A stretch of 64,000 bases of DNA, from contig OZ024741.1 in NCBI GenBank assembly GCA_964016885.1, positions 221,960,001 to 222,024,000 on the forward strand. The letters are read 5' to 3'. Every line of letters starts with the position of its first letter. Positions within the stretch are counted from its first letter, which is position 1. Of the stretch, positions 1-64,000 are shown one piece after another. A model generated the notes under the pieces. That model was given only the letters and a program-made list of their open reading frames with translations, ran no database searches and was not told where the DNA came from. The DNA is from Eledone cirrhosa (Eukaryota). A program made the position numbers and the translations under genes.

Positions 1-4
1 GAAT

Positions 5-344
5 ATAATTGTTTCTACTTTAGGCACAAGGCCAGCAATTACCCAGTGCATTACTGGTACTTTATTTTATCTACCCCGTAAGGATGAAAGGCAAAGTTAA
101 CCTTGGCGGGATTTGAACCCAGATCGTAAAGGGACGTAACTATGCGTAACTATATAATTGTTTCTACTTTTGGCACAAGGCCAGCAATTACCCAGTGCAT
201 TACTGGTACTTTATTTTATCGACCCCGTAAGGATGAAAGGCAAAGTCAACCTCGGCGGGATTTGAACTCAGATCGTAAAAGGGACGTAACTATGCTGGAA
301 AGCATGGCGTCCGACCCTCTACCGATACTGCCAATCCACCGCCC
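5..344 (-). mobile_element. Two adjacent tRNA-derived SINE copies (head-truncated 5-143, complete ~155-344)
   Basis: Minus strand has an A-box-like TGGCAGTATCGG and a B-box-like GAGTTCAAATCC, then a body GCCTTTCATCC..GGTCGATAAAATAAAGTACCAG and an AT tail. The same sequence recurs at ~3110-3220, 14328-14510, 20376-20561, 46693-46828 and 50288-50477. Confidence 0.8.
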
Positions 345-372
345 ATGCGTAACTATATAATGCGTAACTATA

Positions 373-595
373 TAATACGTCATAAATAGGAGCGGTGAAA
401 AACAATTACGCGCAAAGACAGAACCACGTTTATGGTATAAAAGTCGTAGACTAATGTTCACTTAAGTGGTTCATGGAGACGTTCTCTGGCAATGAACGGA
501 AAAAACGAAGATAATACGTCATATGTGGAGCGTGGAGAACAATTGCACGCAAAGACAAAACTACGTAAATGGTAAAGCTGAAGTCGTAGACTAAA
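373..595. repeat. Two diverged ~82-bp direct repeats spaced ~140 bp apart
   Basis: TAATACGTCATA..GGAGCG..ACAATT..CGCAAAGACA..AAGTCGTAGACTAA occurs at ~373-454 and ~513-595. It lies in the 3' flank of the Penelope element. Confidence 0.65.
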
Positions 596-1195
596 ATTCT
601 AACTAGGAAACCGAATGAATCTCCGCTACAGAGTTAAGAATAAAGTAAATAAAATACAATACAGAGGTTATAGAAATTAAATAAATACATACACGCATGC
701 AAATACGTACATACACAAGCATACGTAAAAACACTTGCCATAGGTATACAAAACCACGCACATATAAATATGTGTGTGTGTGTGTGCGTGTATACAAATA
801 AATAAATAATTAAATAAACGTATATAAATAAATAAATACGTATATAACAAGCGCACACACATACCTACATGTAAATACACAAATGTTCGGAGACGTAAGT
901 CAACCAAAACATGAAGTACACATATACGCACACCCTACATACGTACGAACCTGCATACTCACACAGACGCAAAACTCCCGTATACACATAACCAAACCAT
1001 ATGTACCAGAATATATAAAAAAATTCTACGCCATAACATATACAATCAAATATACGCACGAGAAAGTATACGTACCTTCACAAAACATACAGGTAATATA
1101 TCCTTACCTATGCAAATAAGTAATGGTATAAACAAAACATATACTTAGCTACCACATCAAGACGTAAAATATCCACGTATAGATCGTACTATCCG

Positions 1196-2647
1196 TTAGG
1201 GTATAACGTGGGGCTGTAATACAGGAAAGTTGTGTGCAATTTATGTTTACAAGCCGAAATTGCCTCAGATTTTTTGTTTAAGATGTGGTCTGTGGCGTAG
1301 AGTATTTCCAGGGCCTCAGAGGTCACATGGTCTTTTATTTCCGTTATACGATCTAGCCCTAGCTAGGATCTCCCAGTGTAACTTATATTGGGTGTGGTTG
1401 TCTTTTAGACTCCAGATATAAGCTGAAAGTGACGTCATATTCCTTCTTAGAGGGTAACGAAAAGAATGGGTATGCAAGTAAAGACGCTGCTTGAATCTAT
1501 TGGCGGTTAACCCTATGTAGGCCCTACGGGATGTGGGTGTTTCAACCTTACATTTCTAGACAATGTTACTAGAGAGGCTTTTCCCGGATAGGGGGCACTC
1601 AACCCGATTCCTACAATTACAGTATGTACTAACTACAGGGTTGCACGTGTTCCTACGGCTAGGTCGTTTAGCTAAATTTGAAGCTGTGATGTTATGTGCA
1701 AGGTTAGGAGTCGTAGAGTAAGAAATTTTAATAGTATTTCTATTAAAAATGTTACTATATTTATGTGAAGGGGGAAAATGCTTCGTAATAAGGGAAAGAA
1801 AGATCTTAGCTAATGGAGTGGCCACCTCCGTATTATATGGTGGGTTATACCAACAAATGCGACGGGATCTATTTCTTCTAGGTCTATTTTCGTACTCTGT
1901 ATATGCTACCTTATCGACAAATCCACTCCGAGCAAGAGCTTCATTGTAATAAGTGGAATGGTCGTTGAAAATATGCTCGTTAGTAGATAGACGGGAAAGC
2001 CTCAACGAAACGTTTCTTACCAGGTTCTTGGTTATGCTGGCAGGATGGTTGGAATGCTTACTTATGTAATTAAGCGTATCATTCGGCTTTCTATACGGGT
2101 AATACAACCCATTCAATAAGTTCAGGGTAACGTCGAGGTAATTAACGACCGAGAGATTGGCCTCAACCTGTATAGAGAGGTTGAAGCCTTTAAAGAAGGC
2201 TGTAAGTTCTTTTCTGAACCTGTCGCAAGCACGTGTCCCGCACTTAGTCATGGTCAAAAAACCATCGTCACGGCACAAACCACCGCCCGCGTTGGGGAAT
2301 TCGTCCTTGATAGAGAAAAGGAAAAGGCCGATAAGATCAGTAACCTCCGCAGAATCGCTGGCGCCCATACTCACGTTGAATGGGGTACTATTGAATTTTT
2401 TAATCCAAATAGAGTCGTCGAAATTAATCACCGACTTACGGGCATAGAGGATGACATCAACTTCGAAATCCTTAACCACTGTGAGTGTTTTAGCGAAATT
2501 GATAGCTCTAAGGAGAAGTGGTAAAGTGATGGAGGAGTAGTAATTGTTGATGTCGAATTGGATAAAACGGCAATGTTCCTTGTTGCATATGCCATTGAAC
2601 CAATCAATCACCGCGAAAGAATTGTTCCACAGTGCAAGAGGGGCCAA
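1196..2647 (-). mobile_element. Penelope-like retroelement, 5'-truncated (RT + GIY-YIG endonuclease), pseudogenised
   Basis: ORF 1556-2647 has PLE RT motifs (FIQFDI, MGASDSAE, RDDG, NYLDVTL, YRKPN, SNHP, WYNPPY, CNC). Reading through the stop at 1556-1558 gives IV*KCKV..RAYIGLTANRFKQR..LSAYIWSLK, a GIY-YIG domain. Confidence 0.9.
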
Positions 2648-3443
2648 ACTTCTAATTTCTGGTATAATTCTATCAAGATAGCCTTCTTTGGTATTATGAT
2701 TAGATTGGTATTTTAACCATCTTTTGATCTTATATTATTTATACTCCAATCCTACAAACTGTAGAGTGCTACTTATCCGATATTTGCATTGCTTTATTGT
2801 GCTACAATAAAACTCACCTCCTACATTATATATATATATATTCACTCACATATATATATATGTACACACACACACATTCAACACAGAAAGAATATATATA
2901 TTTTTTTTAATTTAACTTAAAATCAACAGATTCAACACACGTTTTTTACTATGAAAAATAGTCTAACAAGCTGGGTATGTAAACCCCTGAAAACAGAAAA
3001 AAAGTGGACAGTGTCGTCTGAGGGACTCATGCTCACACCTGCTGTATACTAGAATGCTGTGCTTACGATTTGCTTCTAAGAAAGGCTAGAGAATTGTTCC
3101 ATTATTTTAAGCCTTATTGGCTGAGATTAACTTTGCCTTCATCCTTACAGGGTCGATAAAATAAAGTACCACTAATGCACTGGGTAATAGCTGGCCTTGT
3201 GCCAAAAGTAGAAGTAATTATTTTAAACCTTATCCATTGGCCAGTACATAAACAAACAATCTATATTTAGAAATCTTGAATAGCTTATGGCAGTGGTCGC
3301 CAACCTTTCTAAAACCGAGGAACCTTCTAAATATTTTGAATTCTTCACGGAACCTATACAATACAAAACTTTTCAAAAAAAAATAATAAAGTATTTATTT
3401 ATTTTAGTGTTTCATGCGTGTGTATGTAATCGAACACAATTAA

Positions 3444-5339
3444 CTAGTGGCTTTTCTGCTGCTGCGCCTCATCAGTGAGTTTAGAAAATCGAGGTTCAAC
3501 ACTAGTTAATGCCAGTCTCATACACTCGTCAATTGCTGACAGTTTATTCCTCTTCTTTGTGCAGATTTCTACCAACTGCGAAAACCCTTTTTCGCACAAG
3601 TAACTAGATGGGAATAAAGTCAAATATTTCAATGCAAGTTGGCTGATTTTATTAAACTCCCCAATCAAGAATAAGTCGATCCATAGTCCTTTCTTTCTGC
3701 TTTCGAATATCACTTTCAGGTCTTCGTTTGAATTCAAATCCATCGACTGATGTAAGCATTGTGCAGGTAGTAAATTTTTACAATTTCCAGCGTCATTTTC
3801 TGACACTAACTGCTCGATCTCGGTGAACGGGGTTTTTATCCATAAATTTCCGCTAACAATATCTTTTTCCATCAAGTCAAAATAATCTGAAAAACTTGTG
3901 GAAAGCAATTTTAAATGAGAAAGAATAATCTTCTTTAGACTGCTGGAGTCAAAATCTTCTCTCTTTTTAAGTTCTATTTCAAGGTTTGAAAGTAATGAGT
4001 AATTGTCCGATTCAATTCTTTTTATAAAGATGTTTAATTTTGATTGAAAATATGTAATAAAATTGATTGAAGTAAAAATATCTGCATTGTTACCCTGAAG
4101 ACACTTATTTAGTTTGTTCAGTTCACCAAAAATGTCTACTAAATAAGCGAGTTGCACATTCCATTCATTGGTTTCTAATACACTTGCTCTTTCATCATTC
4201 TGTTTTTTTAGAAAAACTATTATTTCTTCTCTCAGTTCAAAAACTCTCTTCATAGCATCCCCAAAAGACAGCCAACGCACATCATTGTTCAATAACAATC
4301 TATTATAATTACTTCCAGAAGATTCACAAATAGATTCAAACATTCTAGAATTTTTTGCTCTTGCATGGATCAAATTGATAATTTTGACAATGTTTTTCAG
4401 CTGGTCATTTAATATTTGAGTATCTCTGTCTTTGAATTTTTTTTAACACCAAACCTCTCGATGAATCATACAATGATTTGAAATACAATTTGGGGTCTAT
4501 TCTTTAATTTTTGCAATCAAACTAGAATTTTTACCAGTCATTGCAGCTGCTCCATCTGTTGTTATTGAAGTCAACTTGCTCCAAGATACATCATTTTTTA
4601 AAAAATACTCTTCAATTTTATTGAATATATCTTGACCTTTAGTTGTGATGTCTAATACCAGACAAAACAAATACTCTTCTACTAATTCTTTTTTATCAAG
4701 GTCTACAAACCGTACATAGCAAATTAATTGAGCCTTGTTATTAATATCCGTAGTTTCGTCCACTTGCAGACCAAAACATGTGATTTTCTTTAGTGCAGTT
4801 AGTATCTGATTTTCTATATCTGAAGAAATATCAATTATCCTTCTTTTTACAGTATTTGCTGACAATGGTAACTGGCTTAATTTTTCTTTGTCCTTAATAC
4901 TGCAGCTTTCAAAAAGATTCTCTGTAGCAATGTTTATACTTAGCAGAATTAACTGTTCTAATGTAAATGGTTTCTTGTTTTTACCAATCAAATGTGAAAT
5001 CTCAAAAGATGTTCTTGTTAAAGCTTTATTTCTATCTGACTTTTTACAAAACAAGTCATACATATTAGCTTGTGATTTTTTTATGTTGTTTTTCAGCGAA
5101 GTAAAGTATTCCAGTGACTTGTTTTTATCATTGGTGTGATTAGTATCAAGGTGTCTTTTAAGTTTTGCAGGATTTAAACAGCTATTTGATAGAACTTTTG
5201 AACATAGCAAACACATGGGCTGATCTGGTGTATCTTTTTTAGTGTCAGCTTTTTGAAATCCATATCTAACATAATCATCACACCACTGTCTAACCTTACT
5301 GCTGGTATCTAACTTCAGCTTCTTTGCAGTAGACATCAT
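3444..5339 (-). pseudogene. Buster/ZBED8-like hAT transposase, interrupted by one stop and one frameshift
   Basis: BED finger (CLLC..LKRHLDTNH), DETTD, TDGAAAMTG, HCMIHRE just after the stop at 4497-4499, VRWLS, and SSYLCEKGFS dimerisation motif. ORFs 4497-5339 and 3444-4373. Confidence 0.93.
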
Positions 5340-5905
5340 ATCAATGTTATTTATCTACAGTTAACATTTTTTAATATGACATTAATAAACAATAGAAATT
5401 AAGTTTTTTTAATTACAAAAAGTACTTAAATTAACTTTGGCGATATCCAATTTTAGCGGCATTTAGGCCGCTTACTTCAATGTATGAGGCGATTCCAACA
5501 AATTTACATTCCCCGTTTTTTTTTAGCCGTTAAAAGAAATATAGATTTTTTTTTTTTTTTTTTGCGATTTATTAGAGAGGGGGGGGGGGTGCTCCCTTCT
5601 TCTCTTACCTGTACAAGCCGATATAGAGAGATGGCCCACATACACGGGCCATTATTGCTACTTTCACCCATCTTTCATGGAATTGGCTGGGACTGAGTGC
5701 CTTTTTCTCCAAGAGGACCATTTGTTGGCCGGCGACATATCCCCACAGTTTCCTCGTTGCAAACGCATCTGGGACATTTCTTTTCCAAGGGGTTTCCGTC
5801 CCGGAATCCGTGTCTGTAGAGCCTTTCCCGAACGGGCAGGGCCCCTCGGTATAATATTAAGTATTAGTGGTTGTAATAAAAATGCAATCAAAATGTAATA
5901 AATAC

Positions 5906-6041
5906 CTTCACTGATTTCTTTCCTTATATTATCAACAGAAGTTGGTATGTCACCCAAAGTTCGCTTTGTATGTTCCCGAATAGCAGTGAATTTTGATAAA
6001 ATTGTTTCTAATTCCTTCTCCACAGTAAGACAAATATCCAT
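5906..6041 (-). pseudogene. RMND5: Captured RMND5/GID2-like first coding exon (left-arm copy)
   Basis: MDICLTVEKELETILSKFTAIREHTKRTLGDIPTSVDNIRKEISE resembles the RMND5A/B N-terminus as recalled (MDQCVTVERELEKVLHKF..). It ends at a phase-1 AG|GTATTT donor followed by AT-rich intron-like DNA. Confidence 0.78.
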
Positions 6042-6258
6042 GTGTAGTTGAAGAGGATAAGTAGGAAAGAACAGTCATTTAAATTTACAGATGTGGTGTT
6101 TGGCAGGGTTTGAGATATATAGAAAAATAATTATTTACAGAAAAAGAAAATAATAATAAAGAATTATTATAATTTTTTTAAAGATTTATATCTTTTGGGA
6201 CTTTTGGAAGCAAATTTTAAACTGTATATCGCAACAATAAAAAAGAAAAAATATTTCT

Positions 6259-6499
6259 TTAAACAATATATTGTTCCGATATACAGTTTAAAATCTTTGG
6301 GAAACATCTACCGTCTCCACTCATAAAGCTGTCATTTCGCCACCGCCACATGAATTCATTCAAATATGACTGAAACATGGGTCGGCTAGTGCCGTTTATT
6401 TATTTATTTTTTTTTTTTGGCATGAGACCAGAGTCCTTCAATATGTTGGGTATGTGTTCCTGATACCGGATCAACAAAATTTAGTGAATGATTCACTGT
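6259..6499 (-). pseudogene. C-terminal remnant of a Merlin (IS1595/ISXO2-like DDE) transposase
   Basis: Manual translation: [29 protein letters not shown], then a frameshift in a poly-A run, then GTSRPMFQSYLNEFMWRWRN..CFPKILNCISEQYIV*. VNHS-FVDP-HTQxIE and YLxEFxWR are Merlin/IS1595 signatures. Confidence 0.9.
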
Positions 6500-6756
6500 A
6501 TATTAATATAAGTTTCACTTTATGAATTTCAGTTTAAATATTTTTTTCTTTTTTATTGTTGCGATATACAGTTTAAAATTTGCTTCCAAAAGTCCAAAAA
6601 GATATAAATCTTTAAAAAAATTATAATTCTTTATTATTAATTTCTTTTTCTGTAAATAATTATTTTTCTATATATCTCAAACCCTGCCAAACACCACATC
6701 TGTCCATCTGTAAATTTAAATGACTGTTCTTTCATACTTATCCTCTTCAACTACAC

Positions 6757-6892
6757 ATGGATATTTGTCTTACTGTGGAGAAGGAATTAGAAACAATTTT
6801 ATCAAAATTCACTGCTATTCGGGAACATACAAAGCGAACTTTGGGTGACATACCAACTTCTGTTGATAATATAAGGAAAGAAATCAGTGAAG
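6757..6892 (+). pseudogene. RMND5: Captured RMND5/GID2-like first coding exon (right-arm copy)
   Basis: Same 45-codon peptide as the left copy. 136 nt from ATG to the GAAG|GTATTT donor at 6893. Confidence 0.78.
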
Positions 6893-9800
6893 GTATTTAT
6901 TACATTTTGATTGCATTTTTATTACAACCACTAATACTTACTATTATACCGAGGGGCCCTGCCCGTTCGGGAAAGGCTCTACAGACACGGATTCCGGGAC
7001 GGAAACCCCTTGGAAAAGAAATGTCCCAGATGCGTTTGCAACGAGGAAACTGTGGGGATATGTCGCCGGCCAACAAATGGTCCTCTTGGAGAAAAAGGCA
7101 CTCAGTCCCAGCCAATTCCATGAAAGATGGGTGAAAGTAGCAATAATGGCCCGTGTACGTGGGCCATCTCTCTATATCGGCTTGTACAGGTAAGAGAAGA
7201 AGGGAGCACCCTCCTCTCTAATAAATCGCAAAAAAAAAAAAAAAAAAATCAATCTATATTTCTTTTAACGGCTAAAAAAAAGGGGGAATGTAAATTTGTT
7301 GGAATAGCCTCAAACATTGAAGTAAGCAGCAACTGCAGCAAGTAAGCGGCATTTAGGCCGCTAAAATTGGATATCGCCTTAACTTTAATTTTAGATATTT
7401 GGAAAAACTTAACTAGTTAAAGAAAAATTTTAATTTTTAAAATTTGAAATTTCTCCATATTAGGATGGCAAACATATTATTTAAAGTCTTATAATAATAT
7501 TAAAATATTAGGGGTTACTGAAAAAGGTGCAAATTTATAAACAACTATAAGAAATTTTTTTCAGAGTCCAGCACTTCCTGCATATACTTCTTTATGGTCG
7601 TATTTAATATTATTGGTAATGTAAATATATTTAAATATCCGCCATACTAAAAGGTGCAAAAAATGCAAATCAGCTGATAGTGTAGATGTGACGATGGTAT
7701 TGGAAATTAATTCAGATATCTTCTATCTATTTTGACTCAAAGTTAGATATAATATAAGAAGGCTTTAAGGCTGCGTTAAACATATATTAGATTGGAACAA
7801 ATAAAGTTTAGTCAAATGTTTGTGTACATATATATTTATTGTATGAAGTAATTTCTCAATTGTGAATGCAGATGTCATCAAATGAATACATAATTGTGTG
7901 GCAAAGTTTATAGTGTATGCATGGAATACAAAATTACCTTTGTTAGTAGTCGAAACTTTACAGGCGTTATATTTTCTGTACAAAGTACAACAGAATGTAA
8001 CGTGTTCTTATTTAGAATTGTCTGTGGAACTGGATGCATGTTGAAAACGACTAGTAAGCGAGTTCACTCTGTGAGGAAACTTTAGGCGACTTTAAAGCTT
8101 TTGTGAGGACAGCAGATTAAAACGTGTTCGCTATTGAAAACATTCTACTGAACTTACGTTGTGAGAACAGCGAACTGACCCTGCCTCTTGGCTGAGAGAC
8201 CTCGCTGAACTGAAGTTTTCAGTTTAAAGTTATGCTGTCATCGACCAACATTTGCTTGTTCATGATTGGTCAATTTCTAAGTTCAATTAGTGTATTATCA
8301 GTAGTAGTCAAATCCTCGGAATTCAGAAAACTATGTCTTTCCAAGAATTGATGTGAAATTGAAAGTATTCAATTTCCACGAATCCCAGAACAGTATTTTT
8401 CTGCTAATTCAAGTGAGAAACTGAAAGTAGTGTTTTCCACGAATTGGAGTGGAGAACCTATGTACACTACAATAGTACTCGTTCATTTATACATTGCACC
8501 TTTGGCATTTTCTTTGCACCTTTTTCAGAAAACCCAAAATATTAATGGTAATGTAAATATTTATTTTTTTAAGGAACCCGGAGTTTGTTTTACGGAACCC
8601 CAAGGTTCCGCGGAACCCATGTTGGCGACCACTGGCTTATGGGACGTCACCAGGGGCTTATATGTCCACCATGTTTGATTATTTTTCATAGTAAAAAACG
8701 TGTGTTGAAGCTGTGAATGAACCAGAACGCAATTTTGTAGAAAATAAATATCATTGAATTAAATAAAATAAACTGCAAAATGAAATATGTTGGTGCAAGT
8801 TTGTATAATTTGCATGTCAAAAATGTAGTATCCCATAAACATACATCATCACCATTTAATGTTTATTTTCCATGTGCATGGATTAGCAGAGTTATCCCAC
8901 TCTGAGACTAGATAGGTCAGATGACTGTCTCATATGTTCTATTCTGACATGGTTTCTGTGGCTGGATGCCCTTCCTAATGCCAACTACTTCACAACATGT
9001 ACCAAGTGTGTGTTTATTGCAGCCCTGTCACTACCTTTTTACAGGGTAGACCAGGTGATTTTTATCATGGCACCAGCACTACCACTTCACAAAGTGGACT
9101 GGTTGCATTTTATTATCACACCAACACTACCATTTATTGATACTAAGGTGTTATATTGTGTCATCCTCAGCCAAACTGGGAAGGTAGTCATGAGAGTGGG
9201 GAAGATGAGAGCATGTTGGGGGAAGGGAGACAAGATATTTTTGCTTGCCAATGCAGGGGTGTATATATTGACAGATACATTACAAAATATGTGTATGCAC
9301 ATAGACTAGCAACAAACTGTGTGATGAAAATTTTGACTCCAAGAAATAAATGAATAGTGTATGTGAATTTGATAGAAAAGTTCTATCAATATTCTTTGTA
9401 ATGGAAATTGTGGTTACTCCCACATCAGAGGAAATTTGACACTTACACCAGAGTTGTCTAAATGTAAGTGTCAAATTACAAATGATGTTACAGCATATTA
9501 TTTTGGTTCACTAATAATATCTAGGCGATATTTAAAGGCAGCGTTGCATGTATTTTGTATTTCATAGAAATCTGGCATAGTTAACCTTTTTTTTTTTTTG
9601 TAACCTCTAGGTTTTAGGTTTCGATATCTATTTCTAACTATAACATTTTTTATACTAACCTGGCTCTGGTTCTATGAAATATCATTCCAAATTTGAAAGG
9701 GTTCCAATTTAAATTAAATCCTTCCAACATGATTTTCTATGAGAACCATAGGTTAAGTTACTTATCTCAGTAATGAAATATTTAATAATTTTTTGTAAAT

Positions 9801-10646
9801 CTTTCAAAATTATTCATTACTCCTTTTGATACCAAACTGGCCAACACCTGCTCTGGTTCTATGAAATAGAATCCTCATTTTAAAAAGTTCTTATTTTAAT
9901 TAAAATCTTCCAACATAATTTTATATAAGAACCATATGTTTATAGCAATATTTTAGTAATTATATAATGACTTCATTAACTCTTAACATCTTGTATAAAA
10001 TATCTGAAAGCAGGTTTGTTAATTCAAATGTTTTTAGTATCATTTTTTCTAAAACTAATGCTGCATATGCATAACAAAGTTGTTAAAAACGTGTAATAAT
10101 TTAACAGAAAATATCTAAAAACGGGTTAGTAGACATAACGGGAAAATTTACAATAAACTAAAGTAAAGGCTTTAATTTTTTAATGTGATGCAGACATAGT
10201 GCTGTTTTATACTTTTGTCATGCTAATGTGGTTTCATGTGGTGTAGGACATTAAAAGTTACTTAAAATTGAGTGTATTTTACTAGAAATATGGTAAAAAA
10301 ATAAGGTTAAGATATTTTATAACTATCGCTTTATACTGAATTATATATGCATGACTATTGAAATTTAATGATATTGTGGTTAAACTTCTTTTTGGTGTTG
10401 GTATCATTCACAATTTTATCACATACATTTTTTTGTTATTTTTTTTTGTTATGACCATGCTGTAAAATGGAGAGGTAGAGAGGGCTCATGAGTCCAGTAA
10501 GACATCCTCTCTAGTGCTGGTGGCATGAATAAAAGCACCCAGTCCATGATGTAAAGTGGCACTGGTGTTAGGAAGGGCATCCAACCAGTGTATCAATGCC
10601 AAAACAATTATGAGCACAGCAACAAATATATAGGAACAACAAAAAT

Positions 10647-13576
10647 ATGAAGACGTCGCATCTCAGAGTTGCAAAGAGACTAGTCGCAGGCAAACATCTT
10701 AGCTATAAGCTTTTCTGGGTAGGTAAGGATGATGGGTTAGGGGGAGTAGGCATTTTCCTGGCTGAGAGATGGATCAATAAGACAATAGAGGTAGTTCGAG
10801 TTAATAATCGAATAATTAAGCTTAGATTAGTTGTAGGCAGGAGACTACTGACAATCATCTCTGCCTATGCTCCCCAAGCAGGCCTAGGCAAAGAAGAGAA
10901 AGACTGCTTTTAAGAGCAACTTTTACAAACAGCCACAATGACAGAGGACGGAGACATCGTTATGCTAGCAGGGGACTTCAATGGTCATGTTGGACAGCTC
11001 AGGATGGTTACACTGGGGTACATGGTGGGCACGGTTACGGCTCAAGAAATGAAGAAGGAGTGAGACTTCTTGAATTTTGTGATGCAAGTTCACTGACTAT
11101 TTGCAACACTAACTTCCAGAAACCTGCCAACCACCTAATAACCTACAAATCAGGTGAGCACATAAGCCAGATTGACTTCTTACTAGTTAGGCAGCGGGAC
11201 AGGCAGATAGTGTCAAATACCAAGGCATACCCTGGGAAAGAATGTACCCCACAGCATAGGTTAGTCGTTAGTGATATCTCAGTAAGCAAGAGATGGAATG
11301 AGACATACAGGAAGGTGTGGAGAAGAAAGGTCTGGAAGCTAAAAGACCTTTCACTAAAATACAAATTTAGGAAAGCCCTTCAAGATGTGTATGACGAAAA
11401 AGAAGACGTATGACATAGATAATAACTGGAATTTCTTACGTGACAACTTACTGCAGGCTACTGATGAAACTTGTGGCTGGAACAGAGCTCCAACCAGACA
11501 GAGAGTGACCTGGTGGTGGAATAGCACAGTAGATAGGCCAATTAGAGAAAAAAGACTAGCATGGAAAGCTTGGAAAAAGGGTGGGAGTAGAGAAGGATAT
11601 ACAGCCGCTAAGAGAAAAGCTAGACGTCAGGTGTACTTAGCATGCAGGGAGGCTGAGAGTAGGAGGTTTATCAATGTTCTGCGACGGAAAGATCAGAGGC
11701 GTGCGGTGTTCCACATTGCAAGGCAGTGTGTCAATGCAAATCAGGATGTTGTTGGAGATAAATGTGTCCGGGATGATGCCGGTGTACTTAGTGTCACGAA
11801 TGATCAGAAAAAAGAGGCCTGGAAATGTCACTATGAGAGACTGATGAATGTGGAGAACGAATGGGAGAGAGAGAAATTACCCTCAGTAGATCCGACAGAG
11901 GGACCAGCTATTGAGATTGACGAATATAGTGTCCAAGAAGTGATTAAGGAAATGAAGAATGGTAAGGCTGCTGGACCGTCGGGGATAGTTGCTGAGATGC
12001 TGAAGGCATCAGGGGACGTAGGCACTAAACTGGTTGCGCGCATCATCAATCAGGCTATATATGGTGGTGTCATACCCAAAGACTGGTGCAGCAGTATTCT
12101 CATAAATTGCTACAAAGGTAAGGGGGATGCTCTGGAGAGGAGCAATTATAGGGGTATAAAACTGATGGATCAGGTTCTGAAAGTGGCAGAAAGGATATTA
12201 GCATAACTAATTAGAGAAAGGATCAAACCAGATGAGATGCAGTTTGGTTTTGTGCCTGGGAAAAGTACAACAGATGCCCTCTTCTTGGTGAGACAATTAC
12301 AAGAGACGTTCTCAGAGAAGAATAAGCCACTATACTTAACCTTTGTTGACCTAGAGAAGGCCTTTGATAGGGTACCCCGATCTGTCCTCTGGTGGTCCCT
12401 AAGGAAACTAGGTGTTGAGGAATGGCTTGTGAGGACAGTGCAAACTTTGTACAGAGGTACTGTCAGTAAAGTCAGGGTAGGAATGGTGTTTAGTGAGGAA
12501 TTCCAGATACAAGTAGGAGTACATCAAGGTTCGGTCCTCAGCCCGCTCTTGTTCATTATAGTCCTCCAAACCATAACAGAGGAGTTTAAGACTGGCTGTC
12601 CATGGGAACTTCTCTATGCTGACAATCTGGTTCTTATAGCAGAATCAGTAGAGGAGCTAGAGAATAAATTCTGGCTATGGAAACAGCAGTTGGAAGCAAG
12701 AGGACTGAGAGTGAACCTAGCTAAGACAAAAGTGTTGATGAGTATAAAAGAGGACAAAACTCTGATTGCGTCAGAGAAATGGCCATGTTCGATATGCAGA
12801 AAAGGAACTGGCATAAATTCTATAAAATGCACACAATGCAGATCCTGGGTACACAACAGATGTAGTGGGATAGCGGGCAAACTAACAGGTAGGGAGAAAT
12901 ACGTATGCAGTAGATGTACAGGGAAATTAGACAGTAGAAGTCACATTGATAGACACATTTTTCAAATGCAGGCGGGTGCTATAGAAGTGGTGGATAGCTT
13001 CCGGTACCTAGGAGATCAGATTAGCATGGGAGGGGGGGTGTTCTGAGGCCATAGTATCTAGAATAAGGATGGGTTGGAAGAAGTTTAGGGATCTGCTTCC
13101 TCTGCTGATGAAGAAGGGTTTCTCCCTGCGTACGAAAGGCCGGTTATATCATGCCTGTGTGAGGAGCGCGATGCTGCATGCTAGTGAGAGATGGGCAGCA
13201 ACTGCAGAGGATATGCGACGGCTGGAGAGAAATGAGGCAAGCATGCTCTGTTGGATGTGCAATGTCAATGGACATCCATGCTGGGTCGTTGAGAGAGAAA
13301 CTGTGTCTGAGAGGGATAGAATGTAGTGTGCGAGAGAGGAGACTGCGGTGGTATGGATATGTGATGTGCATGGAGGATGACTGATGGGTGAAGAAGTGCC
13401 AGGAAATGCCAGTTGAAGGAAGACGTGGTAGAGGTAGACTATGAAAAACATGGGTGGAGATGGTGTGAACAGACCTCAGATCGCTGAAGCTCATGGTGGA
13501 GATGACGAAGGACCATGACAAGTGGAGAGATGCTGTTCTGAATAAGACCCGTCCCACCCTTGCAAGCAGACGTAAA

Positions 13577-13608
<32 letters not shown>
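10647..13608 (+). mobile_element. Near full-length RTE-clade LINE (APE endonuclease, RT with PHD-like finger), degenerate
   Basis: GGVGI, ISAYAPQ, GDFNG, SQIDF, QHRLV (EN); GKAAGPSG, QFGF, FVDLEKAFD, GVHQGSVLSP, YADN, FRYLG (RT); (GAT)n tail; several stops and frameshifts. Confidence 0.95.
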
Positions 13609-13609
<1 letters not shown>

Positions 13610-14822
13610 AACATGTATACTTTTTATTTGGTATTCATTTAGTTTACTTCATCAGATTTTATTAGCCCCTTCTTATGAAATACAATTGATTATTGACCTC
13701 TGCAGTTTCTCTCTAGCAAATTCCACTCATAAGTCATTGGTCAACCCGAGGCTATTGTATAAGACACTTACTCAAAGTGTCAAACAGTAGGACTTAACCT
13801 AAAACCATGTGGTTGCAAAGCACCTATTACATAATTAAACTCTACTATTGGTATTGAGTGCACTTAATTGTTTATTTTGAGGATCTTTTAAAAATTATTA
13901 ATAATTTTGTTACTAAGAGAGTAACATAACACAGGGTTCTTATTTAAAATAATGGTGAAAGAGTTACATTTGAACAAGACCCTTTAAAATGGGTGGTTTT
14001 GTTTTACATAAGAGCCTGTGTAGCCAGATTGATATAAAATGGATTAAGGTTAATTTGATAAATTTTTCAGTGGTCACATGAAACATGAAATATCAGTATT
14101 TTTATTTCTTATATATATATATATGTGTTATGTCAAGAGTTTCCAAAGAAAGGATGCAGGAGAAAGAGCATTCTATGATATCAACAGTGTTGAAATACTG
14201 TTAATGTCTGAGGTTTCAAAACATACCCCTATATTAGCCATAAAGTTTTATTATAGTTAACTTTATGGTTAATAAAGAGCATGTTTTGAAACCTAAGGTA
14301 GTCTTGAACTGTATTAAGCAAACATTAATAATTGTTTCTACTTTAGGCACAAGGCCAGCAATTACTCCAGTGCATTACTGGTACTTTATTTTATCGACTC
14401 CGTAAGGATAAAAGGCAAAGCTAATCTTGGTGGGATTTGAACTCAGAACTTAAAGGGCCATAATTCTATGTTGCAAAGCATGGTGTCTGACACTCTAACA
14501 ATACTGCCAAGACAATGCAAATTACAAGTCGACATAACCACACATCTCTCCATCTCTCTTAACTAGAAAATCATGAAACTTGTGAAACTGATAAGTTATA
14601 AGTTATTGTAAATACCTTCTTAAAGACTCCAATTGTATTTTCAAATTCTTTTACTTATATTTTTACCCATGTTGGATATATTAAAAAAAAACCTTACTTT
14701 TGAATATGTAAGAGGGTGTTGTAGTTTGTTTGATGCAATTCACATTGTGGTAGCCTTCTAACAAAACGCTATTTTGCTATTTTATGTGTGTGATTATATA
14801 TAAATATATATATATATATATA

Positions 14823-15780
14823 CTAGCTGAATTACCCGGCGAAACCTGGTTACTGCTGTTCTTATTCAGATTAGTAAACAACAAATATGAAGATATGTTT
14901 TTTTTTCTCATCATTATTTTAAAATATCTATATTTTATTTTTAAAATATCAAAATTGTAATGATAATAGAATTTAGAAATGAAAATCTGAAGCACCTTAG
15001 AGTAAACAATATTCATTGTGTAATTTTTTGTTGGTGTCCAAATGAATAAATTGTTGCTACACACTCACACACATACTCTCATATACATATACTAAGACAG
15101 ACACACACAGACACATGTATAGCTTTTCACCTCATTTTTTGCTACATATGTGTAGATGTTTGTGTGTATCTAATCTTGTACCTAATGAATGCGCGCACAC
15201 ACACAGTCACAGACACATGCATATTCAGATACAAAATGTGACGTCATTGTGTTGTTTTCTATTATTTTAATCCAAATGAAAATAAAAATTATCACATATA
15301 CACTCACACACACATACACTCACACATACACACACACATACACTCACACACACATACACTCTAACATACACTCACACACACACTGTCACATACATATACT
15401 AAGACAGACACACACAGACATACATTCATGCACACCTGTCTGTCATCACATATGTATCTGTATGTGTAGATGTGTGTGTTTAATTTTCTGAGGCCTAACG
15501 TTAAAATAAAAATTATTACACATACATATACTAAGACAGACACACACAGATATACATTCACGAATACCTATTACTTGGGTAGATGTGTGTGTGTGTTTAA
15601 TTGTCTGTGTATGAAGATAATGTGTATGCAACTTACTAAGGCTATATGTATGTGTAGATGTGTGTGTTTAATTTTCTGAGGCCTAACGTACGTAATGAAC
15701 TTGCAAACACACTCACAGACACATACACACTCATATGCAAAATGTGACGTCGTTGTCGTCATGGTTTACTATAGTTCACT
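14823..15780 (-). mobile_element. Non-autonomous Helitron-like element with CA-rich internal repeats
   Basis: Minus-strand 3' end: imperfect hairpin (ACCCGGCGAAACCTGGT on +) about 10 nt before CTAG at 14823-14826. 5' boundary approximate. Confidence 0.55.
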
Positions 15781-15805
15781 ATAGTAAGGTTATTTTAGAT
15801 AAAAC

Positions 15806-16439
15806 TAGCAGAATGGCCCGGCGTTGCTCGGGATTTGCTCTAGGGTTCTTATATATTTGATACATATTTATCCTTATCGAGCCTCGTGAAATAAATACGT
15901 TTGTTTATATTTTGTTATTGTGTATGCAAAAATATCTACACGAATATATAATTATATATATATATATATATTAAAATAACAGATTAAAGTTTAAGCAAAG
16001 AATCACTGCTTTCACCCTTAACAGGATCTTCTGAAACTAAAAAAATCAATCTGTGAATGCAGAAGTAAATATTTCGAAAAACGTTACACACTATATATAT
16101 ATATACACACTATATATATACATATATACACACACATATAGCGTCATAATGTAATGCAGACAGCCAGACATACAGACAGATATTATAAGGGCGCAACGTT
16201 ATATCTATGTATCTATCTAAAAAGAAAGACTAAGAATTATAGAGAGAGGTCGCTAAATCGCCTAATGCGGTCCCTAGGGCATTGAAAATTTGAAATATTT
16301 TTTGCTCAAAACACTCACAGGACCATAAGTATTACATGTGTAAAGTTTGAAAACAATTGGTTGGGTGGTTCTCGAGTTTTAGGGAGTCAGACAGACAGAC
16401 ATACAAACAGACAGACATTCTCTGTTTTAGATATATAGA
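15806..16439 (-). mobile_element. Non-autonomous Helitron
   Basis: 3' hairpin (CCCGGCGTTGCTCGGG on +) next to CTAG. 5' end TCTATA followed by (CTGT)n on the minus strand. 16140-16430 is homologous to 25100-25378. Confidence 0.7.
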
Positions 16440-16812
16440 TGTCAGATAGACAAAGAATTTTATATAAGAATGTACATCATTTTGGGTGGGGGCGATATTT
16501 CTTTCCAGGTCAATGTTTTCTGATGGTATACAGTATTTAATAATGCTATTTTTTGATCCTCTACTAATCTAAGTATAACATAGACACTAATTAAGTATAA
16601 GTATTGAAACATATATAAATGATTTGAAAGAATTCATTTCTGTCTTCTTTTATATATATAAAGGGTGGGAGAACTTAGTCGTGTCAAGGACATAACAGCT
16701 ACCCTAGTGATGGTGATCTACACAATAAAAGCACCCAGTACATGCTGTAAAGTGGTTGGTGTTAGGAAGGGCATCCAGCCATAGAAAGCTTGCCAAACTA
16801 TGTAAATCTTGT

Positions 16813-17990
16813 GTACTCAAAAGATGTTGTGGGATAATGAGTAGACGAACAGGAAGGGAGAACTTTGCATATAGAAGATGCACAGGAGAAATCGAGAGGA
16901 AGAGTGCCAATGATATAAAACTTTTCCAATCACAGGAAGGTTCCATAGATTCTGATATCTAGTTGACCTAATTAGCAGCAGAGGAGGGTGCACCGAGAGT
17001 TTAATAGCTAGAATAAGGAGAGGATGGAAGAAGTTTAGAGAATTACTCCCACTGTTGACAACAAAAGGTTTCTCTCTATGTACAAAAGGAAGACTGTATG
17101 ATGCCCGTGTGCAGTGCGTGATGCTGCATGGTAGTGAAACATGGGCTGTGACTGCAGTGGACATGCGTAGACAAGAGAGAAATGAAACAACTATACTTCG
17201 TTGGCTCTGCATTGTAGGTGTGAGAGAAAGACAGCTTGGACGAACTAAGGGAGAAGCTGGGTTTAAGAGGAATCAGAGGTGGTGTGCAGGAGAGAAGACT
17301 GCATTGGTATGGACATGTGATGCACACAGACTATGACTGATGGGTGAAGAAATGTCAAGAAATCCCAGTGGAAGGAAGCTGCATTAGAAGACAACTAAGA
17401 AAAACCTGGGCAGAGGTTGTGAGAGCTGACCTCAAATTGTTGAGACTGCCAGAGGAGATGATGAAGGAATGCGACAAGTGGAGAGATGCCATGCTGAGAA
17501 GGACCCATCCAACCCATGCAAGCATGGAAAGCAGACGTAAAAATGACGATGATGATGATGATTATGATAGAAAAGTAAACAAGGCCTTGATACCTTCATA
17601 GAAATGGTCCTGCTCAGTGAGTAGGAAAGGCGTGGATAGAAATTCCATCTGCTGTACCAAAGGCAAACTATGGGTACACATGAGATGTAGCAAAATCTCA
17701 ACTAGGGTAGCAAAGAATGTAGTTTTACATGTGGTTGATGCACAAAAGCAGTAAGCAGCAAGTACTCACAAGAAACAAGATCTATCAAATTCTAAGAAGG
17801 TTCTGTAGAAGCAGTTTACAGCTTCTGTTTCCTGGGTGACCAAATTAGTAGTGGAGGTGGGTTGTTCCGAAAGTACAGTAGCCAGAGTGAGAATGGGATG
17901 GAGAAAGTTCAGGGAGTTACTACCGCTGTTAGCTACAAAAAGTTTTTCCCTCAAAATGAAGGGCAAATTGTCTGATGCGTGTATACAAAC
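16813..17990 (+). mobile_element. Two tandem RTE LINE fragments (16813-17566 with GAT tail; 17567-17990)
   Basis: GWRKFRELLPLL, MLHGSETW, KTWAEVV and PHD-region remnants. Confidence 0.85.
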
Positions 17991-18550
17991 AGAGTATGTG
18001 GATAGATTTCGCTACATATATAGTATATATGATTTGCAATGAAACTGGTGGCAAGCTGGCTTTTATTTGACTTTTTATAAATGGATATTTACAGGCTTCA
18101 AAGACACCTCTGTTTTTTTTTCTATTTCTAAGGTATTTTACCCAATTTCCTCAACAACTATTATTAAGTATTCGACTATTCTTATAGTCAGTTACGTTAG
18201 GACGACTTCATATTAAATATATATATATATGTAACCAAAAATTCTGCGCGAGAAAAGAGACACAAATACGATATACATGTGTGTATATGTATGTTTACGT
18301 TTGTATTTTTATTCCGTAAATCTGACAGTTCGTAAAAAAAGGATAGATAAAATAAGTACCAGACTTGGAATAAAGTACTGGAGTTGATATGATCGACTAA
18401 ACCCATTGAAGTATATGCTACAGCGTGATCGCAGTCCAATGATACAAATCAGCAAAGGAATAAAAGAATAAACGAATACAATTCGTATAAATAAGGAGGA
18501 GCTCGGTGTTAAGGGAGGCAACTCTATAAAAACAAAAGAGTTGAAAACTA

Positions 18551-18640
18551 TTTGGCGGGATATTTATAACTTTGTATGAATTGTTAGATACATTTCTTTA
18601 TTTCAATGAACCGGTGTACATTATTAATATTTCGCCAATA
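18551..18640 (+). promoter_or_regulatory. Putative E2F sites upstream of the BRCA1 start codon
   Basis: TTTGGCGGGA at 18551-18560 and TTTCGCCA at ~18630, in AT-rich DNA 110-190 nt before the ATG. Confidence 0.4.
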
Positions 18641-18741
18641 TTAGTTTATTAGCAGTAGATTTCATTAAGAAAAAATAACTGTTAATTTAATTGAATTTAT
18701 TACTGCTGTAAGAAAACATTGACAACTTTATTTTTTCCGTA

Positions 18742-18806
18742 ATGAGTCAACAGAAGATTCACAAAATTCTAAACAGTATGAAGAAGAATATGGACTGTCC
18801 AATTTG
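18742..18806 (+). CDS. BRCA1: BRCA1 orthologue, coding exon 1
   Basis: MSQQKIHKILNSMKKNMDCPI(C), ending TG|GTGAGC in phase 2. Parallels vertebrate ..VINAMQKILECPIC, including the intron position. Confidence 0.85.
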
Positions 18807-19202
18807 GTGAGCCAACTTAAATAGATACGCACATACATACCCTCTTTACCTGTTTTTACCCCTTATCGATTTCTATATAAAGTTCTGGGTATTCGCTTTT
18901 CTAATCGATAGATTAATTGGTTGAGTGTTGGGAATAAGTTACCCCACGTAACTAGTCATAACTTTATTTGTTAATTTTTTTCAACAGGTTTTTCTTTTGC
19001 ATTCTACATTTTAGAGTATTTTAATCTATTTCTTATATAGTTAATTTTGGTATCGGTTATAATATTCATAGTTGTTGCAGACAATACGGGAATCGCAACC
19101 TCAAGGTTTTAAAAACCTTCGCTAAGTACAAACCACTACCTCCCTACGGGACAACTGACGCTGCACACCAGGTCCGAACACGGAAGAGCCGAACTCCCAC
19201 TG

Positions 19203-19930
19203 TCATTGCCTCCATCTCTCTCTATTATGAGCAAATGGGGTCCCACGTGCTGGCGGACAGAATGGAGAAGGCGTTTCACCGGAGGATGGTAAGGAAGATG
19301 CGCTGGAAGAGCCATTCCATCTCGCGTGGCTCGCCAGCTCAGCGCCTATGGTGGCAAGTAGAGAGCTAGCCCTAGGACCAAGAACACCAGACGTTTCCAC
19401 TGCTAGGGGCTCGACTGCAAACTTGTCGGAGAGCAACCGATACTTGGAGAGTTTACCCTCCTCAGCTCGAAGTGCAGCAGAACCTGGGTTAGTCGCAGCT
19501 GCACCAGGTTGCCACTGTAGAATGTGTCGCTGCAAGTGGCATCATAGTCGAGGGGTTTACCACCGCGGAACAAGGATAGTCAGCCCACCGGCTCGAGCAG
19601 GAGGGGGGGGGGGCTGCAGCATTCAAGCCATGCTTTATGACCTCGTTGAGGGCAGCCGACACTAGCGACAGGAAAGCGGGTGGGGGCCGAAAGAGTCCAC
19701 GGTGGATCCGCAGCGACATTTGTGTGGCTCGCAGATCCGGAGGCCAAGCCTCAGGGAAACCTCGATGCGCAGGCTATCGTTGTCCATCTGCGTGCCAGTG
19801 GATAAGGAGGGTAGGCATGGAGCCAGGCACCGCTGTGGGGTTGTGAGGCCGCGCGAAAACATGCAAGGTGGTGCTGGTTGAGATGGCGCGCTAGCCTGTC
19901 TGAGGCCAGGTTGTACTTAAATAGGGAGGA
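19203..19930 (-). mobile_element. CRE-clade (restriction-like endonuclease) non-LTR retrotransposon 3' fragment
   Basis: [38 protein letters not shown] (zinc knuckle), AALNEVIK and AEEGKLSKY..FAVEPLAVETSGVLG across frameshifted pieces. GC-rich relative to the host. Confidence 0.75.
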
Positions 19931-20375
19931 CATTTACAACCCTGCAAAATAAAATTTAAAAAACTCTCCTTCCGCCGTACATTTTCGTTGTTGGCTGTTA
20001 TTTCTAGTATGTTGAGTGTCTATGTACAGGCTCCTTGGTTCGTGGAGAAATAACAGAAAGTAGGGCTGGGTGTAACGTGAGGGAGATTTAGCTGTGAATT
20101 TATCGATTTGGCTGCTATTTCTAATATGACGAAAGTCCATTTAGATGTAACTATCAAAATGGAGGAGACTGGGGTGAGAGTGAGACTTAGCTGTTGAGAA
20201 ACTACATAGGGGTAATAGCAGAAAGGAGGGCTAGGATGTCACGCGAGAGACTATATATAGATAAATAGTAGGGCAGGGATGTTATGTAAAGGGGATTTGG
20301 GTCCTTTTTCTGGTAATTCGAGGGATCTAAACTATGGCAATGAAGACGTGAACCAAATATTTTCATTATTGTATA

Positions 20376-20561
20376 GGATTGGCAGTATCGGTAGAGGGTC
20401 GGGCGCCATGCTTTGAAGCATAGAGTTACCTCCCTTTATGATCTGAGTTCAAATCCCGCCGAGGTTAACTTTGCCTTTCATCCTTACCGGGTCGATAAAA
20501 TAAAGTACCAGTAATGCACTGGGATAATTGCTGGCCTGGTGCCAAAAGTAGAAACAATTAT
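20376..20561 (+). mobile_element. tRNA-derived SINE
   Basis: Reverse complement of the 155-344 copy, with A/B-box-like motifs. Confidence 0.8.
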
Positions 20562-21589
20562 TGTATAGTTCTGTTCGTTTATGTTTTCATTTATTGAATA
20601 TTTTCTATCAGTGTTGTCATACCTTCCAATCAATCAGGATATATCATAAATTTTATATATTGGATGCAAGGGAAAACAGACTTTAAATGATGATATTTAT
20701 TATCATCATTTAACATCTATTTTCCATGTTTGCATGGGGCCAGACGAGTTGCCATATTATGGGGCCAGACAGGTTAGGTGACCACGTCTTGCTCATTTAA
20801 TTCGTTTTTTTTTTGTTTTTTTTTTAATACTGTTGGATGTCTCTCCTAACGCCAACAACCTTACAGGGTAGACTGGGTGCTTTATTGGTCGTGGCACCAG
20901 CCCGATCACCTTAGAGTGCTTTTTTTTTGTCATCGATGTCCACTTTACCTGTTGGCAAGGGTTGGACGCATCTATATAGATGAAATCGGTACTGGAGTGG
21001 GGCTACTAATCTAGACGAGCTGGGGGAGGGCTGCATCTCACACATTCTTACATTATATCAAATGCACAGGGGAGGTTGTCATGTATTTGACACAACACCT
21101 CTCATCTCTTTGTTTGGCAGGCTTTCTATGGCAGGATGCTCTTTCTCTCACCAACCATTTTACTGTGTGTGTTGGGCGTGTTTATCGTGTAGTTCACCAA
21201 CACTGGGTAGGCTGTCATGTCCTTACATGACTGGAGGGTCCTCCCACCCCTTTGTTTGGCAAGCTTTCTACAGTATTTGGTGTTTTTAGTTGTGTTGGAC
21301 TGCAGCTAAGAAATGGCAAAGAGGATGAGGGGCAAGGATGGAGTGGGGGGTGTAGTGGTGGAGAGGATAACAGCTAGTAGAAGGGGCATGGGGGAAGAGA
21401 GTAGCTACTAGGACGTGATAGTGAGAGTATCAAAGAGCTTTTAAGGAGGCAGTGGTTAAAGGCTGAATGCTGGAAGAGGCATGGGTGGGGTGGTGTAGTG
21501 ACAGTGAGGATAGCTGCGAGGTAGTGGTGGTGGACATGGGCATAAGTCAGGCCACATTGTATGTTGTTGGCTGAATCTTCATCAGTACA

Positions 21590-22012
21590 GCATAGCGCCA
21601 GCCCCTGCAGTCCTTTGTCATTTCTGTTGTGAGATTTAGTTTTTTAAAGTTAGTCTTCACAACCTTATCCCATGTCTTCCTTGGGTTCCAGCCACTGGAG
21701 TGTCTCTGCATTTCTTTATGCAGCTGCTATCTTCCATACACATCACATGTCCATACTAATGTAACCATCTCTCTTGCATGCTGCATCCAATTTATTTTAT
21801 ACCAAGTTTCCACTCAGTTTCCTAATGCTATGTCTTTCATGCACACTAACATTACATATCCATCGGAGCATACTTGATTTGTTTCTTTCTAGCCTCTGCA
21901 GGTCTTCTGTGGTCAAAGCCCATGTTCCACAGCCATGTAACATTGCAATTCGCACACAGGCATAATATAGTCTACCCATCACTCTGAGAGAAAAGCCCTT
22001 TGTCAGCAGCAG
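21590..22012 (-). mobile_element. RTE LINE 3' fragment
   Basis: LLTKGFSLRVMGRLYYACVRIAMLHG..LQRLERN. Confidence 0.8.
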
Positions 22013-22574
22013 TAACAGATAAATATACATATAAAATCTATACTATAAGAGCCCTGTCTGTCTGTCATGCTCTCTGTATAGAGAGAGGGAAATCCTACAC
22101 CACCCCCTCTCTCTCTCTGACTAAAACAATGTGCAAACCGACAAAAAGAATAGGAATATGGAGGTTTTTTTGTTGTTTGTGTGTGGGTTTCTGTATGTCC
22201 TTCAACATATAGGCAGCCCAACAGACTTTAAAAAAAGACTTTCACTCTAATGACAGGTGTTTGTTATTGAGAGAGCAATACAATGAGAGAGTGTTTGTGT
22301 GTGAATGATAGATAGAATTAAAATTTGTTTCAAGTAAAAAACAACAGGTGGTTGTTATTGAGAGAGAGAGAGAGAGTAAATGTGTGTAAAAGATAGATAG
22401 ATGCATAGAGAGAGTTGTCACCACACTAACTGTTTTGATTGATTGAAAATGGGGGGTCGGGGGTTAAGTGCAAGTTTTTCAACACTTGTGGCAAAAACGT
22501 GTGGGAGTTTCTGCATGTCCTAAGGAAAACCCAGGCTACAACTAATATGTATAATATGTGTATATAAACACACT

Positions 22575-23195
22575 AATATACGTGAACGACAAAGCATAAA
22601 TGAATTGAGAGAGAGACTGAGCATAAGAGGAATCAAATGATGTGTGCAGGAGAGGCAGTTGCGCTGGTATGGACATGTGATGCGTATGAAGGATGACAGC
22701 TGCATGAAAAGGTGCAGAGCACTAGAAGTTGATGGAAACCGCGGAGTGGGGAGACCCAAGATGACCTGGGATGAGGTGATAAAAGCCGACGTTACCCAAT
22801 TACACCTCTCAAAGACAATGACACACGACCGTGACTTCTGGCGTCACGCAGTAATACAGAGTACCCGACCTCCCATGGGTACATGCTGAAGCATATAAAC
22901 AATATGCCCCCACACCCCCCACCGCAAGGTGGTCGTGGAGGTGCCACGGCAAAAAAAAGCACCCAGCCCACACTGTAAAGTGGACGTGTAGGCGCCACGA
23001 AAAAGCACCCAGCACTCACTGTAAATGAGGTTGGTGTTAGGAAGGGCATCCAGCTGTAGAAATCAAGCCAGATCAGTTCCTGTATGAGCAAGGCATGGTC
23101 AGCCGACCAGACACTGCACACAACAGGACAACCCGTCTAACCCATGCTAGCGTGGAAGAACGGACGTAAAACGGTGATGATGATGATGATGATGA
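22575..23195 (+). mobile_element. RTE LINE 3' end with long 3' UTR
   Basis: LRWYGHVMRM..GRPKMTW, UTR and (GAT)n tail. Nearly identical to 30365-30994. Confidence 0.9.
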
Positions 23196-23389
23196 CATAT
23201 ATATATATTAGCTGAGTAGCCTGTCGTTGAGCAATAGTATACATTTATTTCAATTTTTTTTGTTAAGGTATTGTTCTCAAAATAAATACTTTCAAAATCT
23301 CATAGATTCGATATTATGTGAGATAAAGCATTTACCATGAAAATATAATAGTATATATAGAGTAATGTGAATGATTAAGGGTTAAATCA

Positions 23390-23985
23390 TGTGTAGATAC
23401 ATATTTTTCACAACCATTGAGTGCCGATGCATAGCCTTGGTGGGTCCAAATTCCTCAATCAATAACAGGTGAAGGACACGAGGAGGCATTCCTGGTGGTT
23501 TTAAAGAATTGAGGAACTGTGTTGAGTAATTGACAGATTCTGACTGTTCCGCTACAGTACCGACAGATCGATTGAGCTTCGAAACCTTTGGTTTTTTTTT
23601 AACAGCTCTTGATTTACTAATTTCACAGTCACATTTTTCGGGGCCAATATAGCCCTTTCACTGAGCCACTTGTGACTTGCGAACTAATAGTCAAGATTAG
23701 GGAACACTTTTTCTATGAGATGGAATAATGATTCCACCATTGTGCCTATGAGACTTATATCAATAGCTCCCTTGCTATCTACAGGAAGTTTTTCATCCCC
23801 AAGCATTAATAGATTCTCGGCGAACTGCTCCAATTGTTCGTCTCTACCAAAATATGCGCCCATATTAGCAAACTTCAAAACTTTGATAGAAGTATAAAGT
23901 GTCGTTTATTTTTTTCAAACAGGCTCGGGTTGATTAATCCTATTGCCTTTTGGAATGACTGGGAGAGTTTGTCTAAAATCTCCTC
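23390..23985 (-). mobile_element. Helitron PIF1-like helicase fragment
   Basis: GDFRQTLPVIPKG, QFAENLLMLGD, RAILAPKN and FLNSLKPPGMPP in broken frames. Confidence 0.8.
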
Positions 23986-24210
23986 CTACTACTACCATCA
24001 CCACCACTGCTACTACTATTGCCACCACCATAATCACTACTACCACTATTACTACCAGCACTTACCACTACTACTACTCCCCCACCATCATTGCCACTAC
24101 TACTATCACCATTACCATCACCCAGTACCACCACCACTACTACCACCACCACTACAACTACTACCACCACCACCACTACTACCACTACTACTACAATTAC
24201 CACCACCACA
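23985..24210. repeat. (CAC/TAC)n trinucleotide microsatellite
   Basis: Visible directly in the sequence. Confidence 0.95.
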
Positions 24211-24488
24211 GGATATAGAAAGAGTGAGAGATAGAAAAACTTAAACTACAGCGAGAGACAGATAGATATATAGAGAAAGGTATTATGACAGTTGTGAATT
24301 TTAATGATATTCCATATTGGAGATTTGCAGTTAATTTATTTCTCGTAACAATTGCATTTTTAGATAACTAACAACCCTAAAACATTCTCATTGGGCAAAT
24401 TTCGAAAATGAAAACGGTTTTTCTCTAGGATGCACCGTTTCAGAGCTTTTGAGAGACATACCACATACATTCTCATTTATAGTATATA

Positions 24489-25374
24489 CTAGCAGTGGTA
24501 CTCGGCGTTGCACTGGATAAGGTATTTTGGAACGCGGGCCGCCAATAGACCTAAAAACTGCATGCGTGGACAATATGTAAAGAAAATAAACCGAATACTC
24601 TGTTGGCTGGATAATCTTTAAGATTTTCCTCGATGAAGCAAGAAAAATGCAGGTTTTCACCTAATGCGGGCCCTAGAGGATCAAGAAAATGAATTTTTTT
24701 TATGTGCATAAATGCCTTGAAATTTCGGGAAAATCGGCTAGACGTAACGCCTCCAAAAAGCCCTAAGAAACTGAAAAAATGAAGTTTTTCACCTAATGCG
24801 GGCCCTAGGCCATAAGAAAGTTGGATTTTCTTTGCTTACGGTATGAAGAAGAGACTGACTAATACATAGTTACAATTTCAAGGAAATCGGTCTGACGTAA
24901 CGCCTCAAAAAACTCCTAAAAATGTTAAACAACGCAGTTTTTCACCTAATGCGGGCCCTAGAAGATACATATTTTATGTGCATAACACTCTCTGAAACAT
25001 AAGTAATACACATGTAAAGTTTGAAAAAAATCGGTTGGGTACTTCTCGAGTTTTTGGGATTCAAACTCACACACACATGGACATCCTCAAGGAAGTGACG
25101 TAATGCAGACAGCCAGACATACAGACAGATATTATAAGGGCGCGACGTTATAAGTATGTATCATTCTAAAAAGAGAAAGGCTAAGAATTATAGAGCGAGA
25201 TCGCTAAATCGCCTAATGTGGTCCCTGGGGCATAGAATATTTGAAATTTTTTTTGCTCAGAACACTCCCTGAAACATAAGTATTACATGTGTAAAGTTTG
25301 AAAACAGTTGGTTGGGTGGTTCTCGAGTTTTAGGGATTCGAACTCACACACACACAGACAGACATCCTCAGTTT

Positions 25375-25378
<4 letters not shown>
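24489..25378 (-). mobile_element. Non-autonomous Helitron with internal tandem subrepeats
   Basis: CTAG plus an imperfect hairpin at ~24489-24520. TTTTCACCTAATGCGGGCCCTAG repeated at ~24655, 24787 and 24940. Confidence 0.65.
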
Positions 25379-25408
<30 letters not shown>

Positions 25409-25649
25409 TATATATATATACATATATATATATATACAAACTGGCCTGTCCGGCTGGCGCCCGGCTACCATTGGCGTGTTCTACGGCATCCAGATATATA
25501 TATATATAGTTGACGTACCTAGATTCGCTTGGATAAACAGACGATAAGCCATCTGTGTAGTATAGTATTACTGTTGAAAATGTATAGTACAGTGTAGTAT
25601 TACTATTGAAAATATATAGTATAGTATTACTGTTGAAAATATGTAGTAT

Positions 25650-25910
25650 AAAATAGTATGACTGTTGAAACTCTTTAAGTGTGTGTAGGAGGAATAGGAC
25701 GACTAAATCACAAACATCAGCACTGTCAAAAGAACTCATTGAGACATCGAATGGGTTCTCTGGGTTAGATATTTTTACCCAAGTGTCATTATTAGTAAAA
25801 AGTAGAGTGTTTCTAGCATGCAAAATGACATTCTCTTAAATATTAGAAATATTGATAAACTTTCTAGCGAAATTTAAGGCTTTCGTTAAAAGAGGGTAGA
25901 CGGTTAGAAG
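25650..25910 (-). mobile_element. Penelope-like RT fragment
   Basis: HARNTLLF..TWVK..PFDVSMSSFDSADVCDLV aligns with the RT at 1556-2647. Confidence 0.8.
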
Positions 25911-25964
25911 TCTACAATGTCAAATTGGGTGAATCTAGAACTATTTTTATCTTCAAGATATTCA

Positions 25965-28170
25965 ACATTACAATTGTGCCTTCCAAATGACATCTTTTGG
26001 ATCGAGTTATGAGTATGAAGGTGGATTTATGCCCACTTTCAAAGTTCAAGGTCAGGTTTATCATCTTATCGGATCGCTGGAGCTTGTAGATAATAAAGAG
26101 CCCCAATTTCTTCAGGTCTACTTCATGCCCAACTGTCTTGAACAAGCTACAAGGCGAAATACATTTGCCTTCCCAAAAGTAAAAACTCAATTGACTGTCC
26201 ACAAGCAACAAGGAAATACTCAATTGCTTCTGACACTAGACTGGAGCTCCTTTTTGAACTTCAGGACATGCTTCATACTCATAACAGCTACGTTCAGAGC
26301 TTCAAATACGCGTTAGAAACAGCTCCTGTGGACAATTACTATGTCGTCATTGCTGCTGACAAGCGGCCATCTGGAGAACATGCAGGCCGCTATAATTCAC
26401 CTTCTTTCAATGAGGTTGTAGTACTTCTCGCTGGTGATCAGCACAACAACAGTGACATTGTTATCAAGCATCGCGACCATGAACTTCAACGGATCAGTGA
26501 AACACACAGATCATACGACACACTCCAATACCTGCTGCTTTTTGTATATGGAGAGGACGGATACCATTTTGGCATTCCACAATGTAACTCTACCAATTCA
26601 GAGGTTCATTCTACCAAAACAGTTTCATGCAAGGACTTCTATGCATTCCGATTCATGATCCGAGATGACTGTTTTAGTCACCTCCATCGCTCTAAAGACC
26701 TTTTCAATCAGTATGCAACTGAAATGTGTGCAAAAATGGAATCTGAGAGATTGTGTTTTATCAAACTCAATCAAAAAAAGTTGCGTTGTGACAGTTACAC
26801 ACACCTTCGTGATGGAATGAACAATGATGCGGATCCTGAGAGTCTTGGAAAAGTATGCATTCTGCCATCTACCTTCACGAGAAGCCCTCGATATATGCAT
26901 GAAAGGACTCAGGACGCCATGACCATTGTACGACATTACGGCAGGCCAGTCTTATTTATAACTTTTACTTGTAACCCCAATTGGAAGGAGATTGAGGGCG
27001 AACTCCTGCCTGGTCAGAACGCCACACGCTGACATGATCTCGCGGCTAGAGTATTCCGTCTTAAGTAACTTAAGCTTATGGATCTTATCAAAATAGGTGA
27101 GGTTTTCGGACCAGTTCAATGTGACATGTACACAATCGAATGGCAAAAAAGGGGCCTCCCCCATGCTCATATTCTTATTTGGCTGAGAACAAGGGTTAGT
27201 CCTAACGACATTGACAGGATCATCTCTGCAGAATTACCCGATCCTTCCACTGACAAGGACTTGTACATGAAAGTTAGGGCTCATCTGGTGCATGGTCCAT
27301 GTGGGCCTGGCTTTAGAATTGATTTACCACGATGCACTAAAAAATTTCCCCGTCAATTTATTCACGATGCTCAGACTGGCAATGATGGCTACCCATTATA
27401 TAGACGTAGGCGACGGGAAGAGGGAGGTTTTATGGCAAGGGTTAAGAATGGCGAGGTTGACAACCGATGGATCATTCCCTATTGCCCACTCCTGCTCAGT
27501 ACTTTCAACGCACACATTAATGTTGAATTCTGCAGCTCCGTCAAGTGCATCAAATACATATGTAAGTATGTTAATAAGGGCTCTGACGCTGCTTCGTTCG
27601 GTATACTCAACGAAAACAATAGAGACGAAGTAACGCAATTCCAAGTAGGGTGCTACATAAGTAGTAGCGAGGCCTTTTGGCGAATCTTCGGTTTTCCAAT
27701 ACATGATAGGCACCCTTCAATTGTAAAATTAGATGTACACCTAGAATACGGTCAACGGATGTACTATACCAACAAAAATGCCGCTGAATTGGCACAGACC
27801 CCAAGGGAGACAACTTTGACTGGATTTTTCAAACTGTGCGAATACGATTACTTCGCAAAATCATTGCTGTATCCTCAGGTGCCATCATACTACACATGGA
27901 ATAAAAAAAAACATGGAGTCTCAGAAAGACTGGCCAACCAGTTATTGGAGTTCCCGGGATCAAATTCACTAATTGCTTGGGGCGAGTGTATATGATTCCT
28001 CCAAATCAACACGAGTGCTTCTATCTTCGAATGCTATTGCATGAGGTGAAAGGACCGACCAGTTTTCAGGACCTCAGAACTTACGGTAATCGTGTTTGGT
28101 CTACATACAGAGATGCCTGTTTGGCTCGTGGAATGCTTAAAGATGACTCACGATGGGATGTAACCTTCGG
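25965..28170 (+). mobile_element. Helitron Rep (HUH/Y2) region, pseudogenised; truncated by an RTE insertion
   Basis: GQVYHLIGSL, LPSTFTRSPRYM..QDAM, FITFTCNPNW, IEWQKRGLPHAHILIW, KYICKYVNKG, FYLRMLL..GPTSF. Confidence 0.93.
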
Positions 28171-28192
28171 GCGATTTCGGGCGGTTTGAACA

Positions 28193-29458
28193 CTAAAGGG
28201 TTAAAGTTAACTTGTCTAAGACTAAAGTTCTAGTTTCTAGAAAGGAAAATAGAGCACAGGTGCCCTCTGGGAAATGGCCATGCTCAGTGTGTAGGAAAGG
28301 AGTAGGCAGAAATTCCATTTTATGTCCCAAATGCAAACTATGGGTACATAAAAGATGTAGTGGGATCACAGGTAAACTATCGAAGAACGTAGACTTTATA
28401 TGTGGCCGATGCTCAGGTGCAATAAGTAGCAAGTGCCCACAGGATATTAGCTCTTTCTATTGCCCAGATGGTTCTATAGAAATAGACACTTTCCGTTACC
28501 TGGGTGATGAAATCAGCAGTGGTGGAGGGTGTTCTGAAAGTACAGTAGCCAGAGTCAGAAGGGATGGAAAAAGTTCAGAGAGCTTATACCGCTGTTGGCC
28601 ACAAAAGGTTTCTCTCTAAAAATGAAAGGCAGATTGTATGATGCTTGTATACGAACAGCAATGTTACATAGCATTGAGTGCAGAGGACCTGCGCAGACTG
28701 GAAAGGAACAAAGCATGCATGCTCCGTTGGATGTGTAATAGTAATATACGTGAACGGCAAAGCATAAATGAACTAAGTGAGAAATTAGGAATAAGAGGGA
28801 TCAGATGCTGTTTACTTGAGAGAAGACTATGTTGGTAGAGCCATGTGATGCACATGAAAGACGACAGCTGTATAAAAAAGAGCAGGGCGATCAAAATTGA
28901 TGGTAGTTACGGAGTAGGTAGACCCAGAAAAACCTGGGACGATCTGATAAATTCCGACCTTACACACTTGCACCTCTCTAAGACAATGTCACTGGACCGA
29001 GATTTTTGGCACTATGCAGTAATACAGAAGACCCGCCTTGCCTATGTACAAAGCGAAAACTAGTCAGTAGGCACCTCTTAACCAAATATACACCCCAATC
29101 CACTACCCCTACCCTATCCTCCCACTCCCACCAACACCACCCTCCCTCTGTAAAGTTGGTACCACAACATCCAGTCCAAATAAATGAGATAATGAGATCG
29201 AGATCGTGTAGGTGTCACGACAAAAACACACAGTCCACGCTGTAATGTGGCCGTGTAGCCAACACAGTAAAAAGTTCCCAGTTCCACACTGTAAATGTGG
29301 TTGGTGTTAGGAAGGGCATCCAGCCATAGAAAACCTGCCAGATAGTCCTATATGAGCGAGACACGGTCACCCGACCAACCTTGCCTCAAGTGGGACAACT
29401 CCCGTCTAACCCATGCTAGCGTGGAAGATGGACGTTAAACGAAGATGATGATGATGAT
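28193..29458 (+). mobile_element. RTE LINE 3' portion with PHD-like finger and long 3' UTR
   Basis: KTKV..WPCSVC..CPKC..WVHKRC..CGRC..FRYLG; (GAT)n tail. Confidence 0.9.
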
Positions 29459-29915
29459 ATATATACATATTGTGTGTGTGTATGTATATATATATATATA
29501 AGGCAGATTGGCAGAATTGTTAAATGCCGGATAGAATGCTTTGTAGTATTCCTTTCATCCTTTTGAGGTGATGAAAAATGTACCTGTCAAGTACTGGAGT
29601 TGAACCTTCCTCCATATCTCTTTTTCACTTCCTCTCTCTCATTCTCTCTATCTTTCTCTGAAAGAAATCTGCTGTACTCAGGCCTGAAAATACCCAAGAA
29701 AAGCCATATGTCAATACGGCGCCACTACGACTCCATCAGGAGTTACGGGTTCAAAGGAAAGGATATGTACGTGTGTATATATATATATGTGTCTGATGGT
29801 AGCTATGATGCTTCCATAGGCGGTATGCCGATTGAGCACTCTATGTTCTTACATAGCAGAGTGTGATATAATATAAAACGAGAAATCAGTGATGCATCTG
29901 AACTCAATTTATTGT

Positions 29916-30003
29916 GTGTTACAATTGTTTCGCCGGCAGACAGCTCGAGACGCGATCATTGTATGGATCTGTTTGATTCTGGACCTGCAGGTTCGTCAGA
30001 CAC
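29916..30003 (-). ncRNA. Type I hammerhead ribozyme motif (Penelope-type)
   Basis: Minus strand: GTGT-CTGACGA-ACCTGCAG..CTGCCGGC-GAAAC-AATT-GTA-ACAC. Core intact; palindromic stem III; stem II has 6 of 8 pairs. Confidence 0.7.
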
Positions 30004-30194
30004 TTGTAATATATATAATTAATGTGGCTGTTGATCGCGGATAAAATAGCTATCATTTATTTATCTATTGTTTCTTCATAGGTACATTTTTAACTTATAG
30101 ACTCGTTTAATTGATTTTTTTGTGTGGTTAATTATGCTGATTTGGAGGAGATATACTGGATATATTTTATCAAATGATTCTATGGACTTACTTT

Positions 30195-30234
<40 letters not shown>

Positions 30235-30237
<3 letters not shown>

Positions 30238-30994
30238 CAGACTGTATGATGCGTGTATCCGAACAGCGATGTTGCATGGTAGTGAGACCTGGGCGCTGAA
30301 GGTGGAAGACTTACGTAGATTAGAGAGAAACGAAGCCTGCATGCTCCGATGGATGTGTAACAGTAATATACGTGAACGACAAAGCATAAATGAATTGAGA
30401 GAGAGACTGAGCATAAGAGGAATCAAATGCTGCGTGCAGGAGAGGCGGTTACGCTGGTATGGACATGTGATGCGTATGAAGGATGACAGCTGCATAAAAA
30501 GGTGCAGAGCACTAGAAGTTGATGGAAACCGCGGAGTGGGGAGACCCAAGATGACTTGGGATGAGGTGATAAGAGCCGACCTTACCCAACTACACCTCTC
30601 AAAGTCAATGACACACGACCGTGACTTCTGGCGTCACGCAGTAATACAGGGTACCCGACCTCCCATGGGTACATGCTGAAGCATATAAACAATATGCCCC
30701 CCCCCCCCCCCCCCCCCACCGCAAGGTGGTCGTGGAGGTGCCACGGCAAAAAAGCACCCAGCCCACACTGTAAAGTGGACGTGTAGGCGCCACGAAAAAG
30801 CACCCAGCACTCACTGTAAATGAGGTTGGTGTTAGGAAGGGCATCCAGCTGTAGAAATCAAGCCAGATCAGTTCCTGTATGAGCAAGGCATGGTCAGCCG
30901 ACCAGACACTGCCCACAACAGGACAACCCGTCTAACCCATGCTAGCGTGGAAGAACGGACGTAAAACGGTGATGATGATGATGATGATGATGAT
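30235..30994 (+). mobile_element. RTE LINE 3' end inserted next to a (TA)n tract
   Basis: ORF 30269-30679 (MLHGSETW..LRWYGHV..GRPKMTW), UTR and GAT tail. Confidence 0.9.
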
Positions 30995-31716
30995 ATATAT
31001 ATATATGTATGTGTATATAAATATACTAATGGCCTCCCGGCCTTTGCCCTGGTCTGTACTGTACTCAAATCTATTTATAAGGCACCTATTGTCATCTGTC
31101 GTAATGTCCATTTTCCTTAGAATAAAGGTTGTTAAAAGATATTTAAATATTGCAGAATATAATTTTTAAAGTTTATTTAGAATATTTAAAGAAAGTAATA
31201 TTGAAAATAATAGAAAAATGTATTCTACAAAACTTATAAAACATTTACAGAATTTCAGTATATACAATGATTTTAGTGTTTATGAATTTATACGACTGGC
31301 TAGCTCCAGGGATCATTTGTGAGAGATATTGTTGATGGCAGTCACTGTGATGTTTTGGGGAGCAAGGATTGCTCTTTTACACAGCCACTCCTTATTGGAA
31401 TGGTGGATTTGTAAATTAGGAACATTTAATTAATGAAGCTTACAACACTTTCCACAACAGTACAAAATCAAGTATCAAGGGATTGCTTTTCTACAAATTG
31501 AAATAGCTGAAAGGTGCTTATCTGTAACTTTGAGTGTCCCCTCCTTTCCTACCTGTTATTCGCACTGAAAAAATCTCCGAGGCTGGGAAAATCTGAGGTT
31601 CCATCTCGATGGCATTTTGACTTCGGAAAGAAGGCAATTGTAAGCATATCGGAAGTGTGATTAGTTGAAAACATGATAAAACCTAGGTAAAAAGAATTTC
31701 CTTGTGATCCCCATAT

Positions 31717-33738
31717 ATCATCATCATCATCATAAGTCCGCTTTTCCCTGCTTGCAAGGGTGTGACGGGTCTTATTCAGCATCTCTCCACTTGTCACGGT
31801 CCTTTGTCATCTCCACCGTGAAGTTCAGCGATCTGAAGTCTGTTCTCACCACCTCCGCCCATGTTTTTTGTGGTCTACCTCTACCACGTCTTCCTTCAAC
31901 TGGCATTTCCTGGCACTTCTTCACCCATCGGTCATCCTCTATGCGCATCACATGTCTATACCATGTCAGTCTCCTCTCTCGCACACTACATTCTATCCCT
32001 CTCAGACACAGTTCTCTCTGAACATATTCATGCTGGGTCGATCACGCACATTGACATTGCACATCCAACGGAGCATGCTTGCCTCATATCCTGTTGCATA
32101 TCCTCTGCAATTGCTGCCCATGTCTCACTACCAAGCAACATCGCGCTCCTCACACAGGCATCATATAACCGGCCTTTCGTACGCAGGGAGAAACCCTTCT
32201 TCGTCAGCAGAGGACGCAGCTTTCTAAACTTCTTCGAACCCGTCCTTATTCTAGATACTATGGCCTCGGAACCCCCCCCCCCCCTCCCATGCTAATCTGA
32301 TCTCCTAGGTACCGGAAGCTATCCACCACTTCTATAGCACCCTCCTGTATTTGAAAAATGTGTCTATCAATGCGACTTCTACTGTCTAATTTCCCTGTAC
32401 ATCTACTGCATATGTATTTCTCCCTACCTGTTAGTTTGCCCACTATCCCGCTACATCTCTTGTGTACCCAGGATCTGCATTGTGTGCATTTTATAGAATT
32501 TATGCCAGTTCCTTTTCTGCATATTGAACATGGCCATTTCCCTGACAGAATCAGAGTTTTGTCTTAGCTAAGTTCACTCTCAGTCCTCTTGCTTCCAACT
32601 GCTGTTTCCATAGCCAGAATTTATTCTCTTGCTCCTCTACTGATTCTGCTATAAGAACCAGATTGTCAGCATAGAGAAGTTCCCATGGACAGCCAGTCTT
32701 AAACTCCTCTGTTATGGCTTGGAGGACTATAATGAACAAGAGCGGGCTGAGGACCGAACCTTGATGTACTCCTACTTGTATCTGGAATTCCTCACTAAAC
32801 TACATTCCTACCCTGACTTTACTGACAGTACCTCTGTACAAAGTTTGCACTGTCCTCACAAGCCCATTTCTCAACATCTAGTTTCCTTAGGGACCACCAG
32901 ATGACAGATCGAGGTACCCTATCAAAGGCCTTCTCTCGGTCAACAAAGGCTAAGTATAGTGGCTTATTTTTCTCTAAGAACCTCTCTTGTAATTGTCTCA
33001 CCAAGAAGAGGGCATCTGTTGTACTCTTTCCAGGCACAAAACCAAACTGCATCTCATCTAGTTTGACCCTTTCTCTAATTAATTGTGCTAATATCCTTTC
33101 TGCCACTTTCATAACCTGATCCATCAGTTTTATACCCCTATAATTGCTCCTCTCCAGAGCATCTCCTTTACCTTTGTAGCAATTTATGAGAATACGGCTG
33201 CACCAGTCTTTGGGTATGACATCACCATATATAGCCTGATTGATGATGCGTGCAACCAGTTTAGTGCCTACGCCCCCTGATGCCTTCAGCATCTCAGCAA
33301 CTATCCCCGATGGTCCAGCAGCCTTACCATTTTTCATTTCCTTAATCGCCTACCCTATATTCGTCAATCTCAATAGCTGGTCCCTCTGTCGGATCTACTG
33401 AGGGTAATTTCTCTCTCTCCCATTCGTTCTCCACATTCATCAGTCTCTTAGAGTGACATTTCCAGGCCTCCTTTTTCTGATCATTCCTGACTCTAAGTAC
33501 ACCGGCATCATTCTGGACACATTTATCTCCAACAACATCCTGATTTGCATTGACACACCGTCTTGCAATGTGGAACACCGCATGCCTCTGATCTTCCCGT
33601 CGCAAAACATTCGCAAACCTCCTACTCTCAGCCTTCCTGCGTGCTATGTACACCTGACGTCTAGCTTCTCTCTTAGCGGCTGTATATCCTTCCCTACTCC
33701 CACCCTTTTTCCAAGCATTCCATGCTAGTCTTTTGTCT
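31717..33738 (-). mobile_element. RTE LINE, 5'-truncated, same family as 10647-13608
   Basis: Translations nearly identical (KNGKAAGPSG, QFGFVPGKSTTDA, ELLYADN). Confidence 0.95.
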
Positions 33739-34044
33739 CTATATATATACATTTTCTGTTTCCCATCAAGGTTATTAGGTTATCCTTGTCAATACCAGTG
33801 TCTCTTGTTATGGTATCTTGGTATCTAACTCTTCTGGTAGAAGAGATCTCCCGCAACAATAGGTCTGAAACCATCTCCTCTTTTGCATGGAAGCAGTGTC
33901 CACCAAACTTTGTACAACATTCAATCAGTTGTGCACTTACTGAGATTTCTCCATATACCTGATGAAGCATGGGATGGGTCTGCCAGGGAATATTTTTACC
34001 CTTTCTCAGAAGGGTAGGATAACATCCATCTAAACGGCTCTGTA

Positions 34045-34637
34045 AATGGGAGTGTACAGGCCAACTCTCAGAGCCCTATCTTGCTCAGAACATTGACCTC
34101 CTGGAAACTGTTCAGAGACATGCAACCAAGCGAATACCCCCCATCAGGCATCTACCATATTGTGAACGCCTTGCTTCCCTGTGCATGGATACATTGAAGC
34201 TTCAACATCTGGCAACTGACTTGGTAAACACCCACAAAATTATTAACCGTCTTGCCAACAACAACCCTGAGCACCTTTTTGATTCCCATGTGTCTAACAC
34301 ACGTGGACATGCCTACAAAGTCAGAAAACAGCACAGCTCCCATGACTTTTGGAAACATCTTTTCACGCTCAGAATTGCTGAAGCATGGCACAAACTACCT
34401 GCATCAGTTGTTAGCTGCCGAGATACTGCATCCTTTAAAACCTCCATGTTTCCTGAAATTCGCTAGCACTACACCTAATATCCTCCCTCCATACACACGC
34501 ATACAAGTATTTCATGACTCATACACTTTTCTTTTTTCTGACATTTGAACATTATTCTATGTACTTTACATGCACCTTTGATGAGTTGCAGTGTACCTGA
34601 GCACTGTACACAATAATTTCATTATTATTATTATTAT
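34045..34637 (+). mobile_element. CR1-clade LINE 3' fragment
   Basis: PYLAQNIDLLETVQRHATK..YCERL..TRGHAYK..AWHKLP; (ATT)n tail. Sibling copy at 58318-58793. Confidence 0.85.
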
Positions 34638-34900
34638 AACCATAGAGAAGGATAAGCTCTACTGTTGTTTTAAACAGGCTGATTTTAAGTTTGTTTGGTA
34701 TATTGGATTTCCAAATTTTATTCAGCTCTGCATATTCGGAGGTCCTTTCTGAGTTCATTACAAAACAACCAAGGTACTTCTACTTACTTTAAGGGTTTCC
34801 TGTTTACTGTAACCATCAGATTCTATTGAGATAAACTCAGTTTTTGAGTTATTGCAGTAGAATTCAGCATGAGCAGTATCTGTTTCTAGCACATGAAGAA
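34638..34900 (-). mobile_element. Old LINE RT fragment (RTE-like)
   Basis: CNNSKTEFI and LNKIWKSNIPNKLKISLFKTTVELILLYG. Confidence 0.6.
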
Positions 34901-34981
34901 GTATATATGTATGTGTGAGTATATATATATATATATGCATGAGTGTATGTGTATATATGTGTGTGTATACATGTGTGTGTG

Positions 34982-35023
<42 letters not shown>

Positions 35024-35127
35024 TGAGTGTGCATGTGTATTTATATGCATATATATATATATATGTGTGTGCATGTGTATATATATGTGTGTGTGTGCAT
35101 ATATATATGCATATATATATATATATA

Positions 35128-35175
<48 letters not shown>

Positions 35176-35340
35176 TGTGTGTGCGTGTGTATTTATATGC
35201 ATATATATATATGTGCATGTGTATATATATGTGTGTGTATACATATGTGTGTGTGGGTGTGTGCATATATATATGTGTGTACACATATTTGTGTATATAT
35301 ATGTACACACATGTGTATATATACGTACTTATGTATATGT
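34900..35340. repeat. Compound (TA)n/(TG)n microsatellite
   Basis: Visible directly in the sequence. Confidence 0.95.
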
Positions 35341-35418
35341 CATGATCATCATCACCACTTTACGTCCGTTCTTCTACGCTAGCATGGGATATATATATGT
35401 GTGTGTGTGTGTGTGTGT

Positions 35419-37433
35419 ATCGTCATCATCGTTTAACGTCTATCTTCCACGTTAGCATGGGTTATATGGGAATTGTCCCACTTGAGGCAAGATTGGTTGG
35501 GTGACCGTGTCTCACTCGCATAGGTCTGTATCTGGCAGGTTTTCTACAGCTGGATGCCCTTCCTAACACCAACCACATTTACAGTGTGGACTGGGAGCCT
35601 TTTTACCGTGTCTCCTACACGACCACTTTACAGTGTGGACTGGGTGCTTTTTGTCATGACACCTACATGACCACTTTAGTGTGGACTGGATGTTCTGTGG
35701 TACCTACATAACTTTACAGAGAAAGGGTGGTGTGGGTGAAAATGGGAGTAGGGGTAGTGGGTTGGGGTGTATATTTGGTGAAGAGGTGCTTACTGACTAG
35801 GTTTAAGTTTGTACGTAAGGGAAGGCAGGTCTTCTGTATTACTGTGTAGCGGCAAAGATCTCGGTCCAGTGACATTGTCTTAGAGAAGTGTAAGTGTGCA
35901 AGGTCAGATTTTATTATGTCGTCTCGGGTTTTTCTGGGTCTATCTACTCTGTAGCTTCCATCGATTTTGATCACCCTGCACTTTTTTATACAGCTGTCAT
36001 CATTCATGTGCATCACATGACCATACCAATGTAATCTCCTCTCAAGTAAACTGCATCTGATCCCTCTTATTCCTAATTTCTCACTTAGTTTGTTTATGTT
36101 TTGCCGTTTGTGTATATTACTATTAGACATCCAATAGAGCATGCATGATTCATTCCTTTCCAATCTGTGCAGGTCCTCTGTACACAATGTCCGTGTCTCA
36201 CTGCCATGTAACATTGCTGTTCATATACAAGCATCATACAAAAGCCAGATACCGTGACTTGCTAGTTAAGTAACTTTCCTGTAGTTGTCTCACTGCAAAG
36301 AAGGCATCAATAGTACTCCTGTCTGATTTTGTTCCTACTTAGTTATGCTATAATCCTTTCAGCAATTTTCATGACCTGGTCCATCAACTTGATACCTCTG
36401 TAGTTACTTCTCTCTAGTACATCTTCTTTGCCTTTGTAGCAATTTACAATGATACTGTTGTGCCAGTCATTGGTTATGACTCCTTCCTGTACTACTTGAT
36501 TAACTAGTGCATATCCTACCATGCTAGATGCTTTTAGCGTCTCAGAAACTATACCAGATATTCCAGCTACCTCCCCTACCTTCATGTCCTTAATTGCTTT
36601 ATCTATCACACTGCTGTCAACTTTTATAGCTGGTCTCTCAGTTGGATCTATATGGGGTAGGTCCTTGCTGTCCCATTTATTCTCTTTGTTCAGCAGTTTC
36701 TCATAGAAAGTCTTCCATGCTTCTTTCTTTTCAGCAACAGACAGGGCAAGTGCTCCACTATCATTTCAAATGCACTTTTCTACAACCATATCATGATTTT
36801 CTCTAGTACACTGTCTCGCAATTCAAAACACTTCACGCCTCTGATCTTGAGCAAATTTCTTTTTTTTCTGCCTCTGCTGTTGCTAGGTATACCTGGCGCT
36901 GGCCTCTAGCTATTTGGTACTTCTCCCTGTCCCTACCCCTTTCCTCCAGACTCTCTAGGCTTATCTTTTTGTTTTTATCGTTCTATCTACCTTATCATTC
37001 CACCACCATATCACTCTATCTTACTGGTACCTTGCTGCAGGTCTGGTTTCTGGCTTCCAGAGGAAACCCCAGTTTTCTTCTATGTTATATGTCTCCTTTT
37101 CCTTTTCATTACTCTCAAAGGCGTCAAGTAGGATTTATCTGCATTTGTTACTTGAAGCAGGTTTTCTTAGCTTCTAGGTCTTCCTTCTCCAGACTGGCTT
37201 TTGTCTCTTAGTTCATCTAGCACTTATTCTAAGGTTACTGACAACTAGTCAACGTTGGGAGGTTCATTCTTCCCCAGGAAAGGCATTGGTATTTACAACC
37301 ATTTTTCTGGTGAGGATGAAGTCTATTTGGCTTGTATGCTCTCCTCATTGGTAGGTAACCAGGTGGCTGGCTGGTTTCTTGAAGTTTGTTTTACAAATCA
37401 TTAAATTGAGAGCATCACAGAACTCCAAAAGCC
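35419..37433 (-). mobile_element. RTE LINE pieces (3' end 35419-36243; EN/RT part ~36330-37433)
   Basis: MLHGSET..LHWYGHV; CYKGKEDVLERSNYRGIKLMDQ. 3' UTR resembles 29050-29458. Confidence 0.85.
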
Positions 37434-37656
37434 TATATATATATATAATTAAAATTTGTCACCAATATACATAACATCTCAATGAAAAGAGATCGTTAAG
37501 ATAGCTTATTCAGAGAAGTAAACATATAGAATATGTTATACATATCACTGAGTCAATAAAATAGTTCCTTAACTTAAACATAAGGAGCCTGACCTCCTTA
37601 TGTTTAGCTACATATCCCTAGGGAACAATGTGATATGTATAAGATATTTATATATA

Positions 37657-37976
37657 TCTATAATATTATAAAGTTGAGCGTCGTGTGTATTATGTATGTA
37701 TGTATCCTAGACACCGCCCTATAATTTCTTAGATTTACTCTCTCCGTCGCTTTTCCCTCTCTCTATAATAGATCATTCCCCCTCTCTATAATTTAACTGC
37801 TTTACTCTCTCTGTCGCTCTTCACTCTCTATATGTATTATGTATGTATGTATCCTACACACCTTATAGTTTCTTAGCCTTACTCTCTCCGTCGCTCTTCC
37901 CTCTCTCTATAATAGATCATTCCCCCTCTCTATAATTTAACTGCTTTACTCTCTCTGTCACTCTTCACTCTCTATA
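37657..37976 (+). repeat. Helitron-like 5' end with a ~140-bp tandem duplication
   Basis: Starts TCTATAATATTATAAAG followed by (TATG)n. The unit TGTATTATGTATG..CACTCTCTATAT occurs twice. Confidence 0.5.
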
Positions 37977-37988
37977 TGACAAGTGTTT

Positions 37989-39252
37989 TAGAGAGGTTCT
38001 TAGAGAAGAATAAGCCACTATACTTAGCCTTTGTTGACCGAGAGAAGGCCTTTGATAGGGTAACCCGATCTGTCATCTGGTGGTCCCTAAGGAAACTAGG
38101 TGTTGAGAAATGGCTTGTGAGGACAGTGCAAACTTTATACAGAGGTACTCTCAGTAAAGTCAGGATAGGAATGGAGTTTAGTGAGGAATTCCAGATACAA
38201 GTAGGAGTACATCAAGGTTCGGTCCTCAGCCCGCTCTTGTTCATTATAGTCCTCCAAACCATAACAGAGGAGTTTAAGACTGGCTGTCCATGGGAACTTC
38301 TCTATGCTGACGATCTGGTTCTTATAGCAGAATCAGTAGAGGAGCTAGAGAATAAATTCTGGCTATGGAAACAGCAGTTGGAAGCAAGAGGACTGAGAGT
38401 GAACCTAGCTAAGACAAAAGTGTTGTTGAGTAGAAAAGAGGACAAAACTCTGATTCCGTCAGGGAAATGGCCATGTTCGATATGCAGAAAAGGAACTGGC
38501 ATAAATTCTATAAAATGCACACAATGCAGATCCTGAGTACACAAGAGATGTAGCGGGATAGCAGGCAAACTAACAGGTAGAAGTCGCATTGATAGACACA
38601 TTTTTCAAATGCAGGAGGGTGCTATAGAAGTGGTGGATAGCTTCCGGTACCTAGGAGATCAGATTAGCATGGGAGGAGGGTGTTCCGAGGCCATAGTATC
38701 TAGAATAAGGACGGGTTGGAAGAAGTTTAGGGAGCTGCTTCCTCTGCTGACGAAGAAGGGTTTCTCCCTGCGTACGAAAGGCTGGTTATATCATGCCTGT
38801 GTGAGGAGCGCGATGCTGCATGGTAGTGAGACATGGGCAGCAACTGCAGAGGATATGTGACGGCTGGAGAGAAATGAGGCAAGCATGTTCCGTTGGATGT
38901 GCAGTGTAAATGTGCGTGAACGACCCAGCATGAATGTGTTGAGAGAGAAACTGTGTCTGATGGGGATAGAATGTAGTGTACGGGAGAGGAGACTGAGGTG
39001 GTATGGACATATCATGCGCATGGAGGATGACCGATGGGTGAAGAAGTGCCAGGAAATGCCAGTTGAAGGAAGATGTGGTAGAGGTAGACTACGAAAAACA
39101 TGGGCGGAGGTGGTGAGAACAGACCTCAGATCGTTGAAGCTCACGGTGGAGATGACGAAGGACCGTGACGAGTGGAGAGATGCTGTGCTGAATAAGACTC
39201 ATCCCACCCTTGCAAGCAGGGAAGAGCGGACGTAAAATGATGATGATGATGA
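37989..39252 (+). mobile_element. RTE LINE, 5'-truncated, same family as 10647-13608
   Basis: AFVDREKAFD, GVHQGSVLSP, intact YADD, GAT tail. Confidence 0.95.
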
Positions 39253-40160
39253 TCCACTGATATGGATTCTGAACACGTGCACATTCTTAGGTCACATTAA
39301 TGTCAACTGCAGGAATTGGTGATAAGTTACACAAAAGTGTGATGATCAATGACCTGGAAGTTGGCTTACCATGAGATTAGTCCGAAGAATAAAACCCAAA
39401 TCCTATGTTGACGGATATTCGTACTCTCAGCATGTTAATTGTAACATACCGTCTTTGAGAGTAGAGTTTATTTTGTCAATATTTCGAGGTGTCAGATCGT
39501 GGGAAGATTAACACGAATTAAGATGTAACTTCTCCCCTATTATTGACACTTTGCAACAGTGAACGTTACAAGGCCCTCTTTAGGGCCAACACTTCTGATT
39601 GTTTATCCGACTTATTATGGTGTGTTTTTCTTGGATTATGTCTACTATAGGGCGGAAACGGGATGGTTTTATTGAATTGCTTCAGTCATTCGAATGGCTT
39701 TACAAATGGTGATATACCGGGTGCTTGAACAGTACCTGAATATGTTCACTTGGTTATAATTTCTTCAATAATTGCGATGACTTCCTCAATTGTTCTGTGT
39801 TTGTTCTTGAGCGCTAAGGCAGTAAGTTTGCTATTCTTATACATAAGTTTGTTGAATAAGTTTCAAGCTCAAACTTCCCAGGCTTATTCACTCTGAATGA
39901 AGAAAGCTGGATGGAAGAAGGACTTATGATAGTTCCACACAAAAAATTGATCTGCCATAAACACACCTAGCAAAGGTTGCTATTGAAAATCCAGTATGGG
40001 CACCCAGGGTCGCTAGCATTTTCAGGTGCACTGGGAACTGCAAATAACCCCACCTTCCCTTGGTATTACTGGGTACTGCAGCTAGTATAATATATATGTG
40101 AATCAATCAGGGTAACCACAGTTAGTAAAGTACTCAGTACATTAGTAGAGTTTAAACATC

Positions 40161-40255
40161 AAGTTTAATATAGAAATGGCTTCAACAGGACTAGAACTGT
40201 TTCATTGAAAAGAAATCAGTTCTAGTCCTGTAGAAGCCATTTCTATATTAAACTT
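40161..40255. repeat. Hairpin with 39-bp arms
   Basis: AAGTTTAATATAGAAATGGCTTCAACAGGACTAGAACTG / CAGTTCTAGTCCTGTAGAAGCCATTTCTATATTAAACTT, one mismatch, 17-nt loop. Confidence 0.9.
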
Positions 40256-40699
40256 TATATATATATATATATTAATTTGAACAATGTCAGTATTCCGTGT
40301 GTCATAATTCTCGATTATCATTGGTTCATAGGTTTCAAACGACTCCGCCCACCTCAACGACGCCAAACTTAAATTAATATGCATAATGCCAATGAGGGAG
40401 TGAGAGGGGAGAGTAAGAAACAGAGAGGCAAAGTGAACGCTGTTGGATACACTATGTATATGTGTCAGTGTAGAGACATGTGTGTGTAATGTGTGTGGAA
40501 ATAAGAGGGGAAGGAAAGCAATAACTATTAACATGTGTGCTTGTGTATGTACGTGCGCGTATGTTTATGTGTGTGTGCGTATGTGCAGCGTTCCACAGAA
40601 AGTAAAAACTACCAACATGTGTGAGTGTGTGCGTTTCCATGCGTGTATGTGTGTGTACGTGTGGCGTTCCACAATTGCCATGCAGTTTGTCTGTGTGCC

Positions 40700-41411
40700 T
40701 GTCTGTCAGTCTAACATACACAGAGTTGTGAAGGGAGTAAATAGCGACCTTTTTTTACATTGACGGACATCTTTTATATTTATTATTGTCATTTTTTGAC
40801 AATTGCTCGAAATGAATGCTGATAATAAAAGCAATTCGACTTTATCAAACAGTGAACTACAGCGGCGACAGCGTGCAGCCAGGAATGAAGAGAAATGGGC
40901 CGAACAGCGCCATCGGAACGCCAAACTTCAGAGGCGAAGACGTGCCGCCATGAATGAAGAGGAGCTGGCTGAACAACGCCAACGAAACACTGGAGCCAAG
41001 CAGCGACGGCGTGCTGCGATGGTTGAAGACGAACTGGTTGAGCATCATCTTTTATATTAATTATCTATATCTACATATAATATAAAAGATTGGAACTTCC
41101 ATCATCCTTTTGAGAAACATGGAACAACCACGTCTATGCTATGATACACGTTTTACAGTCAGGCAGAAGATGAACCATCTCCTAGAGGTCACTATTCTAG
41201 GTGGGAGCACTTCAAATTGTTCATATACTATGCACAAACGGTCAACGAAGAATCTGGTATATCTGGAAGATTTTTTTACTGTTTTTTGTATCACACAGAC
41301 ACCACGGACTCACCTCATACTGTAACCAGACAAACATCCAATACAGTCATTTTCTCTTTTACCTGTCTTCTCTTATCTGTTTACCTGGGCGAAGCTGGGT
41401 ACGTCAGCTAG
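40700..41411 (+). mobile_element. Deleted Helitron: Arg/Glu-rich N-terminal repeats, helicase scrap and 3' terminus
   Basis: QRRRRAAMNEEELAEQRQRN repeats; LRNMEQPRLC..TR; CCTGGGCGAAGCTGGG hairpin followed by CTAG at ~41408-41411. Confidence 0.65.
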
Positions 41412-41478
41412 TATATATATATATATATATCATATGTACATATGATATATATATATATATATCATATGTACATATGTT

Positions 41479-41529
<51 letters not shown>

Positions 41530-41588
41530 CTTGCTTCTAATTCAATTTCCATAGGGTCACCTAGTCATAATTATTTATATATTTTCAG

Positions 41589-41642
41589 TTTGGAGTTAAT
41601 GTGTAACCCAGTTTCTACTAAATGTAATCATCATTTCTGCAA
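41589..41642 (+). CDS. BRCA1: BRCA1 coding exon 2 (RING)
   Basis: TTTTCAG|(C)[17 protein letters not shown](K)|GTAAGT, 54 nt, phase 2-2. Matches vertebrate CLELIKEPVSTKCDHIFCK. Confidence 0.93.
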
Positions 41643-41859
41643 GTAAGTATTCTGTCTTTTAACACTTTTTATACCAATTTTGTCTTTTTTTAAAAATGTT
41701 TATATTTATCTAAAAACCTTCTGACATAATTTTATGTGAGAACATTTGTTTCAAACAGCAACATATAGATATGAAAATTACTAAATTGCTACAAATTCCT
41801 TAGAAATATGGTAACAAAAATGTTATTGCTTTCTTTACCCACATTAATTACAGCCACTG

Positions 41860-42376
41860 AGGTTTCTCTGCATTTTTTTATGTAGCTGCTATCTTTTTAT
41901 GCATCACATATCCATACCAATGTGGTTTTCTCTCAGTTCATTTATGCTATGTCGTTCATGCACACTAACAATATACATCCATTGCAGCATATGCGCTTCG
42001 TTAATTTTCAGCCATCGTAGGTCTTCTGTGGTCAAGACTCATGTTTCACTGCCATATACCATTGCAGTTCGCACACATGCATCATACAGTCTACTCATCA
42101 CTCTGAGAGAAACCCTTTGTTAGCAATAGTAACGGCATCTTCCAACTTGTTCTTATCGTAGCTATCATACTCCCCCCTGCTAATTAGATCATATAGGTAA
42201 CAAAAGCTGTCAACAGCTTCTAAGGAACCTCCCTGGCAACTGAAGGAATCTGTTTCATGTGATCTTAGAGCTTACGTCTCATGTGATCTTAGAGCTTACG
42301 TCTCATGTGCTTCTGCCACATACAAAGTCTATCTTTTCCATTTACCTACCTGCAATCCTATTACATCTCTTGTGCG
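41860..42376 (-). mobile_element. Degraded RTE LINE fragment
   Basis: KGFSQ..LYDACVRTAMVYGSET..EDLR. Confidence 0.7.
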
Positions 42377-42479
42377 TCTATATATATATATATATGCACA
42401 CACACACACAACATTTTTTCATTTTTCATGCTCAGTTGCTAAAGCATGGAACAAACTAGCTGCATCAGTTGTTCACAAT

Positions 42480-42760
42480 AATTTTATTATTATTCTTTGA
42501 GTGTCTCAGTCATTGATATTATTTAACTGGAATGTTTGTTGAAATGAATATCAAGCCGCTACCTGCAGCCTCAGATATTCAGGACGTATCGGAGGGTTCT
42601 TGCTGTTCCCAGCAAGCATGGCTTTTGAAGTGTTCCAAAAAAACGGGGCTGGACTAATCTTCTTTAACCATCCTTGGGAACTCTTTGAGATAGTACCTAG
42701 TGCTCCTATGACAATCGGGACAACTTGATTTCATGGTTATTCCAAATCCTTTTTAACTCA
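42480..42760 (-). mobile_element. R4/Dong-like non-LTR retrotransposon 3' end
   Basis: VVPIVIGALGTISK..LQKPCLLGTARTLRYVLNI*, a short UTR and TAA-rich flanks. Confidence 0.65.
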
Positions 42761-43638
42761 TCATCATCATTATTATTATTATTATTATTGTTGTTATTAA
42801 TAATAATATATATATATAAAAACGCACATATATATATCAACGTCATTATCATAATGTCCATTTTTCCCCTCTAGCATGGGTTAGATGATTTGTCCTGTTG
42901 TGAGACAAGTCAGAACAGATGACTATCTTGCTTATACAGAATAGTTTCTGGCTTGGTTTCTACAACTGGATGCCTTTCTTAATGCCAACCACATTACAGT
43001 GTGGTGTGTGCATGTGTGTGTGTGTATATATATATATATGGTGGCTGCCAACTCCTTTTCGAGTACGGCCACTACTTTATATCCATGTAGGAGAACCCCT
43101 ACCGATGCGCTGAACGAGTGTGACATTTTAGTCCAGCCAGCGACTTGAAAACTCTGGTACAAACACTACACTTGTGACAATTATTGACACATAGTGCTGA
43201 GCCCATGGTACCATGTGACGACAAGTGCAGAGAGATCTCCAGATATAAAGCAATGCCTGTGCCGTGAAGCTTTTATAGTGAGCAAAGGCACTGCACAAAG
43301 CCAGTCCCACTCTCTTAACCAAGATGATATTTACCAAAAAGAAGAACAAGTCAACATCATTGGATACCATCAGGGTTGCAGGTGTTATATCAGAGTTTTC
43401 CTTCTCCTAGAATTCTGCCTTGACAAAGGCTAAGGGGTCATCTCTCCCAGTGATTTTGGATGGCCATTGACTCTTAAGAGCTCCTTTGCCCTTTGACAGG
43501 TTTTGTTTTTAGTCCTGCAGGATGTCCAAAGTCACCCTCCTCACCAAGAAACCTTGCCAGTTTAGTCGCCAACGACCCGACCATGAGACAGGTTGTACTG
43601 GGATACATGTTACCAGTAGCACCAACTGGTGACCTGAC

Positions 43639-43671
<33 letters not shown>

Positions 43672-44268
43672 CACACACACACACACACATATATATATTG
43701 ATCATAACCCTTTGATGCAAATTTGGCACTAAAATACCAAGAGCAGAGGGAACTCACATAGATATTGTTATAGATACAGCATTATTACATATGCGTACAT
43801 ACACACGCACACACATATATGTATTAGTTGGCTTGGTTGGTTAAAGTGTCGTGCTTATGTGAACATAGTAGGCCACACATCTTCAGACAACCATGACTGC
43901 ACCTTTTTCTTTTTATCATAATAATGATTCAAAGTGATTTAAATGTCAAAGGAAAGTAAATATGTTTATATAATTTTTGTTTTTTCACCATCATCATTTA
44001 ACATGATTTTCCATGCTGGCATGATTTGTATGTCATCACAAACCAAGACATTGCTTTATCAAAGCTTCTGACTTCCCAAATGGACTGGGGGGGCCATGTT
44101 TTGCTTACATTCAATCTTTGTTTGGCATTGTTTCTATGGCTGGATGCTCTTCCTATCACCAACTACTTTACAGAGTGTATTGGGTGCATTCTTCAGTAAC
44201 GCACTGCTGCTGCCTCCTCCTCCTTCTTTCTGTTTCTTATATTTGCAGTTATCTTTATATTTTCATAG

Positions 44269-44343
44269 ATTTTGCATCATTGAATTCATTCACAAGAAAA
44301 GACAGGTACCATGCCCCATATGTAAGGTTGCATTAACGAAGAG
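44269..44343 (+). CDS. BRCA1: BRCA1 coding exon 3 (RING)
   Basis: TTTCATAG|(K)FCIIEFIHKKRQVPCPICKVALTK(R)|GTAAAT, 75 nt, phase 2-2. Confidence 0.93.
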
Positions 44344-45277
44344 GTAAATATCTTTTTTACCCATAACATCCTGTAACGATTTAGCAGAAAATATCTAAAA
44401 ATAGGTTTGCTAATTCAAATATTTATAGTATATTTACTACAAGACAGATTGTTTTGAAAATTCGCAGTTTATCTTTTAATATCCTGTAATAATTTAGCAT
44501 AAAATATCTAAAAGCAGGTTTGTTAATTCAAATGTTTATAGTATCTTTACTAGTAGACGGATTGTTGTGAAATTTTAGAGTAAAGAATGTCTTGCTAATG
44601 TGGTTAAATGTGGTTTGGTAATTGAAATGTTTACAGTATCATTACTAGTGGGCAGGTTATTATGAAAATTTGCAGTATTAGAGTAAACACTTTACTATTT
44701 AATGTGGTACAATCAGTGTTGTTTTGTACTTTTTAAGAATGTCTGCTAATGTAGTCTTGTTAAAAGTGAAAGAAATTTCTGGAAATGCTTTTTTTCTTCT
44801 ACCCACAAGCTATTAAACTTAAAATCTATTATTTAACTCTTTCCATACCAACCTAGTTGAAAACTGGCACTGATTCTATGAAACAAAACAACCTATTTTA
44901 AAATGTTCCTATTTAACCCGTTTGGTACCAATGCAGCTAAAACCATTTCTGGTTCTATGAAACAAAACCACCCATTTTAAAGAGTTTGTATTTAATATTA
45001 AGGTTTTTAATAATTTTATATAAGAATCTTTTTATCGTGATGCCAGTATTACCACTTTACAGAGTGTACTAGAAGCATTTTATTATGACACCCAAATTAC
45101 CATTTTACAGTGTGTATTGGGTGCATTTTATTGTGGCACCGGCACAATCACTTTACAAAGTGGACTGGGTGTATTTTATCATGGCATTACATTACAATTA
45201 ATGTAAACAAATTTTAAGATTATAACGAACTTGACAGATGTATCCCATATGAATTATAATTTCTCTCATTTCAACAG

Positions 45278-45351
45278 GAGTTTTCAAGAAAACAGTAAAC
45301 TGGGAAAAATTATTGAAAAGCTGAAAAATCTGTTGACTGTCATGGCAAAAG
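45278..45351 (+). CDS. BRCA1: BRCA1 coding exon 4 (post-RING helix)
   Basis: TTTCAACAG|(R)SFQENSKLGKIIEKLKNLLTVMAK|GTACAC, phase 2-1. Compare vertebrate RSLQESTRFSQLVEEL. Confidence 0.85.
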
Positions 45352-46086
45352 GTACACATTATATTCCTTTATAGTTTCATTCTTTTAACTGTGTCAAGTC
45401 ATGTGCTGAAGTTATGCTGGGGCAACACCATATGTATAAGGATGTTTTAATATGAACATCTATTGTTATAGCTAATCTCAGAATTAACATATGTTAGGAA
45501 CATATGTAAGTGAAATAATCCCCCCCCCCCCCCCCCCTTCCCCGGTCAAGTGAGAAGTCAGGAACTGCAATTATATAGTCTGTGATGACCCAACCAACCC
45601 TTGCAAGCAAGGAAAAGGGACATTAAATGATGATATGTGTGTATCTGGTTTTTCGATAGATACACCGTATCCCTTTTATTGTAAGAAGTGAATAAAAGAG
45701 TTTAATACATTGCCTCAAAAAGTGATTGTGATGATGTATGAGTTAAGGGCACCCTGTCATAGAAACCATGTCAAACAAAGGGTTGAGAGGACTCTTTTGT
45801 TGTGTCAAAACACAACCCCCTTTCTGTTGAACTGTTGCAAATATATTTAACTCTGTAAAATGGTTGGATATTAGGAAATTCATTCAGCTGTAGAAACCAT
45901 TTCAAAACTGGTATGTATGTAAACCAGATGTGGTCCCTGACCTATCTGGGAGGACAGCAGCTCTGATTAATTACTGTCCAACCCATGCAGCGATTTTCAT
46001 TGAGCAGTTGTGGACAACAAGGTCAACATAATTGCATGGGCTTCTATGCATCTACCATTATATTGATCTAAATTCCTATTATATAT

Positions 46087-47934
46087 AGCATGAATTAAAT
46101 GTCAGACAAAACAACAAGAAATTCTTGAATGCATATATTTACTGGCTGACAACTTGTTTCAGAAACCGAATCATTAATTTGTACATCGATATTATTACCG
46201 ATCCAGAAATCGATAAGCATACTGTGAAAACAAAAGCATGATTCGGTACCCTTTTCAGAGGCAAAAGTAAGGATTTAAATATTAATATATTAATTCAAAA
46301 ATAAATACATATCACTGAAGAAAAAATCCTACAATAAAGGCAATACTTGGTTAGAATTTTTTCACATGTGTATATATGGCAAAAATCCGTTATGCTGTCC
46401 AGGGTCATTGGTGGTTAGAAAGGCCGATGGAAGAATTCAAATGTTACCGGACGTGTGATTGCCAAAGGGGGATAATTAGTAATCAAGGGAGAAAAATTAG
46501 TAGTAATGTATAGCTAAATGTTAACTAATTATAATTTTAGAAAATTGATAATATGGTAAGAAGGGGTAAAAAACTAAATATACATTAGAAATAAAAGATC
46601 CAAATGAAGAGGTTATAAGAAATATATTTGATTATCACTGGATGACGATATGAAGGTCAAATCAGTAAGAATTCACTCTAAAAAAAGAATAAATAATTGT
46701 TTTTACTTTTGGCACAAGGCCAGCAATTACCCCAGTGTATTACTGGTGCTTTATTTTATCGACCTCTGTAAGGATGAAAAGCAAAGTTAACCTCGGCGTG
46801 ATTTGAACTCAGAACGTAAAGAACTGTAATAATATTGATGGCAATTACTTGGAGTGTACTAAAAAACAATTGAAAATAAAGGAAATAAAATAAAATAAGG
46901 TATATATAGATTAAAAGATATGTGCAAATAATAATATATAATATAAGGTTATATTAAAAATGAAAAAATAAAAGAGTCATTAACTACAGATAGGGTTGTA
47001 AGACAAAGGGTCTAGGTTCTACAGTAAAGCAGATACATAAGAAGTGGAGCTAAAATGAAATAGTATTAATATAAGATAGGAGAGGATAAGTAAAATCTGA
47101 AATAAGTAAAGCTTAGATTAGATAGGGGAGGAACAAATAACTAGTTAAAATGTGGAAGTAAGAAGCATGGGTAGAGGACACATATTCAAATATTGTGGAG
47201 GAGAGATAATAAATAAAACTAAATGAACCTAAGTGGGATCAAAAACTCTGTTAGCGAATGAGTATGCCAAATGGTGATAGCAGTTAATCACAATCTCAAT
47301 GTGGTCATTAATTGGGCAGGGTTTAGATAAAGTTATGAAATAAGCTTCAGATAAACATAGATCGCAATGATCCTTAAGTCCTTTGTATGGGGAGGATTTG
47401 GTTAAAATATCCCAAACTAGAGTGTATTCAATATTGGAGAGTTTATATTTACATGTCTAGCTAATGAAGTTGAGGATTTTAAGCTACTATTCCTAAATGT
47501 GTATGAGAATTAAAATGCGTTTTGAAAGGGTTAGCAGTAGCTCCAGTGTAAGTTTTACTGTCTTAGAGGTTTTAACAGTGCATCTATAAACTACATTATT
47601 AGTTACATTTACAGTTAACAGTAGCAGATAGTGTAGGCATAAGTGCAGAACTAAAAGATACTGGTGTCCACATGTGGACAAATTCTAACCAAGTATTGCC
47701 TTTATTGTAGGATTTTTTCTTCAGTGATATGTATTTATTTTTGAATTAATGTTTAAATCCTTACTTTTGGCTCTGAAGAATCATGATTTATTTTCACAGT
47801 ATGCTTATAGATTTCTGGATCGGTAATAATATCGATGTACAAATTAATGATTCAGTTTCCGAAACAAGTTGTCAGCCAGTAAATATATGTATTCAAAAAT
47901 TTCTTGTTGTTTTGTCTGACATTTAATTCATGCT
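46087..47934 (-). mobile_element. 5'-truncated Penelope-like element with inverted pseudo-LTRs
   Basis: Inverted repeats 46087-46370 / 47669-47934. GIY-YIG remnant at ~47250-47610 (NVVYRCTV..TYTGATANPFK..CDLCLSE). SINE inserted at ~46693-46828. Confidence 0.8.
47768..47878 (+). ncRNA. Degenerate hammerhead ribozyme in the pseudo-LTR (mirror copy 46143-46263, minus)
   Basis: TGGCT-CTGAAGA..GAAAC-AAGTT-GTC-AGCCA. Stem II is partly deleted here but retained in the mirror copy. Confidence 0.6.
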
Positions 47935-48494
47935 TTTTAGCTCTGCTTATAATAATTTTGCTAGACATATTTTCTTCGAATTACTCGCTTTGTTCGCTTG
48001 TCTTGCAAACTATATGTATCAAGCACACTAACCTTCTCTCGGCTGGCTTGTAATCTTCTTAACTAATCACTTATCTCTCCTCTTTGATTGGTTTGCTTTA
48101 CCCCATCCACACCGCCCCCTTCTATGTAAAGTTATGTTGGTGCCACACCATCCAGGCCGAAACAAATGAGATCGTGTAGGTGTCACGACAAAAAAACACA
48201 CAGTCCACGATGTAATGTGGCCGTGTAGGCAACACGGTAAAAACCTCCCAGACCCACACTGTAAATGTGGTTGGTGTTAGGAAGGGCATCCAACTGTAGA
48301 AAACCTGCCAGACAGTCCTATGCGAGCAAGACAATCACTCTTGCCTCAAGTGGGAAAACCCCCGTCCAAACCCATGCAAGTGTGGAACACGGACGTTAAA
48401 CGTTGATGATGATGATGATGATGTATATATGATAAAGTTATAGCTGTATAGATACAGAGTGTGTAACTGAGACTGCTCAAATGTATATGAATAC

Positions 48495-49750
48495 TAGCAG
48501 CAGTACCCAGCGTTGCCTGGGTAGGTAAAATAATATCTGCTTTGATGAAAAGGTGTTGATCTTAGCGACTGCGAGTTTCTTGAAAATCGGTCGTAAGGTG
48601 TAGCAAATGGCGAAATGTTGAGTGAAATCGTATGGAATATGTGGGAGGTGGAAAAAATCGTATTTTGAAAAGTTAAACGGCTGCCACGCCGTCCCTGAAC
48701 AAAAAATGCAAAGTGTAAAGCTACTATAAGCTGTGCAATGATAGGTTCTATCCTAGTATAAAAGTTGAACCGGATAAATTGATTTATGTGTGAGGTGGAG
48801 CTGAAGTTTCGAATTTGAACGAAATCAGTTGAAAAATGTGGGAGCTAATGATAGGTTCTATCGTAGTATAAAAGTTGAACCAAATAAATTGATTTATATG
48901 TGAGGTGGAGCCGAAGTTTTGAATTTGAAAAATGTGGGAGCTAGAGCCGAAAAGACAGAAATTTGAGCGAAAAGGTAGTATTTTCGAATATTTAAGAGGC
49001 TACCACGCCGTCCCTGAACAAAAAATCCAAAATGTAAAGCCACTTTAACCCTTTAGTGTTCAAACCGGCCAAAACCGGCCAGAGTTCTCAACCTCTTTCT
49101 GTTGAAACTGGCTGTAACTGGTCGCTCAAACTGATGTTAAGGTATTGTTCTCAAAATAAATACTTTCAAAATCTCATAGATTCGATATTATGTGAGATAA
49201 TTACGTGAGGTAAAGCCTTTACCATGAAGATATAATAGTATATATAGAGTAATGTGAATGCTAAAGGGTTAAGACATGAAATAATCAGATCTAGCGTAGA
49301 GTAAAATTTGAACAAAGTAGGTTGATTAATGTGGGAGCTAGAGCCGGAAAAGTGGAAATTTGAGTCTAAAAGTGGTATTTTTGAATATTTAAACAGCTGC
49401 CACGACGTCCCTGAACAACAAATGCAAAATATAAAGCCATTACAAGATGTGCAATGATAAATTCTATTTTGCTTTAAAATTTGAACAAAATCGGTGGCAA
49501 AATGTGGGAGCTAGAGCCAAAAATCTTATTTTTCGATACTTAAAAAAAGGTGACCCCCCACTATCGATTTTTATCTGCAGAATGACCCCGGAATAAAAAA
49601 AACGATATGCTGATATATAGAAAACACTCCCCGCTGACTAATCTATGAGCCTGTAAAGTTTCATGAAAATCGGTCGTAAGATGTAGGCCCCTATAGGTAA
49701 TACACACACACACACACACACACACATAATTTTATATATATACAGATATA
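48495..49750 (-). mobile_element. Non-autonomous Helitron with internal repeats
   Basis: CTAG plus hairpin TACCCAGCGTTGCCTGGGTA at ~48495-48523. CCACG(C/A)CGTCCCTGAACA occurs three times and ATGTGGGAGCTA four times. Confidence 0.7.
49049..49268. mobile_element. piggyBac-type MITE
   Basis: TTAA|CCCTTTAG...CTAAAGGG|TTAA. Sibling at 50777-50994 and a partial copy at ~23262-23380. Confidence 0.85.
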
Positions 49751-50998
49751 CACATTTAATATGTAGGCATGTAATGACTTTACATATATATATGATTGAC
49801 AGACTGTATTTTCTTTCTGTGAAAAATATTTCTTTTCTTTTTTTTCTTACTCTCACCTATCTTTCTATTTCATCTCTCATTCTACCTGCAAAGGGACTAA
49901 TGTCAGAAACATTAAGACTCTTTTCTTACTATAATTAAGCGTTAATCCGATATGTTGATTTTCCTTGTTTACTTTTGGGATATATATATAACAGCAAATG
50001 AACAGCACCTCCTTATAGCTCTGAATAAACTTTTCAAAGACTCATAGCCATGTTGTAAAGGTATGAATAAATGAACACACGTTGTTACAACAATATCGTC
50101 ATGGTTTCAACCTTGCTGCGTGGCATATTGAACAAGTGTTGTCTATAGTCTCAGGTTGACCAAAACCTTGTGAGTGAAATTTGAAAAAAACCTGTCGTAT
50201 GTAGATTCTACAAAATTTATATTTCTGCATTTGGTTACAAATTTTAAACTCTATTTGAAGCCTAGAGTCTTATGTAGTTGGAGCTGATAATTGTTTCTAC
50301 TTTTGGCACAAGGCCAGCAATTACCACAGTGCATTACTGGTGCTTTATTTTATCGACCTCGTAAGGATGAAAGGCAAAGTTAACATCAACGGGATTTGAA
50401 CTCAGATCGTAAAGTGCGTAACTCTATGCTGTAAAGCATGGCGTCCGACCGTCTGCCAATACTGCCAAACCACCACCTTTGGTTTAATAATGTTAATCAT
50501 ATCACCTAAAATTTTCTATACATTTTGGAAAATAGACATTAAACAGTAACAATGATGATAAATACTGTAAAATAATTTTGTATCATAGACTCACAGTTAG
50601 TTTTAAGTTGTTTGGTATCAAATGAGTTTCACTCTGTTAACCCTTTTATTACGATATTTCTAATGAAAGATACTGCCTAAATATACATGGTATAAGCAGA
50701 ATCAGGGATAAAAATCAATAATTGATTTTGTTATTATCTCTGATCTTTTTGATTCTGTGCTTGATGTTTGTGTTAACTTTTTAGCATTTAAACCGGCTGT
50801 ATCCAGCCAGAATTCTCTCACCTCTTTCTTTTCAAACTGGCTGCAATTGGTCACTCATACTGACATTAAGGAATTGTTCTCAAAATAAATATCAAAATCT
50901 GATAGATTCGAACTTGTAAGAGACAATCATGTGAGATAAAGCTTTTACTGTTAAAATATAATAGTAAATAAAGAGTAATGTAAATGCTAAAGGGTTAA

Positions 50999-52545
50999 GA
51001 GAGGGGCTGAGCTGTCAACTGATCACCATCTAGTTATCTGCAACTTGAGACTACCTAAAGCCAAAGGAGCCCACAAAACTGGCAGGTCCATGGCGACCTA
51101 CAGGATAAAGTTTGAAGCATTGGTGGATAAGGAAGTCAGGACCAGGTATGCAGATACTATTGCATCAAAATTCAGAGAACTCCCTGCGGAAACTGAGGAC
51201 ATTGAAATGGAGTGGAGACTGTTCAGCTGAGCTGTTAAATGCTGCAGGTGAAAGAAGTTTGGTATGACACTGGATGGCAAGAGGACCCTTTGGTTCAATC
51301 AAGAGGTAAAGATGCCATCTGAGCAAAGGAGGCCTACAAAGCTTGGCTTGGAAATAAGTCTTCTGCACACATGGTACAAGAAGGCATGAAAAGTCGCAGC
51401 AGTGATAGTAAAGGCTTCCACAGTTAAGATATGGGAAAACTTTGTAATTAAGCTGCCAAGAGATGTATTCTTGCTTTTTAGACTTCAAAAAGGCATATGA
51501 CCATGTTCTACGGGACCTGCTGTGGACAATTCTGCAGGAGTGTGGGATCAATGATCAGCTTCTTGTTGCTCCAATGTCTCTATACGAATGCCTGAGTATT
51601 TGTCTTCAGATAAATGGTGCTAAATTCAAAATCATTCAATGTTGGAATCAGACTCTACAAAGGGTGTGTACTGTCACCTTTCCTGATCTTTATCTTTATC
51701 TTTATGAACAGGATTGACATACACAGCTGGGTTGGAAGTAGTGTCATGACTGGCAGGTGAAAGGTCACTCAGCTGGAATTTTCAAACAACATGGTATTAC
51801 TTGTCGGAAGGTGATCTCCAACATGCACTTGATAGGTTTAATGACAAGTGCTTCATGGCTGGAATGAAAATCAATGCTGAGAAAACTGAGACACTCGTCC
51901 TCTCAAGGGAGCCTGTGCAATGCAATCTATATGTGAATGGTGTTCCACTAAAGCAGGTAGAGAAGTTCAACTATTTCGGGGCCATGTTCACAAGTGATGG
52001 AAGGCAGGAGGCTGAATTAAATGCAAGAATTGTAGGAGCTGGGGCAGTAATGTGCCAGCTACAGTATTCAATAATCAGAAGGGAGGAATGTGTAAAAGAC
52101 AAATTTGCTATCTTCAATTCAGTATTTGTGCCAATCTTTACGTATGGTCATGAATCTTTGGTAATGATTGAAAGATACAATTGCAAATACAAGCGGCCGA
52201 AATGAGGTTCCTCCAAAGGGTCTTTGGAATAACGCTACTTGATAGAGTGCATACTTGGAGATCAGAGAGTCACTCCAAGAAGAGCTGCTACTTCTCCAAA
52301 TTGAGAGATCACAGCTCTGATATTACGGGCATGTAGTTAGAATGTTTCAGGAAAGAATTGCTGGACAGATCTTACTGGCAGAACCAACCAGCAGGAGACC
52401 CAGGGGTAGACCCCGAGCAAGATGGTTGGATAACATCCATGAGCTCAGTTGGTCTTACTTGTGGATCCAGCCAGATCAATTGGAGGCAGTTGGTTCTGAT
52501 GGGACCCACTGGAAGGAGTGTTTGAGGACTCTGCTCCCATGACCC
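50999..52545 (+). mobile_element. Degraded RTE-clade LINE of a different family
   Basis: RGAELSTDHHLV, FLDFKKAYD, GMKINAEKTE, FNYFG, YGHES, PRGRPRARW. Confidence 0.85.
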
Positions 52546-53201
52546 TCTCAGGAATAAGTGGGCAAAGATGATTAGGAATTTGGAGGGATTTAGTAGTATA
52601 ACCAACTTTCTCATTATTATGTTGGTGTTTGGAACACAACAAAAGTTATTACATAAAATTTTAATGGAAGGCTTTTATATAAAGTTTAACTATTGTGTTA
52701 ACCATATTTCTCATGAAATAAAACTGCCTATAATTTTCAATTAATTTTGAAAATAAGAAATTAAAGGGATATAGTACTATGATTAATTTGTTTTTATTAA
52801 GTTGGTGTTTAGAACATAACTTAAAGGCTTTTACATAAAATTATGATGGAGGTTTGTAGATATGTTTAAACTCTTTAAATAAACAGATTTGTATCATGTG
52901 TTTTTGTTTCAGAAGGCTATTTTTAAAGTCTGCTTCTTTTGAATGAATCTGAGTTATCTCCATGCCCTTTTTTTTTCCATTTCGCCAATATACTGTTTTG
53001 TACTTTTTAAAAATGTCTTGTCAATGTAGTTGCATGTTGTACAGGATGTTAAAAGTGGTTTTGTCTCATAGAACCAGAGCTGGCTTTGGCTGGGTTGGTA
53101 TCAAAAGGGTTGATCGTAGAAACCATATTTCTAATTTTATAAAAAATATATACAATATTTGTTACATTTCTGTTTACTTTTACTGCCATATTTTATTTTA
53201 G

Positions 53202-53299
53202 CTACAGTTATGAAAGAAGATAACTCGGTACCCAATCGTTCTTTACTTGTCATCAACAGAGGAATCAAACGCAAAGTATATTCCAATAATAAATCAGAA
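53202..53299 (+). CDS. BRCA1: BRCA1 putative coding exon 5
   Basis: TTTTAG|(A)TVMKEDNSVPNRSLLVINRGIKRKVYSNNKSE|GTTAGT. Phase 1-0 fits the neighbouring exons; no homology support. Confidence 0.6.
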
Positions 53300-53474
53300 G
53301 TTAGTATAATCTTCCATTTCATAGATTTGAACCCTTTTGTGACCATATTTCTAATGACATGGACTATTTCAATTAATTAATGAATAATTTCGAGGGATTT
53401 ACTAAAATTATATCATTATTAAGATGGTATTTATAACATTACATATGGTTCTTAAATAGAATTGTGTTGGAAGG

Positions 53475-53790
53475 TTTTAATTTTAAATAGGAACCCTTTA
53501 AAATGGGTGGTTTTATTTTATAGAAACACAGCTGGTTTTGGCTGGATTGGTATCAAAAAGGTTAAGTAGGAACCCTTTAAAATGGACGATTTTGCTTTGT
53601 AGAACCAGTGACAGTTTTTCAGCGAGTTCGTATCGAAAGAGTTAAATAGAAACCTTTTAAAATGGGCGTCTTCATTTCATAGAACCAGACATGGTTTTGG
53701 CCTATTAAAAGAGTTGAATAAGAACCATTTAAAATAACAAGGAAAACAAATGATGAGAGATAGTTTTGGCCGAGTTGGGATCAAAACTAT
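53475..53790. repeat. Tandem array of ~80-bp MITE terminal fragments
   Basis: GAACCCTTTAAAATGG..ATAGAACCAG..GGTATCAAAA.GGTTAA occurs about four times. The opposite orientation occurs at ~44835-44995 and ~9640-9900. Confidence 0.6.
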
Positions 53791-53949
53791 AACTAATGTT
53801 AGTAATTTTATTCATTGTTAATGCTAACCAAGGTTTGCAAGGGGAGAAATTTGACTTGCGTTTCTAAGAACCACTGGTCTATACAATTCTTGAGGTTATT
53901 GGCTGAAATGTTGACAATTGGGAAGGGATTGAGGTAACCTGGGACAATA

Positions 53950-54590
53950 AAGAGTGGAATGTTATCTGTGGTTGTAATGGGTGGGATGTGATCTGTGATT
54001 GTAATGGGTGGGATGTGATCTGTGATTGTAATGGGTGGGATTGATCTATGATTGCAAGGGGTGGAATGTGATTTGTGATTGTAAGGGGTGGAATGGGATC
54101 TGTGATTGTAAGGGGTGGAATGTGATTTGTGATTGTAAGAGGTGGAATGTGATTTGTGATTGTAAGGGGTGGAATGGGATCTGTGATTGTAAGAGGTGGA
54201 ATGTGATTTGTGATTGTAAGAGGTGGAATGTGATTTGTGATTGTAAGGGGTGGAATGGGATCTGTGATTGTAAGAGGTGGAATGGGATCTTGGATTGTAA
54301 GAGGTGGAATGTGATTTGTGATTGTAAGGGGTGGAATGGGATCTGTGATTGTAAGAGGTGGAATGGGATCTTGGATTGTAAGAGGTGGAATGTGATCTGT
54401 GATTGTAATGGGTGGAATGTGATCTTGGATTGTAAGGAGTTGAATGTGATCTGTGATTGTAAGGGGTTGAATGTGATCTGGGATTATGAGGGATGGAATG
54501 GGATCTGTGATTGTAAGAGGTGGAATGTGATCTGTGATTGTAATGGGTGGAATGTAATCTTTGATTGTAAGGGGTGGAATGTAACCTGGG
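53950..54590. repeat. 27-bp minisatellite, about 24 units
   Basis: Unit GGGTGGAATGTGATTTGTGATTGTAAG with variants; 9-aa periodicity in the ORF track. Confidence 0.95.
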
Positions 54591-55139
54591 TCTATGAGTA
54601 CCACTGGGTTAATGATTCCGTTGGAAATTCAGTTTAACCAAATAACAAAATATTTTGTGTTGATCCATTAACAATGAATTTATTTTGAAATTCCATTAAT
54701 TCTGTGAGAGTAAATGCTATGTAATAATAATATCTAAAAAATCCTTGTTTTTAGTATTCACACTTTTCTGTACGTATCATAAGAGAATACCTGGCTTAGA
54801 TGTTCACCTTTATGTTACCATATTTCTAATAAAAGACTAAATAATTTTGAAAATAATCAAGAATTTGGAGGAATTTACTAATATAATTAAGTTTCTCATT
54901 AAGTTTGTGTTTAGAACCTATCTTAAAAAAAGTTCTTAAGTAAAATTAAGATGGAAGGTTTAAGAAATTCCAATCATGAAAGCAAAAATCTGAAATAAAA
55001 AAAACTTCAAAGTGAAGTTAGCTCAATATGCAAAATAGGAGCTTGTAGAAATTCTATACAGTGTACTAAATGTAAACTATGGATACATGAGATATAGCAG
55101 GATCTAGGGCAGGCTAACAAAGAATATAGGCTATGTATG

Positions 55140-55760
55140 TGGCAGGTGCACAGGAGCATTAAGTAGCATGCACCCACATAAAACATGTTATTGAATGCTC
55201 TGATGACTGCTGAAAAATGGTTGACAGCTTCTTTTACTTAGATAACTTAAGCAATGGGGGCAGGTGATCTGAAAGTATGGTAGCTGGAGTGAGAACTAGG
55301 TGAAAAAGGCCCTTTTCAGTTTATAAAGGGCTTGTCTCACAGGACAAAAGGCAGATTATATATGCTTGTGTGAGAACTGCAATGCTGCATGGAAGTGAGA
55401 CTTGGGCTTTGAATGCAGAGAATTTGCAAAGATTGGAAAGAAATGAAGTAGGCATGCTCCAATGGATGTATAATATTAGTGTGTATGGAAGAAAGCAACA
55501 AACTGAGAGTAAAGCTGAGCATAAGAAGGTTTAGGTTGCAGTCTATGAGAGAAAATTGCACTGGTATGGGCATAGTAGTATAAAGAATGACAGCTGCATA
55601 AAAAAGTGTAGAGCACTCAAAGTTGATAGAAAATGCAAAAGAGATAGACCCAAGAAAACTTAGGATGGTTTTGGTAAAAGGTGACCTCTTGAAGCTGAAC
55701 ATCATGAAGGATATGACACAGGATCAGGTCATCTGAGATATACTGTATTACCTTCCCATA
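55140..55760 (+). mobile_element. Degraded RTE LINE 3' fragment
   Basis: KGRLY..AMLHGSETWALNAENLQRLERNE. Confidence 0.75.
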
Positions 55761-57365
55761 CTAGTAGGGTGAAATGCAAGCAAAAAGAGAGATAGACAGA
55801 CCTGACGCCTCTGTTCATCTTCTTCCCTTATCCCCCTCTCTCCAAATGTTCTTCCATGCACATTCTCCATGCCTCACTTGCTAATGCCACTCTCTTTACA
55901 GTGAGTACTGGGGGCATAGTTTCTATAGCTGGATACCCTTTCTCACTCTAAATTTTTGACTGCATATACTGGGAACATTTTATTGTGACCAGCACTACCA
56001 CCTAACAGGGTGGACTGGGTGCTTCTGATGTGGCACCAGCTCTACTGCCAGACAATGCAGACTTTTGCATGGAACTGAAATGTGAAGTTTTATTGGGTAT
56101 ACTTGTAAAAGTTAATCCCGTGTAAAAAATGACTTCTTATTTTTTGCCAAAATATTTGGATAATTTCACGTTTTTCATGTAAAAGTAAACCCTAGTTCTT
56201 CAGGGACAGCAAATCAACATTTATGAATCAAGGCAATATTCTGAGTATAAATGTTATAATGAGGAAATTAATTTTTCAATGTTATTGTGTCCTGTTGTAC
56301 TCAGGTCGAATATCTTATGTATTAGTCCGTAGAAACATCAGTGTCATGTAAATTCATTGTTTTATTTTTATTTATTTAGAGTCCACTTGGGCTTCTGCTT
56401 ATTGATACATTATTTTCGTTTGTAGTGTGAATTTCAACCCCTAAAAGTAGTATCCATCTAATAGTCGACCTCATAAATTTAACCTAAAAAACAGTCTAAA
56501 AAAATTCAACTTTTACATGAGTTTAAAGAGCAAGTTACTTAACTATGTAAAAAAAAACTGCACTAATATAATTGTAGGCAGAGTCAGCGCTACCAGTAAG
56601 GCCAGCTAGACAGCTGTCTAGGGTGCATTACTTAACCTTAAAGGATCACAATTTTATAGAAATTTGTATAATTAACTCAAATATAAAATAATTTCTTGCA
56701 ATCAATAAATAAATTGCTAAACATCTTTGTTGTGTAGCAATGTTGTGGGAATATCCAAAGCAGTGGAAAGGATCATATGGTGTTGTGGCTTGTAACATGA
56801 TTTAGTATGCGTGAGTGTAGACTGTGCAGGGAAAAATGCAGGCTTAGTAATTTTCTTAGTGTGATCAGAGCAAAATGTGTCAAAACTAGGTTTGTCATTT
56901 TACTAAACTCTTAGTTGAAATGATTTTGTTTGAGAGAATGGGGCACATAACATTGTAAAGCTAGCCAAGGGTACTAAATACCCAGGTGCTAGCCTTGAAT
57001 ATAGGATGTTCTGAAAACAAACCATATTTTTTTTCTTTCCAAGAAATTCATAGTGGAAGAGTATCATATCAGCATTTTTTATTGTCCATTTTTCCATGCT
57101 CACATGGGTTATATTGTATATTTTGAGACAATGTTTTACAATCAGATGCCCTTCTTGATGCCAATGGCATGCAGGGATATGGTGTATCTATTCTAAAAAT
57201 CAGGATGCACATGGCATCATCGTTCATCATCATCGTTTAATGTCCATTTTCCCTGTATGATGCATACTGGAATTTTACATAGGAAACATCCGGAAGGCTT
57301 GATAACACTTTGGTATATGTATAACTTATCCTCTGTATTAACTAGTTGTGTTCATTCTTTGTCAG

Positions 57366-57429
57366 GTTCTTGATGCTACAAAAGTAGAAAATTCAAAGTT
57401 GAATGGTGAAAACTTAGCTAAAGAGAAAG
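57366..57429 (+). CDS. BRCA1: BRCA1 putative coding exon 6
   Basis: TTCTTTGTCAG|VLDATKVENSKLNGENLAKEK(G)|GTATTG. Phase 0-1 fits the neighbouring exons. Confidence 0.6.
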
Positions 57430-58317
57430 GTATTGTAAAAAAAAAAAAAGTAATATTTCCTTTTGAAAGGTGTGGTAACATAGCCAAGAACATTGAACTT
57501 AAGGTATAATGTCCTTAACATTAACGGACTGTCAGTTTTATACATGGCACAGTTCAATCAACTCTTTGCAAGTATTGATTTTGAGCCTAATCAAAAGAAA
57601 TCAATATTTATAAGACAACAAATGATTAATCATTTTACAAAATGCCAGATATTTGGGATTGTGAAAGCTGCCACAACACGTTTAAATATTGAACTAAAAA
57701 TAGGTAAATAAGCATGTTAAATAAACTGGAGGCAGAAAAAAAATGAACAGACATACCTGCAGAATCGAACTCACATCTGGCATATGCTGTACTTTTTCTG
57801 TCTCAACTGGTTTATAGTTAAATATCTAAACATGCATTGTTGCAGCTTTCACAAGCTTTACATACTTTCAAAATATTTATAAGATATTACATCCTACTAG
57901 AGTGTATAATTTGGAATGGATTTCTATCAATTTCAATGATGATTGTTCCAGTTGTTCCATCAATAGAACAGCCTGCTCAGCTCCACAGGCATGTGTACCC
58001 GTAATGTAATTCTCAGGTACAGTCCATCCGACAGACTTCAAACAGAATCCCTCTTCAATCAAAGGATGGGGTCAACCCGAGATTATGGTAAAAAGATTCT
58101 TGCCCAAGATACCATTCAGTATATAATTCAAACCATTTAAAATACACACACACACTATCACCATCTAAATTGTTTTCATTACCATTGAAACTTTCACTTC
58201 AAACATATGCCTTCTTCTTTTTTCGTCGGCGGCAGCTTCTTTTTCTCCTCCTCATTATTATTGAATACATATAAAAATGAAAAAAAATTCATTGCTAGAA
58301 CAACTGTTAAAACAGCT

Positions 58318-58793
58318 CAGAGACGTGCAACCAAGCGAATACCCTCCATCAGGCATCTACCATACTCTGAGCGCCTTGCTTCCCTGGGCATGGATTCATT
58401 GAAGCTCCGACGCCTGGCAACTGACTTGGTAAACACCCACAAAATTGTTAACCATGTTGCCAACAACAACCCTGAGTACCTTTTCGATTTCCATGTGTCT
58501 AACACACGAGGACATGCCCACAAAGTAAGAAAACAGCACAATTCCCATGACTTTCGGAAACATTTTTTCACGCTCAGAGTTGCTGAAGCATGGAACAAAC
58601 TACCTGCATCAGTTGTTAGCTGTCGAGACACTGCATCCTTTAAGGCCTCGATGCTTCCCGAGATCCGCCAACAGAACAGCTAACACATACACACATGTAC
58701 TTCCCTGACATTTGTGTATTATTCTATGTACTATATTGACGAGTTGTAGTGCACCTGAGCACTTTACACAATAATTTCATTATTATTATTATT
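58318..58793 (+). mobile_element. CR1-clade LINE 3' fragment inserted in a palindromic element (58261-58958)
   Basis: QRRATKRIP..YSERL..TRGHAHK..FFTLRVAEAWNKLP; (ATT)n tail. Confidence 0.88.
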
Positions 58794-59278
58794 AAATGCT
58801 CTCAAAGACAGCAATGGGCAAAAATGCATGAGAGGACAGAGACCAGCAGCCACTGGTCTCTGTCCTCAGACAGTTTTGCCCATCGCTGTCTTTGACAGCA
58901 TTTAGCTGTTTTAACAGTTGTTCGAGCAATGAGTTTTCTCATTTTTATATGTATTCAATCAAATACACTCTCGCTCCATCTCGATCAGAGACAACCTTGA
59001 TTTAATATTATTATTATTTTTCCTTCTTTTTTTTTCTTTTTTTTTTTTTAAATCCTTCAAATATTTGGAATCATTATTTAATTAACAACCATGCACACAT
59101 AATATTTCTTTTTAACATAATTAACTGCATCTCATTAAATATTAAAAACTTTACTCTAATACTGTAAATTTTCACAATGATTTGTTCAATAGTAAAAAAA
59201 AAATGATATAAACATTTGAATTAACCAACCTGTTTTGAGACATTTTCTGTTAAATCAATATAGGATGTTAAGAGTTAA

Positions 59279-59411
59279 CTCTTAACATCCTGTAATGTGG
59301 ACAGATCATTGTGGAAATGTCCAGTATTTGATTAAAGTAAAGATTTCAATTTTCAATGTGGTGCAGTCATGTTTTGCTAATTTGGTTTCATATGGTACAG
59401 GATGTTAAGAG
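59279..59411. mobile_element. TTAA-flanked MITE
   Basis: 16-bp perfect TIR CTCTTAACATCCTGTA with TTAA on both sides. Relatives at ~9980-10260 and ~44360-44750. Confidence 0.75.
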
Positions 59412-59552
59412 TTAAGAAATTCTAAAATGTCTTTTCTCTATCCAATCCTGATTGCTTATGATTCTGACATTGATCTGTTTCTCCCTTGCTCATGAATTAT
59501 ATATCACTGTTTCTCCCTCTGTCATCAATTATACATCAATGTTTTTTCCTAG

Positions 59553-60383
59553 GTCAAGAATTATTTAAGAATTTGAAAACTTACAGTAGAGCAAATGATG
59601 TACATAAGAACAGAAAGAGAATAATTCAATGGCTTCAACAGCTTCCTAGTTTCTTTGATGATTGGAATGAAGACAAGAATGAAGAAAGTAGTAGATGTGA
59701 ACTGTTTCAACCAGTTAAGACTAATATAAAGATGTCACAGTATTATTATGAGCAGTTTCAGCGAGATAAGTGTGATGTAAAGAAAAGATCAACACTGAGC
59801 ATTTCTAATTCTTCCTTAAAAGATGATATCTCTGTTTATGATATTTCCATATCACAAACTTGTCCAATTTATTCTGAAGCTATCAACAGAGCTGACAATA
59901 ACCCCAAAGAATATTTGAAGGAGAAACCAAGTAACTTCAACTCTACAACACCATCTAACTCCACCTATAATGGTATCAAAAGACAGAAAAGGACACTGAA
60001 ACCTAAAAAGCAGTTGAGTTATTATAAAAAACTCAGACAGTTAATGTGGAAGAAAATTGAACAATCCAGAAAGTTAAGATATGACAAAAAGAATAAGAGC
60101 CCTTATTCTTCTGTCAATACAGTTTCAAAGAATGATATTATTGATTTAACATCTCTGATGCCTTCACCATCTCAGCAAGAATACTCTACTGAAATGGTTA
60201 ATAGGAACAGGGAAATTGTTGGAACCAAAAAATACCATGACAAAAAACTGTCTATGAATGAAAGTTTGGCAAAAGCCAAAATTAAAAATCAGGAGAAAAA
60301 GCCCCGATTTTGGAAAGATACAAAATTATCCAACATTTTGAATGTGCAACAAGCAAGCAAAAGATTTCTATATAAATTCAGAG
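59553..60383 (+). CDS. BRCA1: BRCA1 coding exon 7 (831 nt)
   Basis: TTTTTTCCTAG acceptor, GAG|GTAATC donor, phase 1-1, inside ORF 59486-60664. Basic clusters and KRIIQWL. Confidence 0.75.
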
Positions 60384-60664
60384 GTAATCATTCCCCAAAA
60401 TCTGGTCATTTTGCCATCAACTTTCATACCTGGAACTTCTTTTTCAATACACTTTATGGCCAGTTAGTAAAATACACTAGTTGCAATAAAAAACAGTCTT
60501 TCTTATATGATGAAGATGATGATGATCGTCATTATCATCATTTTATGTCTGTTCGTTCATGCTGGCATGGGTTAAATGAGTCAGAGCCATATCTTGCTTA
60601 TAAACATTCCAGTATTGACAATGTCTCTACAGTGGGATGCCTCTCCAAACACCAATCACTTTAG

Positions 60665-60950
60665 AACATGTACTGGGTATATTTTATTGTGACGCCAGCA
60701 CTACTACTTTACAGAGTGTAGTGGGAGCATTTTATCGTGGGACCAGCACTACTACTTACTAAGTGCATTTTATTGTGGCAAAACACTACTACCTTACTGA
60801 GTGTACTAAGCATATTTTATTCTGGCACCAGTGCTTTCACTTTAAAGAGTGTTCTGGGTCTATTTTATTGTGGTACCAGCACTACCACTTTATTGGGTGC
60901 ATTTTATTGTAGTATCAGCACTACCCGTTTATTGAGTGCATTGGGTATAT
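60665..60950 (-). repeat. Degenerate tandem array of the ~35-48-bp RTE-UTR unit
   Basis: GGGTGCATTTTATTGTGGCACCAGCACTACCACTTTA variants, about 6-7 units. Similar arrays at ~8990-9135 and ~45030-45185. Confidence 0.7.
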
Positions 60951-61294
60951 TTTTTTTTGTAGACCAATATTACTCTTTAAGACGTTTTTCAGTATTCTAC
61001 AGTTGAAGGTCAATATCCCACATTAAACCCTTTTGTTACCATATTTCTATTTAGACTCACTATAATCCACAGCAATGCCTTGAGTGTCTTGGTTTACCTA
61101 AAAAATTACTAGAAGGAAGCTCTAGCATCCCCTGTTGTGGCATGTAATTGTGGTTGTATGTCTTTTTTCATGTTTTTTGTTTTCTTTCTTATTTGATTTT
61201 TTTAATACTATTTTTTATTATTTTCTCTGTAAATTGTTAATCATTTGATAATTTTGGTAAATCATCATAACTATATCAATTTTATTTATTTCAG

Positions 61295-63873
61295 AAATGC
61301 ACCCGGAATCTGTAAAAGTTCATCAAAGTGACTTGAACAATTCTGATAGACAAGATTCTAGCTCTGGTTTATCACCATTGAACAGATCTGCCAGAACCAA
61401 GAATTGCTCTGCAGTAAAAACTACACCTCAATTGAAAGAGGAATCTTCAATATCTTTTGATGTTGAATTAATTGTCTCTCATAAAGTTGATAAAACAAAT
61501 GATAAAACATCTCCTCACAAGGATGCTAAAGAATTTTCAAAGCCACTTCATAATTCAGAGATGTTAGAAGTAACTGAACGTTCTCACACTGTCACTGATA
61601 CAGTTGTGCCTTGTAATTCATCAAATTTATCAACTATAAATCAACAAATGAGTACCAAAGAAAGTTGTGATAATATCAAAGGAAATTATAATGTTTCCAA
61701 TGAAAATATCATTAGTGCCTCCAAAGAAAATATTTTTCCTCTGCATGCTGCTGAGATGAGAAACAAAACTGGTGAATCACTAAAAATATCAAAGGATGGC
61801 AAACCTCTTTCAAATTTCTTGTTAATCCCAGATTTCAAACTTGTGGATTATAGTCTCACTCAAAACTCGGTCACATCTGAAGACAATATAAAACTTGATT
61901 GTATGATTTATCCTCAGACAAAGGAAAGTGTTTTATCTCAAGATCGTGAAATAAATAATGAGAAGGAGTTGAACACTGAAAAATGCTCACCAAATGCTTC
62001 TATTTCCCTATCATTGAAAGACTCTTTGTGCAATTTAGAAAATTGTAAAGAAAATGCTGAAGATGTTAATGAAAATCAATGTTTAAAAGGATCTCCCCAA
62101 GATAAAAACACCAGAACATCTAATTGCGAATTGGGTGATAATCTGAATAATTCTAGTTTTCTTTTCGTTGAATCTTATCCGTTATTTAACAGTAATTCTA
62201 AAGTAGATAATAAAGAAATATGTGACAAAGTAGACTGTTCACTGCCAAATAACACTGGAGATTTAGCTGATTCTGATAGTGCCTCTGATAAAACATTAAC
62301 TCCCACTACTATTAATAGTTTTCATGACACCAAAATTGTACCTGACTTTTCCTCTCAACTAAAATACACCACTCCAAAAACTAGTTTTACAAAGATGTCT
62401 GATTTAAATTCACAAGAATCTTCAAAGCTATCTTGTAAAACAAACCTAACTGAATGTCATTCTTCTTCATGTATTAAAATTCCTTGTAGTGTAGATTTCG
62501 AAAGTAATTCTTTAAATATATTACCAGAATTACAGAAACTTTATCAGAATGAAACATCTGAGTCTGAAAAGAAAGAAACACCAAAAGAGAAAGTTGTGCT
62601 TAAGGATGAACTATTTTCACAAAGCCTACCTGTTAATTTTAAGTGCAAAGAGTCTAGAACTACTACAATTCCTAAATCGTTAAACTCACAGAGTTTTACT
62701 CAAGCTAAAAGATCGAAAAGGAAATGTTTTTCTCTTGATGGAAGATATCTGAAATCAGTATTTTCTGATAAAGTTTTAAATTGTGAATCTGAAATAAATG
62801 AAAGTTCAACTAAATATCTTCCATTAATTGAAAATTGTGAAACGACAAAATCTGAGTTCAATTATATTTCTATGGATAGAATGAGTTGGCCAGTCGAGGA
62901 AAAGAAAAAAAACAGTTTAGAAAAAAGAATTACACCAGAAGTGTTTTCTGATCATATTTTATCATTACAGCTTGATAAACGTCCAAAGAAAAGAAAAAGA
63001 TCTAAAACCAGTCAATGTCTCCTTGAAATAAAAAATGACAATTTGAAAGATCCATCATTGAATAGTGATCAGGATGAGACTGCTTGTGAAAAATATATTG
63101 ATCTGTCAAATGCTGTTGACACATCTAGTGACTCTCCAACACAAGCACCTTCATGTGTTGTGGAAACATTAGAAAGTCTCACTGATAAAGCACTCTCACC
63201 TACACCATCTTCTCTTGCTTCTAATAATTTAATGACAGAAAGATCAAGTGAACCATTACTCTCCAGTTGGTCACAACATAATCTACCTCCATATGGTGAT
63301 GACCACAATAGCCTAACTGAAAGCAAAGAAACAGAACTATTTCAAGATAGTGATATTGTAAATAAAGATGTATTGTTCCAACCTGCTAAAGGAGTTACCA
63401 CTGATCAAAAGAATTTGACAGGAATACAAAGTTTTAGTTCCAATGTCAAAGATTGCCACCGTTCTGCAAACATTTCTCAAGGTTGTCTTGACATTAAAGC
63501 TAAACTTTCTGTAAACCCTGTGTGTGAAGTAAGTAGTGACTTCTCAACACAGAACATGTCAGGACTGAGTCAAACAACATCAAATGATGTTACTTTTGTT
63601 ATGGAAGATAACAAGAACACATTGGTTGAGGAGTCACCTCCATATAGAAATAGCTTCAATGAAACAGAAATAACACCAGAAAAAAATGTATATGGTATCG
63701 GGAAAGATAGATATAGTTCAAACGTTAGAACAGTTCCACAGGACGCCATTATTGTTGCGAGTTCATCACAGCTCCATGTAACGTCACATGATGTAGTGTC
63801 ATGTGATGTAGCATCACATGACGCAGTGACACATATAGCTCCACATACAGTGTCACATGTGACAGTGCATGAG
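61295..63873 (+). CDS. BRCA1: BRCA1 coding exon 8 (2579-nt giant exon; gene continues beyond the window)
   Basis: TTTATTTCAG acceptor, GAG|GTAAGA donor, open frame rich in S/N/K/E, NLS-like KRPKKRKRSK, several SQ/TQ motifs. Phase fits exon 7. Confidence 0.82.
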
Positions 63874-64000
63874 GTAAGAATCTTTTGTTAATTTTTGGCA
63901 TGTTTTTATTTACTTTATTTTTGCATCTTCGTCATCATCATCATCATCATTTTGTCTGCCTTCCATGCTAGCATGGGTTGGACGTGTGTCTCAGTTCATG

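Follow-up and report, generated by a model that had tools for sequence, protein, structure and literature searches.

Merlin ends and target site

The central question raised by this locus is how a short DNA transposon came to consist almost entirely of two mirror-image arms, and what those arms contain. The window analyzed is a 64-kb stretch of the Eledone cirrhosa contig OZ024741.1, in which the first-pass annotation had described, from the letters alone, a Merlin-derived foldback element nested in a Buster transposon. Our analysis confirms that positions 5439-7378 (1940 bp) are a non-autonomous, defective Merlin DNA transposon. The element begins with GG at 5439 and ends with CC at 7378, the outermost 22 bp of its two ends form a perfect inverted repeat, and a 19-bp terminal pattern occurs twice in the window versus 0.02 occurrences expected. 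The features of the target site are as follows.

3291..8634, minus strand: Buster-type hAT transposon hosting the Merlin; ends CAGTGGTCGCCAAC, target-site duplication (TSD) GCTTATGG
5431..5438, no strand: left TSD copy, 8 bp, TTAACTTT, from the sequence; empty site in runs X4 and X5
7379..7386, no strand: right TSD copy, 8 bp, TTAACTTT, from the sequence

The Merlin inserted into the Buster with an 8-bp TSD, as annotated; the two copies are identical at 8 of 8 positions, with a chance of about 2e-4 from local composition. In two of four public sequencing runs (X4 and X5), contigs contain the empty site, a joint from 5430 to 7379 that skips 1948 positions and in which eight letters fit either side. 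Run X1 holds a near-identical joint (5438 to 7390), and a loose end before 7379 matches the left flank. At the right end (7378), four X4 contigs depart into dissimilar flanks (agreement 0.52). The host element, which we take to be a Buster from its end and TSD patterns, is itself broken: its transposase (5339-3444) is interrupted at about 4494 by a stop and near 4443 by a frameshift, with DUF4371 (E 1.6e-7), zf-BED and a weak Dimer_Tnp_hAT as its domains. The Merlin is placed upstream of this transposase gene, 99 bp from the ATG.

The 279-bp spacer between the arms had been said to hold a DDE remnant, and tblastn bears this out: five of five DDE_Tnp_IS1595 proteins match 6262-6499 with E values of 1.7e-13 to 7.8e-19. 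Profile comparison, which the first-pass annotation had proposed for the spacer, was weaker, with NCBIfam IS1595 at E 0.0068, under the curated cut-off, and no Pfam family in any of seven spacer pieces. Two lesions interrupt the remnant, a stop codon and, in an A run near 6410, a frameshift; its final catalytic Glu block and its natural C-terminus are still present. Among the ten best matches to the transposase tail, seven align as Merlin-like C-termini and five pass Pfam PF12762, and the C-termini of these relatives stop at the same place as the remnant; three of the ten representatives (P0006, P0008 and P0010) are repeat proteins and were excluded from the alignments. A word-index protein search with the tail gave one candidate and no match among longer proteins. 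No autonomous partner with the same ends lies within the window, the terminal 22-mer has no match among metagenome contigs, and an Rfam search gave three matches, all far under the gathering score. Metagenome loci related to the transposase (best 80 of 493) share 24-44% protein identity with the query; none of these 80 has long arms, and 28 have an inverted repeat, the longest of 123 bp at contig ends. By sequence, these loci appear too distant to inform.

Composition of the inverted arms

The arms measure 818 bp (left, 5439-6256) and 843 bp (right, 6536-7378) and make up 85.6% of the element, which agrees with the annotated 820-840 bp and palindrome share of about 85%. Their alignment contains 796 matches, 13 mismatches and 7 indels, with only 6 mismatches in 703 columns beyond the Merlin terminus. 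Outside base runs, the arms differ by indels of 8, 20 and 3 bp. Mirror symmetry is imperfect over the outer 60 bp, where the two ends differ by a 6-nt loop inversion and by a gap of 20 bp. Internal repeats are limited to base runs and 2.5 copies of an 11-bp unit, and a tandem array is absent. What the first-pass annotation missed is the main content of the arms, which appear from their sequence to be mostly captured cargo with little Merlin sequence. Each arm probably comprises a Merlin terminus of about 110-130 bp, an L1/Tx1-like LINE 3' end, and a likely RMND5 first exon with 54 bp of intron. The parts are listed from left to right.

5439..5545, plus: left Merlin terminus; relative to the right end, an inverted 6-nt hairpin loop (5461-5466) and a 20-bp gap
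5546..5851, minus: L1/Tx1-like LINE 3' fragment, left arm; mirror of 6947-7248, with the poly(A) as T18 at 5546-5563
5852..5905, minus: intron, 54 bp, left arm; mirror of 6893-6946
5906..6041, minus: RMND5-like first coding exon, left arm; 45 codons plus 1 nt, then GT; human RMND5A residues 1-42, E 0.047
6042..6256, minus: inner left arm; about 48 bp of probable host 5' UTR, AT-rich DNA and the downstream hairpin strand
6257..6535, minus: spacer, 279 bp; C-terminal ~80 codons of Merlin transposase (6499-6262, stop 6261-6259), with 6500-6535 outside this remnant
6536..6756, plus: inner right arm; inverted copy of 6256-6042, starting at most 3 nt from the hairpin tip
6757..6892, plus: RMND5-like first coding exon, right arm; from ATG to a donor with G before GT; human RMND5A match in PDB
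6893..6946, plus: intron, 54 bp, right arm; 20% GC, directly 3' of the exon
6947..7248, plus: L1/Tx1-like LINE 3' fragment, right arm; marked by read depth with loose ends, AATAAA at 7220 and A19 at 7230-7248
7249..7378, minus: right Merlin terminus; form abundant in run X1

The two termini differ in their representation in X1. The bin holding the right terminus (7232-7355) has a depth of 11,309. The bin at the left end (5372-5495) has a depth of 352.8, for 350.7 of which Buster contigs account; because almost no depth is left for it in X1, the left-terminus form is apparently private to this copy or lineage.

Origin of the arms

The inner boundary of the arms coincides with the end of the transposase gene. 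Positions 6214-6239 repeat the final 26 nt of the transposase frame in inverted orientation and form the downstream strand of a hairpin (z -9.74, 0 of 200 shuffles), whose loop lies at 6249-6253 on the left-arm numbering. With its inner limit at 6256, the shared arm stops 3 nt from both the transposase stop and the hairpin tip, so that it is exactly the DNA 3' of the natural stop. An X4 contig (record 10, 6164-6309) shows the left arm and the transposase end joined in another sample. An apparent joint in X1, from 6287 to 6254, has a depth of 26.

Because relatives of the transposase end alike and the arm ends next to both the stop and the hairpin tip, we consider it reasonably likely that the arms arose by end replacement, in which the 3' end and its cargo were copied over the 5' end. 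In the ancestor, the transposase stop would have been followed by the hairpin and next by cargo of like orientation (the RMND5 first exon with its flanks and the LINE 3' end). A strand that had been primed at one terminus in the course of repair or replication could have copied the entire 3' region onto the 5' side and halted at the hairpin tip, 3 nt past the stop codon. By then rejoining the transposase gene with only about 270 bp left of it, the strand would have put a mirror of the 3' end in place of the promoter and three quarters of the gene. Mobility of such a non-autonomous Merlin would depend on a related transposase acting in trans by binding to its 110-130 bp ends; the foldback may then have spread, with some copies losing their middle, and the arms of this lineage may have been re-homogenized by arm-to-arm copying. 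Counting against end replacement, no parent element was seen, and the mariner cases always involve the 5' end replacing the 3' end, the opposite direction to that proposed here (as described in the accessible part of PMC4161770).

An alternative history, which we regard as doubtful, is that an autonomous parent already had terminal inverted repeats (TIRs) of about 820 bp with cargo in both, and that the element is a plain internal deletion of the 5' three quarters of its transposase gene. Merlin TIRs of 1000 bp are catalogued, for example in zebrafish Merlin-1_DR; non-autonomous copies most often arise by internal deletion (PMC4161770); and an X6 contig (record 26) would show loss of the centre in foldback copies. 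However, the deletion would have had to start precisely at one TIR's inner boundary, with the other TIR stopping at the hairpin tip, 3 nt away from the stop codon, and tblastn shows no further transposase piece in the 64-kb window.

An RMND5-like exon and a LINE fragment

The cargo consists of an exon with its flanks and a LINE 3' end. In a search of PDB, human RMND5A ranks first of 177,635 sequences (E 0.047, 17.2 bits) and aligns with the exon from Met1 to Met1, with 12 of the first 18 residues identical. Contigs related to the exon, which are seen in X4 and X6 only, provide a candidate RMND5 parent sequence that is absent from the window. The X6 contig is 90% identical, with its match confined to 6709-6900, and the X4 contigs depart at 6892. 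Variants in these contigs encode K13 and V14 as in human; two of the six listed amino-acid changes thus lead to the human residue, which raises identity to 14 of 18. From this comparison of sequences, we judge with good confidence that the exon at 6757-6892 probably derives from host RMND5.

It is improbable that this stretch of a foldback Merlin is unrelated to RMND5, its likeness being due to chance and the 90%-identical contigs representing another repeat. For that reading speak the E value of only 0.047; the word-index searches, with none of 20 candidates for the exon and none of three for a 136-aa frame among longer proteins; and the Atlas search, which returned only clusters without names. 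Furthermore, the X4 letters behind 6892 mix two contigs (agreement 0.53), and their translation by hand is unlike RMND5A. In contrast, the first rank with aligned start codons, the two changes toward the human sequence, and the exit of the related contigs at the GT donor or 8 nt beyond it, with nothing else in the arm matched, all argue for RMND5. Run X4 resembles a transcript library, with a deep host-like exon contig that exits at the donor and a shallow Buster; it is not on record as RNA.

Two 125-aa ORFs (6757-7131, plus strand; 5667-6041, minus strand) had been annotated as differing at one residue, which we located at residue 62. Each appears by its sequence to be the 45-codon exon running on through the intron into the out-of-frame LINE fragment. 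Both ORFs are absent from the protein collection, and their reading as a genuine gene was rejected because they cross the GT donor and the LINE junction and have no relatives.

The LINE fragment is a piece of a separate high-copy family. Its depth in X1 and X5 is 10,000-33,000, with loose ends at 6947, 7014, 7050 and 7121, and behind 5851, where the left copy ends, contigs with loose ends number 7 in X1 and 25 in X5. It contains, in order, a zinc-knuckle-like piece, an internal deletion near 7050-7057 and an ORF2-like end. From its motifs, we take it to belong to the L1/Tx1 clade and to resemble zf-RVT. An Atlas lead points to zf-RVT (PF13966; score 0.81, with the family on 10% of members); Pfam gave no match to the LINE piece, and the zinc-knuckle piece had chance-level matches only in PDB. 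Around the exon and LINE together, the best candidate TSD is a 7-nt repeat that was equalled in 45% and 66% of 5000 shuffles.

Related copies in public runs

X1 contigs join exon, intron and LINE (record 4, 6750-6947, depth 799; record 5, 6918-7087, depth 712), which suggests that the cargo travels with the Merlin family. These depths at the cargo junctions do not equal copy number, and no contig links the cargo to a second flank. The X6 contig mentioned above (record 26) has 30-nt ends that are mutually reverse complementary and a joint from 6045 to 6591 at a 3-nt microhomology. It would come from the middle of another palindrome, shortened further than this one and belonging to a different organism; as the arm contig (2.87) has no greater depth than the loop contig (3.4), the X6 contig could also be a library fold-back. 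The X5 depths are 139-159 for the spacer and 250-290 for the arms, a ratio near 1:2 that is a hint only; in X1, the arm is 5-8 times as deep as the spacer rather than twice.

Two derived changes are common to both arms. The first is A at 6796 (T at 6002), where all depth in the four runs has G; the second is the loss of 33 nt at 7087, which are present in other copies in X1 (depth 849) and X6. These changes suggest later arm-to-arm conversion. If the organism compared is not the species of the window, they may instead mark a young subfamily, with conversion unneeded.

It is very improbable that the centre was misassembled from two one-armed copies or a fold-back read: although the junction 6535/6536 between spacer and right arm is unbridged among the 32 contig pieces listed (1716 more exist), none of which spans the element, and the best run contains 0.48 of the words, the unique flanks continue one Buster and rebuild the empty site of X4 and X5, the arms are separated by 13 substitutions besides the 8-, 20- and 3-bp indels, and the sites at which they agree with the family are not shared (7313 in the left arm; 6197 and the 8-bp repeat in the right), which is unexpected from a folded-back read.

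Significance

If these readings hold, an animal DNA transposon captured a host first exon and a LINE end and doubled both into mirror arms, and a Merlin with this cargo spread in at least three related organisms. In the main animal survey, gene capture by multicopy TIR elements is rare, with four cases and none listed as Merlin in the available part of PMC8277862. The cargo is most likely a passenger. We hold it unlikely that a multicopy 'Pack-Merlin' family acts as a mobile hairpin cassette whose small RNAs or editing affect the host E3-ligase gene or the LINE. In that event, a transcript across the element would form a double-stranded RNA of about 800 bp, including about 190 bp that are 90% identical to the host RMND5 start and 300 bp of an abundant LINE, and arm-to-arm conversion would keep the stem near perfect. 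Unless RNA or an effect on RMND5 is shown, the element is a structural curiosity. Because it retains traces of how its arms arose, namely the copying end at the hairpin tip and the derived changes common to both arms, it could be used to test foldback formation and concerted arm evolution.

Comparison with known systems

Merlin elements have TIRs starting 5'-GG and an 8- or 9-bp TSD (PMC8101967, in part); the element has 5'-GG TIRs, an 8-bp TSD and a DDE_Tnp_IS1595-type transposase, the last as a remnant only. The first-pass annotation had described foldback architecture as not known to be typical of this superfamily. The foldback shape stands, and the implied novelty was overstated: S1 Table of PMC8101967 covers 70 Repbase Merlin elements and gives a TIR size for 19, which is 1000 bp in two by our hand count, Merlin-1_DR and Merlin-N5_DR of Danio rerio. 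According to the accessible part of that source, these share with our element the GG ends, 8-bp TSD, transposase type and TIRs of about 1 kb, and differ in exceeding 4 kb and 10 kb and in bearing tandem repeats near both ends. In contrast, the arms here occupy 86% of 1.94 kb, have no tandem array, and are mostly host exon and LINE.

End replacement gave long TIRs in seven mariner MITE sublineages, and in Drosophila Dromar7, 11, 28 and 36, as proposed here, one end is replaced by the other and long TIRs flank a transposase remnant; these belong to another superfamily, and captured host DNA is unmentioned in the available sections (PMC4161770). Galileo TIRs recruit internal sequence, and its 'two recombinant TIR' copies (P superfamily foldback) likewise have TIRs lengthened by end-to-end copying of internal sequence, with conversion between TIRs proposed as here. 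However, Galileo TIRs are internally repetitive and already long in the parent, and the recruited DNA is its own (PMC3573991, in part). Very long inverted repeats form most of our element and its TIRs are not internally repetitive, which gives it foldback shape and places it outside the FB/Galileo type.

Animal Pack-TIRs such as Ssk-FB4 and Pack-hAT-N8_XT carry a host gene fragment in a TIR element, as our element, which may be multicopy, probably does, whereas their cargo lies once between the TIRs and the Merlin cargo within both inverted arms; the Pack-TIR list (372 rows) does not contain the word Merlin, and just four of its reference-genome cases are multicopy (PMC8277862, accessible portion). 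In mRNA/LINE-1 chimeric insertions, a gene's first exon in sense precedes a LINE 3' end with poly(A), as is probably the case here, with the junction tending to a splice site and a TSD flanking (bioRxiv 10.1101/2025.02.02.635956, in part). Unlike those chimeras, our element retains 54 bp of intron, and its cargo TSD is not significant. The literature searched, which was mostly without subscription papers and Repbase Reports, contained no Merlin whose arms carry a host exon. Taken together, long mirror arms are already known in the Merlin group, and no account was found of probable host-exon and LINE cargo in both arms.

Identity and target site of the Merlin element

The element at 5439-7378 is a Merlin. 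This superfamily is defined by GG ends and target site duplications (TSDs) of 8-9 bp (PMC8101967).

Features of the Merlin element
5439-7378: whole element, 1940 bp, GG at start and CC at end
flanking both sides: TSD, TTAACTTT
5439-6256: left arm
6536-7378: right arm, mirror copy of the left arm
6536-6708: inner right arm, AT-rich; its first bases repeat, inverted, the final 26 nt of the transposase frame
6757-6892: RMND5-like first coding exon (right arm), ATG plus 45 codons ending G|GT
6947-7248: LINE 3' fragment (right arm), ending in AATAAA and A19
7249-7378: Merlin terminus (right arm, outermost), depth 11,309 in public sequencing run X1

Aligned to each other, the arms agree at 796 positions, with 13 mismatches and 7 indels; their 125-aa ORFs differ at one residue, and a 279-bp spacer separates them. 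The first-pass annotation had described these ends, TSD, arms, spacer and ORFs, and all its figures were borne out on remeasurement in the window, as was its foldback shape, the arms making up 85.6% of the element. The minus strand of the spacer codes for transposase in two pieces, interrupted by one stop codon and by a frameshift within a run of A. When the last 46 residues were used as a query against 1.84 billion proteins, we obtained 10 matches, seven of which align as transposase C-termini and five of which pass Pfam DDE_Tnp_IS1595. DDE_Tnp_IS1595 relatives match the window at 6262-6499 (E 1.7e-13 to 7.8e-19) and nowhere else in it at E < 0.24. The remnant keeps the block of the last catalytic Glu, and its end coincides with that of the relatives. 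The Merlin origin first proposed from the GG ends, the 8-bp TSD and a DDE_Tnp_IS1595-type remnant thus stands. So does the proposed nesting in Buster (3291-8634), a hAT element that is defective and has an 8-bp TSD of its own; the Merlin insertion is 99 bp upstream of the Buster start codon.

To assess the insertion, contigs from four of the 12 listed public runs (X1, X4, X5 and X6; three organisms) were aligned to window 5000-8700. In X4 and in X5, one contig passes from 5430 straight to 7379, the 8 letters at the joint fitting either side, and represents Buster without the Merlin insert and with a single target copy. The empty site is present in X1 too, with one base different. Four X4 contigs depart at 7378 into dissimilar flanks, which indicates that 7378 is a family boundary. 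The left arm/spacer junction is bridged by record 10 of X4, and no contig among the 32 pieces listed bridges the right arm/spacer junction. The arms differ by indels outside runs, and the sites at which they match the Merlin family are not the same for both arms; this speaks against a folded-back read. We conclude that 5439-7378 is a real insertion.

A probable captured exon and a LINE end in each arm

The 125-aa ORF is exon 6757-6892 read through into intron and LINE, and it had no relatives in a protein word-index search and a protein collection. Of 177,635 PDB sequences, human RMND5A matches the exon best (E 0.047); the alignment covers its residues 1-42 and pairs Met with Met. A 510-nt X6 contig matches the arm at 6709-6900 only, with 20 differences in 192, and X4 contigs with the same variants depart at 6892, the donor. 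Two of the six listed amino-acid changes in related contigs, T13K and I14V, give the human residues. The X4 and X6 contigs probably represent the host gene and the arm exon a captured copy.

The 6947-7248 fragment belongs to a separate, far deeper family (10,000-33,000 in X1 and X5), whose contigs depart from the arm at 6947 and 7050. The fragment had no Pfam match; Atlas offered zf-RVT (0.81), which is a lead only. Loose letters translated by hand extend the frame RGALPVRERLYRHG...CPRC both ways, in a manner that resembles the zf-RVT end of L1/Tx1 ORF2. Because exon, intron and LINE occur joined in X1 contigs (depth 712-799), this cargo appears to be a family trait rather than a late insertion in the window copy. 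As read from sequence, there is a branch-like CTAAT in the intron piece within 6893-6953, and an AG at 6952-6953 comes from the LINE. Use of this AG in splicing would place the LINE zinc-knuckle piece in frame behind the exon, before the LINE poly(A) signal. That the element might serve as a mobile hairpin cassette acting on RMND5 or the LINE is very doubtful.

Proposed origin and possible upkeep of the arms

The left arm comprises all sequence 3' of the transposase stop. The right arm mirrors it as far as 6256 and adjoins the transposase remnant directly. Position 6256 is 3 nt away from both the stop codon and the tip (6249-6253) of a hairpin that the inverted 26-nt copy forms over that codon (z -9.74). 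The simplest reading, which we somewhat favor from this arrangement, is end replacement: a strand primed at the terminus would have copied the 3' end over the 5' end and been released at the hairpin tip. At a small hairpin, the left terminus carries an inverted loop and has lost 20 bp; it is nearly absent in X1, and these features are in line with frequent template switching. A parent that was already long-armed and then underwent deletion is a less likely source. In record 26 of X6, the two 30-nt ends are reverse complements of each other, and 6045 is joined to 6591 at 3-nt microhomology; the record appears to hold the middle of a palindrome, more heavily deleted and from a different organism, although at depth 3.4 it is possibly a library artefact.

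Spacer-to-arm depth is near 1:2 in X5 and 1:5 to 1:8 in X1, ratios that serve as hints, as contig depth is not copy number. Both arms have A at 6796, where all depth of all four runs and the host-like contig have G, and both lack 33 nt at 7087 that X1 and X6 have. If the foldback predates these shared changes, the likeness of the arms was restored later; if it formed recently in the lineage of the window copy, no conversion is needed.

Other features in the window

The 5' region of Buster holds a second TIR element (7511-8535; GGG...CCC ends, 26-nt inverted repeat, 88%), presumably Mutator-like or Merlin-like judged by its ends, between 9-bp repeats AAAATATTA (7502-7510 and 8536-8544). This element seems fixed in that Buster family, since one X1 contig runs across the left edge of the element with a depth like that of Buster. 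Within it, 7852-8099 is a further repeat (depth ~5,700 in X5 versus ~900 in X1). X4 contains a Buster deletion derivative (5148-8351, skipping 3202 bp). A 64-bp inverted repeat (2926-2989 / 8651-8714; 86%), outside Buster and unevenly placed around it, is perhaps an older element that Buster entered.

The source animal is rich in LINEs and microsatellites. One LINE, presumably RTE-like, occurs in three copies (10614-13570, 31777-33741 and 37990-39219; 91-98% alike, one inverted). At 1316-2734 (-), a 392-aa frame and a downstream piece had no Pfam match; we take their motifs to resemble a Penelope-type reverse transcriptase with a GIY-YIG end. A tandem array with a 27-bp period spans 53934-54716, and a 153-bp inverted repeat (46082-46234 / 47787-47939; 95% complementary, 1552 bp apart) is possibly another TIR element.

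Comparison with known systems

The palindrome itself represents a known type of outcome. Mariner MITEs with long TIRs arose by end replacement (PMC4161770), although in the opposite direction to the 3'-over-5' copying proposed here, and Galileo TIRs were extended by internal sequence (PMC3573991). Unlike FB/Galileo, the Merlin element has a foldback shape without internally repetitive TIRs. The first-pass annotation was right in what it observed and only partly in its interpretation: it took such long arms to be atypical of Merlin, but beyond the usual TIR range of 24-462 bp, S1 Table of PMC8101967 already records Merlin-1_DR and Merlin-N5_DR with TIRs of 1000 bp. The element works like a multicopy Pack-TIR and is a candidate member; a survey of 100 animal genomes reports four of these, and a word search of its supplements found no "Merlin" in the Pack-TIR list (PMC8277862). 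The mRNA/LINE chimeras of bioRxiv 10.1101/2025.02.02.635956 likewise combine exon and LINE end, whereas the Merlin cargo keeps a piece of intron and no TSD was found around exon and LINE in the arms. The literature searched, mostly open-access and without Repbase Reports, yielded no example of a host exon carried by the two arms of a Merlin, and the doubling of a probable host exon and LINE end into both arms is probably a new feature.

What the first reader, a model, noticed from the sequence alone, without database searches (positions are those of the whole stretch)
5906..6892. Pack-Merlin: captured RMND5/GID2-like exon carried in both TIR arms
Each arm holds ATG plus 45 codons resembling the N-terminus of RMND5 (CTLH/GID E3 ligase subunit). 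Each ends at a splice donor followed by AT-rich intron-like DNA, implying genomic DNA capture rather than retrocopying. The two copies point away from each other, so any read-through transcript would fold into ~800 bp of dsRNA containing host exon sequence. It is a candidate source of siRNA or ADAR substrate acting on the real gene, and a mobile ATG+donor cassette for exon shuffling (inference). Such capture is well known for plant Pack-MULEs; I know of no description for Merlin or in molluscs.
Basis: partly seen in the sequence, partly recalled or inferred. Interest (0 to 1): 0.9.

Follow-up and report, generated by a model that had tools for sequence, protein, structure and literature searches.

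The report
Merlin transposon lends host exon onward
A cut-and-paste transposon of the Merlin family picked up the first coding exon of the host gene RMND5, carries it in both arms and spread it to about 90 places in the genome, and in one derivative that exon is spliced onto the transposase message of an unrelated transposon, where it likely acts as a regulatory leader rather than making a useful protein.

Summary
Observation confirmed. Window 5439-7378 is a 1,940-bp element with an 8-bp target duplication and ~810-bp inverted arms, each holding ATG + 45 codons + donor. The source is this genome's own RMND5 gene on another contig (7 of 136 coding bases differ; same donor, confirmed by a spliced contig). 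Sister elements with the same ends carry a Merlin (IS1595-type) transposase; the window's spacer is its 3' remnant. The exon occurs in at least 140 copies at 91 loci and evolves neutrally as protein. The exon then forms a 31-codon upstream ORF, in frame with the transposase behind one TGA. siRNA or ADAR action on RMND5 is untested. Verdict: a Pack-Merlin, new variant of Pack-TIR elements; interest 0.65.

The parts
5439..7378 (.). Non-autonomous, palindromic Merlin element carrying RMND5 exon 1 in both arms (1,940 bp)
   Evidence: Ends and 8-bp duplication; 10 of 11 other copies of the enclosing hAT show a single copy of the 8-mer at the empty site, 1 has a small deletion there
5431..5438 (+). 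Target-site duplication TTAACTTT, left copy
7379..7386 (+). Target-site duplication TTAACTTT, right copy
5439..5460 (+). Perfect 22-bp terminal repeat beginning GG (left end)
   Evidence: 70 forward and 69 reverse exact matches in the genome, 0 for the reversed control
7357..7378 (-). Perfect 22-bp terminal repeat (right end)
5584..5851 (-). Internally deleted 3' piece of a LINE retrotransposon (zf-RVT region), left arm
   Evidence: Longer version in sister L096 hits Pfam zf-RVT E 3.8e-7 and aligns at about 80% to a LINE in L101 down to its 3' end
5852..6187 (-). Captured RMND5 segment, left arm: ~170 bases of 5' flank/UTR, coding exon part, donor, ~50 bases of intron 1
   Evidence: blastn to host locus L051, alignment
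5906..6041 (-). RMND5 coding exon part (ATG + 45 codons + 1 base), left copy; GT donor at 5905-5904
6252..6500 (-). 3' remnant of the Merlin transposase gene (broken frame, includes the last catalytic block)
   Evidence: 93-98% identical to the transposase 3' end in sister elements; translation
6497..6538 (.). 42-bp piece from the region upstream of the Merlin transposase
   Evidence: 42 of 42 identical to L095:3936-3977
6603..6947 (+). Captured RMND5 segment, right arm
   Evidence: family branches at 6947 in contigs
6757..6892 (+). RMND5 coding exon part, right copy; GT donor at 6893-6894, used by a family member in an RNA-type run
6947..7214 (+). LINE 3' piece, right arm
3291..8634 (-). Enclosing hAT element (terminal repeat CAGTGGTCGCCAAC, duplication GCTTATGG) with a transposase interrupted by two stops (frames 5354-4497 and 4442-3444); the Merlin sits 84 bases upstream of the first frame, left-arm donor pointing at a candidate acceptor ending at 5355
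   Evidence: use of this acceptor not shown

Best explanation
This is a defective Merlin DNA transposon that carries the first coding exon and splice donor of the host's own RMND5 gene in both inverted arms, belongs to a family with at least 140 exon copies at 91 loci, and likely works as a mobile, orientation-independent first-exon/splice-donor cassette rather than as a source of RMND5 protein. History (inferred from sister copies): a transposase-bearing Merlin gained, just behind its transposase stop, about 390 bases of RMND5 (-170 to +221 from the ATG) followed by a LINE 3' end; most likely by template switching on genomic DNA during repair (my odds 0.55, against 0.35 for a LINE-made RNA chimera). 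That right arm was then copied over the left end several times at different breakpoints, giving palindromes; internal deletions gave non-autonomous forms such as the window's. The peptide drifts neutrally. The donor remains intact and is used: one palindromic derivative inserted into the 5' end of a hAT transposon, which then spread it to 14 loci; there the exon is spliced to the hAT acceptor, which removes the Merlin's right end as an intron and places a 31-codon upstream ORF, ending in TGA two codons before and in frame with the transposase ATG (junction shown; translation effect inferred). In that derivative the DNA from just upstream of the Merlin transposase is fused to the RMND5 leader in both arms, so the Merlin promoter likely drives the transcript (inferred). 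The window copy itself is a single insertion in a broken hAT and is probably without function of its own.
For: Ends, TSD, identical arms. Host source: no Merlin DNA in 36 kb around the host gene except the shared piece; downstream exons hit human RMND5A 50-95 (E 1.3e-12) and 232-284 (E 2.6e-20), CTLH, RING-end exons; spliced three-exon contig in run X4 and GT/AG in-frame junction. Merlin: DDE_Tnp_IS1595 inside sister elements; 10 of 55 TSD-bounded elements keep transposase DNA; 21 two-armed, 16 one-armed, 18 without RMND5; one-armed transposase-bearing forms L096, L098 keep the longest cargo. Neutral drift: 6 changes shared by 64 of 64 full exons are all amino-acid changing; 35 later variants are 28 replacement to 7 silent, 24% silent expected. 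Donor GT kept in 97 of 101 arms that cover it. Donor use: X4 contig leaves the arm exactly at 6892 into sequence found in the genome only in the hAT family; DNA run X1 has no such loose end; joined form in 0 of 179 fetched loci; the 30 exon bases carry the element's variant, not the host's. Same inner duplication GTAATTTG in 10 of 13 copies, different outer duplications, introns 515-544 bases in 8 copies, intact 883-aa frame in 2 of 13.
Against: The spliced junction rests on one contig in one run whose library type is not on record (RNA inferred from spliced host contigs and missing intron cover); contigs give no strand, start site or level. The junction cannot be assigned to one copy and does not come from the window copy. 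No intact Merlin transposase of this family was found (longest open frame 286 aa, L160) and no cargo-free ancestor, so the capture junctions cannot be read. The hAT has a candidate donor of its own 49 bases before the acceptor, so it may not need the captured exon. All 6 founder changes being amino-acid changing has a chance of about 0.19 under neutrality, so it neither shows nor excludes selection. De-duplication of arms was imperfect (at least one window arm counted twice).
Confidence: 0.82

Rival explanations
1. The cargo entered through RNA: a LINE reverse transcriptase copied its own 3' end and then unspliced RMND5 RNA (template switch or 5' transduction), inserting the chimera into the Merlin.
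For: In the least-deleted copy (L096) the RMND5 piece is followed without a gap by a co-oriented, 5'-truncated LINE that runs to its natural 3' end; the piece starts in the transcribed 5' region (host contigs cover it). LINE/mRNA 5' chimeras, mostly sense and first-exon, are described in human (10.1101/2025.02.02.635956, passages).
Against: It holds 85 bases of intron, whereas the described chimeras mostly end at splice junctions; no clear duplication flanks the cassette (by eye); no such LINE in the host's 36 kb today; no cassette outside a Merlin among the loci examined.
Confidence: 0.35
2. The palindromes matter mainly as hairpin RNA: read-through transcripts give siRNA or ADAR substrates that tune the real RMND5 mRNA.
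For: 796 arm-to-arm pairs predicted; 44 of 292 host exon-1 21-mers are present unchanged in the arm; 47 of 91 loci are two-armed; X4 contigs cover the whole arm, intron piece included.
Against: Transcripts starting in the spacer would hold one arm only and form no hairpin; no editing-type difference specific to the RNA run was listed (contigs drop rare variants, so this is weak); no sign of conservation; long inverted repeats fold whatever their function.
Confidence: 0.2
3. The RMND5 N-terminal peptide, alone or fused to the hAT transposase by stop read-through, is a working product (for example competing for the CTLH partner).
For: 60 of 64 ungapped exons keep ATG and an open frame; the junction is in frame behind a single TGA followed by C in 11 of 11 copies that keep the outward exon; TGA-C is a leaky context (recalled).
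Against: Replacement/silent ratio is neutral; the hAT-borne exon has lost 15 of 45 codons; in-frame has a prior of one in three; the same stop would already lie in the hAT's own leader.
Confidence: 0.08
4. The cargo came from another species by horizontal transfer.
For: 5% coding and 8-9% leader divergence from the host gene.
Against: A working foreign ortholog would differ mostly at silent sites; all 7 differences change amino acids. An unnamed database protein identical to the host peptide exists, and the next relative shares none of the element's changes.
Confidence: 0.04

Closest known systems
Animal Pack-TIR elements, incl. Ssk-FB4 of Drosophila (PMC8277862; passages, sections 9 and 14, supplement searches)
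   Same: TIR DNA transposon holding a host gene piece with intron sequence, re-transposed with distinct target duplications, transcribed as chimeric RNA.
   Different: Of their 370 cases most are hAT or Tc/mariner and single-copy; 'Merlin' does not occur in the case table, the multicopy cases have a handful of copies, and the one mollusc (aplCal1) had 0. Here: Merlin, 91 loci, cargo duplicated into both arms, some carriers keep the transposase gene.
Plant Pack-MULEs (PMC3310237, passages)
   Same: Gene fragments carried by TIR elements; acquired sequence can become part of extended TIRs (stated there with citations).
   Different: Different superfamily and kingdom; here the arm copy holds a whole ATG-to-donor unit and arose repeatedly at different breakpoints.
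HelibatN3 Helitron carrying the NUBPL promoter, first codons and splice donor (PMC4778049, passages)
   Same: Closest in working: a mobile host first-exon + donor cassette that splices to downstream acceptors.
   Different: Rolling-circle element with the host promoter captured; here a cut-and-paste Merlin, both orientations at once, host promoter probably not captured, and the shown partner is another transposon's transposase.
Merlin / IS1595 superfamily (PMC8101967, passages; PMC13282606, one table passage)
   Same: 5'-GG ends, 8-bp duplication, Zn-ribbon + DDE_Tnp_IS1595 transposase; Merlin is already reported from octopus genomes.
   Different: No host-gene cargo is mentioned in the passages found; arms of ~810 bp exceed the described 24-462 bp.
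LINE-1 loci that co-opt a host promoter and first exons by splicing (10.1101/2025.02.02.635956, passages)
   Same: A transposon's coding message starts with host exon sequence.
   Different: Retrotransposon in an intron of the host gene; here the exon was delivered by a second DNA transposon and travels inside the hAT.

Membership tests
Merlin superfamily | Terminal inverted repeats starting 5'-GG | tested here: met
   definition from PMC8101967
Merlin superfamily | 8- or 9-bp target-site duplication | tested here: met
   8 bp here with empty sites; 55 distinct elements with 8-bp pairs at 0-1 mismatch, which was the selection rule; exact-length test gave 8 and no other length
Merlin superfamily | DDE_Tnp_IS1595 transposase between the same ends | tested here: met
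   Sister elements: E 1.6e-13 and 4.3e-11, Zn-ribbon below cut-off; window spacer is its 3' remnant; none intact
Merlin superfamily | TIR length in the described 24-462 bp range (a range, not a diagnostic) | tested here: inconclusive
   One-armed progenitor-type copies have short imperfect repeats; palindromic copies have ~810-bp arms by secondary duplication
Pack-TIR (Tan et al. 2021) | Internal host sequence with one unambiguous parent locus not itself inside the element | tested here: met
Pack-TIR (Tan et al. 2021) | Re-transposition after capture (distinct duplications) | tested here: met
Pack-TIR (Tan et al. 2021) | DNA-mediated, not retro-mediated, origin of the cargo | tested here: inconclusive
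   Intron piece present but joined to a LINE 3' end
RMND5/GID2 (parent gene) | N-terminus continuous with LisH/CTLH/RING exons in a spliced transcript | tested here: met
   78 of 98 short database relatives also read G at position 46, as expected from a shared phase-1 donor
hAT superfamily (carrier of the nested derivative) | Short TIR starting CAG, 8-bp duplication, transposase with hAT dimerisation domain | tested here: met
   Dimer_Tnp_hAT E 1.2e-7 and DUF4371 E 8e-23
Exon-trap cassette of HelibatN3 type (works like) | Captured donor splices to a downstream foreign acceptor | tested here: met
   One contig in run X4, acceptor mapped
Exon-trap cassette of HelibatN3 type (works like) | Captured host promoter drives the transcript | not testable with these tools
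   Contigs give no start site; host contigs extend upstream of the captured part; the hAT-borne form keeps only ~38 leader bases
Hairpin-RNA (endo-siRNA) locus or ADAR substrate | Small RNAs or editing from a transcript spanning both arms | not testable with these tools
   Only contigs were available

The most novel reading that the evidence does not exclude
A three-party transposon gene: an autonomous hAT family whose every genomic copy carries a Merlin palindrome, and whose transposase message is started by the Merlin promoter, opened by a host RMND5 exon and throttled by that exon's upstream ORF (with possible read-through into an RMND5-transposase fusion), while the same palindromes feed hairpin RNA that cross-silences the essential host gene or shields the transposons from silencing.
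Probability: 0.25. Interest if true: 0.85.

Novelty: new variant of a known kind. Interest (0 to 1): 0.65.

Why it matters
It extends gene capture by cut-and-paste transposons to the Merlin superfamily, at a copy number far above the multicopy animal cases in PMC8277862, and the genome preserves the intermediate steps (one-armed carrier with transposase, repeated fold-back into palindromes, deletion derivatives, nesting in a hAT). A host first exon with ATG and donor pointing both ways is a ready exon trap at about 90 sites, and one use is already visible: it heads another transposon's transposase message. That gives a testable natural case of how a DNA transposon gains a new leader and dose control, and of whether host-derived sequence in a palindrome sets the host's silencing against its own gene.

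Tried and rejected
Pfam and the ESM Atlas gave nothing useful for the 45-aa peptide; the word-based protein search found no hit. Run search: no RNA holder listed on record; X4 was judged RNA only from its spliced contigs. Three other low-identity hits checked as possible parent loci were degraded element copies (L052-L055). Searched for a cargo-free Merlin of this family: all copies fetched with 85% or more transposase identity carry at least part of the cargo, one fragment (L175) has no ends; the 18 small elements without RMND5 mostly keep LINE pieces and read as deletion derivatives. Searched for a Merlin-free hAT ancestor: none at E below 1e-15. Junction as a genomic deletion or retrocopy: rejected. 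Junction as host-exon trans-splicing: rejected because the host contig is unbroken and the junction overlaps the element-variant contig. Splicing of the window's own left donor to its hAT: only a weak candidate acceptor, out of frame, no contig (one search placed that acceptor one base off and is superseded). Editing: no RNA-specific difference listed, but contigs cannot show it. No complex or structure prediction was run because no binding claim is made. Earlier scan notes: nothing found.

Full report
OBSERVATION. Window 5439-7378 (1,940 bp) is bounded by a perfect 22-bp inverted repeat starting GG and by the 8-bp duplication TTAACTTT. Its arms align over about 810 columns. Each holds ATG + 45 codons + one base and a GT donor, at 6757-6892 (+) and 6041-5906 (-), identical and pointing outwards. 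The element sits inside a 5.3-kb hAT element (3291-8634) whose transposase is interrupted by two stops; of 11 other copies of that hAT, 10 show the 8-mer once at the empty site and 1 has a small deletion. The predicted fold pairs 796 bases arm to arm, as any such palindrome would.

THE PARENT GENE. The peptide's best PDB hit is human RMND5A 1-42, weak on its own (E 0.047). A genome search gave 141 matches. One, on contig C5, has no transposon ends and shares only 344-396 bases with the element. Its peptide scores E 0.00043 against RMND5A; downstream exons match RMND5A 50-95 and 232-284, CTLH and the RING end. Run X4 has a contig joining three host exons, and the first junction is GT/AG and in frame at exactly the donor the element carries. 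In 78 of 98 short database relatives the residue at position 46 is G, as read-through of a shared phase-1 donor would give. Window arm against host: 7 of 136 coding, 13 of 144 leader and 1 of 48 intron bases differ. All coding differences change amino acids, which is not the pattern of a working foreign ortholog, so the cargo is the genome's own.

THE CARRIER IS A MERLIN. Pfam DDE_Tnp_IS1595 hits lie between the RMND5 arms of several sister elements, and the window's spacer 6252-6500 is the 3' end of that transposase. GG ends, 8-bp duplication and this domain are the features given for Merlin in PMC8101967 (passages). No copy has an intact frame; the longest is 286 aa.

FAMILY AND HISTORY. The 140 non-host matches fall into 91 loci, 47 with outward-pointing pairs and 44 with one detected copy (clustered at 5 kb, lower bounds). 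Among the 179 loci fetched, 55 distinct duplication-bounded elements were found: 21 two-armed, 16 one-armed, 18 without RMND5; 10 keep transposase DNA. One-armed, transposase-bearing copies (L096, L098) hold the longest cargo: RMND5 from -170 to +221, then directly a LINE 3' end (zf-RVT, E 3.8e-7; about 80% identical to a LINE in L101 down to its tail; the L1/Tx1-type label is recalled). The GC-rich 268 bases in each window arm are a shortened form of that LINE piece. Two-armed copies differ in where the second arm starts, so the fold-back happened several times (inference). In 109 arms (imperfectly de-duplicated), 97 of 101 that cover the donor keep GT; 64 exons are ungapped, 60 of them open; 6 changes are shared by all 64; the other 35 variants are 28 replacement to 7 silent against 24% silent expected; mean pairwise distance 1.3%. 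The peptide is therefore drifting and the spread is recent relative to the capture.

CAPTURE ROUTE. It does not rule out unspliced RNA, and the co-oriented LINE end makes a LINE-made chimera a real rival (such chimeras are described in human; 10.1101/2025.02.02.635956, passages; its supplements were not seen). No clear duplication flanks the cassette and no empty Merlin was found. I put 0.55 on DNA template switching, 0.35 on the RNA route.

THE DONOR IS USED. Four coded runs hold the arm. X1-X3 cover introns and show the element exon at roughly a hundred times single-copy depth, so they behave as DNA; X4 has spliced host contigs and gaps in introns, so it behaves as RNA, though its type is not on record. 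Laid on the right arm, X4 has one contig that leaves at 6892, the donor, into at least 255 foreign bases; X1 has none. The bin depths place its start at 6863, overlapping the element-variant contig (about 11 of 32 units of that contig's depth; not an expression measure), and the host contig is unbroken, so the spliced exon is an element copy. The foreign bases occur in the genome only in a 4.4-kb hAT family at 14 loci. All 14 were fetched. Of the 13 analysed, 10 have both hAT ends with outer duplications that all differ (9 matching at 0-1 mismatch), 10 show a nested Merlin palindrome between the same duplication GTAATTTG, 8 have a 515-544-base GT-type intron from captured donor to acceptor (1 more has an insertion in it; 1 of the 8 has a changed acceptor), and 2 keep an 883-aa hAT transposase frame from the ATG. 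The fourteenth keeps the Merlin end at the same place but has lost the exon. Copies differ by 1.7% on average (10 copies). So one Merlin insertion was afterwards spread by the hAT. The joined form is in 0 of 179 fetched loci. In these copies the exon lacks 15 codons; after splicing it reads 31 codons, then TGA, two codons and the transposase ATG in the same frame, in 11 of the 12 copies with an acceptor (the twelfth has lost the outward exon). The spacer fuses 55 of 59 aligned bases from just upstream of the Merlin transposase to the last ~38 bases of the RMND5 leader, which suggests the Merlin promoter starts the message (inference). The hAT also has a candidate donor of its own 49 bases before the acceptor, so dependence on the captured exon is not shown.

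MECHANISM. Shown: capture source, Merlin identity, spread, neutral drift, intact donor, one spliced junction onto a hAT transposase. Inferred: capture route, repeated fold-back, promoter, lowering of transposase output by the upstream ORF. Untested: hairpin RNA effects on RMND5; 44 of 292 host exon-1 21-mers are matched perfectly, so cross-targeting is possible, but transcripts that start in the spacer carry one arm only. The window copy's left donor points at a weak candidate acceptor of its own broken hAT, out of frame and without RNA support.

COMPARISON AND NOVELTY. Pack-TIR elements are known in animals (PMC8277862; passages, sections 9 and 14): 370 cases, mostly hAT and Tc/mariner, few multicopy; Merlin appears in its supplements only as a column head of the element counts, and the sea hare had 0 cases. 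Acquired sequence within extended TIRs is noted for plant MULEs (PMC3310237, passages). A mobile first-exon + donor cassette is known from the bat Helitron HelibatN3 (PMC4778049, passages). Merlin is reported from octopus genomes (PMC8101967; PMC13282606, one table passage). Nine searches of the open library (listings only, apart from the papers named) showed no Merlin with host cargo and no captured exon heading another transposon's transposase; subscription journals and Repbase were not searchable. The host species was not established here.

VERDICT. Real; a Pack-Merlin, new variant of a known kind, with an unusual downstream use. Interest 0.65; confidence in the main account 0.82.

Noticed in passing
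L129-L141, L166 (14 loci): Young hAT family (1.7% mean distance) in which every copy carries the Merlin insertion; two copies have intact 883-aa transposase frames; no related hAT without the insertion in the genome.
   Followed up: yes
L154:846-4673; L090:987-6041; L160:670-3527: Merlin copies in which the fold-back reached into the transposase, giving two head-to-head transposase genes or a partial inverted copy: ready hairpin sources against the transposase itself.
   Followed up: partly
L096:3300-3745; L095:3936-4180: The region upstream of the Merlin transposase is itself a short palindrome (an inverted copy of about 110-250 bases), so fold-back also affected the left end.
   Followed up: no
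L160:1320-2400: Longest open Merlin transposase frame (286 aa, all three acidic blocks) ends in an A-run; several copies break in the same run, which could include assembly errors.
   Followed up: no
L128:~920-1290 (host RMND5 intron 1): The captured intron piece ends inside the start of a very high-copy short repeat in the host intron (depth; SINE label recalled).
   Followed up: partly
L128:300-615 and upstream: An X4 contig extends about 860 bases upstream of the RMND5 ATG at low depth: long leader or a divergent transcript; CCAAT- and ETS-like motifs (recalled labels) lie 280-340 bases upstream of the ATG, outside the captured part.
   Followed up: no
L092:1263-1880: A small family member inserted into the captured exon of a larger family member, with its own 8-bp duplication.
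   Followed up: partly
window 10600-13600, 16700-17600, 1556-2734: Decayed reverse-transcriptase elements (LINE-type frames at about 10600-13500 and 16900-17600; a Penelope-like frame at 1556-2734, labels recalled, not scanned).
   Followed up: no
genome G000: At least 150 Merlin-type transposase matches of several other families, some with open frames of about 330 aa; they could supply transposase or hold other cargo.
   Followed up: no
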